A stretch of DNA of 64,000 nt, taken from NCBI GenBank assembly GCA_964016885.1, contig OZ024749.1:11470001-11534000 (forward strand), read 5' to 3'. The notes beneath the pieces were generated by a model. That model did not search any database and had not been told where the DNA came from. It saw only the letters and a program-made list of their open reading frames with translations. The position numbers and the translations under genes were made by a program. Origin of the DNA: Eledone cirrhosa (Eukaryota). This document shows positions 1-64,000 of the stretch, piece by piece (the first letter of the stretch is position 1; each line of letters opens with the position of its first letter).

Positions 1-352
1 ATTACCTCAATATAGAAGGCCTATTGGTACGACTTTGTCTCGTTGTTATTAATGATTTATTTTATCTTATTTATAAGAAATCATCAATAACAATGTCACA
101 AAATCATATTATTAGAATTTTGTCACATTGCTATTATGTTATTTATAATAAATCTTTATTTAATTGATAGTCTTCGTTTCGTGTCAATACATTAGAGAAG
201 ATAAAAAAAAAAAAGCACGTCGTTTCGTCAGCATATTTTGTAACTCCATTTCATTTTTTATATTAACATTATAAGTATGTTTTCCCTTCAAAATATTCCA
301 TTTTGATCGTCTTTCTTCATTTATGAACTGTTTAAGTTGTTTTTAAACAAGA

Positions 353-418
353 ATGTATAGCTTCGAAGGGCAATTTCGTCGTGGACCTGTCCAGTCATTT
401 CGTGGCGCTAGCAGAAAG
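353..418 (+). CDS. UBE3C: UBE3C-like HECT E3 ligase, coding exon 1 (MYSFEGQFRRGPVQSFRGASRK)
   Basis: ATG at 353, 22 codons, donor AAG|gtaat at 419. Resembles the UBE3C N-terminus as recalled (MFSFEGDFKTRPKVSLGGASRK). Confidence 0.9.
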
Positions 419-676
419 GTAATAACTTGATTTAAGATTCCTTTAATCTTTCAAAGTCAACCAAACGTTTATGTGATCTCTTGTTGAAAACCTATTCTTT
501 AGTGGATAAATTTTCATTTACTCTAACGAACGAATAAAAATTATTTTATGACCCCTAATTTTCTTTCTTCGATTAGAAAATAAATGAAATTAATTATCCT
601 TATTCATTCGGAGTCTATCGCCTAGTGGCTTTCTTTTCTGCCAGCTATTTCTCTGTAAAAAATGCAACCATTCTTT

Positions 677-770
<94 letters not shown>
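677..770. repeat. (CA)n(TA)n microsatellite
   Basis: Direct dinucleotide runs. Confidence 0.95.
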
Positions 771-771
<1 letters not shown>

Positions 772-1830
772 TGTGTGCTGAGACCACAAATCATGTGAGT
801 ACTCGATACACGGGGAGACCTAGAGAGGTTTCGGCTTGTATGTCACACAAGGCGGAACCAATTGGCGCCGCGGTCGGGATTACATCTCTCTCTATATATA
901 TATATATAATAATAATATTAATTAAATTATTGTGTGCAGAGCTCAGGTGCACTACAACTATATATATATATATATATACACACACATATATGTATATAGT
1001 GAACCATTACACTATAACTTCATATATTACACACACATACATATATATATATATGTATCTATACACACACACACACACATATATATGTATTTGTATATAC
1101 ACATATATATATAAATCGGAAATGTAATGGTCAGATAATTTGTGAAAGATTCCTGGTTCCTTTCGGTTAGAAATCAACATAAAACTTGTGAAAATGTTGA
1201 CTTCTCGAACGTCAGTATAAAATTTTAATACGACAAATATATATATAGAATTCTATAATATATAATGTATATAGAATTATATAATGAATTACTGCGAAAA
1301 GCTTCAAGAGTAAAAGAAATGAAACCATTATAAATTCTTTTCCATTAATTACAGTTTTATATGGCTGTGATATCGTATTAATATAATCATGATTAGGACC
1401 ATTATATGTAATATAACTGCAGGTTATATACATATATATCGTTGTCGTCTTTAATTATATATATATATAAATATAGATATATAATTGTATTAATATATAT
1501 ACGTGTATATATATATATATATATATAAAATTTGGGTAATATTAACTATTATCCAATTACAAGTGTGAGAATAGCTCAATGTAAAATAACAAGTATATTA
1601 CTGAGCCGAAATACTTTATAAACAACAATCAAAGACTTTAGAACATTTAATCACTTACGTAAGTGATTAAATGTTCCAAACACTCTTTGATTGTTGTTTA
1701 ATAAAGTATATATATATATATATATAGAGAGAGAGGTAGAACACTGGAAGGTAATATCCGTAGTGGTAGAGCACTCAGTCCAAGGGACGAGTTAGGTAGA
1801 AGTGGTTACACAACAGTTAGTTCACCATAC

Positions 1831-1868
1831 CGAGAACAATTGTTTCACCTTTTCGGATCCTCAGCTCG
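1831..1868 (-). ncRNA. Minimal type I hammerhead ribozyme-like motif
   Basis: Minus strand reads cgag-CUGAGGA-uccgaaaaggu-GAAAC-aauu-GUU-cucg: stem I cgag/cucg, short stem II, palindromic stem III loop. Confidence 0.6.
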
Positions 1869-1946
1869 TAAATATATATATATAGTGAGTAATATTAAAT
1901 ATTACCCAGTTACTAGTATGAATATAGCTTGATGTAATATAACAAG

Positions 1947-3392
1947 GCCCCTCATCTCTCTTCACGTGCACAATGCGAATTCAGGTTCCCTCACGTCCTC
2001 TCTCAAGCGGCAGTTCCAGCTGTTTGAGTCCACCCCAACCACGTCTCATCTCAGTTCGACATCAAGCTCAGTGTCCACCAACAGACACCGGTAGACCTCA
2101 AGTGAACGGTCAATGTCAAATTCAGCGAATTTGACATTAAAGGGGCTGTCCGTCTTCTCTCTTCTCAGTCCTCCTTTGCTCCATGCATATCTGATTTTCT
2201 TGAGCGACTGAAAGAGAAGTGTAGAAGATCACGCCACCTAGCGTCGACTTTGGAGGCAGTCGATTAACCCTAAAGAAGCACCCATCGGCAACCCTAGATG
2301 ATCAGCTACACTGGCCTTAACCACCAGAATACTCGAGACTGGTTTACACACCGATATCAGAAACCGATACACACCGATATCAGAAAGGCGATTTCATCCT
2401 TCCCCGCTGGGTCAGGTGTGGGAATTGACGGCCTTTGTCCTCAACACCTCAAGGATGGTATCTCCTTATCGGCCGGTGACTCTTGGAGAGTCTGATTCAG
2501 TTTGTGAAACAGTTCTCTTCAGTGAATGTTTTCCCGTTCATCCGCCCACTGTTCTTCGGTGCGAAGCTATTTGGTCTCACCAAGCCCAACGGAGACCTGC
2601 ACGCCATTGCGGTTGGCTGCACCCTTCGCCGTCTCATTGCAAAGGCGTGTTTGCTGTTGGTCTCCGACTCACTGGCGGAAGAATTATTCCCCATCCAGCT
2701 GGGGGTGGGTACCAAGTTGGGATTTGAGGCTGCTGTCCATGCTACCAGAGCATTTACCAACTTGCTCTCCTCGTCTCCCAAGGTCATCCTCAAACTTGAC
2801 CTCAGGAACGCCTTTAACTCCGTCAGCCACGACGTTGTCCTTGGCTCAGTAAGAGAGAGGGTCCCACAACTCTACCACTTTGCTTGGCAAGCTTATCGGG
2901 AGCCCTCCTACCTCTTTTTCAGTAACCAAATCATCACCTCTACCTCAGGAGTCCAATAGGGTGACCCACTCGGGCTCGCTCTGTTTGCACTGGGCTATAA
3001 TGACATCACCAAGATGGGGATTGAGTTGGACCTCAATGCCTGGTACCTCAATGACGCCTGTTTGGGGGGGAACTCCGGATATAGTTCTTGCCACTGCCAA
3101 CAAGATGGTTGAGGAGCTTGGCCGCCGGGGGTCTCCAGGTCAATAGCTCCAAATGTGAGCTCTGGATCCTCAACCACCCGGCTTCTCAACACCAACAGCT
3201 AATCGACCTGTTTGCAGAGTCCTTCCCTTCCATCGCGGTCCCTCCCCCATTGGCTTGGTGGTCCGTAGGAGCCCCAATTACAGACCTTGCCTTCGAGTCA
3301 ATCTTCCAATCGAAGATGGTTGGCCTTGAGCAGCTGCTGAAGAATATTAAGGTTATGGAACCCTGTCAAGGTTTCTTCATACTCAGGAACTA
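1947..3392 (+). mobile_element. Degenerate CRE-like (RLE-type) non-LTR retrotransposon RT fragment
   Basis: Motifs G.DGL.PQHLKD, IAVG.TLRRL, QLGVG..G.EAAVHA, KLDLRNAFNSV, GVQ*GDPLG and WYLND, with stops and frameshifts. Confidence 0.75.
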
Positions 3393-3890
3393 CAAGAGGT
3401 GCCTAATGACTGTAGGTTTCGCAAGGCGGGTCTTCTGCATTACTGTGTGGCGCCAAAGATCTCGGTCCAGTGACATTGTCTTAGAGAGGTGTAAGTGTGG
3501 AAGGTTGGAATTTATCAAATGATCCCAGTTTTTTCTGGGTCTACCTACTCTGTAACCTCCATCAATTTTAATCACCCTGCACTTTTTTTATACAGCTGTC
3601 TTTCAAGCGTGACCATACCAGCGTAATCTTCTCTCAAGTAAATAGCATCTGATCCCTCTTATTCCTAATTTCTCACTTAGTTCATTTATGCTTTGCCGTT
3701 CACGTATATTACATGCATCGTTCCTTTCCAGTCTGCGCAGATCCTCTGGACACAATGCCCATGTCTCACTACCATGTAACATTTTCTGTTCGTATACAGG
3801 CATCATACAATCTGCCTTTCATTTTTAGAGAGAAACCTTTTGTGGCCAATAGCGGTATAAGGTCCTTGAACTTTTTCCATCCCGTTCTGA
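3393..3890 (-). mobile_element. RTE-clade LINE 3' fragment
   Basis: RTGWKKF..L.PLL, MLHGSETW, RRLRWYGH and GRPRK motifs. Confidence 0.9.
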
Positions 3891-4900
3891 ATTCCATTTT
3901 ATGACCCAAATGCAAACTATGGGTACATAAAAGATGTAGTGGGATCACAGGTAAACTATCTAAGAACGTAGATTTTATATGTGGTCGATGCTCAGATGCA
4001 ATAAGTAGCAAGTGCCCACAGGATACTAGCTCCTTCTATTGCCCAGATGGTTCTATAGAAATAGTGGACACCTTCCGTTTCCTGGGTGACAAAATCAGCA
4101 GTGGTGGAGGGGGCTCTGAAAGTACAGTAGCTAGAGTCAGAACGGGATGGAAAAAGTTCAGAGAGCTTATACCACTATTGGCCACAAAAGGTTTCTCTCT
4201 AAAAATGAAAGGCAGACTGTATGATGCTTGTATACGAACAGCAATGTTACATGGCAGTGAGACATGGGCATTATGTGCAGATGACCTGCGCAGACTGGAG
4301 AGGAACGAAGCATGCATGCTCCATTGGATGTGTAATAGTAATATACGTGAACGGCAAAGCATAAATGAACTAAGTGAGAAATTAGGAATAAGAGGGATCA
4401 GATACTGTTTACTTGAGAGAAGACTACGTTGGTACGGTCACGTGATGTGCTTGAAAGACGACAGCTGTATAAAAAAGTGCAGGGCGATCAAAATTGATGG
4501 AAGTTAGGGAGTAGAAAAACCTGGGACGATTTGATAAATTCCGACCTTACACACTTACACTTCTCTAAGACAATATCACTGGACCGAGATCTTTGGCGCT
4601 ATGCAGTAATACAGAAGACCCGCCTTGCCTATGTACATAGCGAAACCTACAGTCAGTAGGCACCTCTTAACCAAATATACACCCCCATCCCACTACCCCA
4701 CTCCCACCAACACCACCCTTTCTCTGAAAGTTATATGGGTACCACAACATCCAGTCCAAAATAAATGAGGTTGTGTCACAACAAAAAAACAAACAGTCCA
4801 CGCTGTAATGTGGCCGTGTAGGTAACACGGTAAAAACCTCCCAGTCCACACTGTAAACGTGGTTGGTGTTAGGAAGGGCATCCAGCCGTAGAAACCCTGC
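3890..4900 (+). mobile_element. RTE-clade LINE 3' fragment with 3'UTR
   Basis: ORF 4064-4507 (FRFLGD, HGSETW, RRLRWYGHV). The 3'UTR matches the copy at about 31.7-32.0 kb. Confidence 0.9.
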
Positions 4901-5748
4901 TTTTTGGCCTTAATTGACTCCTACACCTTACTGTTTCACCACCATGTTACTCTCCTCCTGCCTATAGGTCTGCTCCAGCCACAGATTTCATCTGTCGCCT
5001 TCAGCAGGTTAACTTTCAGGAATTCCCACTGTTCCTCTATACTGTACGTCTCTAATTGCTCTTCCTTACTGTCAAAAGCATCAAGTAATATGCTTTTAAA
5101 TTTGTTACTGGCTGTGGGGTCCTTTAACTTCCATATTCTCCTTCTCAGGGTAGTCCTCCTCTGTTGTCGAGTACGCCTAGTCCTGACTATGAGGTCACTA
5201 ACTATGAGGCTATGTTGGGAGGTGCATTATTCACGGGTGAGGGATTTAGTGTTTACAACAGACACTTTGTCACGTCCTATGGTAAGGATATAATCTATCT
5301 GACTGGCGTGTTCCCCTGATCTATAGGTGATCAAGTGATTGTCTCGTTTTTTGAAGTTTGTGTTACAGATAGTTAGGCTATTAGCATCACAGAATTCCAG
5401 GATTCTCAAGCCTTCCTCATTTCTGGTACCAAACCCATAGCCTCCATGGATTCCGTCATAGCCGTCACAATGTTGTCCAACATGACCATTTAGGTCGCCA
5501 GCAATAATTATGTAGTCACTGTCGGTTAGTTGGGAAGTAGTGAGCATTAGCGACTCATAGAATCTGTCTTTTTTACGCCAGGCAGTCCAGATTGGTGTGC
5601 ATAAGGATATTATTGTCACAGTAGTTCTATTTAGGACAAGTCTTATTTTGATTATTCTGTCGTTCACTCTATTTACATCAATTACCTTATCTACCCATTT
5701 TTCTGCTAACATAATTCCTACATCACCCAGCCCATTGTCATTTCCCAC
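4900..5748 (-). mobile_element. RTE-clade LINE fragment, APE endonuclease region
   Basis: IIAGDLNGHVG, GTRNEEG.RILEFC and SQIDYIL motifs. Confidence 0.9.
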
Positions 5749-6017
5749 ATATATAATATATATAATATATATAATATATAAATATAATGTCAGCGAGATC
5801 GAATTTCGGCAGTGGTTGAAAACAAAGCGAAACGCAATTTCCGAGTTATGCGGCAAGTGCTCCATGGACTAAAAAGAGACCAGAGCAATAAACATAGGTT
5901 ATAGAGGCCAAACAAACTGAAAATGGCGGTCAAGGAGCCATCAGCCACCTAAGCCCAAAAAAACGAAGCAAGCTAAACAGATCAGTAAAATATATATATA
6001 TATATAAAATATATATA

Positions 6018-6368
6018 TCATCATCATCATTTCATCATTTCATTTTACGTCTACTTTTCCCTGCTTGCAAGGGTGGGACGGGAACTGATTCTGGCTTGAT
6101 TTCTACAGCTGGATGCCCTTCCTAACACCAACCTCATTTACAGTGAGTGCTGGGTGCTTTTTTGCCGTGGCACCTCCACGACCACTTTGCAGTGGAATGA
6201 TAGGGACTCAAGTCCATATCATCTCATTTCTACAGCTGAGTAAACTGGAGCAATGTGAAATAAAGTGTCTTGCTCAAGGAAACACCACATCACCCGGTCT
6301 GAGAATTGAACTCACAACCTTTCGATTGCAAGGCCAATGCTCTAACCACTAAGCCATGTGCCTCCACA
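6018..6368 (-). mobile_element. tRNA-derived SINE family A with RTE-like tail and (ATG)n end
   Basis: Head TGGCTTAGTGG (A box) and GAGTTCAATTC (B box); 3' end shared with the RTE 3'UTR. Near-identical to the copies at 14442, 53275 and 57108. Confidence 0.85.
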
Positions 6369-6690
6369 TGTATATATATAAAATATATATATAAAATATG
6401 TATATATATAAAATATATATATAAAATATATATATATATAAAATATATATATATATAAAATAAATATATATATATAAAATATATATATATATAAAATATA
6501 TATATATATATAAAATATATATATAAAATATATATATATATAGTATATATATAAAATATGTATATATATAAAATATGTATATATATAAAATATGTATATA
6601 TATAAAATATATATATATATATAAAATATATATATATATATAAAATATGTATATATATATATATATAAAATATGTATATATATATATAAA
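6369..6690. repeat. AT-rich (TA)nAAA compound microsatellite
   Basis: Direct inspection. Confidence 0.95.
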
Positions 6691-6832
6691 CCCGTAGAGC
6701 AAATATCTACTATAGGAACAGATTAAAGAATTGCTGCTTTCAGCCTTTCTTATTTTTATGGTGGCGAAAAGTTAGAAACTAAATATATTGAGAATGCATA
6801 TAATATGGACAGACTCGCTCTCTGGCTATATC

Positions 6833-7262
6833 TCATCATCATCATCGTTTAAACTCATTTTCCATGCTAGCATAGGTTAGACGAGTTGCCCTCTTGTGAG
6901 AAATGCCCTGTCTTGTTCATACTGAACTGATTTTGGCTGGATTTCTACAGCTGAATGCCCTTCCTAACACCAACCACATTTACAGTGCGTGCTGTAGGAG
7001 GTAAGTGGAAGAGGGATGGGGTGGAGCACAGATGTAAGCTCATGGGAGGTGTAAGGAAGAGTTGGGTGGGTGGAGGTGAAGGTGGTGTATACTATATTTA
7101 TGCTTCAGCTTGTGCTCATGAGAAGGCATGTCTTTGAGAGGTTCAGTTGGTTAAGGTCAGCTTTTATCACCTCATCCCAAGTCTTCCTGTGTCTCCACAC
7201 CCCACGGCTTCCATCAACTTTGAGCGCTCTGCACTTTTTTATACCACTATCATCCTTCATAC
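6833..7262 (-). mobile_element. Short RTE LINE 3' fragment
   Basis: (CAT)n tail, RTE 3'UTR motif 'ttctacagctgaatgcccttcctaacacc' and the C-terminal coding end. Confidence 0.75.
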
Positions 7263-8290
7263 ATATCTTTTATATTATAGATAGATATAGATAGGAATGT
7301 CAGCAGCCTGTCAGAGGAAGGATGGGAGTTTCAATCTTTTATATTTATATTTACTGTTAGTGCATAGCATATAAAGATTTCTAAGGGTTCCCACTCGTGA
7401 ACAACCTACATATAACTGCCCATGGGTAAAAAGTGACTCTTTTGTATTCAATTCTACAACTTTGAAACTCTGAGCCCGAGCTTTATGTATGGTCATAGTA
7501 AAACTGGCTCTAACAGGGAACTGAAGTCTTGAGAATTTGAATGGCAGCTCGGTAGAGGAAGGGATTAGAGGAATCTTGGGAATAAATGCATTTTCTCCTT
7601 CATGATTGCCTCTAATAATTGTGACCTCTAGGAGATGGTTCATCATCCACGTAACTGTTAAGCATGTGCCATTGCACAGACGTGGTTGATCAAGGTTTCT
7701 TAAGAGGATGATGGGAGTTTCAATCTTTTATATTATATAGAGATATAGATTATTATATAGATAGATATAGATAGGAATGTCAGCAGCCTGTCAGAGGAAG
7801 GAGCCCTGCGAGGTGGGGTGGCTGTTGCAGCAGGTGTCACTGGGCGCAGCCCCAACATTGTTGCGCCCTAGGCCCAGAGCCCACCACCCTCTGACCTTCT
7901 TTACCCCTTCCCCATTTAAATGTTATTTACACAATTGTAAATAAAATTAGTATATTACATCATTATGTGGAGCAAGAGAAAGAAATTCTTGCTATGGATA
8001 AAACATATTTTTGCTATGAAAAAATAAGGAAACTAATATTCTTTTTAGAATAGCCAAATGATTTCCTGCTACCATATATGGAAAATGATGTTAATAAAAG
8101 TAAAATGGTTAAAGATCTAGATCTAGATAATTATATATAAATGTGTGTATGTGTATGTCTGTGTGCGTAAACCAGCGTTTGAATTGGAGATGCTGGTCAC
8201 GAAACATGAAAGCGCAAAGAGAATCCCTTATGGTTGACTCCCAACCTGCTAGAAATAGCAGTTAGGTTGGTTAGCATACCTGGGATGTTT
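7263..8290 (-). mobile_element. Non-autonomous Helitron-derived composite, copy 1, with PIF1-like helicase C-terminal fragment
   Basis: ORF 7311-7646 reads RLQFPVRASFTMTIHKA...FTHGQLYVGCSRV. About 900 bp near-identical to 60975-61890. Confidence 0.8.
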
Positions 8291-8488
8291 TTCTTCTTTT
8301 CTATATGAAACCACCTGAAACTGCCCCTGGTTCTATGATACAAAACTTTATTTTAAAGTGTTTGTATTTATCTAGAAACCTTCCATTTTATGTAAAAACC
8401 TTTGCATCATGCTCCAAACACCAGCTTAATAATATGAAATTTAGTTATATTTCCAAATCCCTCCAAATTCTTGATTACTTGAAACTAA

Positions 8489-9025
8489 TAGACAGTGTCT
8501 ATTAGTTTGGTAATGAAAGGGTTAATGACATAGACAGTGTCTTTCATTAGAAATATGGTAATGAAAGGGTTAATGACATAGACAGTGTCTTTCATTAGAA
8601 ATATGGTAATGAAAGGGTTAATGACATAGACAGTGTCTTTCTTTAGAAATATGGTAATGAAAGGGTTAATGACATAGACAGTGTCTTTCATTAGAAATAT
8701 GGTAATGAAAGGGTTAATGACATAGACAGTGTCTTTCATTAGAAATATGGTAATGAAAGGGTTAATGACATAGACAGTGTCTTTCATTAGAAATATGGTA
8801 ATGAAAGGGTTAATGACATAGACAGTGTCTTTCATTAGAAATATGGTAATGGAAGGGTTAATGACATAGACAGTGTCTTTCATTAGAAATACGGTAATGA
8901 AAGGGTTAATGACATAGACAGTGTCTTTCATTAGAAATATGGTAATGAAAGGGTTAATGACATAGACAGTGTCTTTCATTAGAAATATGGTAATGAAAGG
9001 GTTAATGACATAGGCAGTGTCATTC
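8489..9025. repeat. 48-bp tandem array (about 11 copies) of a TTAA-CCCTTT MITE terminus
   Basis: Unit gacagtgtctttcattagaaatatggtaatgaaagggttaatgacata. Confidence 0.95.
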
Positions 9026-9084
9026 ATTAAAACTGCTGATAAACTCACGCGTGCGCACACATACACACACTGTCGTATTACCAC

Positions 9085-9775
9085 TTAAGAGCTTTGGCCC
9101 GAGCAAACATCCCCTCAGTTTTAGAACTGTCTGGGTTGTCCTGAATTGATGGGAAACGACCTGACGGTCTTACCCTGTGCCCCTGGTCAAGAGGCAGGGG
9201 CCTTATCTAGGATGTCACAGTTAGTGACTCTTTTGCTTCTTCCCACATCCTGGATATAGTGGTAAGGGCGACAGCTACAGCATCTGCAGCTGAATGGAAC
9301 AAAATCTTAAAATACTGTGTTCTGTCAGCTAACTAATTATCCAGCCTGTGGCGTTCGAGACATTTGGGGGAGTCGGGCTACTGACAGTGAGGTTCTTATC
9401 TTCACTGGTGGCTCGCTAAACAGAAGTAACTGGTAATGCTCATGAAGGCACTTGGTTGTTCCAGCACCTCAGCCTCGCCATCACGTTCTGGCTTGCCTAA
9501 AAAATTATTAGAAAGGTTTCCCAGTGCTCGTCGCTATATTGTTATTTTTTGCTCTAGTAGCGGTTCGTTTGTCCACCCCTTTCGACTGTCTTTTGTTCTA
9601 TGTGGTCTAAGATGTGTGTGCTACCGGCTTCTGTGGTTTTTTCTCTTTCTTTGTTCCTTTCCCTTTCCTTTGTATATATTATATTTGTTTGTGTTTTCAT
9701 TCTCTAAGCATTATATTATTATATTTTTTATGCAACTGAATAAACCTGAAACAACAAATGAGTTTTAAAAAAAAG
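9085..9775 (+). mobile_element. CRE-like retrotransposon 3' fragment: restriction-like endonuclease, putative 3'UTR and A-tail
   Basis: Manual translation gives RALARANIPSVLE..G...DGKRPDGLTLCPWSRG..L.*DVTV.D...A..AE..K..KY (PD..D RLE). AATAAA and an A-run near 9740-9773. Confidence 0.7.
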
Positions 9776-10809
9776 AGAGTTAAACTGTGTTGTTAATAAA
9801 TAAATAAAAAGTTATACTTCATTTTATCCTCCCATTTCCAATTTATCAAACGCTGCTATCATGACTATGTGTATGTTTGAATGTATGTATATGTTTATGT
9901 GAAAGTACGTGTATATGTATGCCCGTGAGTATGTATTTTTGTAAGTTTGTCTGTGTTTGCGTGATTGTAGTTATCTACTCATACATATAAATGTATGTGT
10001 ATGCACACATATGCGTCAGCGTGTTGAAAAAAATCCTAATTTCTTCATTTTTCTCTTTCACTCTCTCTCTCTATATATATATCTATCTGTCACATAGTTA
10101 CTTTATCTGCATCTCTCTCTTTCTTTCTCACTCTGTCCCTATGGTAGTTGAAGTGGTGGTGGCGGCAATATACCAGAAGTGTTGAAATTTGAAACTTTTA
10201 AAAGAAGTGAATTTTGAAATAAGCAATAAAATTATTTATGTTTAATGAAGAGTTACAGAATTTAGTACATAAATTATGTAATATTCATTCATTGTTTATT
10301 CAAAGTAATCCAACTTATTTTACAAACGGGATAAAAAAATATAAATAGGGCGGAGTCCCGCACTCCTCCCTCTATTATAGTTAGATGAAGTAGAGTTTAA
10401 AACATATCTTTCAGACTCTTGGTTTTGGAGGATTCTTAACCATTTTGTGACCATATTTCTCATGATTTTTCATGAGAAATATGGTACTGCTTGTGTGTTT
10501 CAGTTAGGTTTTAGAAAAATCAAAAATTTGAAGGGGTTTTATTAAATAACTTATATTTCTATTACATTGGTGTTCAGAATATTACCAAAAAAACTTATTG
10601 ATTTAAAATATAAATGCATTAAGGCAAATAGTTTTGTATTATAGAACCAGGGGCAGTTTCAGCGAGAAAAAAGAAAAGGGGAACTATGAATGTTTAGTTG
10701 ACCTCTTTTAAGGTTGTATCATAGGAGCCCCAATCCTGTCATGGAAAGGAACTTGAAATGAGGCACACTGTTAAAAAACCTAGCACAGTGCCTGGTCCTG
10801 TTTTCAAAC

Positions 10810-12908
10810 CCATCACCTTATGGTCATCAGTCCAACACCTTATGGTCATCAGTCCAATACCTTATGGTCATCAGTCCAACACCTTATGGTCATCAGTCCA
10901 CTTTATGGTCATCAGTCCAACACCTTATGGTCATCAGTCCAACACCTTATGGTCATCAGTCCAACACCTTATGGTCATCAGTCCAACACCTTATGGTCAT
11001 CAATCCAACACCTTATGGTCATCAGTCCAACACCTTATGGTCATCAATCCAACACCTTATGGTCATCAGTCCAACACCTTATGGTCATCAGTCCAACACC
11101 TTATGGTCATCAGTCCAACACCTTATGGTCATCAGTCCAACACCTTATGGTCATCAGTCCAACACCTTATGGTCATCAGTCCAACACCTTATGGTCATCA
11201 GTCCAACACCTTATGGTCATCAGTCCATCACCTTATGGTCATCAATCCAACACCTTATGGTCATCAGTCCAACACCTTATGGTCATCAATCCAACACCTT
11301 ATGGTCATCAGTCCAACACCTTATGGTCATCAGTCCAACACCTTATGGTCATCAATCCAACACCTTATGGTCATCAATCCAACACCTTATGGTCATCAGT
11401 CCAACACCTTCTGGTCATCAGTCCAACACCTTATGGTCATCAGTCCAACACCTTATGGTCATCAGTCCAACACCTTATGGTCATCAATCCAACACCTTAT
11501 GGTCATCAGTCTATCACCTTATGGTCATCAGTCCAATACCTTATGGTCATCAGTCCAACACCTTATGGTCATCAATCCAACACCTTATGGTCATCAGTCT
11601 ATCACCTTATGGTCATCAGTCCAACACCTTATGGTCATCAATCCAACACCTTATGGTCATCAGTCTATCACCTTATGGTCATCAGTCCAACACCTTATGG
11701 TCATCAGTCCAATACCTTATGGTCATCAGTCCAACACCTTATGGTCATCAGTCCAACACCTTATGGTCATCAATCCAACACCTTATGGTCATCAGTCCAA
11801 CACCTTATGGTCATCAGTCCAACACCTTATGGTCATCAATCCAACACCTTATGGTCATCAGTCCAACACCTTATGGTCATCAGTCCAACACCTTATGGTC
11901 ATCAGTCCAACACCTTATGGTCATCAGTCCAACATCTTATGGTCATCAGTCCAACACCTTATGGTCATCAGTCCAACACCTTATGGTCATCAGTCCATCA
12001 CCTTATGGTCATCAGTCCAACACCTTATGGTCATCAGTCCAACACCTTATGGTCATCAATCCAACACCTTATGGTCATCAGTCCAACACCTTATGGTCAT
12101 CAGTCCAACACCTTATGGTCATCAGTCCAACACCTTATGGTCATCAGTCCAACACCTTATGGTCATCAGTCCAACACCTTATGGTCATCAGTCCAACACC
12201 TTATGGTCATCAGTCCATCACCTTATGGTCATCAGTCCAACACCTTATGGTCATCAGTCCAACACCTTATGGTCATCAGTCCAACACCTTATGGTCATCA
12301 GTCCAACACCTTATGGTCATCAGTCCAACACCTTATGGTCATCAGTCCAACACCTTATGGTCATCAGTCCAACACCTTATGGTCATCAGTCCAACACCTT
12401 ATGGTCATCAGTCCAACACCTTATGGTCATCAATCCACCTTATGGTCATCAGTCCACCTTATGGTCATCAGTCCACCTTATGGTCATCAGTCCAACACCT
12501 TATGGTCATCAGTCCAACACCTTATGGTCATCAATCCACCTTATGGTCATCAGTCTATCACCTTATGGTCATCAGTCCAACACCTTATGGTCATCAGTCC
12601 AACACCTTATGGTCATCAGTCCACCTTATGGTCATCAGTCTATCACCTTATGGTCATCAGTCCAACACCTTATGGTCATCAGTCCACTTTATGGTCATCA
12701 ATCCAACACCTTATGGTCATCAGTCCACCTTATGGTCATCAGTCCAACACCTTCTGGTCATCAGTCCAACACCTTATGGTCATCAGTCTATCACCTTATG
12801 GTCATCAGTCCAACACCTTCTGGTCATCAGTCCAACACCTTATGGTCATCAGTCTATCACCTTATGGTCATCAGTCCAACACCTCACCTTATGATCATCA
12901 ATCCAACA
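10810..12908. repeat. 22-bp minisatellite (about 95 copies, some 19-bp variants)
   Basis: Unit ccttatggtcatcagtccaaca. Confidence 0.97.
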
Positions 12909-12996
12909 CTTTACCCATTGGCCAATGCTATTGAAAACTTTTTTTTGTTTGTATTCAATATTTAAAATAATGGTATTGCTTTTTTGTTTGTTTCAG

Positions 12997-13050
12997 GAAC
13001 TTAAAGAAGATCTAATCAAAAGAGCTCAAGAAGAACGACAGAAACGAGAA
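12997..13050 (+). CDS. UBE3C: UBE3C-like exon 2 (ELKEDLIKRAQEERQKRE)
   Basis: Acceptor tttcag|, donor |gtaagt, 54 nt, phase 0-0. Matches UBE3C 'EEKASLLHRTQEERRKRE'. Confidence 0.9.
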
Positions 13051-13494
13051 GTAAGTTTATTTGCTTTCTTATTGTCTAGTCACGGAGAGCAGGTCAGCAC
13101 CAATGACCTGTTTCAGGTCTTTAGGGACTGGTGAGAGATGAGGAAGGAATGTAGCCCTCTTTAAGTCTTTAGGGACTGAGAAGTGAGGTATGTCCTGAAA
13201 TTGGAAATCTGGCCCAAGTACTTGCAACAAAATGGTCTCTGCTAAAGGCACCCATGATCCAGGTGTATATTGCAGTTTAACCCATTTGGTACCAAACAAC
13301 CTGAGATCAACCCTGGCTCTACAACATAAAGTTGTTTATTTTAAAGAATTTGTATTTGTTTAAAACCCTTCATAATTTTATATAAGAACTGTCATTATGT
13401 TATGTTCTAAATATTAGTTTAAATGAGAAATTTTAGTTATATTATTAAATCTTTCCAAATTCTTGATTATTCTCAAAATTATTTGAAAATATAG

Positions 13495-13765
13495 ACTGAC
13501 TTTCATTAGAAATATGATAATGAAAGGGTTAATGACAGTGTCTTTCATTAGAAATATTGTAATGAAAGGGTTAATTAAATAGACAATGTCTTTCATTAGA
13601 AATATGGTAATGAAAAGGTTAATGACATAGACAGTGTCTTTCATTAGAAATAGGGTAATGAAAGGGTTAATGACATAGACAGTGTCTTTCATTAGAAATA
13701 TGGCAATGAAAGGGTTAATGACAGGCAGTGTCTTTCATTAGAAATATGGTAATGAAAGGGTTAGT
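13495..13765. repeat. Second short array of the 48-bp MITE-terminus unit
   Basis: Same unit as 8489-9025, about 5-6 copies. Confidence 0.9.
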
Positions 13766-14057
13766 GTTTATATTTATCTAAACACTTCTGTTAAATTTCT
13801 ATAAACACCAGTTTAATAATGAGAAAATTAGTTATATTATTAAATCCTTCCAAATTTTTGATCATTTTCAAAATTATTTGAAAATTATAGGCAGTGTTTT
13901 TCATTAGAAATATGGTAACTAAAGGGATAATACTAAACAAACAACATGGTTGTGTGACTGCCTAAGTTGCTGAGTTCCTTACTCTTTTTTATTTTTTCCC
14001 TTCCATTATGTTTTCCTCAGAAAAGTTTATCCCTTGACTATCTGTAGCTCTCTCTGG

Positions 14058-14287
14058 TTAACCCTTTAATATTTACATTGCTCTATATATACTATTGTAA
14101 TTTTGTGGTTAAGGCTTTATCTTACATAATTATCTCGCATAATATCGAATCTGCGAAATTTTGAAAGCATTTATTTTGAGAACACTATCTTAACGTCAGT
14201 ATGAGCAGCCAGTTACGGCTGGTTTGAACAAAAAGGAAGTGAGAGAATTCTGTCCGGATACGGACGGTTTAAATGCTAAAGAGTTAA
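14058..14287. mobile_element. piggyBac-like MITE (TTAA-CCCTTT termini)
   Basis: ttaaccctttaatattta ... taaatgctaaagagttaa imperfect terminal inverted repeats. Similar ends at 14964, 34980, 35355 and 63910. Confidence 0.5.
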
Positions 14288-14441
14288 GAAAGATTTCCTC
14301 TATATTTTGAAAGTCTTTCTCAAACCTAGAATCTCCATAGGCAGGAGCTTATTCCAGTTTTATGACTATAAATACAAAACTTTCACGGGATCCCAGTGAA
14401 AGACAATGGTAATTCCAAGCTGTTATTTGAATTAACAAACC

Positions 14442-14786
14442 TGGAGGCACATGGCTTAGTGGTTAGAGCATTGGCCTTGCAATCGAACGGTTGTGAGTTC
14501 AATTCTCAGACCGGGTGATGTGTTGTTTCCTTGAGCAAGACACTTTATTTCACATTGCTCCAGTTTACTCAGCTGTAGAAATGAGATGATAGGGACTGGG
14601 GTCCCTATCATTCCACTGCAAAGTGGTCGTGGAGGTGCCACGGCACAAAAGCACCCAGTACTCACTGTAAATGAGGTTGGTGTTAGGAAGGGCATCCAGC
14701 TGTAGAAATCAAGCCATAATAAGTTCCCGTCCCACACTTGCAAGCAGGGAAAAGCGGACGTAAAATGATGATGATGATGATGATGA
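14442..14786 (+). mobile_element. tRNA-derived SINE family A, full length
   Basis: A and B boxes, (ATG)n tail, flanking aaacctg target-site duplication. Confidence 0.88.
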
Positions 14787-14881
14787 AACCTGTTTTTAGA
14801 TATTTTCTGCTAAATCATTACAGGATGTTAAATGCTTTGAAGATTTTCTTAAAGTTAAATAATTTCTGTCTTTTATTTCAG

Positions 14882-14956
14882 GATCTGAGATTACAAATTG
14901 AGAGTGCTATTAAAATTCAAACTGCATTCAGGGGTTATCGAACAAGGAAAAAACAA
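14882..14956 (+). CDS. UBE3C: UBE3C-like exon 3, IQ motif (DLRLQIESAIKIQTAFRGYRTRKKQ)
   Basis: tttcag| and |gtaagt, 75 nt. Contains the IQxxxRGYxxRK motif typical of UBE3B/UBE3C. Confidence 0.92.
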
Positions 14957-15124
14957 GTAAGTTTAACCCTTTAGCATTTAAACTGGCCATATCCAGCCAA
15001 AATTCTCTTATCTCTTTCTGTTCAAACTGGCTATAACCAGCATCTCATACTGATGTTAAGGTATTGTTCTCAACATAAATGATATCAAAATCTCATAGAT
15101 TCGATAGTATGTGAGATAACTAAG

Positions 15125-15870
15125 TATAGTGGCTTATTCTTCTCTAAGAACCTCTCTTGTAGTTGTCTCACTAAGAAGAGGGCATCTGTTGTACTTTTCC
15201 CAGGCACAAAACCAAACTGCATCTCATCTAATTTGAGCTTTTCTCTATCAGTTGCGCTAATATTCTTTTTGCCACTTTCATAACCTGATCCATCAGTTTT
15301 ATCCCCCTATAATTGCTCCTCTCCAGAGCATCCCCTTTACCTTTGTAGCAATTTATGAGAATATTGCTGCACCAGTCTTTGGGTATGACACCGCCATATA
15401 TAGCCTGATTGATGATGCGTGCAACCAGTTTAGTTCCTACTTCTCCTGATGTCTTCAGCATCTCAGCAACTTTCCCCGACGGTCCAGCAGCCTTGCCATT
15501 TTTCATTTCCTTAATTGCCTCTTGGACCCTATATTCGTCAATCTCAATAGGTGGTCCCTCTGTCGGATCTACTGGAGGTAGTTTCTCTCTCTCCCATTCG
15601 TTCTCCACATTCATCAGTCTCTCATAATGACATTTCCAGGCCTCCTTTTTCTGATCATTCGTGACACTAAGTACACCGGCATCATTCCGGACACACTTAT
15701 CTCCAACAACATCCTGATTTGCACTGACACACTGCCTTGCAATGTGGAACACCACACATCTCTGATCTTCTCGTCGTAGAACATTGGGTAAACCTGCTAC
15801 TCTCAGCCTCCCTGCGTGCTAAGTACACCTGACGTCTAGCTTCTCTCTTAGCGGCTGTGTATCGGTCTCT
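15125..15870 (-). mobile_element. RTE-clade LINE internal fragment
   Basis: KAAGPSG, CYKGKGDALERSNYRGIKL and QFGF motifs. Near-identical to part of 32250-34270. Confidence 0.9.
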
Positions 15871-16119
15871 ATATTTTGAATAAAATAAACATCCAATGTG
15901 TTTCATTTGAAAATAATGAAGAATTTGGAAGAATTTAGTAACTTCAACACTATTCAGCTTATGTTTAGGATATTGCTTGATAAAAGGTTCTTACATAAAA
16001 TGATGATGAAAGTTTTTCATTTAAATACAAACAACACTTTAAAATAAACAGTTTTGTATGATAAAACCAGAGGCAGTTTGATGTCAAAAGTGTTAAGCAA
16101 TGCATTTTTCGAGAAGGTC

Positions 16120-19100
16120 CATGGCCCAGTGGTTAGGGTGTTGAACTAAAAATCACAAAGTTCTGGCCCAGCGGTTAGGGTGTTGAACTAAAAATCACAA
16201 AGTTCTGGCCCAGCGGTTAGGGTGTTGAACTAAAAATCACAAAGTTATGGCCCAGTGGTTAGGGTGTTGAACTAAAAATCACAAAGTTATGGCCCAGTGG
16301 TTAGGGTGTTGAACTAACAATCACAAAGTTCTGGCCCAGCGGTTAGGGTGTTGAACTAAAAATCACAAAGTTATCGCCCAGTGGTTAGGGTGTTGAACTC
16401 ACAATCACAAAGTTATGGCCCAGCGGTTAGGGTGTTGAACTAAAAATCACAAAGTTATCGCCCAGTGGTTAGGGTGTTGAACTCACAATCACAAAGTTAT
16501 GGCCCAGTGGTTAGGGTGTTGAACTAAAAATCACAAAGTTATCGCCCAGTGGTTAGGGTGTTGAACTCACAATCACAAAGTTCTGGCCCAGTGGTTAGGG
16601 TGTTGAACTAACAATCACAAAGTTATGGCCCAGTGGTTAGGGTGTTGAACTAAAAATCACAAAGTTATGGCCCAGTGGTTAGGGTGTTGAACTAAAAATC
16701 ACAAAGTTATGGCCCAGTGGTTAGGGTGTTGAACTAAAAATCACAAAGTTATGGCCCAGTGGTTAGGGTGTTGAACTCACAATCACAAAGTTATGGCCCA
16801 GTGGTTAGGGTGTTGAACTAACAATCACAAAGTTCTGGCCCAGCGGTTAGGGTGTTGAACTAACAATCACAAAGTTATAGCCCAGTGGTTAGGGTGTTGA
16901 ACTAACAATCACAAAGTTATCGCCCAGTGGTTAGGGTGTTGAACTCACAATCACAAAGTTATGGCCCAGGGGTTAGGGTGTTGAACTAACAATCACAAAG
17001 TTATGGCCCAGGGGTTAGGGTGTTGAACTAACAATCACAAAGTTATGGCCCATCGGTTAGGGTGTTGAACTCACAATCACAAAGTTATGGCCCAGCGGTT
17101 AGGGTGTTGAACTAAAAATCACAAAGTTATGGCCCAGTGGTTAGGGTGTTGAACTCACAATCACAAAGTTATGGCCCAGTGGTTAGGGTGTTGAACTCAC
17201 AATCACAAAGTTATGGCCCAGTGGTTAGGGTGTTGAACTCACAATCACAAAGTTATGGCCCAGCGGTTAGGGTGTTGAACTAACAATCACAAAGTTATGG
17301 CCCAGTGGTTAGGGTGTTGAACTCACAATCACAAAGTTATGGCCCAGCGGTTAGGGTGTTGAACTCACAATCACAAAGTTATGGCCCAGTGGTTAGGGTG
17401 TTGAACTAACAATCACAAAATTATGGCCCAGGGGTTAGGGTGTTGAACTAACAATCACAAAGTTATGGCCCAGGGGTTAGGGTGTTGAACTAACAATCAC
17501 AAAGTTATGGCCCAGGGGTTAGGGTGTTGAACTAACAATCACAAAGTTATGGCCCAGGGGTTAGGGTGTTGAACTAACAATCACAAAATTATGGCCCAGG
17601 GGTTAGGGTGTTGAACTCACAATCACAAAGTTATGGCCCAGTGGTTAGGGTGTTGAACTCACAATCACAAAGTTATGGCCCAGGGGTTAGGGTGTTGAAC
17701 TAAAAATCACTATGGCCCAGTGGTTAGGGTGTTGAACTCACAATCACAAAGTTATGGCCCAGTGGTTAGGGTGTTGAACTCACAATCACAAAGTTATGGC
17801 CCAGTGGTTAGGGTGTTGAACTCACAATCACAAAGTTCTGGCCCAGCGGTTAGGGTGTTGAACTAAAAATCACAAAGTTATGGCCCAGGGGTTAGGGTGT
17901 TGAACTAAAAATCACAAAGTTATCGCCCAGGGGTTAGGGTGTTGAACTAACAATCACAAAGTTATCGCCCAGGGGTTAGGGTGTTGAACTAAAAATCACA
18001 AAGTTATCGCCCAGGGGTTAGGGTGTTGAACTCACAATCACAAAGTTATCGCCCAGGGGTTAGGGTGTTGAACTAAAAATCACTATGGCCCAGTGGTTAG
18101 GGTGTTGAACTAAAAATCACAAAGTTATGGCCCAGTGGTTAGGGTGTTGAACTCACAATCACAAAGTTATCGCCCAGGGGTTAGGGTGTTGAACTAAAAA
18201 TCACAAAGTTATCGCCCAGGGGTTAGGGTGTTGAACTAACAATCACAAAGTTATCGCCCAGGGGTTAGGGTGTTGAACTAAAAATCACTATGGCCCAGTG
18301 GTTAGGGTGTTGAACTAAAAATCACAAAGTTATGGCCCAGTGGTTAGGGTGTTGAACTCACAATCACAAAGTTATCGCCCAGGGGTTAGGGTGTTGAACT
18401 AAAAATCACAAAGTTATCGCCCAGGGGTTAGGGTGTTGAACTAACAATCACAAAGTTATGGCCCAGTGGTTAGGGTGTTGAACTCACAATCACAAAGTTA
18501 TCGCCCAGGGGTTAGGGTGTTGAACTAAAAATCACAAAGTTATCGCCCAGGGGTTAGGGTGTTGAACTAACAATCACAAAGTTATCGCCCAGGGGTTAGG
18601 GTGTTGAACTAACAATCACAAAGTTATGGCCCAGGGGTTAGGGTGTTGAACTAAAAATCACTATGGCCCAGTGGTTAGGGTGTTGAACTAAAAATCACAA
18701 AGTTATGGCCCAGTGGTTAGGGTGTTGAACTAACAATCACAAAGTTATGGCCCAGTGGTTAGGGTGTTGAACTCACAATCACAAAGTTATGGCCCAGCGG
18801 TTAGGGTGTTGAACTCACAATCACAAAGTTATGGCCCAGTGGTTAGGGTGTTGAACTAACAATCACAAAATTATGGCCCAGGGGTTAGGGTGTTGAACTA
18901 ACAATCACAAAGTTATGGCCCAGGGGTTAGGGTGTTGAACTAACAATCACAAAGTTATGGCCCAGGGGTTAGGGTGTTGAACTAACAATCACAAAGTTAT
19001 CGCCCAGTGGTTAGGGTGTTGAACTAACAATCACAAAGTTATCGCCCAGGGGTTAGGGTGTTGAACTAAAAATCACAAAGTTATGGCCCAGTGGTTAGGG

Positions 19101-19127
19101 TGTTGAACTAACAATCACAAAGTTATA
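16120..19127. repeat. 42-bp satellite (about 70 copies) derived from a tRNA-SINE head; one TTAGGG per unit
   Basis: Unit atggcccagtggttagggtgttgaactaaaaatcacaaagtt. Confidence 0.97.
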
Positions 19128-19206
19128 GGTTTGATTTCTGGACTGCTCAGCACATTGTGTTCTTCATTAAAATTCTTTATTACACATCACTCCTTCTGCC
19201 AGGAGT

Positions 19207-21750
19207 TTCAATCTGATGTCTCAACCTGATATATCTCAACCTGATGTCTCAACCTGATATATCTCAACCTGATATATCTCAACCTGATGTGTCTCAACCT
19301 GATATATCTCAATCTGATGTGTCTCAACCTGATGTGTCTCAACCTGATGTGTCTCAACCTGATATATCTCAACCTGATGTGTCTCAACCTGATGTGTCTC
19401 AACCTGATATATCTCAACCTGATATATCTCAACCTGATGTGTCTCAACCTGATGTGTCTCAACCTGATATATCTCAACCTGATATATCTCAACCTGATGT
19501 CTCAACCTGATATATCTCAATCTGATGTCTCAACCTGATGTATCTCAACCTGATGTCTCAACCTGATATATCTCAATCTGATGTCTCAACCTGATGTGTC
19601 TCAACCTGATGTGTCTCAACCTGATATATCTCAACCTGATGTGTCTCAACCTGATAAATCTCAATCTGATGTCTCAACCTGATGTGTCTCAACCTGATGT
19701 GTCTCAACCTGATATATCTCAACCTGATGTCTCAACCTGATATATCTCAACCTGATATATCTCAACCTGATGTGTCTCAACCTGATATATCTCAATCTGA
19801 TGTCTCAACCTGATGTGTCTCAACCTGATGTGTCTCAACCTGATGTGTCTCAACCTGATGTGTCTCAACCTGATGTCTCAACCTGATATATCTCAATCTG
19901 ATGTCTCAACCTGATGTGTCTCAACCTGATGTCTCAACCTGATATATCTCAATCTGATGTCTCAACCTGATGTGTCTCAACCTGATGTGTCTCAACCTGA
20001 TATATCTCAACCTGATATATCTCAATCTGATGTCTCAACCTGACGTGTCTCAACCTGATGTGTCTCAACCTGATGTGTCTCAACCTGATGTGTCTCAACC
20101 TGATGTGTCTCAACCTGATAAATCTCAATCTGATGTGTCTCAACCTGATGTGTCTCAACCTGATGTGTCTCAACCTGATAAATCTCAATCTGATGTGTCT
20201 CAACCTGATGTGTCTCAACCTGATGTGTCTCAACCTGATAAATCTCAATCTGATGTGTCTCAACCTGATATCTCAACCTGATATATCTCAATCTGATGTC
20301 TCAACCTGATGTGTCTCAACCTGATGTCTCAACCTGATATATCTCAATCTGATGTCTCAACCTGATGTGTCTCAACCTGATGTCTCAACCTGATATATCT
20401 CAATCTGATGTCTCAACCTGATGTGTCTCAACCTGATGTCTCAACCTGATGTGTCTCAACCTGATATATCTCAACCTGATGTGTCTCAACCTGATATATC
20501 TCAACCTGATATATCTCAATCTGATGTCTCAACCTGACGTGTCTCAACCTGATGTGTCTCAACCTGATGTGTCTCAACCTGATGTGTCTCAACCTGATGT
20601 GTCTCAACCTGACGTGTCTCAACCTGATAAATCTCAATCTGATGTGTCTCAACCTGATGTGTCTCAACCTGATGTGTCTCAACCTGATATATCTCAATCT
20701 GATGTCTCAACCTGACGTGTCTCAATCTGATAAATCTCAATCTGATGTGTCTCAACCTGATGTGTCTCAACCTGATGTGTCTCAACCTGATAAATCTCAA
20801 TCTGATGTGTCTCAACCTGATGTGTCTCAACCTGATGTGTCTCAACCTGATAAATCTCAATCTGATGTGTCTCAACCTGATGTGTCTCAACCTGATGTGT
20901 CTCAACCTGATATATCTCAACCTGATATATCTCAATCTGATGTCTCAACCTGATGTGTCTCAACCTGATATATCTCAACCTGATGTGTCTCAACCTGATG
21001 TGTCTCAACCTGATATATCTCAACCTGATATATCTCAACCTGATATATCTCAATCTGATGTCTCAACCTGATATATCTCAACCTGACGTGTCTCAACCTG
21101 ATGTGTCTCAACCTGATGTGTCTCAACCTGACGTGTCTCAACCTGATGTGTCTCAACCTGATATATCTCAATCTGATGTCTCAACCTGACGTGTCTCAAC
21201 CTGATATATCTCAACCTGATGTGTCTCAACCTGATGTGTCTCAACCTGATATATCTCAACCTGATATATCTCAACCTGATAAATCTCAATCTGATGTGTC
21301 TCAACCTGATGTGTCTCAACCTGATGTGTCTCAACCTGATATATCTCAACCTGATATATCTCAATCTGATGTCTCAACCTGATATATCTCAACCTGACGT
21401 GTCTCAACCTGATGTGTCTCAACCTGATATATCTCAATCTGATGTCTCAACCTGATGTGTCTCAACCTGATAAATCTCAACCTGATATATCTCAACCTGA
21501 TATATCTCAACCTGACGTGTCTCAACCTGATGTGTCTCAACCTGATATATCTCAACCTGACGTGTCTCAACCTGATATATCTCAACCTGATGTGTCTCAA
21601 CCTGATATATCTCAACCTGATGTGTCTCAACCTGATGTGTCTCAACCTGATGTGTCTCAACCTGATGTGTCTCAACCTGATGTGTCTCAACCTGATGTGT
21701 CTCAACCTGATGTGTCTCAACCTGATATATCTCAATCTGATGTGTCTCAA
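19207..21750. repeat. 15/13-bp minisatellite (about 170 copies)
   Basis: Units tctcaacctgatgtg / tctcaacctgatata / tctcaatctgatg. Confidence 0.97.
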
Positions 21751-21827
21751 CAATGGAAACATTCTTTACTTGCTCTTGTTTCTTCTTTTTTTTTCTTTAG
21801 TAATAATTGTTTTATTCCTTTTTCCAG

Positions 21828-21965
21828 GCAATACATCTGCGAGAATTGTTTGATTTCGAATTATCTACATTTCCCAAGCAATCTTTGGTTGACATCGAGA
21901 CTGTTACTGATCTATGTTATAAGCTTCTTGTCTTTTATGATGGCAATTTGGATCAATCCAGACTC
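21828..21965 (+). CDS. UBE3C: UBE3C-like exon 4 (AIHLRELFD...LLVFYDGNLDQSRL)
   Basis: ttccag| and |gtgagt, 138 nt, phase 0-0. Similar to UBE3C 'LLFFYKQNEDSKRL'. Confidence 0.85.
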
Positions 21966-21993
21966 GTGAGTAACTTACATTATTATCTTTGAG

Positions 21994-22170
21994 ACAGTAT
22001 CGGTAGAGGATCGGACGCCATGCTTTGCAGCAAAGAGTTACGGCCCTTTATGGTCTGAGTTCAAACCGTGCCGAGGTTAACTTTGCCTTTCATCCTTACG
22101 TGGTCGATAAAATAAAGTACCAGTAATGTACTGGGTAATTGCTGGCCTTGTGCCAAAAGTAGAAACAATT
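21994..22170 (+). mobile_element. tRNA-derived SINE family B
   Basis: cagtatcggtagag...ctgagttcaaa...gtcgataaaataaagtaccag...ccaaaagtagaaac. Copies at 26672 and 62840. Confidence 0.75.
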
Positions 22171-22999
22171 ATTATCTTTGTCATATTTATTCTTTCTATT
22201 ACTGGTTTCAGTCATTAGACTGTGACCATGCTGGGGCACCACACTCCTTTACTGGTTTCAGTCATTAAACTGGGGCACCACACTCTTTTACTGGTTTACC
22301 CATTAGACTGTGGCCATGCTGGGGCACCGATTATTTTTTTCAAGTCTGAAGCTTATTTTATCAATCTGTTTTTGTCGAACTGCTCTTTTTGTATATGAAA
22401 CATCAGCTGGAGATGCTCATTTGCATATAGTACAAAATATGTCTGCTTCATTCAGAAAGTAATAAAGAAAAGAATAGAAAAATGTATTCTACGAAAATTA
22501 TAAAACATTTGTAGTACTTCAGTATTTACAATGTTTTTAGCGTCAATAGATTTATAGGTTTGGCTACCTCTAGGGATCATTTGTGAGAGATTTTGTTGAT
22601 GGCATTCACTGTGATGTTTTATGGGGCATTCGTTTTTCACACAGCCACTCCTCGTGGGAATGGTGGATTTTGAAATTGGGGAACACTTGATTAATGTCCA
22701 AGTGAGTCAGATGTCAGATTGGTCAACAAAAAATGAAAACACCTAGAACAGTTTTAGTTAGAGGGGAGGTGGAGTAGTAGTATTTCCCTCTATATAGATA
22801 GTATGACAGACTAACAGACAGTACTTGTGTGCTAAAAAGAGCAGTCAATTCTACCCGAAACTGCCTCCACCCCTCCATCAACCGTTTGTGGGAAATAAGT
22901 CAACTGTGAACATGCTGGAGGTCACATTAGTTGAAAACACATGAAAAACTTTAATTATTATAAATTTTGTTTAGTATTATTGTAAATGTAAATGTTGGG

Positions 23000-23762
23000 T
23001 ACACAAGAGATGTAGTGGGATAACAGGTAGACTAACAGTATCAGGAAGAGAAGACTTTGTTTCTAGAAAATGCACAGGAGTAATCAAAGGGAAGATAGGC
23101 CAGTGATGTAAGCCTATTTATTCTAGACACAGGATGGACCCATAGCAGTGGTTGATAGCTTCTGCTATTTAGGTAACGTGATTAGCAATGGAGGAGGGTG
23201 TTTTGAGAGCTTAATAGCTAGAATAAGGATAGGATGGAAAAAGTTTAGAGCTACTCCCACTGTTGACCCTAAAAGGTTTCTCTCTTTGTACAAAAGGACA
23301 GCTGTATGACGCCTGTGTGAGAAGTGCGATGCTGCATGGTAGTGAAACATGGGCTGTGACTGGAGAAGACATGCATAGACTGGAGAGAAATGAAGCAGCC
23401 ATGCTTTGTTGGATGTGCAATGTAAGTGTGAGAGAGAGGCAGAGCTTGGACGAGTTGAAGGAGGAGCTGGGTTTAAGGGGAATTTGAGGTGGTGTGCAGG
23501 ACAGAAGACTGCGTTGGTTTGGACATGTACTGCACATGGACAATGATAGTAGGGTGAAGAAGTGCCAGGAAATGCCAGTGGAAAGAAGTCACGGTAGAGG
23601 TAGACCAAGAAAGACCTGGGCAGAGCTTATGAGAGCTGACCTCAAATTGTTGAGTTTCACGGAGGCGATGACAGGATTGCAACATGTAGAGAGATGTGCT
23701 GAAAAGGACTGTCCAACCCATGCAAGCTTGGAAAAGCGAACATAAAAAGGATGATGATGATA
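23000..23762 (+). mobile_element. Degenerate RTE LINE 3' fragment
   Basis: MLHGSETW, RRLRWFGHV and GRGRPRKTW motifs; (GAT)n tail. Confidence 0.88.
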
Positions 23763-23947
23763 ATGATATTAGCAGTCAACATACAAATAAACAAACTTCA
23801 TTTCTATAAGTATATAGATATCCTTGCTATCTCACACAACTTTAGCCACCAATACACGCACTCCCTTTCATAACTCCTCTATATATATACACACATGTAT
23901 ACTTCTGCACACACATAAACCCTAAATTTCTACTCACGCACAGGTGT

Positions 23948-26490
23948 CATCATCATCATCATCATCATCACCGTTTTACGTCCGTTCTTCCACGCTAGCA
24001 TGGGTTAGACGGGTTGTCCTGTTGTGGGCAGTGTCTGGTCGGCTGACCATGCCTTGCTCATACAGGAACTGATCTGGCTTGATTTCTACAGCTGGATGCC
24101 CTTCCTAACACCAACCTCATTTACAGTGAGTGCTGGGTGCTTTTTCGTGGCGCCTACACGTCCACTTTACAGTGTGGGCTGGGTGCTTTTTTGCCGTGGC
24201 ACCTCCACGACCACCTTGCGGTGGGGGGGGGGGGGGGGCATATTGTTTATATGCTTCAGCATGTACCCATGGGAGGTCGGGTACCCTGTATTACTGCGTG
24301 ACGCCAGAAGTCACGGTCGTGTGTCATTGACTTTGAGAGGTGTAGTTGGGTAAGGTCGGCTTTTATCACCTCATCCCAAGTCATCTTGGGTCTCCCCACT
24401 CCGCGGTTTCCATCAACTTCTAGTGCTCTGCACCTTTTTATGCAGCTGTCATCCTTCATACGCATCACATGTCCATACCAGCGTAACCGCCTCTCCTGCA
24501 CGCAGCATTTGATTCCTCTTATGCTCAGTCTCTCTCTCAATTCATTTATGCTTTGTCGTTCACGTATATTACTGTTACACATCCATCGGAGCATGCAGGC
24601 TTCGTTTCTCTCTAATCTACGTAAGTCTTCCACCTTCAGCGCCCAGGTCTCACTACCATGCAACATCGCTGTTCGGATACACGCATCATACAGTCTGCCT
24701 TTCATTCTGAGGGAGAAGCCTTTTGCAGCTAGCAGTGGTAGTAGTTCCCTAAACTTCTTCCATCCCGTTCTTACCCTAGTTATTGTACTTTCTGAGCACC
24801 CACCTCCGTTGCTAATTCGGTCACCTAGGTAGCAGAAGCTGTCTACTGTTTCTACAGGGCCCTCCCAGAGATTGGTGGTACTTGTTTCCTGTGGCTGTTT
24901 GCTTGCTGTTTCAGCACAGCTGCTGCATGTGAATCCTACATTCTTAATTAAGCTTCCTGAGATCCCGCTACATCTCTTGTGTACCCATTGTTTGCATTTG
25001 GGGCAAAGAATGGAGTTCTTACCTACACCTTTCCTACATACTGAGCAAGGCCATTTCCCTGAGGGGATCTGGGTTCTGTTTTCTCGTCTACTTATAAGGA
25101 CCTTAGTCTTTGTCATGTTGACTTTGAGGCCCTTTCTCTCTAGTCCCTGCTTCCAGGTTTGGAATTTATTCTCTAGTTCTACCATAGATTCAGCTATGAG
25201 TGCGAGGTCATCAGCATACAGGAGTTCCCATGGGCATCCGGTCTTAAACTCCTCCGTTATTGCCTGCAGGACTATGATGAACAGGAGAGGGCTAAGAACA
25301 GAGCCCTGGTGGACCCCAACCTGTACGCTAAATTCCTCGCTATACTCATTGCCAATCCTAACTTTGCTGACTGCTCCCCTATACATGGCTTGTACCGCTT
25401 TCACAAGCCATTCATCTACTCCTAGTTTTCTAAGAGCCCACCAGATTACTGCACGTGGAACTCTGTCAAAGGCTTTCTCAAGGTCGACAAATGCCAAGTA
25501 GAGTGGCTTACTTTTAGCTAGGTACTTTTCCTGTAATTGCCTCACAAGGAAGAGCGCATCAGTGGTGCCTTTCCCTGGTACAAACCCAAATTGCATCTCG
25601 TCTATATTCACCCGGTCCCTAATCAGCTGTGCTATAACTCTTTCTGTTACTTTCATGACCTGGTCCATCAACTTTATACCTCTATAGTTTCCTCTATCTA
25701 GTGCATCGCCTTTACCTTTGTAGCAGTTGACAATGATGCTACTGCACCAATCTTTTGGTATGGCCCCCTCTAGTATTACCTGGTTAACAATACGTGTGGT
25801 TATAGTGTGACCTACAGACCCAGATGCCTTCAGCATCTCGGCAGCTATACCCGAAGGACCAGTTGCCTTCCCTATCTTCATATCTCTGATTGCCTTACTT
25901 ACTACGCTGCCGCTGACTTGTACTGCTGGTCCCTCTATAGGGTCTACGTGGGGTAGGGTCTCTTCTTCCCATGCATTCTCCTCATTTAGTAATCTATCAT
26001 AATGACTCTTCCATGCATCTTTCTTCTCAGCACTTGTGAGGGCAAGCTCACCTTTATCATTCCGGATACACTTCTCTCCAATGACATCACAACTATCTCT
26101 GACACACTGCCTCGCAATCTTGAATACCTCCTGTTTCTGGTCCTCACGTTGTAAAACATGCTTGAATTTTCTATCCTCTGCTTCCCTCCTAGCTAAGTAT
26201 ACTTGTCGCCTAGCTTCCCTCTTGGTCTCTATGTAATGTACCCTGCTCCCCCCGTTCTTCCATTCTTTCCATGCCTGTCTCTTGGCCTTGACTGCTTCAT
26301 CTACCTTATTGTTCCACCACCAAGTCACTCTCCTCCTGCTTGAGGTCTTACTCCAGCCACAAACCTCATCCGTCGCCTCTAGTAAGTTATTTTTTAGGAA
26401 CTCCCAGTTCTCTTCTACGTTAAATGTCTCTATCTGTTCTTCTTTACTGTCGTGTATCCAGACTATTAGACCTTTAGAGGATTTGTTCAC
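23948..26490 (-). mobile_element. Young 5'-truncated RTE-clade LINE with uninterrupted 744-aa ORF (RT, PHD-like finger)
   Basis: QFGF, FVDLEKAFD, GVHQGSVLSP, LLYADD and RRLRWYGHV motifs, then 3'UTR and (ATG)n tail. No endonuclease domain. Confidence 0.95.
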
Positions 26491-26671
26491 TTCCCCAGTT
26501 TGCTTGTATGAACATCTCTTCCATAGGTTTTTTGTAAGTGTATGCGCAACAAACAGTTCATAAAAGACATAGCTCGATGATTATATATACATAAGCATTT
26601 TAATTACTGAAAATAAACGAGACAGGTTACTACATCTGTTGCTCCTTGACTTCGTGCCATTATTGTCATTA

Positions 26672-26860
26672 GGGCGGTGAATTGGCAGTATCGGTAGAGG
26701 GTTGGATGCCATGCTTTGATGCATAGAGTTACGGCCCTTGCCATTCTGAGTTCAAATCCCGCCGAGGTTAACTTTGCTTTTCATCCTTACGGGGTCGATA
26801 AAATAAAGTACCAGTAATGCACTGGGTAATTGCTGGCCTTGTGCCAAAAGTAGAAACAAT
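26672..26860 (+). mobile_element. tRNA-derived SINE family B
   Basis: ggcggtgaattggcagtatcgg head and ctgagttcaaatccc B box; similar to the 21994 copy. Confidence 0.78.
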
Positions 26861-27865
26861 TATTGTCATAAAAGGGATGCGTTGAAATGTATCGTTGACC
26901 GCATGGTGCGTTATAGATGCGACAGGCCAATAAAACACTTCTTGTTGGCATGAAAGTCAAAGTCGGAAGAGACAGCCTTCAGCTAATGACATCAGAACTA
27001 AGGGCAGTTAATAGTCTGTTTTTAAAGCCAGACACCAGGTGGCGTCATTTTGCTACAGACCCATCAATTCCATGACACACAAGATTTAGCTTTCCAAACA
27101 CACAACATGTATATATGCATCATCATCATCATATATGGTTGAATCATATACCTGTATCCACAGACATTCTATTACAACCTACACCACTCCCTCCACCTCC
27201 TACACATATGCAATCACGTGTGTGTGTGTGCATAAATGTGTACACATATGCACACCCTCAGGTGTCATACACCACTCCATGGCTGTCGCTCGAGGGTGCA
27301 TGTGTGCTTATATCTCCTTCATGCACGGCATTCTTATATCTCCTGCATGCACGGCATGTTTATATCTCCTGCTTGTTCGCGTAGCACACAGTGCCAGGGC
27401 TGGGGCACCATCTGTGTTGAATGTTTTCTTTTCTTTTCTCTACAACCATTTGCAACTGTTTCTACTTGTGTGTGTTGTGTGTGTATATGTGTACGCAGAA
27501 TTTCACATATATAGGTATACCTCCCTGCATTTGTCAGCTCATGCAGTTACGCACATCCACTCACAGCTTTGCACAGACAAACTAGCAAACCAACACATAC
27601 ATGTCCACTCAAAATATACAAGGATTATCTCCCTTTCAAAAAAGACACTCAGCATTTCCCCAAAATAGCTGACTGAATACATACTTTTTCTCCCTCCTTT
27701 TTCTGTATCTTCCTCTCTATCTTTATATTTCTTCTTTACTATTTCTCATTCTATTTTTTTAATGAAGGACTAGCATCTCAAATGTTAAGTCTTTTCCTAC
27801 TATATCAAGCATTAAACTAATATATTTATATTCTCACTGTACTGTATTGTTTGCTTTATTGTTTT

Positions 27866-27903
<38 letters not shown>

Positions 27904-27914
27904 CATCATCATCA

Positions 27915-28832
27915 TTATCATAATCATTGCTCTATGTCTGCTTTTCCATGCGTGCGTTGGTTGGATGGGTTCTTTCCAGCACAGCATCTCTCCAATTGTC
28001 TCGGTCCTTCTCTGAGATTCAGTGATTTGAGATCAGTTCTGACAACCTCTGGTCTCCTTCTACCACAGCTCCCTTCCACTGGGATGTCTTGACACTTCTT
28101 CACCCAATACTCATCATCCATATGTATCACATGGCTATATTAGTGCAGTTTTCTCTCCTGTCCACTATATCTAATTCCTCTTATATCCAACCTCTCTTTC
28201 AGCTCATCTTTGCTTTGCCTTTCATGTATATTAATATTGCACATCCATCAAAGCATACTCGCTGCATTTCTCTCCAGCTTAGGCATATCTTCCAATTTAC
28301 TGTCCATGTCTCACTACCATACAACTTCACACTTTGTACACACATCATACAACCGGACTTTCTTTTGTAGAGAGAAACCGTTTATTGTCAATTTTTACCA
28401 TCCTGTTCTTACTCTAGCTTTTATGTTCTCGGTGCAGCCTTGTCCACAACAATTTTATCACCTAGGTAACAGTAGCTATTAACTATTTGTATGGAAATTT
28501 CCGGGGATTGGAAAACTTTTATTTTGCTTGTTCTCTTACTCCTACAGAGTTTGCTTTTTCTGATAGTCTACCTATTATACCACTACACCTCTTGTGTACC
28601 CAAGATTTACATTGTGTACATCGTATAGAGTTACTAGCTATTCCATTTGTACATATTGAGCAGAGACACTTTCCTGATAGAATTAGTGTCTTGTCTTTTT
28701 TCCTGCTTACCCGAACTTCAGTTTTTCCAAAATTTACTCTAGGCCTTTTTTGATTCTAAATATTGTTTCCAAAGCCAGAATTTCTTCTCTAGCTCTTCCA
28801 CAGATTTGGCTATAACAACCAGGTTATCGGCA
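27915..28832 (-). mobile_element. Old degenerate RTE LINE fragment
   Basis: Residual RT C-terminal and Cys-rich motifs; (CA)n/(CAT)n at the tail. Confidence 0.8.
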
Positions 28833-28949
28833 CGTATGCTTTTTTGGTAAAGTTTTCTGGTTGGATGCTCTTCCTATCAGCAACTACTTTACAACATGGA
28901 CAGGGTACATTATTGTAGGTGCCCTCAGCAGTAGCGGGGTTGTCTAATA

Positions 28950-29249
28950 CAGAGGTCCCCAACTACCGGGCCGCAGACCGGTACTGGTCCGTAGATCATT
29001 TGCTACCGGGCTGCAAAGAAACAATGAACTTGTTTAAAATTATATTATAGATAAATTGATATTGGACTTTAATTTAAAAAAGATTTGTTTAAATATTCAA
29101 TATTCATATACTCAATACACTTTTTCTTCCCTTTAATAAATTGCTCTCTTTATCGAAATGTACTTAACACATATGTGCACCTACCAGTCCACAGAAAGAC
29201 TGTCAAGCATGAAGCCGGTCTGTGGTATAAAAAAGGTTGGAGATCACTG
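28950..29249. mobile_element. hAT-like (Charlie-type) MITE, 300 bp
   Basis: Terminal inverted repeats cagaggtccccaac / gttggagatcactg; 8-bp target duplication gtctaata / gtctaaca. Confidence 0.8.
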
Positions 29250-29575
29250 GTCTAACAAATTGTCATATCTCAACACCCATCACAACACACTTTTTCTTAC
29301 ACAGGCAAAATTTCAAGGCAGTTTTTTTTATATCTATTTTTTCCACACTAGCAGTTTATCTTACCACTCCAAGTGAGGATGCCATTCTATTGTCTGTAGT
29401 GATTAATAACAATATTTGGTAATATTTTCAGTAACACATAACTGTGTATCGGTTTTAAAAGAGGCACACCATGTCAGTGTGTCGTAAAAAGTGAGAAAAG
29501 AGCAGTAATTTTTGTAACTCAACCTTGTATTGCATAGTTCATCCATTAAGACAGTTGTTCCATTTGTAATTGTAG

Positions 29576-29688
29576 TTGTGGGTGTGCCATCAGATGCTCA
29601 CTCAAAAAGACAGTGTTGTCCGTCACATGGCTGAACATTTTGAAAAGATGATCCACCAGTTGAAACTGGTTTTGCAGCTTTGTCTTCT
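29576..29688 (+). CDS. UBE3C: UBE3C-like exon 5 (LWVCHQMLTQKDSVVRHMAEHFEKMIHQLKLVLQLCL)
   Basis: tgtag| and |gtaagt, 113 nt, phase 0-2, which joins exon 6 correctly. Similar to UBE3C 'IWLYQNLIK...QIKRLMSLCC'. Not in the ORF track. Confidence 0.8.
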
Positions 29689-29804
29689 GTAAGTACTAAC
29701 CCTTATTTTAACAGTTATTTTTAACTTAGGAATTAATCTCAATTATACATGCTGGCATTTCATTAACTGTTACATAATAGTTCTGCAAGTCTGATATTAC
29801 CAAC

Positions 29805-32097
29805 AAAAAAATGAAAGACGTGAGATATTCAGGATTGCAAGGCAATGTGTCAAGGAGAACTGTGATATTGTCGGGGAGACGTGTGTCTGTAATGACGATG
29901 GTGTACTTGCCCTCACTGATAATGATAAGAAGGTAGCTTGGAAGTGTCACTACGAGAGACCATTGAATGTGGAGAATGAATGGAATAAAGATAGTCTGCC
30001 CCACATCAATCCAACAGAAGGACCAGCTGTGCAAGTTAATGGTAGTATAGTAAGTAAGGCAATCAGCGATATGAAGACAGGCAAGGCAGCTGGGCCTTCG
30101 GGGATAGTTGCTGAAATGTTAAAGGTATCTGGAATAGTGGGACCTACTATGGTCACTCAGATAGTAAACCAAGTAATACAGAAAGGGGTCATACCAAATG
30201 ACTGGCAGAGCAACATCATCATTAACTGCTACAAGGGCAAAGGAGATGCCCTGGATAGAGGAAACTATCGGGGTATTAAATTAGTTGACCAAGTCATGTA
30301 AGTCACAGAAAGAGCTATTACTCAAGTGATTAGAGACCAAATTGATCTAGATGAATGCAGTTTGGGTTTGTGCCAGGTAAAAGTACCACGAATGCTCTTT
30401 TCCTTGTACGGCAATTACGGAAGTACGTAGCTAACAGTAAACCCCTCTACTTAGCTTTTGTTGACTTGGAGAAGGTCTTTGACAGAGTCCCCCGCTCCGT
30501 TATCTGGTGGGCTGTTAGAAAACTAGGAGTGGAAGAATTGCTTGTGAGAGCTATACAAGCCATGTATAGAGGAACAGTCAGCAAGGTTAGAATTAATGAT
30601 GAATATAGTGAAGAATTTAGTGTAATAGTAGGGGTTCACCATGTCTCCATGCTTAGACCCCTCCTGTTTATTATTGTCCTACAGGCTATAACAGAAGTGT
30701 TTAAGACCAGCTGCCCATGAGAACTTCTATATGCAGATGATCTAATTCTCATCCATGGCTAAACTAGAGAGAAAGTTCCAAACATGGAAGTATGGCCTAG
30801 AATCAAAAGGCCTTAAAGTTAACTTGTCTAAGATTAAAGTTCTAGTTTGTAGGAAGGAAAATAGGGCACAGGTGCCCTCTGGGAAATGGCCATGCTCAGT
30901 GTGTAGGAAAGGAGTAGGTAGAAATTCCATTTTATGTCCCAAATGCAAACTATGGGTACATAAAAGATGTAGTGGGATCACAGGCAAGCTATCTAAGAAC
31001 GTAGATTTTGTGGTGGATGCTCATGTGCAATAAGTAGCAAGTGCCCACAGGATACTAGCTCCTTCAACTGCCCAGATGGCTCTATAGAAATAGTGGACAC
31101 CTTCCGTTACCTGGGTGACAAAATCAGCAGTGGTGGAGGGTGCTCTGAAAGTGTTGTAGCCAGAGTTAGAACAGGATTGAAAAAGTTCAAGGACCTTATA
31201 CCGCTGTTGGCCACAAAAGGTTTCTCTCTAAAAATGAGAGGCAGATTGTATGATGCCTGTATACGAACAGCAATGTTACATGGCAGTGAGACATGGGCAT
31301 TGCGTGCAGAGGACCTGCGCAGATTGGAAAGGAATGAATCATGCATGCTCTGTTGGATGTGTAATATACATGAACGGTAAAACATAAGTGAACTAAGTGA
31401 GAAATTAGGAATAAGAGGGATCAGATGCAGTTTACTCAAGAGAAGACTATGTTGGTTTGGTCACATGATGCACATGAAAGACGACAGCTTTATAAAAAAA
31501 AGTGCAGGGCGATCAAAATTGATGGAAGTTAGGGAGTAGAAAAACCTGGAAGTTACGGAGAAGGCAGACCCAGAAAAACCTGGGACGACATGATAAAGTC
31601 CGACCTTACACACTAACACCTCTCCAAGACAATGTCACTGGACCGAGATCTCTGGTGCCACGCAGTAAAACAGAAGACTCGCCTTGCCTATGTATAAAGT
31701 TAACCTACAGTCAGTAGGCTCCTCCAAACCAAACATACACCCCAATCCACTACCCCACTCTATCCTCCCACTCCCACCAACACCACCCTTTCTCTATAAA
31801 GTTATGTTGGTCCCACAACATCCAGTCCAAACTAATGAGATCGTGTAGGTGTCACGACAAAACACACAGTCCACGCTGTATTTGGCCGTATAGCTAACAT
31901 AGTAAAAAGCTCCCAGTCCACACTGTAAATGTGGTTGGTGTTAAGAAGGGCATCTAGCCGTAGAAAACCTGCCAGATAGTCCTATACGAGCGAGACACGG
32001 TCACCCGAGCAACCTTGTCTCAAGTGGGACAACTCCCGTCTAACCCATGCTAGCGTGGACGATAGACGTTAAACAATGATGATGATGATGACGACGA
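29805..32097 (+). mobile_element. RTE-clade LINE, 5'-truncated and decayed
   Basis: ORF pieces 29963-31380 with RT motifs, then 3'UTR and (GAT)n tail. Confidence 0.92.
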
Positions 32098-32251
32098 TAA
32101 TGACTGTGTATACCGGTTTTAAAATAGGTGCACTGTATCCCTACATATCTTATTTTTCTCTCCTCCTCAGAGGGTCGTGGGGGAGCAGTGTCCTAAGGCA
32201 CACCTTCCAGACATCCCCTCTAAATTACTGACCTTGTCCTAAAGTAGAAAT

Positions 32252-34270
32252 CATCATCAGCATCATCATCATTTTTACATCCGCTTTTCCCTGCTTGCAA
32301 GGGTGGGACGGGTCCTATTCAGCACAGCATCCCTCCACTTGTCACGGTCCTTTGTCATCTCCTCCATGAGCTTCAGCGATCTGAGGTCTGCTCTCACCAC
32401 CTCCTCCATGTTTTTTGAGGTCTTCCCCTACCGCGTCTTCCTTCTACTGGGATTTTTTGGCACTTCTGTACCCAGCGGTCATCCTCCATGCACATCACAT
32501 GTCCATACCATCTCAGTCTCCTCTCTTGCACACCACAACTTATCCCTCTTATACACAGTTTCTCTCTCAACTCATCTATGCTTGGTCGTTCACGCACATT
32601 GGCATTGTACATCCAACGGAGCATTTCTCTCCAGCCGTCGCATATCCTCTGCAGTTGCTGCCCATGTCTCACTACCATGCAGCATCGTGCATCTCACACA
32701 GGCATCATATAACCAGCCTTTCGTACGCAGGGAGAAACCCTTCTTTGTCAACAGAAGAAGCAGCTCCCTAAACTTCTTCCAACCCGTGCTTATTCTAGAT
32801 ACTATGGCCCCTTCCCATGCTAATCTGATTACCTAGGTACCGGAAGCTATCAACCACTTCTATAGAACCCACCTGCATTTGAAAAAATGTATCTATTACT
32901 GCGATTACTACTGTCAACTTTCTTGTACATCTACTGCATATGTAGTTTTCACTACCTGTTAGTTTGCCTGCTATCCCACTACATCTCTTGTGTACCCAAG
33001 ATCTGCATTGCGTACATTTTATAGAATTTATGCCAGTTCCTTTTCTACATATCGAACATGGCCATTTCCCTGATGGAATCAGAGTTTTGTCCTCTTTTCT
33101 ACTTATCAACATTTTTGTCTTAGCTATATTCACTCTCAGTCCTCTTGATTCCAACTGCTGTTTCCATATCCAGAATTTATTCTCTAGCTCCTCTACTGAT
33201 TCTGCTATAAGAACCAGATTGTTGGCATAGAGAAGTTCCCGTGGACAGCCAGTCTTAAACTCCTCTGTTATGGCTTGGTGGACTATAATGAACAAGAGTG
33301 GGCTGAGGACTGAACCGTGATGTACTCCTACTTGTATCTGGAATTCTTCACTAAACTCCATTCCTACTGTCACTTTATTGACAGCACCTCTGTACATAGC
33401 TTGCACTGTCCTCACAAGCCATTCCTCTACACCTAGTTTCCTTAGGGACCACCAGATGACAGATCGGGGTACCCTATCAAAGGTCTTCTCTAAGTCAACA
33501 AAAGCTAAGTATAGTGGCTTATTCTTCTCTAAGAACCTCTCTTGTAATTGTCTCACCAAGAAGAGGGCATCTGTTGTACTTTTCCCGGGCACAAAACCAA
33601 ACTGCATCTCATCTAATTTGAGCCTTTCTTTAATCAGTTGCGCTAATATTCTTTTTGCCACTTTCATAACCTGATCCATCAGTTTTATGCCACTATAATT
33701 GCTCCTCTCCAGAGCATACCCTTTACCTTTGTAGCAATTTATGAGAATACTGCTGCACCAGTCTTTGGGTATGACACCGCCATATATAGCTTGATTGATG
33801 ATGCGTGCAACCAGTTTAGTTCCTACTTCTCCTGATGTCTTCAGCATCTTAGCAACTATCCCCGATGGTCCAGCAGCCTTACCATTTTTCACTTCCTTAA
33901 TTGCCTCTTGGACCCTATATTCGTCAATCTCAATAGCTGGTCCCCTTGTCAGGTCTACTGGTGGTAATTTCTCTCTCTCCCATTTGTTCTCCACATTCAT
34001 CAGTCTCTCATAATGACATTTCCAGGCCTCTTTTTTTTATCATTCACTAAGTAGACTAAGTAGACCGGCATCATTCCGGACACATTTATCTCCAACAACA
34101 TCCTGATTTGCAATGTGGAACACCGCACGTCTCTGATCTTCCCGTCGCAGAACATTGGCAAACCTCCTACTCTCAGCCTCCCTGCGTGCTAAGTACACCT
34201 GACGTCTAGCTTCTCTCTTAGCGGCTGTGTATCCTTCTCTACTCCCACCATTTTTCCAAGCGTTCCCTGC
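32252..34270 (-). mobile_element. RTE-clade LINE, 5'-truncated and decayed (YADD changed to YANN)
   Basis: 401-aa ORF 32795-34000 with RT motifs; (CAT)n tail at about 32252. Confidence 0.92.
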
Positions 34271-34350
34271 TAGTCTTTCTCCTTCCCCCTTATAGCTGGC
34301 CTTCTGCCAATGTTGAAAGTATTGTTGTTATTGTTATCAATGTTTTTCAG

Positions 34351-34508
34351 GTATCTTATGAAACTGACTCCGTCTCAGTCTCTCACTCTACCAATGAGAA
34401 TGCTGGAAGTATTTACTGCTGCGGACACTTATGCTAATTTATCTCTACCATCGGGCAAAATATGGCCACCGGTTGTTCATAATATATTTGAGTTCTTATG
34501 TAATAAAG
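34351..34508 (+). CDS. UBE3C: UBE3C-like exon 6 (YLMKLTPSQSLTLPMRMLEVFT...FLCNK)
   Basis: tttcag| and G|gtttgt, 158 nt, phase 2-1. Contains the conserved LPMRMLEVF motif. Confidence 0.92.
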
Positions 34509-35385
34509 GTTTGTTTTTTGTTTCATTTTAATTTCAACACATTTTGCACAAGTGCAGGCACGTGTCTTCCTGGTTAGGGTGTTGGATTTATGATCATAAT
34601 GTCATAGATTACTCTACTGTAATCATTTCATCATATTTCTAATGAAATACTGAAATACACTAGATTTGAATGAATTAATGAAGAATTTTGAAGGATTTAC
34701 TAAAATAATTCTTCTTTTTCTTTGCCCACTTACTCCTGGGAGGGTCATGGGTGTAGACTCCTCAAGCATGCTTTCCAGCAGGTTCTGTCAGAATCATTCA
34801 TCTGATCCAGCAAGACCGTCCAAGCCCATGGATGTTATCCAACCATCTTCCACGGGGTCTTTCTAACATAGTTAATCAAAAGGTTTTTATATTAAAAATT
34901 TAAATTTAAATAGAAACATTTTAAAATGAATTGTTTCACTTCTGTAGAACCAGAGGCAGTTTTTGGCAGGTTGATATCAAAAGGGTTAAAACACTCAAGA
35001 AACCTCTCATGAGATGCAATATCGTAAGAGGCCAGCTAAACCAGCATAGCCGTATGGTGTAATTTTCATTTCATCATCATCATCTTTTAACATCTATTTT
35101 CTATGCTTGGATGGATTAGATTGGTTGTCATAAGGCTTGACTAGTCAGAGGACCAAACTGTTTGAACCCATGCCTACTTCTATGATATAAAGCTGTTTAT
35201 TTTAAAATGTATTTATCTAAAAACAATCAATCATAATTTTATGTTAAAACCTTTATTAAGTTATGTTCCAAAAACCATAAAGTTTCTTATATTACTGAAC
35301 CACTCCAAAATTTTGATTATTTGAAAACTATAGGCAGAAATATGGTAATGAAAGGGTTAATAATATTTTCCTTTTTCTCCTGTAG

Positions 35386-35539
35386 GGTATTTTAAAAGCC
35401 TGCGTGTTTTGCTGAATCTTAAAGTACCGTCCTCTATAGAAAGGTGTCACTCTGCACGTATACCTATTGCTGAATCTATATTTGATCTCATCATGAAACC
35501 TGTGAATATTGCTGTAGCATCTGGAGACAAAGCTTTCTG
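35386..35539 (+). CDS. UBE3C: UBE3C-like exon 7 (GYFKSLRVLLNLKVPSSIERCHSARIPIAESIFDLIMKPV...)
   Basis: ctcctgtag| and TG|gtatgt, 154 nt, phase 1-2. Matches UBE3C 'GYYRSLYLLINSKLPSSIE...RVPIA'. Confidence 0.9.
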
Positions 35540-35665
35540 GTATGTTATTTCATCATCTCTTTTGTTGTCTTAAAGTCCTCTACCACACAAAATCACGTTA
35601 GAAAAGAGATTTACGAAAAATCAATAACACCTCTATGACTACATCATACTGAAAATTAAAGTGGT

Positions 35666-37633
35666 TGTGATCATGTCTCTGTTCTCCCACTACAGCACTG
35701 GTATATTGTCTGATGTGATCATGTCTCTTTTCTCCCACTACAGCACTGGTATATTGTCTGATGTGATCATGTCTCTGTTCTCCCACTACAGCACTGGTAT
35801 ATTGTCTGATGTGATCATGTCTCTTTTCTCCCACTACATCACTGGTATATTGTCTGATGTGATCATGTCTCTTTTCTCCCACTACAGCACTGGTGTATTG
35901 TCTGATGTGATCATGTCTCTTTTCTACCACTACAGCACTGGTATATTGTCTGATGTGATCATGTCTCTTTTCTCCCACTACAGCACTGGTATATTGTCTG
36001 ATGTGATCATGTCTCTTTTCTCCCACTACAGCACTGGTGTATTGTCTGATGTGATCATGTCTCTTTTCTCCCACAACAGCACTGGTATATTGTCTGATGT
36101 GATCATGTCTCTTTTCTCCCACTACAGCACTGGTATATTGTCTGATGTGATCATGTCTCTTTTCTCCCTCTACAGTACTGGTATATTGTCTGATGTGATC
36201 ATGTCTCTTTTCTCCCACTACAGCACTGGTATATTGTCTGATGTGATCATGTCTCTTTTCTCTCACTACAGCACTGGTATATTGTCTGATGTGATCATGT
36301 CTCTTTTCTCCCACTACAGTACTGGTATATTGTCTGATGTGATCATGTCTCTTTTCCCCCTCTACAGCACTGGTGTATTGTCTGATGTGATCATGTCTCT
36401 TTTCTCCCTCTACAGCACTGGTATATTGTCTGATGTGATCATGTCTCTTTTCTCCCACTACAGCACTGGTGTATTGTCTGATGTGATCATGTCTCTTTTC
36501 TCCCACTACAGCACTGGTGTATTGTCTGATGTGATCATGTCTCTTTTCTCCCTCTACAGCACTGGTGTATTGTCTGATGTGATCATGTCTCTTTTCTCCC
36601 ACTACAGCACTGGTGTATTGTCTGATGTGATCATGTCTCTTTTCTCCCACTACAGCACTGGATTATTGTCTGATGTGATCATGTCTCTTTTCTCCCACTA
36701 CAGTACTGGTGTATTGTCTGATGTGATCATGTCTCTTTTCTCCCACTACAGCACTGGTGTATTGTCTGATGTGATCATGTCTCTTTTCTCCCACTACAGC
36801 ACTGGTGTATTGTCTGATGTGATCATGTCTCTTTTATCCCACTACAGTACTGGTATATTGTCTGATGTGATCATGTCTCTTTTCTCCCACTACAGCACTG
36901 GTGTATTGTCTGATGTGATCATTTCTCTTTTCTCCCACTACAGTACTGGTATATTGTCTGATGTGATCATGTCTCTTTTCTTCCACTACAGCACTGGTAT
37001 ATTGTCTGATGTGATCATGTCTCTTTTCTCCCACTACAGCACTGGTATATTGTCTGATGTGATCATGTCTCTTTTCTCCCACTACAGCACTGGTATATTG
37101 TCTGATGTGATCATGTCTCTTTTCTCCCACTACAGCACTGGTATATTGTCTGATGTGATCATGTCTCTTTTCTCCCACTACAGCACTGGTATATTGTCTG
37201 ATGTGATCATGTCTCTTTTATCCCACTACAGTACTGGTATATTGTCTGATGTGATCATGTCTCTTTTCTCCCACTACAGCACTGGTATATTGTCTGATGT
37301 GATCATGTCTCTTTTATCCCACTACAGTACTGGTATATTGTCTGATGTGATCATGTCTCTTTTCTCCCACTACAGCACTGGTGTATTGTCTGATGTGATC
37401 ATGTCTCTTTTCTCCCACTACAGTACTGGTATATTGTCTGATGTGATCATGTCTCTTTTCTTCCACTACAGCACTGGTATATTGTCTGATGTGATCATGT
37501 CTCTTTTCTCCCACTACAGCACTGGTGTATTGTCTGATGTGATCATGTCTCTTTTCTCCCACTACAGCACTGGTATATTGTCTGATGTGATCATGTCTCT
37601 TTTCTCCCACTACAGCACTGGTGTATTGTCTGA
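35666..37633 (+). repeat. 48-bp tandem array (41 units) spanning the intron 7 / exon 8 splice acceptor
   Basis: Unit tgtgatcatgtctcttttctcccactacag|cactggtatattgtctga. First AG ends at 35695 and last at 37615, exactly 40 x 48 bp apart. Confidence 0.97.
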
Positions 37634-37884
37634 AGTGTGTCGTGAACTGTTCTGCCCTCCACATTCTCAGCAAGTGGAATTGTTTCTGTTGCCTGCCATG
37701 GCATATGGTAAATATCCATTTCCATTTGTGGAACTGATACAAGCTCTGATTAATAAGATTGCTGATCAAAATGACAACCAGTTATTTTCCAGTAAGAGTG
37801 AAAAAGAAGCCAGTTCCAACCAATTCTCCAGTGTTAATCATTGGTTATTGTACTCTGTGTTGGTTCTGGGAGAAAAGTATGTCG
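37616..37884 (+). CDS. UBE3C: UBE3C-like exon 8, annotated with the most downstream of 41 tandem acceptor positions (TGVLSEVCRELFCPPHSQQVELFLLPAMA...WLLYSVLVLGEKYV)
   Basis: Donor G|gtaagt at 37885, phase 2-1. Similar to UBE3C 'PWLFYFVLTVGENYL'. The true 5' boundary is uncertain: it could be any in-frame acceptor from 35696 onward. Confidence 0.8.
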
Positions 37885-37945
37885 GTAAGTACAGCTTTTA
37901 GTTATTTATTTATTTTATATTCAATTTAAAATAGCTCTTTTGATC

Positions 37946-40900
37946 GGTCACTGGTTTGAATGTTGATCTCTCAATTGAATGGTCAGTGGTTTGAATGTTA
38001 GTCTCACAATTGTATGGTCAGTGGTTTGAATGTTGGTCTCACAATTGTATGGTCAGTGGTTTGAATGTTGGTCTCACAATTGTATGGTCAGTGGTTTGAA
38101 TGTTGGTCTCACAATTGTATGGTCAGTGGTTTGAATGTTGGTCTCACAATTGTATGGTCAGTGGTTTGAATGTTGGTCTCACAATTGTATGGTCAGTGGT
38201 TTGAATGTTGGTCTCACAATTGTATGGTCAGTGGTTTGAATGTTGGTCTCTCAATTGTATGGTCAGTGGTTTGAATGTTGGTCTCACAATTGTATGGTCA
38301 GTGGTTTGAATGTTGGTCTCTCAATTGTATGGTCAGTGGTTTGAATGTTGGTCTCACAATTGTATGGTCAGTGGTTTGAATGTTGGTCTCACAATTGTAT
38401 GGTCAGTGGTTTGAATGTTGGTCTCACAATTGTATGGTCAGTGGTTTGAATGTTGGTCTCACAATTGTATGGTCAGTGGTTTGAATGTTGGTCTCACAAT
38501 TGTATGGTCAGTGGTTTGAATGTTGATCTCACAATTGTATGGTCAGTGGTTTGAATGTTGATCTCTCAATTGTATGGTCAGTAGTTTGAATGTTGGTCTC
38601 ACAATTGTATGGTCAGTGGTTTGAATGTTGGTCTCTCAATTGTATGGTCAGTGGTTTGAATGTTGGTCTCACAATTGTATGGTCAGTGGTTTGAATGTTG
38701 GTCTCTCAATTGTATGGTCAGTGGTTTGAATGTTGGTCTCACAATTGTATGGTCAGTGGTTTGAATGTTGGTCTCTCAATTGTATGGTCAGTGGTTTGAA
38801 TGTTGGTCTCACAATTGTATGGTCAGTGGTTTGAATGTTGGTCTCACAATTGTATGGTCAGTGGTTTGAATGTTGGTCTCACAATTGTATGGTCAGTGGT
38901 TTGAATGTTGGTCACTCAATTGTATGGTCAGTGGTTTGAATGTTGGTCTCACAATTGTATGGTCAGTGGTTTGAATGTTGGTCTCACAATTGTATGGTCA
39001 GTGGTTTGAATGTTGGTCTCACAATTATATGGTCAGTGGTTTGAATGTTGATCTCACAATTGTATGGTCAGTGGTTTGAATGTTGGTCTCTCAATTGAAT
39101 GGTCAGTGGTTTGAATGTTGGTCTCTCAATTGAATGGTCAGTGGTTTGAATGTTGGTCTCTCAATTGAATGGTCAGTGGTTTGAATGTTGGTCTCTCAAT
39201 TGAATGGTCAGTGGTTTGAATGTTGGTCTCACAATTGTATGGTCAGTGGTTTGAATGTTGGTCTCACAATTGTATGGTCAGTGGTTTGAATGTTGATCTC
39301 TCAATTGAATGGTCAGTGGTTTGAATGTTGGTCTCAATTGTATGGTCAGTGGTTTGAATGTTGGTCTCTCAATTGTATGGTCAGTGGTTTGAATGTTGGT
39401 CTCTCAATTGTATGGTCAGTGGTTTGAATGTTGGTCTCTCAATTGTATGGTCAGTGGTTTGAATGTTGGTCTCTCAATTGTATGGTCAGTGGTTTGAATG
39501 TTGGTCTCTCAATTGTATGGTCAGTGGTTTGAATGTTGATCTCACAATTGAATGGTCAGTGGTTTGAATGTTGGTCTCTCAATTGTATGGTCAGTGGTTT
39601 GAATGTTGGTCTCTCAATTGTATGGTCAGTGGTTTGAATGTTGGTCTCTCAATTGTATGGTCAGTGGTTTGAATGTTGATCTCACAATTGTATGGTCAGT
39701 GGTTTGAATGTTGGTCTCTCAATTGTATGGTCAGTGGTTTGAATGTTGGTCTCACAATTGAATGGTCAGTGGTTTGAATGTTGGTCTCTCAATTGTATGG
39801 TAAGCAATTTGAATGATCTCACAATTGAATGGTCAGCGATTTGAATGTTGGTCTCACAATTGTATGGTCAGTGGTTTGAATGTTGGTCTCACAATTGTAT
39901 GGTCAGTGGTTTGAATGTTGGTCTCTCAATTGTATGGTCAGTGGTTTGAATGTTGGTCTCTCAATTGTATGGTCAGTGGTTTGAATGTTGGTCTCTCAAT
40001 TGTATGGTCAGTGGTTTGAATGTTGGTCTCTCAATTGTATGGTCAGTGGTTTGAATGTTGGTCTCACAATTGAATGGTCAGTGGTTTGAATGTTGGTCTC
40101 TCAATTATATGGTCAGCGATTTGAATGTTGGTCTCTCAATTGTATGGTCAGTGGTTTGAATGTTGATCTCACAATTGAATGGTCAGTGGTTTGAATGTTG
40201 GTCTCTCAATTGTATGGTCAGTGGTTTGAATGTTGGTCTCTCAATTGTATGGTCAGTGGTTTGAATGTTGGTCTCTCAATTGTATGGTAAGTGGTTTGAA
40301 TGTTGGTCTCACAATTGAATGGTCAGCGATTTGAATGTTGGTCTCTCAATTGTATGGTAAGCAATCTGAATGTTGGTCTCTCAATTGTATGGTCAGTGGT
40401 TTGAATGTTGGTCTCTCAATTGTATGGTCAGTGGTTTGAATGTTGGTCTCTCAATTGTATGGTCAGTGGTTTGAATGTTGGTCTCAATTGTATGGTCAGT
40501 GGTTTGAATGTTGGTCTCACAATTGAATGGTCAGTGGTTTGAATGTTGGTCTCTCAATTATATGGTCAGCGATTTGAATGTTGGTCTCTCAATTGTATGG
40601 TCAGTGGTTTGAATGTTGATCTCACAATTGAATGGTCAGTGGTTTGAATGTTGGTCTCTCAATTGTATGGTCAGTGGTTTAAATGTTGGTCTCTCAATTG
40701 TATGGGCAGTGGTTTGAATGTTGGTCTCTCAATTGTATGGTCAGTGGTTTGAATGTTGGTCTCTCAATTGTATGGGCAGTGGTTTGAATGTTGGTCTCTC
40801 AATTGTATGATCAGTGGTTTGAATGTTGTTCTCTCAATTGTATGGTCAGTGGTTTGAATGTTGGTCTCACAATTGTATGGTCAGTGGTTTGAATGTTGGT

Positions 40901-43900
40901 CTCTCAATTGTATGATCAGTGGTTTGAATGTTGTTCTCTCAATTGAATGGTCAGTGGTTTGAATGTTGGTCTCTCAATTATATGGTCAGCGATTTGAATG
41001 TTGGTCTCAATTGTATGGTAAGCAATTTGAATGTTGATCTCACAATTGAATGGTCAGCGATTTGAATGTTGGTCTCAAAATTGTATGGTCAGTGGTTTGA
41101 ATGTTGGTTTCACAATTGAATGGTCAGTGGTTGTTGGTCTCACAATTGAATGGTCAGTGGCTGTTGGTCTCACAATTGAATGGTCAGTGGCTGTTGGTCT
41201 CACAATTGTGTGGTCAGTGGTTGTTGGTCTCACAATTGAATGGTCAGTCGCTGTTGGTCTCACAATTGAATGGTCAGTGGTTGTTGGTCTCACAATTGAA
41301 TGGTCAGTGGTTGTGGGTCTCACAATTGTGTGGTCAGTGGTTGTTTGTTCTCACAATTGAATGGTCAGTGGCTGTTTGTCTCACAATTGAATGGTCAGTG
41401 GCTGTTGGTCTCACAATTGTGTGGTCAGTGGTTGTTGGTCTCAATTGAATGGTCAGCGATTTGAATGTTGGTCTCTCAATTGTATGGTCAGTGGTTTGAA
41501 TGTTGGTCTCTCAATTGTATGGTCAGTGGTTTGAATGTTGGTCTCACAATTGAATGGTCAGTGGTTGTTGGTCTCACAATTGTGTGGTCAGTGGCTGTTG
41601 GTCTCACAATTGTATGGTCAGTGGTTGTTGGTCTCAATTGAATGGTCAGTGGTTGTTGGTCTCACAATTGAATGGTCAGTGGTTGTTGGTCTCACAATTG
41701 AATGGTCTGGTTGTTGGTCTCACAATTGAATGGTCAGCGATTTGAATGTTGGTCTCACAATTGTATGGTCAGTGGCTTGAATGTTGGTTTCACAATTGAA
41801 TGGTCAGTGGTTGTTGGTCTCACAATTGTGTGGTCAGTGGTTTGAATGTTGGTCTCACAATTGAATGGTCAGTGGTTGTTGGTCTCACAATTGTGTGGTC
41901 AGTGGCTGTTGGTCTCACAATTGTATGGTCAGTGGTTGTTGGTCTCAATTGAATGGTCAGTGGTTGTTGGTCTCACAATTGAATGGTCAGTGGTTGTTGG
42001 TCTCACAATTGAATGGTCTGGTTGTTGGTCTCACAATTGAATGGTCAGTGGTTGTTGGTCTCACAATTAAATGGTCAGTGGTTGTTGGTCTCACAATTGT
42101 GTGGTCAGTGGCTGTTGGTCTCACAATTGTATGGTCAGTGGTTGTTGGTCTCAATTGAATGGTCAGTGGTTGTTGGTCTCACAATTGAATGGTCTGGTTG
42201 TTGGTCTCACAATTGAATGGTCAGTGGTTGTTGGTCTCACAATTGAATGGTCAGTGGTTGTTGGTCTCACAATTGAATGGTCAGTGGTTGTTGGTCTCAC
42301 AATTGAATGGTCAGTGGCTGTTGGTCTCACAATTGAATGGTCAGTGGCTGTTGGTCTCACAATTGTGTGGTCAGTGGTTGTTGGTCTCAATTGAATGGTC
42401 AGTGGTTGTTGGTCTCACAATTGTGTGGTCAGTGGCTGTTGGTCTCACAATTGTGTGGTCAGTGGTTGTTGGTCTCACAATTGAATGGTCAGTGGCTGTT
42501 GGTCTCACAATTGAATGGTCAGTGGTTGTTGGTCTCACAATTGAATGGTCAGTGGTTGTGGGTCTCACAATTGTGTGGTCAGTGGTTGTTTGTTCTCACA
42601 ATTGAATGGTCAGTGGCTGTTTGTCTCACAATTGAATGGTCAGTGGCTGTTGGTCTCACAATTGTGTGGTCAGTGGTTGTTGGTCTCACAATTGAATGGT
42701 CAGTGGCTGTTGGTTTTAATTGAATGGTCAGTGGTTGTTGGTCTCACAATTGAATGGTCAGTGGTTGTTGGTCTCACAATTGTGTGGTCAGTGGCTGTTT
42801 GTCTCAATTGAATGGTCAGTGGTTGTTGGTCTCATAATTGAATGGTCAGTGGTTGTTTGTCTCACAATTGAATGGTCAGTGGTTGTTGGTCTCACAATTG
42901 AATGGTCAGTGGTTGTTGGTCTCACAATTGAATGGTCAGTGGTTGTTGGTCTCACAATTGAATGGTCAGTGGCTGTTGGTCTCACAATTGTGTGGTCAGT
43001 GGCTGTTTTTCTCACAATTGAATGGTCAGTGGTTGTTGGTCTCACAATTGAATGGTCAGTGGTTGTTGGTCTCACAATTATGTGGTCAGTGGCTGTTGGT
43101 CTCACAATTGAATGGTCAGTGGCGGTTGCTCTCAATTGAATGGTCAGTGGTTGTTGGTCTCAATTGAATGGTCAGTGGTTGTTGGTCTCACAATTGTGTG
43201 GTCAGTGGTTGTTGGTCTCACAATTGAATGGTCAATGGTTGTTGGTCTCACAATTGAATGGTGAGTGGTTGTTGGTCTCACAATTGAATGGTCAGTGGTT
43301 GTTGGTCTCACAATTGTGTGGTCAGTGGTTGTTGGTCTCACAATTGAATGGTCAGTGGTTGTTGGTCTCACAATTGTGTGGTCAGTGGCTGTTGGTCTCA
43401 CAATTGTGTGGTCAGTGGCTGTTGGTCTCACAATTGTGTGGTCAGTGGCTGTTGGTCTCACAATTGTGTGGTCAGTGGTTGTTGGTCTCACAATTGAATA
43501 GTCAGTGGTTGTTGGTCTCAATTGAATGGTCAGTGGTTGTTGGTCTCACAATTGTGTGGTCAGTGGTTGTTGGTCTCAATTGTGTGGTCAGTGGCTGTTG
43601 GTCTCACAATTGTGTGGTCAGTGGTTGTTGGTCTCACAATTGAATGGTCAGTGGTTGTTGGTCTCAATTGAATGGTCAGTGGTTGTTGGTCTCACAATTG
43701 TGTGGTCAGTGGTTGTTGGTCTCACAATTGTGTGATCAGTGGTTGTTGGTCTCAATTGAATGGTCAGTGGTTGTTGGTCTCACAATTGAATGGTCAGTGG
43801 TTGTTGGTCTCAATTGAATGGTCAGTGGTTGTTGGTCTCACAATTGAATGGTCAGTGGCTGTTGGTCTCACAATTGTGTGGTCTGGTTGCTGGTCTCACA

Positions 43901-46900
43901 ATTGAATGGTCAGTGGCTGTTGGTCTCACAATTGTGTGGTCAGTGGTTGTTGGTCTCACAATTGAATGGTCAGTGGTTGTTGGTCTCAATTGAATGGTCA
44001 GTGGTTGTTGGTCTCACAATTGAATGGTCAGTGGTTGTTGGTCTCAATTGAATGGTCAGTGGTTGTTGGTCTCACAATTGAATGGTCAGTGGTTGTTGGT
44101 CTCAATTGAATGGTCAGAGGTTGTTGGTCTCACAATTGAATGGTCAGTGGCTGTTGGTCTCACAATTGTGTGGTCATTGGTTGTTGTTCTCACAATTGAA
44201 TGGTCAGTGGATGTTGGTCTCACAATTGTGTGGTCAGTGGTTGTTGGTCTCACAATTGAATGGTCAGTGGTTGTTGGTCTCTCAATTGTATGGTCAGTGG
44301 TTTGAATGTTGGTCTCACAATTGAATGGTCAGTGGTTTGAATGTTGGTCTCTCAATTATATGGTCAGCGATTTGAATGTTGGTCTCTCAATTGTATGGTC
44401 AGTGGTTTGAATGTTGATCTCACAATTGAATGGTCAGTGGTTTGAATGTTGGTCTCTCAATTGTATGGTCAGGGGTTTGAATGTTGGTCTCTCAATTGTA
44501 TGGGCAGTGGTTTGAATGTTGGTCTCTCAATTGTATGGTCAGTGGTTTGAATGTTGGTCTCTCAATTGTATGGGCAGTGGTTTGAATGTTGGTCTCTCAA
44601 TTGTATGGTCAGTGGTTTGAATGTTGGTCTCTCAATTGTATGGTCAGTGGTTTGAATGTTGGTCTCACAATTGAATGGTCAGTGGTTTTAATGTTGGTCT
44701 CTCAATTATATGGTCAGCGATTTGAATGTTGGTCTCTCAATTGTATGGTAAGCAATTTGAATGTTGATCTCACAATTGAATGGTCAGCGATTTGAATGTT
44801 GGTCTCACAATTGTATGGTCAGTGGTTTGAATGTTGGTTTCACAATTGAATGGTCAGTGGTTGTTGGTCTCACAATTGAATGGTCAGTGGCTGTTGGTCT
44901 CACAATTGAATGGTCAGTGGCTGTTGGTCTCACAATTGTGTGGTCAGTGGTTGTTGGTCTCACAATTGAATGGTCAGTCGCTGTTGGTCTCACAATTGAA
45001 TGGTCAGTGGTTGTTGGTCTCACAATTGAATGGTCAGTGGTTGTGGGTCTCACAATTGTGTGGTCAGTGGTTGTTTGTTCTCACAATTGAATGGTCAGTG
45101 GCTGTTTGTCTCACAATTGAATGGTCAGTGGCTGTTGGTCTCACAATTGTGTGGTCAGTGGTTGTTGGTCTCACAATTGAATGGTCAGCGATTTGAATGT
45201 TGGTCTCTCAATTGTATGGTCAGTGGTTTGAATGTTGGTCTCAATTGTATGGTCAGTGGTTTGAATGTTGGTCTCTCAATTGAATGGTCAGCGATTTGAA
45301 TGTTGGTCTCACAATTGTATGGTCAGTGGTTTGAATGTTGGTTTCACAATTGAATGGTCAGTGGTTGTTGGTCTCACAATTGTGTGGTCAGTGGCTGTTG
45401 GTCTCACAATTGTATGGTCAGTGGTTGTTGGTCTCAATTGAATGGTCAGTGGTTGTTGGTCTCACAATTGAATGGTCAGCGGTTGTTGGTCTCACAATTG
45501 AATGGTCAGTGGTTGTTGGTCTCAATTGAATGGTCAGTGGTTGTTGGTCTCACAATTGTGTGGTCAGTGGCTGTTGGTCTCACAATTGAATGGTCAGTGG
45601 TTGTTGGTCTCACAATTGAATGGTCAGTGGCTGTTGGTCTCACAATTGAATGGTCAGTGGCTGTTGGTCTCACAATTGTGTGGTCAGTGGTTATTGGTCT
45701 CACAATTGAATGGTCTGGTTGTTGGTCTCACAATTGAATGATCAGTGGTTGTTGGTCTCACAATCGAATGGTCAGTGGTTGTTGGTCTCACAATTGAATG
45801 GTCAGTGGTTGTTGGTCTCACAATTGAATGGTCAGTGGTTGTTGGTCTTAATTGAATGGTCAGTGGCTGTTGGTCTCACAATTGAATGGTCAGTGGTTGT
45901 TGGTCTCACAATTGAATGGTCAGTGGTTGTTGGTCTCAATTGAATGGTCAGTGGTTGTTGGTCTCACAATTGTGTGGTCAGTGGCTGTTGGTCTCACAAT
46001 TGTGTGGTCAGTGGTTGTTGGTCTCACAATTGAATGGTCAGTGGCTGTTGGTCTCACAATTGAATGGTCAGTGGTTGTTGGTCTCACAATTGAATGGTCA
46101 GTGGTTGTGGGTCTCACAATTGTGTGGTCAGTGGTTGTTTGTTCTCACAATTGAATGGTCAGTGGCTGTTTGTCTCACAATTGTGTGGTCAGTGGTTGTT
46201 GGTCTCACAATTGAATGGTCAGTGGTTGTTGGTCTTAATTGAATGGTCAGTGGCTGTTGGTCTCACAATTGAATGGTCAGTGGTTGTTGGTCTCACAATT
46301 GAATGGTCAGTGGTTGTTGGTCTCAATTGAATGGTCAGTGGTTGTTGGTCTCAATTGAATGGTCAGTGGTTGTTGGTCTCACAATTGTGTGGTCAGTGGC
46401 TGTTTGTCTCAATTGAATGGTCAGTGGTTGTTGGTCTCACAATTGAATGGTCAGTGGTTGTTGGTCTCACAATTGTGTGGTCAGTGGTTGTTGGTCTCAC
46501 AATTGAATGGTCAGTGGTTGTTGGTCTCAATTGAATGGTCAGTGGTTGTTGGTCTCAATTGAATGGTCAGTGGTTGTTGGTCTCACAATTGTGTGGTCAG
46601 TGGTTGTTGGTCTCACAATTGTGTGGTCAGTGTTTGTTGGTCTCACAATTGAATGTTCAGTGGTTGTTGGTCTCACAATTGTGTGGTCAGTGGTTGTTGG
46701 TCTCACAATTGTGTGGTCAGTGGTTGTTGGTCTCACAATTGTGTGGTCAGTGGTTGTTGGTCTCACAATTGTGTGGTCAGTGGTTGTTGGTCTCACAATT
46801 ATGTGGTCAGTGGCTGTTGGTCTCACAATTGAATGGTCAGTGGCTGTTGGTCTCAATTGAATGGTCAGTGGTTGTTGGTCTCAATTGAATGGTCAGTGCT

Positions 46901-49900
46901 TGTTGGTCTCACAATTGAATGGTCAGTGGTTGTTGGTCTCACAATTGAATGGTCAGTGGTTGTTGGTCTCAATTGTGTGGTCAGTGGTTGTTGGTCTCAC
47001 AATTGAATGGTCAGTGGTTGTTGGTCTCAATTGAATGGTCAGTGGTTGTTGGTCTCACAATTGTGTGGTCAGTGGTTGTTGGTCTCACAATTGAATGGTC
47101 AGTGGTTGTTGGTCTCACAATTGAATGGTCAGTGGTTGTTGGTCTCACAATTGAATGGTCAGTGGTTGTTGGTCTCACAATTGTGTGGTCAGTGGTTGGT
47201 CTCACAATTGAATGGTCAGTGGTTGTTGGTCTCACAATTGAATGGTCAGTGGCTGTTGGTCTCACAATTGTGTGGTCAGTGGCTGTTGGTCTCACAATTG
47301 TGTGGTCAGTGGCTGTTGGTCTCACAATTGTGTGGTCAGTGGTTGTTGGTCTCACAATTGAATAGTCAGTGGTTGTTGGTCTCAATTGAATGGTCAGTGG
47401 TTGTTGGTCTCACAATTGTGTGGTCAGTGGTTGTTGGTCTCAATTGTCTGGTCAGTGGCTGTTGGTCTCACAATTGTGTGGTCAGTGGTTGTTGGTCTCA
47501 CAATTGAATGGTCAGTGGTTGTTGGTCTCAATTGAATGGTCAGTGGTTGTTGGTCTCACAATTGTGTGGTCAGTGGTTGTTGGTCTCACAATTGTGTGGT
47601 CAGTGGTTGTTGGTCTTACAATTGTGTGGTCAGTGGTTGTTGGTCTCACAATTGTGTGGTCAGTGGCTGTTGGTCTCACAATTGTGTGGTCAGTGGTTGT
47701 TGGTCTCACAATTGAATGGTCAGTGGCTGTTGGTCTCACAATTGAATGGTCAGTGGTTGTTGGTCTCAATTGAATGGTCAGTGGTTGTTGGTCTCACAAT
47801 TGAATAGTCAGTGGTTGTTGGTCTCAATTGAATGGTCAGTGGTTGTTGGTCTCACAATTGAATGGTCAGTGGTTGTTGGTCTCAATTGAATGGTCAGTGG
47901 TTGTTGGTCTCAATTGAATGGTCAGTGGTTGTTGGTCTCACAATTGAATGGTCAGTGGCTGTTGGTCTCACAATTGTGTGGTCAGTGTTTGTTGGTCTCA
48001 CAATTGAATGGTCAGTGGTTGTTGGTCTCACAATTGTGTGGTCAGTGGTTGTTGGTCTCACAATTGTGTGGTCAGTGGCTGTTGGTCTCACAATTGTGTG
48101 GTCAGTGGTTGTTGGTCTCACAATTGAATGGTCAGTGGCTGTTGGTCTCACAATTGAATGGTCAGTGGTTGTTGGTCTCACAATTGTGTGGTCAGTGGCT
48201 GTTGGTCTCACAATTGTGTGGTCAGTGGTTGTTGGTCTCAATTGAATGGTCAGTGGTTGTTGGTCTTGCAATTGAATGGTCAGTGGTTGTTGGTCTCAAT
48301 TGAATGGTCAGTGGTTGTTGGTCTCACAATTGAATGGTCAGTGGCTGTTGGTCTCACAATTGTGTGGTCAGTGGTTGTTGTTCTCACAATTGAATGGTCA
48401 GTGGCTGTTGGTCTCACAATTGTGTGGTCAGTGGTTGTTGGTCTCACAATTGAATGGTCAGTGGTTGTTGGTCTCAATTGAATGGTCAGTGGTTGTTGGT
48501 CTCACAATTGTGTGGTCAGTGGTTGTTGGTCTCACAATTGAATGGTCAGTGGTTGTTGGTCTCACAATTGTGTGGTCAGTGGTTGTTGGTCTCACAATTG
48601 TGGTCAGTGGCTGTTGGTCTCACAATTGTGTGGTCAGTGGTTGTTGGTCTCACAATTGAATGGTCAGTGGCTGTTGGTCTCACAATTGAATGGTCAGTGG
48701 TTGTTGGTCTCACAATTGTGTGGTCAGTGGCTGTTGGTCTCACAATTGTGTGGTCAGTGGTCGTTGGTCTCAATTGAATGGTCAGTGGTTGTTGGTCTCA
48801 ATTGAATGGTCAGTGGTTGTTGGTCTCAATTGAATGGTCAGTGGTTGTTGGTCTCACAATTGAATGGTCAGTGGCTGTTGGTCTCACAATTGTGTGGTCA
48901 GTGGTTGTTGGTCTCACAATTGAATGGTCAGTGGCTGTTGGTCTCACAATTATGTGGTCAGTGGTTGTTGGTCTCACAATTGAATGGTCAGTGGTTGTTG
49001 GTCTCAATTAAATGGTCAGTGGTTGTTGGTCTCACAATTGTGTGGTCAGTGGTTGTTGGTCTCACAATTGTGTGGTCAGTGGCTGTTGGTCTCACAATTT
49101 TGTGGTCAGTGGTTGTTGGTCTCACAATTGAATGGTCAGTGGTTGTTGGTCTCAATTAAATGGTCAGTGGTTGTTGGTCTCACAATTGTGTGGTCAGTGG
49201 TTGTTTGTCTCACAATTGTGTGGTCAGTGGTTGTTGGTCTCACAATTGAATGGTCAGTGGCTGTTGGTCTCACAATTGTGTGGTCAGTGGTTGTTGGTCT
49301 CACAATTGAATGGTCAGTGGTTGTTGGTCTCAATTGAATGGTCAGTGGTTGTTGGTCTCACAATTGTGTGGTCAGTGGCTGTTGGTCTCACAATTGTGTG
49401 GTCAGTGGTTGTTGGTCTCACAATTGAATGGTCAGTGGCTGTTGGTCTCACAATTGAATGGTCAGTGGTTGTTGGTCTCAATTGAATGGTCAGTGGTTGT
49501 TGGTCTCACAATTGTGTGGTCAGTGGCTGTTGGTCTCACAATTGTGTGGTCAGTGGTTGTTGGTCTCACAATTGAATGGTCAGTGGTTGTTGGTCTCAAT
49601 TGAATGGTCAGTGGTTGTTGGTCTCACAATTGTGTGGTCAGTGGTTGTTGGTCTCACAATTGAATTGTCAGTGGTTGTTGGTCTCACAATTGAATGGTCA
49701 GTGGTTGTTGGTCTGACAATTGTGTGGTCAGTGGTTGTTGGTCTCACAATTGAATGGTCAGTGGTTGTTGGTTTCACAATTGTGTGGTCAGTGGTTGTTG
49801 GTCTCACAATTGAATGGTCAGTGGTTGTTGGTCTCAATTGAATGGTCAGTGGTTGTTGGTCTCAATTGAATGGTCAGTGGTTGTTGGTCTCACAATTGTG

Positions 49901-50330
49901 TGGTCAGTGGTTGTTGGTCTCACAATTGAATGGTCAGTGGTTGTTGGTCTCAATTGAATGGTCAGTGGTTGTTGGTCTCAATTGAATGGTCAGTGGTTGT
50001 TGGTCTCACAATTGTGTGGTCAGTGGTTGTTGGTCTCACAATTGTGTGGTCAGTGTTTGTTGGTCTCACAATTGAATGTTCAGTGGTTGTTGGTCTCACA
50101 ATTGTGTGGTCAGTGGTTGTTGGTCTCACAATTGTGTGGTCAGTGGTTGTTGGTCTCACAATTGTGTGGTCAGTGGTTGTTCGTCTCACAATTGTGTGGT
50201 CAGTGGTTGTTGGTCTCACAATTGTGTGGTCAGTGGTTGTTGGTCTCACAATTGAATGGTCAGTGGTTGTTGGTCTCACAATTGTGTGGTCAGTGGTTTG
50301 ATTGGTCCTATAATTGTGTGGTCAGTGAAT
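37946..50330. repeat. 12.4-kb compound satellite of 35-bp and 30/28-bp units
   Basis: Units ggtcagtggtttgaatgttggtctcacaattgtat and ggtcagtggttgttggtctcacaattgaat. Confidence 0.98.
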
Positions 50331-50989
50331 GTGTTTGATTGTGGGATCAGGCAGCATGTTGTGTCCTTAAGACACTTTATTTCATGTTGCCCCAGACAAC
50401 ACTGGTACCAAGCTATATCAGCCTTTGCCTTTCCATTGGACAACATCCTTTATAGTGTATATGTAGTGTATATCGATAGTCGATCGACACAATCCCTAAC
50501 CTCGTTCGCTTAACAAAGTGGGGTGGAGCTCATCAAATCGGACTGAGGAAACAATGTTTCCGTTGGTCTTTCCAATTGCTATTACTGTCTGTCGGTCGCA
50601 CCTCCAGGCAGAAGGAGCAATGTGAAATAAAGTGTCTTGCTCAAGGACATAACGTATCGCCCGGTCTGGGAATCAAAATCACAACCACACGATTGCGAAT
50701 CCAATTCTCTAACCACTCAGCCATGCGCCTGCAAGTATATATATAGTGTATATATAGTATATATATAGTATATAAATAGTGTATATATATAATGTATACT
50801 ACAGTTGTTATGGGCCTGATGCTGTTCTGTTGGGCAAATGGAATACAAAGTTGGATCATTCCTAAAGATGAATACAAACCCACCAACCTCCTCTGGACGA
50901 CCAACAGACATGGAAAACCAACACCACCTCACCCCTCACACCCCCTCCCAAGTGTTTGTCTTCTTCCTCTCATTCTTCCAGTGAACTCC

Positions 50990-53112
50990 ATAACTTGAGA
51001 GCTGGCACCATCAACATAGGTACAGTGAAAGGAAGATATTGTAGAAATATTTGAATGAAAGAAAGTCAATGTGTGCTGTGTCCATAAGACTAGATGGAGG
51101 GGAATGTAAACTAGATTTCTTATGACAAAAAATTGATGCTACAAATTTTTCTGGGTGGGAAATGATGAAGGGCTGGGTGGAGTAGGGGTTTTGGTCGCAG
51201 AAAAATGGGTAGACAAAGTTATTGCTGTAAATAGAGTAAACAACAATAATTAAACGTAGACTTGTACTAAATAAGACTACCATGACAAACATATCACCAT
51301 ACGCTCCTCAATCTGGACTGCCAGATACACTAAAAGTCAGATTTTATGAGTCCCTAATGCACACAACCTCCTGAATAAATGACAACGACCTCATACTCAT
51401 TGCAGGTGACTTTAACAAGCATGTTGGGCAACACTGTGATAGCTTCGACGAGATCCATGGGGGTTGTGGGTTTGGTACTAGAAATGAGGAAGGAATTCTG
51501 CGATGCTAATGATCTATCTATCTGTAACACGAGACAACCACATAATCACCTATAGATCAGGTATGCACGCCACCAGATAGACTTTAACCTTACCAGAAAA
51601 TGACTCAGATTGACTGTTGTAAACACAAAGTCCTTTCCTGGTGAAGAATGCATCTCCCAACATAACCTGATAGTTAGCGACCTTATAGTCAAAGCTAGGT
51701 GAACTTGATGACTGAGGATAACCTTGAGGTGAAGAATGTGGAAGTCGAAGGACCCCAGTCAGTAACAAATTTAGAGGTCTGTTGTTTGGCACTTTCAACA
51801 GTAAGGAAGAAGAAATAGAGACATACAATATAGAGGAGCAGTGGGAATTCCTGAAAGATAACCTACTGAAGACGACAAACGAAATCTCTGGTTGGAGAAG
51901 ACCTCTAGGGAGAAGGAGAGTGACTTGGTGATGAAACAGTAGGGTGGAGGAGACAATTAAGGCCAAAAGACAGGCTTGGAAAGAATGGTAGGATGGGGGA
52001 AGTAGAGAACACTACCAGGAGATGAGGAGAGAAGCTAGACGACAAGTGTACTTTTCAAGAAGGGAAGCAGAAGATAAAAAATTTAAGGATATTTTGTAAC
52101 GCGAGGAACAAAGGCTTGAGGTGTTCAGGATTGTGAGGTAATGTGTCAGGGAAAGTTGTGATGTTGATGGAGAGAAGTATATTCGAGATGATAATGGTGT
52201 ACTTGCACTCACTGAAAAGAATGTAGCATGGAAGTGTCACTTTGAAAGATTATTGAATGAGGAGAATGCATGGGAAGAAAATAGTTTGCCCCAAGTTGAT
52301 CCAACAGAAGGACCAACTGTACAAGTCAGTAGTAGTATAGTAAGTAAGGCAATCAAGGATATGAAGTCAGGCAGGGCAGCTGGACCTTCAGGATAGTTGT
52401 TGAGATGTTGAAAGCATCTTGCATGGTGGGACATACCATGGTCACCCGTATTATAAACCAAGTAACACAAAATGGTATCATACTCAATTACTGGTGTAGC
52501 AGCATCATTGTTGTCTGCCTCAAGGGCAAAAGAGATGCTCTAGATAGAGAAAACTATAGAGGCATCAAGCTGGTTGACCAGGTTATGAAGGTCACAAAAA
52601 GAATTATAGCACAGCTGATTAGGGATCGAATTAAATTTGATGAAATGCAGTTTGGATTTGTGCCAGGTAAAAGTACCATGGACACCCTCTTCCTTGTGAG
52701 GCAACTGAAGGAGAAGTACCTAACTAAAAGTAAACCCCTCTACTTGGCATTTGTTGAGCTGGAGAAAACCTTTGACAGAGTGCCCCGTACCATTATCTGG
52801 TGGGCACTTAGAAAACTAGTAGATGAATGGCTTGTGAAAGCTGTACAAGCCATGTATAGAGGAACAGTCAGCAAGGTTAGAATTAACAATGATTATAGCA
52901 AAGAATTTAGCATACAAGTAGGTGTTCGTCAGGGCTCTGTCCTTAGCTCTCTCCTGTCTATCATCTTGCAGGCTATAGCGGAAGAGTTTAAGACTGGCTA
53001 CCCATGGGAAATTCTGTATGTAGATGACCTAACTGATAGCTGAATCTATGGTAGAATTAGAGAAGAAATTGCAAACTTGGAAGTATGATCCAGAATCAAA
53101 AGATCTTAAAGT
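50990..53112 (+). mobile_element. Decayed RTE LINE (endonuclease through RT)
   Basis: APE remnants and the RT ORF 52405-53043 (QFGF, AFVELEKTFD, LYVDD), with many stops. Confidence 0.88.
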
Positions 53113-53124
53113 TGATGATGATGA

Positions 53125-53161
<37 letters not shown>

Positions 53162-53274
53162 CTTATCTTATATATATATATATATGGTGTATACATGGTG
53201 CATATGAGTTGCAATGATACTGGTGCTATATCTGCCTTTGCCTTTCTCTTGCACAATATCATATATAGTATATA

Positions 53275-53603
53275 TGGAGGCACATGGCTTAGTGGTTAGA
53301 GCATTGGCCTTGCAATCGAAAGGTTGTGAATTCTCAGACCGGGTGATGTGTTGTTTCCTTGAGCAAGACACTTTATTTCACATTGCTCCAGTTTACTCAG
53401 CTGTAGAAATGAGATGATAGGAACTGGGGTCCCTATCATTCCACTGCAAAGTGGTTGTGTAGGTGCCACAGCAAAAGAGCACCCAGCCTACACTATAAAT
53501 GAGGTTGGGGTTAGGAAGGGCATCCAGCTGTAGAAATCAAGCCAGAATCAGTTTCCGTCCCACCCTTGCAAGCAGGGAAAAGCGGACGTAAAAATGATGA
53601 TGA
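53275..53603 (+). mobile_element. tRNA-derived SINE family A
   Basis: Matches 14442-14786. Confidence 0.85.
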
Positions 53604-53606
53604 TAT

Positions 53607-55221
53607 ATCATCATCATCATCATCACCATTTTACGTCCGTTCTTCCACGCTAGCATGGGTTAGACGGGTTGTCCTGTTGTGGGCAGTGTCTGGTCGGCTG
53701 ACCATGCCTTGCTCATACAGGAACTGATTTGGCTTGATTTCTACAGCTGGATGCCCTTCCTAACACCAACATCATTTACAGTGAGTGCTGGGTGCTTTTT
53801 CGTGGCGCCTACACATCCACTTTACAGTGTGGGCTGGGTGCTTTTTTGCCGTGGCACCTCCACGACCACCTTGCGGTCTATATTGTCTATATGCTTCAGC
53901 TTGTACCCATGGGAGGTCGGGTACTCTGTATTACTGCGTGACGCCAGAAGTCACTGTCGTGTGTCATTGCCTTTGAGAGGTGTAATTGGGTAAGGTCGGC
54001 TTTTATCACCTCATCCCAGGTCATCTTGGGTCTCCCCACTCCGCGGTTTCCATCAACTTCTAGTGCTCTGCACCTTTTTATGCAGCTGTCATCCTTCATA
54101 TGCATCACATGTCCATACCAGCGCAACCGCCTCTCCTGCACACAGCATTTGATTCTTCTTATGCTCAGTCTCTCTCTCAATTCATTTATGCTTTGTCGTT
54201 CACGTATATTACTGTTACACATCCATCGGCGCATGCAGGCTTCGTTTCTCTCTAATCTACGTAAGTCTTCCACCTTCAGCGCCCAGGTCTCACTACCATG
54301 CAACATTGCTGTTCGGATACACGCATCATACAGTCTGCCTTTCATTCTGAGGGAGAAGCCTTTTGCAGCTAGCAGTGGTAGTAGTTCCCTAAACTTCTTC
54401 CATCCCGTTCTTACCCTAGTTATTGTACTTTCTGAACACCCACCTCCACTGCTAATTTGGTCACCTAGGTAGCAGAAGCTGTCTACTGTTTCTACAGAGC
54501 CCTCCCAGAGATTGGTGGTACTTGTTTCCTGTGGTTGTTTGCTGCTTGCTGTTGCTGCATGTGAAGCCTACATTCTTAATTAAGCTTCCTGAGATCCCGC
54601 TACATCTCTTGTGTACCCATTGTTTGCATTTGGGGCAGAGAATGGAGTTCCTACCTACACCTTTCCTACATACTGAGCAAGGCCATTTCCCTGAGGGGAT
54701 CTGGGTTCTGTTTTCTCGTCTACTTACAAGGACCTTAGTCTTTGTCATGTTGACTTTGAGACCCTTTCTTTCTAGTTCCTGCTTCCAAGTTTGGAATTTA
54801 TTCTCTAGTTCTACCATAGATTCAGCTATGAGTGCGAGGTCATCAGCATACAGGAGTTCCCATGGGCATCCGGTCTTAAACTCCTCCGTTATTGCCTGCA
54901 GGACTATGATGAACAGGAGGGGGCTAAGAACAGAACCCTTGTGGACCCCAACCTGTACGCTAAATTCCTCGCTATACTCATTGCTAATCCTAACTTTGCT
55001 GACTGCTCCCCTATACATGGCTTTTACCGCTTTCACAAGCCATTCATCTACTCCTAGTTTTCTAAGAGCCCACCAGATTACAGCACGTGGAACTCTGTCA
55101 AAGGCTTTCTCAAGGTCGACAAATGCCAAGTAGAGTGGCTTACTTTTAGCTAGGTACTTTTCCTGTAACTGCCTCACAAGGAAGAGGGCATCAGTGGTGC
55201 CTCTTCCTGGTACAAACGCAA
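53607..55221 (-). mobile_element. RTE LINE, close sibling of the 23948-26490 copy
   Basis: Near-identical 3'UTR and RT (LLYADD); one frameshift after the Cys-rich finger. Confidence 0.93.
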
Positions 55222-55244
55222 ATATATATATATAAATAGTATAA

Positions 55245-55582
55245 AGACCCTCTTCGGTCTCAAATGACCATGGAATTTGCACATAGAAAGTTTCCTCCGA
55301 GGCACAAGTCTTGGTAAAGGTTATTTGTGGAAGACCAGTAGTCACCCATGCATACTAGTCTCCCCTCTCCACGCCACCAATGTTGTCCAAGGGAAAGGCA
55401 ATGGCCAATACAGCTTGGTACCAGTGACATCCCAATTCATTTCTACAGCTGAGTGAACTGCAGCAATATGAAATAAAGTATCTTGCTCAAGAACACAAAT
55501 CAAAGCCTGGTCTGAGAATTAAACTCACAACCTGACAATTGTAAGCCCGACACTCTAACCACTAAGCCATGTGCCTTCACAT
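55245..55582 (-). mobile_element. tRNA-derived SINE related to family A, with a different 3' part
   Basis: Head gaaggcacatggcttagtggttagag and the shared body 'ttgagcaagatactttatttca'. Related pieces near 50350-50730 and 58610-58945. Confidence 0.7.
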
Positions 55583-55871
55583 GTATATATATATATGCAT
55601 ATAGTATATTCTGTACATGCCTAACACATCTGCACTCTTTCTGTACACTTGCATATGTACCGCTAATGTCCTCGTTTTACAAGTAACTTTCTTCTTTATT
55701 TCCTCTATAATTGTTGTATTATTCTTTTATAATCTTTGTCGCATCCACTGACACTGACCACATCATCTCCACTCTTTAAATATGACACTGTTAATGACAA
55801 CACTTACATCTATGTATCTTTACGATTGTTCTGTGGAATAGGAGGTTAATTATATGTCTAAACTTTGCTAG

Positions 55872-55918
55872 TGCCCTGATGATTCCAAACGAACGTTTGG
55901 AAGAAACGATTGTCAGCA
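55872..55918 (+). ncRNA. Type I hammerhead ribozyme motif
   Basis: ugcc-CUGAUGA-uuccaaac(gaac)guuuggaa-GAAAC-gauu-GUC-agca: intact core, perfect 8-bp stem II, GUC cleavage triplet, one mismatch in stem I. Confidence 0.7.
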
Positions 55919-56192
55919 ATAAAATGTTTTCAACATAGTTTTGATTATTCTGTAATTTATATTCCGGCTCTGTAAAACATCTGATGTATTTACATTGAGC
56001 TATTTTTTCTTACTGGTAATAAGGTGGTAATGAGTTACTGACCTTTCCTGTTTATAATTATAGATAGTCTAAACCCATGCTAGTGTGGAAGATAGACATT
56101 AAACGACGATGATGATGATGATAGTGTATGTATAAGTATAAATAATATTATTATTATTATTATTATATATATATATACACTAGTAAATAAAT

Positions 56193-56230
56193 ATACTAAA
56201 AAGACTCCAGTTGCATTTTCAATTTCTTTT

Positions 56231-56268
<38 letters not shown>

Positions 56269-56845
56269 ATGTGTATATGTATAATAAAGCCAAAACAATA
56301 CAGGTATGGACATAGAATAAAGAATGCAAATGCAAAAGATATTGTTGACAATTAGTCTTTTACCTTAGATTTATTTAAATGTTCTTAATTTTCGAGATAA
56401 TATCTCTTCTTCGGAGGGAAGTAAAGTGGTTAAACCAGTGTTCTAAATACCTGGCAAGCTATTTAGAAGACTGGTTTAACAATCGTAAAGATATATAGAT
56501 GTTAGTGTTGTCATTAACAGTGTCATATTTAAAGAGTGAAGATGATGTGGTCAGTATCAGTGGATGTGACAAAGATTAGAAAAGAATAATACAATAAATA
56601 GCTTGGCAAGCTATTTTGAACACTGGTTTAACCACTTTACTTCCCTCCAAAGAAGAGATATTATCTCGAAAATTAAGGACATTTAAATAAATCTAAGGTA
56701 AAAGACTAATTATCAACAATATCTTTTGCATTTGCATTCTTTATTCTATGTCCATACCTGCATTGTTTTCGCTTTATTATACATATACAAACGTTTATAT
56801 ATAAAGAAAAGAAATTGAAAATGCAACTGGAGTCTTTTTAGTATT
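56193..56845. repeat. Long inverted repeat (arms about 56193-56463 and 56597-56845)
   Basis: Arms read as reverse complements over about 250 bp with few mismatches. Confidence 0.92.
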
Positions 56846-57107
56846 TACTTTTCCGGTTTCACAGTTCTTATGATTTTCAAAAGTAAAATTGGAATGGAGG
56901 GTTTATGTTTCTGTTGTGGTACCTGCGTGGAACTTCTTAATAAAACCTTACTTTCTTATAATTCGGATCTAGCTGTCGAAACGGCCGGAGCTCATCCGTC
57001 GGGGTCCCGACTCTTTACCTATTACCCACTCTACTACCCTAAGTATTGAGTACTCTGGTGCGTTATGGTCCACCTGGTTCCTTACCACTCTTTGTTATAT
57101 ATATATA

Positions 57108-57433
57108 TCATCATCATCATTTTATGTCCGCTTTTCCCTGCTTGCACGGGTGGGACGGGAACTGATTCTGGCTTGATTTCTACAGCTGGATGCCCTTCCT
57201 AACACCAACCTCGTTTACAGTGAGTGCTGGGTGCTTTTTTGCTGTGGCTCCTCCACGACCACTTTGCAGTGGAATGATAGAGACCCCAGTCCCTATCATC
57301 TCATTTCTACAGCTGAGTAAACTGGAGCAATGTGAAATAAAGTATCTTGCTCAAGGAAACAACACATCACCCGGTCTGAGAATTGAACTCACAACCTTTT
57401 GATTGCAAGGCCAATGCTCTAACCACTAGGCCA
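57108..57433 (-). mobile_element. tRNA-derived SINE family A
   Basis: Matches 6018-6368. Confidence 0.85.
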
Positions 57434-57669
57434 TAATAATAATAATAATAATAATAATCAAGAACTTTGAAAGATTTAGTAAAATAACTTTTTAAGTTAT
57501 GTTGGTTTTTGGAAGCTATATTAACAAAAGGTTCTTATATAAAACTGTGATGGAAGATTTTCATTTGAAGATAGATATTTTAAAGTTGTTTTATGTCACA
57601 GAACCAGGGCAGCTTTTAGGTTGTGTGATATGAAAATGTTTTACCATTTTATTATTATTTGTATTCCAG

Positions 57670-57812
57670 AGACATTGACACCACAGCAGACATTTCAATA
57701 TTTAATGTTAATGCAAAAACTTGTCCCTACCCTACCTCAGCCTCGACTACAGAATCTTAATGACGACGAAGACACTGATTCAGATACTGAAGATATGATT
57801 ATTGATGACACA
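57670..57812 (+). CDS. UBE3C: UBE3C-like exon 9 (TLTPQQTFQYLMLMQKLVPTLPQ...DDEDTDSDTEDMIIDDT)
   Basis: ttccag| and |gtgagt, 143 nt, phase 1-0. Acidic stretch at the same position as in UBE3C. Confidence 0.85.
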
Positions 57813-58159
57813 GTGAGTTGATATTTCTGTTATTAGCTCTCTCTTTTTTCCTACCACTTTCATCCTCTCTTCCTGTCCCCAACCCCCACCCCATTATCTT
57901 TTCCCTTCACTGCCTTTCTCTCTCTTCTTCTTTCTACTACTCATCCTGCCTCCGTCCCTCTCCTACCACTCTCATCCTTCCTCTCCTCCTGCCCCCCCCC
58001 CCCACTTATCCTCCCTCCCTTTGTTTCTATAACTCTACATCTTCCCTTCCTCTATCCTCTCCCTCTGTTTCTACAAATATCACAGCCTTACTATTGTCAG
58101 TTCAACATCCTAACCATGTTAATACACCAACACTTTACCTGTTGGCTTTTCAATTTTGC

Positions 58160-58540
58160 AGTTGTACGTGTCTGGCAGATGATTTGATCTGAGACTGTGT
58201 TGAAACTAAAACAATTACATCATGGAGGAGTCGTTTTAGCCACAGTTGTACATGTCTGGCAGATGATTTGATCTGAGACTGTGTTGAAACTAAAACAATT
58301 ACATCATGGAGGAGTACATGTCTGGCAGATGATTTGATCTGAGACTGTGTTGAAACTAAAACAATTACATCATGGAAGAGTCATTTTAGCCACAGATGTA
58401 CATGTCTGGAAGATGATTTGATCTAGGCAGATGAATTGATCTGAGACTGTGTGTTGAAACTAAAACAATTACATCATGGAAGAGTCATTTTAGCCACAGT
58501 TGTACATGTCTGGCAAGTGATTTGATTTGAGACTGTGTTT
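58160..58540. repeat. Tandem repeat of about 65-85 bp (4-5 copies)
   Basis: Recurring gtacatgtctggcagatgatttgatctgagactgtgttgaaactaaaacaattacatcatgg. Confidence 0.9.
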
Positions 58541-59094
58541 CAGTAGAACTCTGTCAATGTCCAAGAATTACATATTTACCTCCTTTCCTGCTCTCCGCTT
58601 CCTTTCATTCATGATTGACCATGGGTTTGCACCTGGAAAGCTCTACAAAGTGCAAACATGGACAAGGTATTTTTGTGGAAGACCAGCAGTCATCCATGCA
58701 TACCAGTCACCCATGCATACCAGTCACCCATACATACCAGTCACCCATGCATACCAGTCTCCCATACATACCAGTCACCCCTCTCCATGCCACCAATGTT
58801 GTCTAAGGGAAAGGCACCAGTATTGTCACAACTAATTTTTTCCAACTAAGTGGACTAGAGCAATGTGAAATAAAGTGTATGGCTCAAAAACACAATATAC
58901 TATCTGATTTGGAAATCAAAGTCATGATTGTGAGACTAACACCCTAACCACTAAGCCACACACCTGATAAATGTAAAGTTAAAAGGACCCTTCTATGATG
59001 TAATTGTTTTCAATTTTCTAAATAGCGAAATATTTTGTGTTGAAGAAATCTTGTATACAACATTTAGTTTCATATGACTAGTGTTGAAATTAGG

Positions 59095-60050
59095 CATTGC
59101 TGGTGTCATGATAAAAACACCCTGTATACCCTGTAAGGTTATAGTGCTGGTGTCATGATAAAAGTACCCAGTCCACCTTGTAAATTGGTAATGCTGGTGT
59201 CATGCTAAAAATACCCAGTCCACCCTGTAAAGTGGTAGTGCTGGTGTCATGGTAAAAATACCCAGTCCACCCTGTAAAGTGGTAGTGCTGGTGTCATGGT
59301 AAAAATATCCAGTCCACCCTGTAAAGTGGTAGTGCTGGTGTCATGGTAAAAATACCCAGTCCACCCTGTAAAGTGGTAGTGCTGGTGTCATGGTAAAAAT
59401 ACCCAGTCCACCCTGTAAAGTGGTAGTGCTGGTGTCATGGTAAAAATACCCAGTCCACCCTGTAAAGTGGTAGTGCTGGTGTCATGGTAAAAATACCCAG
59501 TCCACCCTGTAAAGTGGTAGTGCTGGTGTCATGGTAAAAATACCCAGCCCACCTTGCAAAGTGGTAGTGCTGGTGTCATGATAAAAATACCCAGCCCACC
59601 CTGTAAAGTGGTAGTGCTGGTGTCATGATCAAAATACCCAGTCCACCTTGTAAAGTGGGAGTGCCGGTGTCATGATAAAAATACCCAGTCCACCCTGTAA
59701 AGTGGGAGTGCCGGTGTCATGATAAAAATACCCAGCCCACCCTGTAAAGTGGTAGTGCTGGTGTCATGATCAAAATACCCAGTCCACCCTGTAAAGTGGG
59801 AGTGCCGGTGTCATGATAAAAGTACCCAGTCCACCCTGTAAAGTGGCAGTGCTGGTGTCATGATCAAAATACCCAGTCCACCCTGTAAAGTGGTAGTGCT
59901 GGTGCCATGATAAAAGTACCCAGTCCACCCTGTAAAGTGGCAGTGCTGGTGCCATGATAAAAGCACCCAGTCGACCCTGTAAAGTGGCAGTGCTGGTGCC
60001 ATGATAAAAGTACCCAGTCCACCCTACAAGATGGTAGTCCTGGTGTCACA
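59095..60050. repeat. 47-bp minisatellite (about 20 copies) derived from the RTE/SINE 3'UTR
   Basis: Unit gtgctggtgtcatggtaaaaatacccagtccaccctgtaaagtggta. Confidence 0.95.
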
Positions 60051-60104
60051 ACAAAATGGTCCTTGTACACATTATGAAGCTATAGAAACCAAGCTAAAAA
60101 CGTG

Positions 60105-60290
60105 GTGATGATAACTAATACATGGTAAACAGTGATGGTAATGACTTATAGATGGTAAATAGTGATGATGTTGATGACTAATACATGGTAAATAGTGATG
60201 ATGGTGATGACTAATACATGGTAAATAGTGATGATGTTGATGACTAATACATGGTAAATAGTGATGATGGTGATGATAATGACTAATAAA
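60105..60290. repeat. About 33-bp tandem repeat
   Basis: gatgactaatacatggtaaatagtgatgatg, about 5 copies. Confidence 0.85.
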
Positions 60291-60330
60291 TTAGTGTTCA
60301 CCATATTTAATTTTTTTTACCTTCTTTCAG

Positions 60331-60515
60331 GAGACAGACTTTGCTTACCAGGAAAAATTACGTGAATCCTGCCTCAATTATTTAGATTCAGTAGTACTTG
60401 CTCGCCGTATTATTGTGTGTACCACAGAATATTCCACTCCAGATATACTTGTAGCAATTTGTAATATTTGTCACAGTCTTATGTGTGACCAACGGATTCC
60501 TGTTCATAAATTAAG
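60331..60515 (+). CDS. UBE3C: UBE3C-like exon 10 (ETDFAYQEKLRESCLNYLDS...ICHSLMCDQRIPVHKL)
   Basis: ctttcag| and AG|gtaact, 185 nt, phase 0-2. Matches UBE3C 'EECLKKLD...SVCHTLMVQHRMMVPKVR'. The gene continues beyond the window. Confidence 0.88.
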
Positions 60516-60816
60516 GTAACTTTTCCAACATATAATAGTTTCACAACTTTGATTTTAATATTTAATGTGATGATGGTAGATTGGTAGAGCATCTGATAAA
60601 ATACCTTTGTGCTAGTTCTGAGTTCAAACCCCTTTTGGGGTTGATAAAATAATATACCTGTCAAGTCCTGGTGTTGATTTAATCAACTTTGACTTTCCCC
60701 CAAATTTGCTGACCTTGTGTCTAAATTAAAAATCAATATTTAATGTGATGCAGCCATTTTAATCTTCTGTATTTTTCAAGAACATCTTGCTAGTGTGGTT
60801 TCATATGGTGCATGAA

Positions 60817-61890
60817 GTAGCTGACATACCCAGCTTCGCCTGGGTAAACAGATGATATGAGAAAATAACTATTGGATGTGTGTTTTAGTTTACAGTACGA
60901 GGCGAGACCATGGTGTGTATGTGTTTGCAAAAAAACCCCTGTAAAACGTCTTCCAGATACACCATATTCTTCGTTTTACTGTTAGTGCATAGCATATAAA
61001 GATTTCTAAGGGTTTCCACTCGTGAACAACCTACATATAACTGCCCATGGGTAAAAAGTGACTCTTTTGTATTCAATTTTACAACTTTGAAACTCTGAGC
61101 CTGAGCTTTATGTATGGTCATAGTAAAACTGGCTCTAACAGGGAACTGAAGTCTTGAGAATTTGAATGGCAGCTCGGTAGAGGAATCTTGGGAATAAATG
61201 CATTTTCTCCTTCATGATTGCCTCTAATAATTGTGACCTCTAGGAGATGGTTCATCATCCACGTAACTGTTAAGCATGTGCCATTGCACAGACGTGGTTG
61301 ATCAAGGTTTCTTAAGAGGATGATGGGAGTTTCAATCTTTTATATTATATAGAGATATAGATTATTATATAGATAGATATAGATAGGAATGTCAGCAGCC
61401 TGTCAGAGGAAGGAGCCCTGCGAGGTGGGGTGGCTGTTGCAGCAGGTGTCACTGGGCGTAGCCCCAACATTGTTGCGCCCTAGGCCCAGAGCCCACTACC
61501 CTCTGACCTTCTTTACCCCTTCCCCATTTAAATGTTATTTACACAATTGTAAATAAAATTATAAATAAAATTGTAAATAAAATCATTATGTGGAGCAAGA
61601 GAAAGAAATTCTTGCTATGGATAAAACATATTTTTGCTATGAAAAAATAAAGACTAATATTCTTTATAGAATAGCCGAATGATTTCCTGCTACCATATAT
61701 GGAAAATGATTAAAGATCTAGATCTAGATAATTATATATAAATGTGTGTATGTGTATGTCTGTGTGCGTAAACCAGCGTTTGAATTGGAGACGCTGGTCA
61801 CGAAACATGAAAGCGCAAAGAGAATCCCTTATGGTTGACTCCCAACCTGCTAGAAATAGCAGTCAGGTTGGTTAGCATACCTGGGATGAT
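60817..61890 (-). mobile_element. Non-autonomous Helitron-derived composite, copy 2, with 3' terminal hairpin
   Basis: Helicase motifs TIHKAQ...FTHGQLYVGCSRV. On the minus strand: hairpin tacccag/ctgggta then tcagCTAC at the end, and a TCTATATAATA-type 5' end near 61352. Confidence 0.8.
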
Positions 61891-62054
61891 TTTCTACTTT
61901 GATTTTATAAAATTAGTATCAACAACCCTTCCTGGGTATACCCTTATTTCATTGCTGTACTTACTTTTTGATTGTCAGGTTTTGTTTTTGTGTGATGCAC
62001 GAAGAAACCAACCAACAAACATCTCACTTTTACATTATGCATAGATAATAACTT

Positions 62055-62810
62055 ATCATCATCATTTTATGACTGATTTGCTGAAAGGCTCCTTTTCAGT
62101 ACATCAGCTCTCTACTCTTTACAATCTTTTGTCATCTTTCCTGTGAGTTTCAGCGATTCAAGATCAGCTCTCACAACTTCTGCCCAGGTCTTCCTTGATC
62201 TTCCTCTACTGGCATTACTTAGATTTCTTTTCCCAGCGATTATCATCCGTACCTATCACATGTCCATACCAGCACAGTCTTCTCTCTTTCATACAACATC
62301 TAATTCTTCTTATATTCAGTTCATCCATGCTTTGCCTTTCACATATATTGACATTGCACATCCATCAAAGCATGATTGAGTCATTACTCTCCAGTCTGTG
62401 CATATCTTCAGCGTTCACTGCCCATGTCTCAATACCATTCAACATCCCACTTTGTACACATGCACCATACAGCCTGCTTTTCTTTCGAAGAGAGAAGCTT
62501 TTTGTTGTCAACAGAAGTATAGCTCTCTAAGCTCTTGGATCTTCTCCATTGCTAATTATATCACCAAGGTAGCAGAAGCTATCAACTACTTCTATGGAAC
62601 CTTCATGTATTTGAAAAAGATGAATATCACTGAAACCCTTATTTTCCCTGAGCATATTATTCCTTTCTTGTTAGTCTGCCTGCTATCCCGCTATACCTCT
62701 TTTCTACCCAAAATTTGCATTGTGTACATATCAAGCCAGGCCATTTCCCTGATGGGAAATGTCTTCTTTCCTAGTTATTAACACTTTAGTTTTTGCTAAG
62801 TTCACTCAGT
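62055..62810 (-). mobile_element. Old degenerate RTE LINE 3' fragment
   Basis: Residual similarity to the C-terminal region of the other RTE copies. Confidence 0.75.
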
Positions 62811-62839
62811 ATTTATGAATGTAAGTTATGTTTTCACAG

Positions 62840-63005
62840 TCAGTATCGGACGCCATGCTTTGCAGCAAAGAGTTACGGCCCTTTATGGTCTGAGTTCAAA
62901 TCCCGCCAAGGTTAACTTTGCTTTCGTCCTTACGGGGTTGATAAAATAAAGTACCAGTAATACACTGGGATAATTGCTGGCCTTGTGCCAAAAGTAGAAA
63001 CAATT
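62840..63005 (+). mobile_element. tRNA-derived SINE family B
   Basis: Matches the 21994 and 26672 copies. Confidence 0.75.
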
Positions 63006-64000
63006 ATTTATTATTTACTATTTATGAGCAAGCCAAACATTTATTAACTCTTTAACATCATGTAAAGATTTAATAGTAAATATCTAAAAACAGTTTTGTT
63101 AATTTAAATGTCAGTAGTATCTTTATCTTTACTAGTGGACAGATTGTTGTGAAAATTTGCAGTATAAGAGTAAAGACTTATTTAATGTGATGCACTTATA
63201 GTGCTGTTTTATACTTCTCAAAAATGTCTTGTTAATGCGGTTTTATGTGGCACAAGATGTTAACTGTTAATGTATGCTTCACCAAATTCCTTTGAAAGTG
63301 ACATCAAAATCAAACACTATAGAAGAATTTAACTACTGATTTTCATTTGTGCTGGTGTCTCAAGATGCTTTCATATTTACTATCACAAGGCGCAGAAAGA
63401 AATGTTTTAAGTGTTTATAACATTAGCATCAACAAACTCAGTTGCAAACATTTCTTTACTTGTCACAAGGGCTAAAAACACCCAACATCATTACATCACT
63501 CCAATTTTATCTACAATTTATAGGTATGGCTGTGGTTAAGGAGTTCACTTCTGCAGTTTCCATCTACCAAATTCCCATCAAAAGGCATTCGTCAACCCTG
63601 GACTTTAGTATCTCAAGGTACCACGTAGTAGAACTGAACCCAGCGCCATCTTGTTGCTAAGCAAACTCCTTAATCACAGTCACGTTTGTGCCTATTCATT
63701 GGAAATATTTTGATTTTATTTTTTTAATATTTTATATCCAAATAATGGATGACTCCATGATTCAGGAAGCTGGAAATATGAACTGTGTGGAAATTTCAGC
63801 ATCTATGTTTATTTTATTTTATAATCTAATCAATGTTAATGAAACTTTCAGATTTAGCAAATGCATTTTTCATTTAAAAAATTCTATTGCCACATCTGGT
63901 GTTATATAATTAACCCTTTAGCATTTTACATTTCTTTATATTTACTATTGTATTTTCATGGTAAACACTTTATCTCTTATAATCTCAAATCTATGAGATT

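Follow-up and report, generated by a model that had tools for sequence, protein, structure and literature searches.

Which of 41 phased acceptor positions does a cell use when all of them lie in tandem in front of a single exon? The question is raised by the ubiquitin ligase gene UBE3C of the cephalopod Eledone cirrhosa, located in a window (the whole stretch of DNA that was analysed) of 64,000 nucleotides. An initial annotation, made from the letters of the window, had recognised the acceptor of UBE3C exon 8 in 41 copies and had derived from them a possible ladder of isoforms. While the copies were recovered in our analysis, we arrive at a different expectation for their use. We regard the array as a mirage minisatellite, made of 41 in-register copies of an intron-exon junction, that is probably spliced out as intron, since we expect the choice to fall on the last acceptor.

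UBE3C and its exon 8 junction array

Our UBE3C model comprises 24 coding exons, all of them GT-AG, and was placed with the help of 200 kb of downstream DNA. Coding exon 7 covers positions 35386–35539 of the plus strand according to the junction model (86 % to cephalopod UBE3C in tblastn), has its donor after 35539 in phase 2 and is followed on the same strand by the unique 5' part of intron 7 (35540–35665), upstream of the array. Coding exon 8 lies at 37616–37884, likewise on the plus strand, and precedes an intron of 19.8 kb. With 269 nt it is the longest of the 22 internal exons, the next one having 245 nt, and it is 79 % identical to UBE3C of Octopus bimaculoides, 69 % to that of Argonauta hians and 62 % to that of a cuttlefish. 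We infer an ancestral intron 7 of 156 nt, the shortest in UBE3C, where the other introns measure at least 520 nt. The exon number, the donor position, the exon end and the 156 nt to the first AG had all been given by the initial annotation and agree with this model. About 69 kb past the gene end, a minus-strand match of 85 % to UBE3C residues 886–911 is present at G000:C9:11646036-11646113, possibly a duplicated UBE3C exon fragment.

The 48-bp array was delimited by Tandem Repeats Finder to positions 35666–37637 of the plus strand (period 48, 41.1 copies, 96 % matches, 0 % indels); phased on their AG dinucleotides, its 41 whole units occupy 35666–37633. Its unit joins the last 30 nt of intron 7, including the CAG, to the first 18 nt of exon 8, as had been read from the letters before, and the 41 acceptor positions follow one another in phase from 35695 to 37615, a total spacing of 40×48=1920 bp that likewise stands as first described. 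CAG is present at 40 of the 41 positions; the sole dead acceptor is the fourth (35838–35839, plus strand), where CAG has become CAT, matching the unit without AG that had been noticed near 35840. The first AG (35694–35695, plus strand) keeps the native upstream intron, and the last one (37614–37615, plus strand), which alone continues into the full exon 8, is the predicted site of use. At the unit junctions the branch-like word CTGAT is made, as claimed earlier, about 30 nt upstream of acceptors 2–41, with none at acceptor 1, so that the whole array holds exactly 40 AG and 40 CTGAT words. Every unit also contains, 5 nt in, a donor-like word CTG/GTATAT (35698–35706 on the plus strand for the first), which scores 5.0 bits, compared with 5.6–11.4 bits for the 23 real UBE3C donors when these are scored in-sample. 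The structural features that define mirages are present: the unit reaches across an exon-intron boundary of its host gene, and the units are of high identity (96 %), with many but not all keeping the AG or GT of the splice signal (here an AG in 40/41).

By eye, variant blocks recur within the array (units 32–33 equal units 34–35), and one unit variant is found in 13 of 40 units, another in eight. The array was probably born by one 48-bp tandem duplication, through slippage or unequal exchange, and then probably grew by ordinary repeat expansion, while the shared variant blocks suggest spread by unequal crossover or conversion. It occupies a single place in the 3.0 Gb genome, as all 39 matches of a DNA search, which skips very common words, fell into the array or exon 8.

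Reading frame and repeat neighbourhood

The array is open in the UBE3C frame and reads into the conserved exon, as the initial annotation had stated: a stop-to-stop frame of the plus strand at 35628–37901 encodes 757 aa and spans the array and exon 8, and the remaining two plus-strand frames meet a stop in every unit of the array. The repeat part of the open frame amounts to 640 residues with a GRAVY of +0.88. From the frame, the missing stops and the missing indels a special status of the array and, further, the isoform ladder had been derived; for this step the sequence gives no support. A unit would be both in frame and free of stops with a chance of about 0.20 (1/3×0.59), given that 59 % of in-frame unit designs of 24–72 bp are stop-free, and 13 of the 23 real UBE3C acceptors would also give rise to a stop-free 30+18 unit. 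Stops are made by 3 of the 144 possible single changes in the unit, and the probability of finding none among 14 variants is 0.74. Synonymous changes make up four of these 14 distinct unit substitutions versus 3.1 expected, a comparison of low power, and the other ten change a residue. The 14 substitutions look neutral.

The array shares with coding VNTRs a unit that is a multiple of three and an open frame, features covered by the same chance of about 0.20, and it fails as a conserved coding repeat, as 15 of 15 orthologous proteins contain no insertion at the junction. The repeat peptide found no similar protein among 7998 scored candidates of a collection that does not hold this species' own UBE3C. 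We consider the open frame as likely accidental and without meaning; it may ease tolerance of the array, because occasional slips would cause no frameshift. Long open reading frames arise in arrays by chance, since an intronic 22-bp array at 10810–12884 of the window alone has three of more than 700 aa, two on the plus and one on the minus strand.

Perfect register was rejected as a sign of coding as well, because it is common in nearby arrays. Frequent length variants had been ascribed to the other large arrays, and the four longest in the window do show them, with 8/94, 4/71, 27/143 and 158/353 anchor gaps off register. The contrast was nevertheless overstated: a 47-bp array of 20 copies has 0/16 gaps off register. 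Among 24 arrays of 15 or more copies, six are in perfect register, as are half of ten comparable other arrays (5/10; period of at least 39, 15–45 copies, within 264 kb).

Minisatellites, defined by a period of at least 12, at least three copies and at least 85 % matches, are abundant around the junction array. UBE3C contains 22 of them, which take up 32 % of its 107 kb, and 23 others account for 27 % of the 157 kb that follow, compared with about 6 % at kinase loci elsewhere. Within the 264 kb, three further arrays span a splice site, four in total, and two of the three further ones have a unit that is not divisible by three. At G000:C9:11544942-11545327 (L021:1613-1998), downstream of the window, the UBE3C exon 14 donor is present eight times at exact spacing in a 54-bp array, in frame and stop-free, with about 5 nt of exon per unit. 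A 65-bp array at G000:C9:11567893-11568198 (L020:1623-1928) consists of five copies of the UBE3C exon 19 donor with about 30 nt of exon; these are out of frame with a stop directly after the donor, and they must be ignored or their products destroyed if UBE3C is to work. The third, a 67–69-bp array with three donor copies at G000:C9:11717594-11717803 (L163:3594-3803), belongs to a neighbouring gene for an uncharacterised protein (PF17825), the exon being conserved in Argonauta and Octopus.

In-frame and stop-free units are found in two of the four spanning arrays, which is no excess (P=0.18). If seed units were placed at random, 0.52 spanning arrays would be expected in UBE3C versus three observed (P=0.016), an excess that, with ascertainment ignored, speaks against our reading of the array; for the two beyond the ascertained one, P is 0.085. 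At Pkinase matches, no splice-site-spanning array was detected in 126 examined of 138 (12 long matches were left out), where 0.9–1.2 would be expected. Two arrays within 40 bp and one at 106 bp of such matches proved on inspection not to reach across a splice site, while for other arrays up to 150 bp away the listed entries were relied on, match edges giving only approximate exon ends. These counts do not amount to a genome-wide excess; in the simplest reading, spanning arrays are a by-product of the local repeat birth rate.

Units of 47–48 bp are common in arrays of the window (8508–9029, 13500–13763, 59098–60048) and of L145–L164, and they fall into few motif families, some of which recur at several places in the 264 kb. 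The 48-bp period is thus locally common regardless of coding frame, and our guess is that these families stem from interspersed repeats. Several long arrays end 5–110 bp from an exon with the splice site untouched (19217–21751, 37961–50327 and 60109–60280 of the window; L086, L104), as if only the minimal signal were spared. The one at 37961–50327 is a separate 30/35-bp minisatellite that starts 77 bp after the exon 8 donor and spans no splice site. A perfect 37-bp array of five copies at G000:C9:11588195-11588378 (L150:4195-4378) resembles an intron end, CAG and 15 nt; it could not be assigned to any exon, and none of six peptides (0/6) gave a Pfam hit. Furthermore, a 33-bp repeat of six copies at G000:C9:11618195-11618401 lies within a Ser/Lys/Arg-rich frame of 282 aa (L153:4053-4898) that gave no Pfam hit and is possibly a true coding repeat.

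Relatives of the array in other genomes

Mirages are a described yet little-studied class, and two papers on amphioxus name them in BflGb6, BflGb9, Adh3, TnC and PGBD5 (PMC3087553, PMC3902484). BflGb6 is described there to carry tandem duplications of the intron 3' end plus exon start in 6 and 3 units, BflGb9 has donor-type copies, and Adh3 has units of 10–72 bp (PMC3087553). According to the same papers, splicing appears regular in BflGb6 and Adh3 (PMC3087553) as well as in Adh and TnC (PMC3902484). The UBE3C array resembles BflGb6 in its tandem copies of intron 3' end and exon start, most of which keep the splice signal, and it resembles the amphioxus mirages in general in that both acceptor and donor types are present and a single gene or region can have several, with 48 bp falling into the 10–72 bp range of Adh3. 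It differs in its mollusc host, in having 41 copies versus 3–6 in BflGb6, and in a unit that is in frame, stop-free and creates its own branch-like word; the splicing outcome is predicted here. No mollusc mirage was found in the literature searched, whose coverage is thin for subscription journals, and as far as our searches reach, mirages are hereby extended to a cephalopod. The array is an unusually large member of the class and most likely neutral.

Two human VNTRs are instructive as well. In IVS7 of F7, a 37-bp VNTR, only the exon-adjacent donor is used (PMC1557585). As in UBE3C, one end unit of the repeat forms the true exon boundary and identical pseudo-sites lie next to it, but F7 is affected on the donor side with 5–9 sites, and scanning and exon adjacency agree there on the first site. 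In UBE3C the two point to opposite ends, scanning to the first AG and exon definition to the last, which makes this array more discriminating than F7. In addition, because the frame is open, nonsense-mediated decay would not conceal wrong acceptor choices. With its unit variants serving as barcodes, the UBE3C array represents a natural experiment on raw acceptor choice among 40 near-identical sites. The VNTR in intron 18 of ABCA7 likewise combines a unit that carries a splice signal with a large copy number, and a repeat donor next to the real one sees some use, with inclusion of one unit observed (PMC5954066). ABCA7 differs in lying on the donor side and in its 25-bp unit, which contains almost no exon and, when included, shifts the frame, and its effect was measured whereas that in UBE3C is predicted.

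The array also recalls the Rogers model, as outlined in PMC3087553, since an intragenic duplication covers a splice signal and every unit has a donor-like word; unlike in that model, it implies no new intron but a lengthening of the existing intron 7. A Rogers-type intron gain was rejected, as splicing from an internal donor would not restore the original mRNA exactly, the best such donor lying at +5 and giving 48k+5 nt.

Choice of the acceptor

The question of decoys posed by the initial annotation is real. In our preferred reading the choice would be made by exon definition, which is expected where a 19.8-kb intron follows the exon, and would fall on the last AG. Only the last copy would be placed at a normal exon distance, 269 nt, from the exon 8 donor, with each step upstream adding 48 nt up to an exon of 2189 nt. 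Based on matrices built on just 22–23 sites, the exon 8 donor is strong (10.1 bits), whereas its acceptor ranks below all others of the 23 in UBE3C with 1.3 bits versus 4.7–16.6 bits (leave-one-out). This acceptor therefore probably relies on the full exon and on the strong downstream donor. The first copy scores −5.0 bits versus −0.6 bits for the consensus unit, which is lowest but one of the 41, tied with copy 3 and with only the dead copy below. Both this score and the lacking CTGAT argue for the last AG.

The last AG is furthermore predicted because it alone gives an intact, conserved protein, with 1086 residues, no internal stop and 87 % identity to O. bimaculoides. Lineage-specific changes in this model number 63 versus 36 in O. 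bimaculoides (p=0.009), which counts against our reading, and 60 versus 50 in Argonauta (p=0.39). Since they are not in excess over Argonauta, UBE3C is not decaying, while a slightly faster change would still be compatible with these counts. All 15 of 15 orthologs are gap-free at the exon 7/8 junction, which lies within a predicted helix at residues 250–265 of the ortholog (AlphaFold, block pLDDT 83–85); as the model is poor overall with a mean pLDDT of 58, only blocks with pLDDT >80 were used. A PDB sequence search returned UBE3C structures for the HECT region only.

Some points speak against the last AG. The first AG closes a short intron of 156 nt, which favours pairing across the intron, and leakage is real in such arrays, as seen from the neighbouring repeat donor of ABCA7 (PMC5954066). 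Moreover, 3' scanning is widely accepted, and in duplication experiments on gamma-globin the proximal copy was used, although another group found the opposite (PMC1557585).

The strongest competitor, which we nevertheless consider unlikely, is the isoform ladder, in which more than 10 % of the transcripts would be spliced to upstream copies, chiefly those few that lie closest to exon 8, thereby adding 16n hydrophobic residues, with the copy number tuning the normal UBE3C dose. Copies 2–41 indeed hardly differ from the last copy in branch-like word, pyrimidine tract and CAG, the penultimate one would give an exon of 317 nt that is just 48 nt longer, the frame is open, and the use of an adjacent repeat donor in ABCA7 offers a precedent (PMC5954066). 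Ladder transcripts would escape nonsense-mediated decay, because 16n residues are added without a frameshift. Set against this are the absence of a coding selection signal on the units and the helix, gap-free in 15/15 orthologs, that the insert would break. The amphioxus mirages and F7 are reported without ladders (PMC3087553, PMC3902484, PMC1557585), and the unmatched repeat peptide adds a weak argument, as the own UBE3C is absent from the 7998 candidates. If the ladder were true, 40 live acceptors would compete and give a 48-nt ladder of mRNAs whose products are longer by 16n residues in the helical region near the N-terminus. In that case, ubiquitin-ligase dose would be set by a heritable dial, the length of the array, and splice-site amplification would provide a route from minisatellite to protein repeat.

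Use of the first AG through intron definition and scanning appears improbable to us. The array would become exonic, giving an exon 8 of 2189 nt and a hydrophobic insert of 640 residues, with either a novel long protein as the outcome or, as seems more likely, a protein that is degraded. The ancestral intron 7 being the shortest in the gene, the frame being open from end to end and scanning models (PMC1557585) would all be in favour of this outcome. However, this is the copy that scores lowest but one and has no CTGAT, ten of the 14 unit variants alter a residue at a neutral rate, a stretch with a GRAVY of +0.88 would be inserted over 640 residues into a helix, and the remainder of UBE3C is intact and conserved.

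Decoys might also impair the recognition of exon 8, with skipping (269 nt, a frameshift) or retention of intron 7 as the main effect, and lower the UBE3C output depending on copy number, as for exon 19 of ABCA7. The weak exon 8 acceptor would fit, as would the link between ABCA7 VNTR length and skipping of the flanking exon (PMC5954066) and the skipping of the F7 exon when the usable site shifts away (PMC1557585). We judge this very improbable, given that UBE3C is intact and that amphioxus mirages are reported to splice normally (PMC3087553).

Further mechanisms were tried and rejected. Units can pair with one another through a self-complementary core of 14 nt, but RNA structure hiding the decoys was discarded: three windows of 121 nt fold no better than shuffles (z of +0.75, +0.74 and +2.05), folding was matched by arrays built from shuffled units in 89/150 cases, and local accessibility does not mark the last acceptor. 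Recursive splicing requires an AG directly before a GT and is ruled out, as the units have AG/CA or AG/TA. An in-frame micro-exon made with an internal donor fails too, since the donor-like word 5 nt past the AG gives 48k+5 nt, which is out of frame; the in-frame GTs of the unit score poorly with −1.0 and 0.4 bits.

Finally, it would be most surprising if the array, or most of its length, were an assembly artefact absent from the animal's DNA, as contig depth rises from about 12 to 398–557 on the array bins, a perfect contig enters the first unit, 14 distinct variants are arranged in non-random blocks and many comparable arrays lie close by, even though the flank is covered by the contigs of one sample, maybe the assembly's own source. 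These short-read contigs of run X1, which is possibly the same sample as the assembly, were compared over 34300–35760, that is, the upstream flank and two units. Of three further runs compared there, X4 may be RNA, as its word share of 0.34 equals the exon-only share (363 of 1062 distinct 31-mers); it had no depth on exons 6 and 7 or on the array start, a gap without weight because a filter can drop records. The RAD runs X5 and X6 do not cover the site. The depth in X1 is 10.5–14.5 in the single-copy bins on or beside exons 6 and 7, whereas the two array bins reach 398 and 557, contig depth not being equal to copy number. Many array copies are thus backed by short-read contigs and an artefact is unlikely; one contig of 373 nt matches 35339–35711 with zero differences, running from the unique flank into the first unit.
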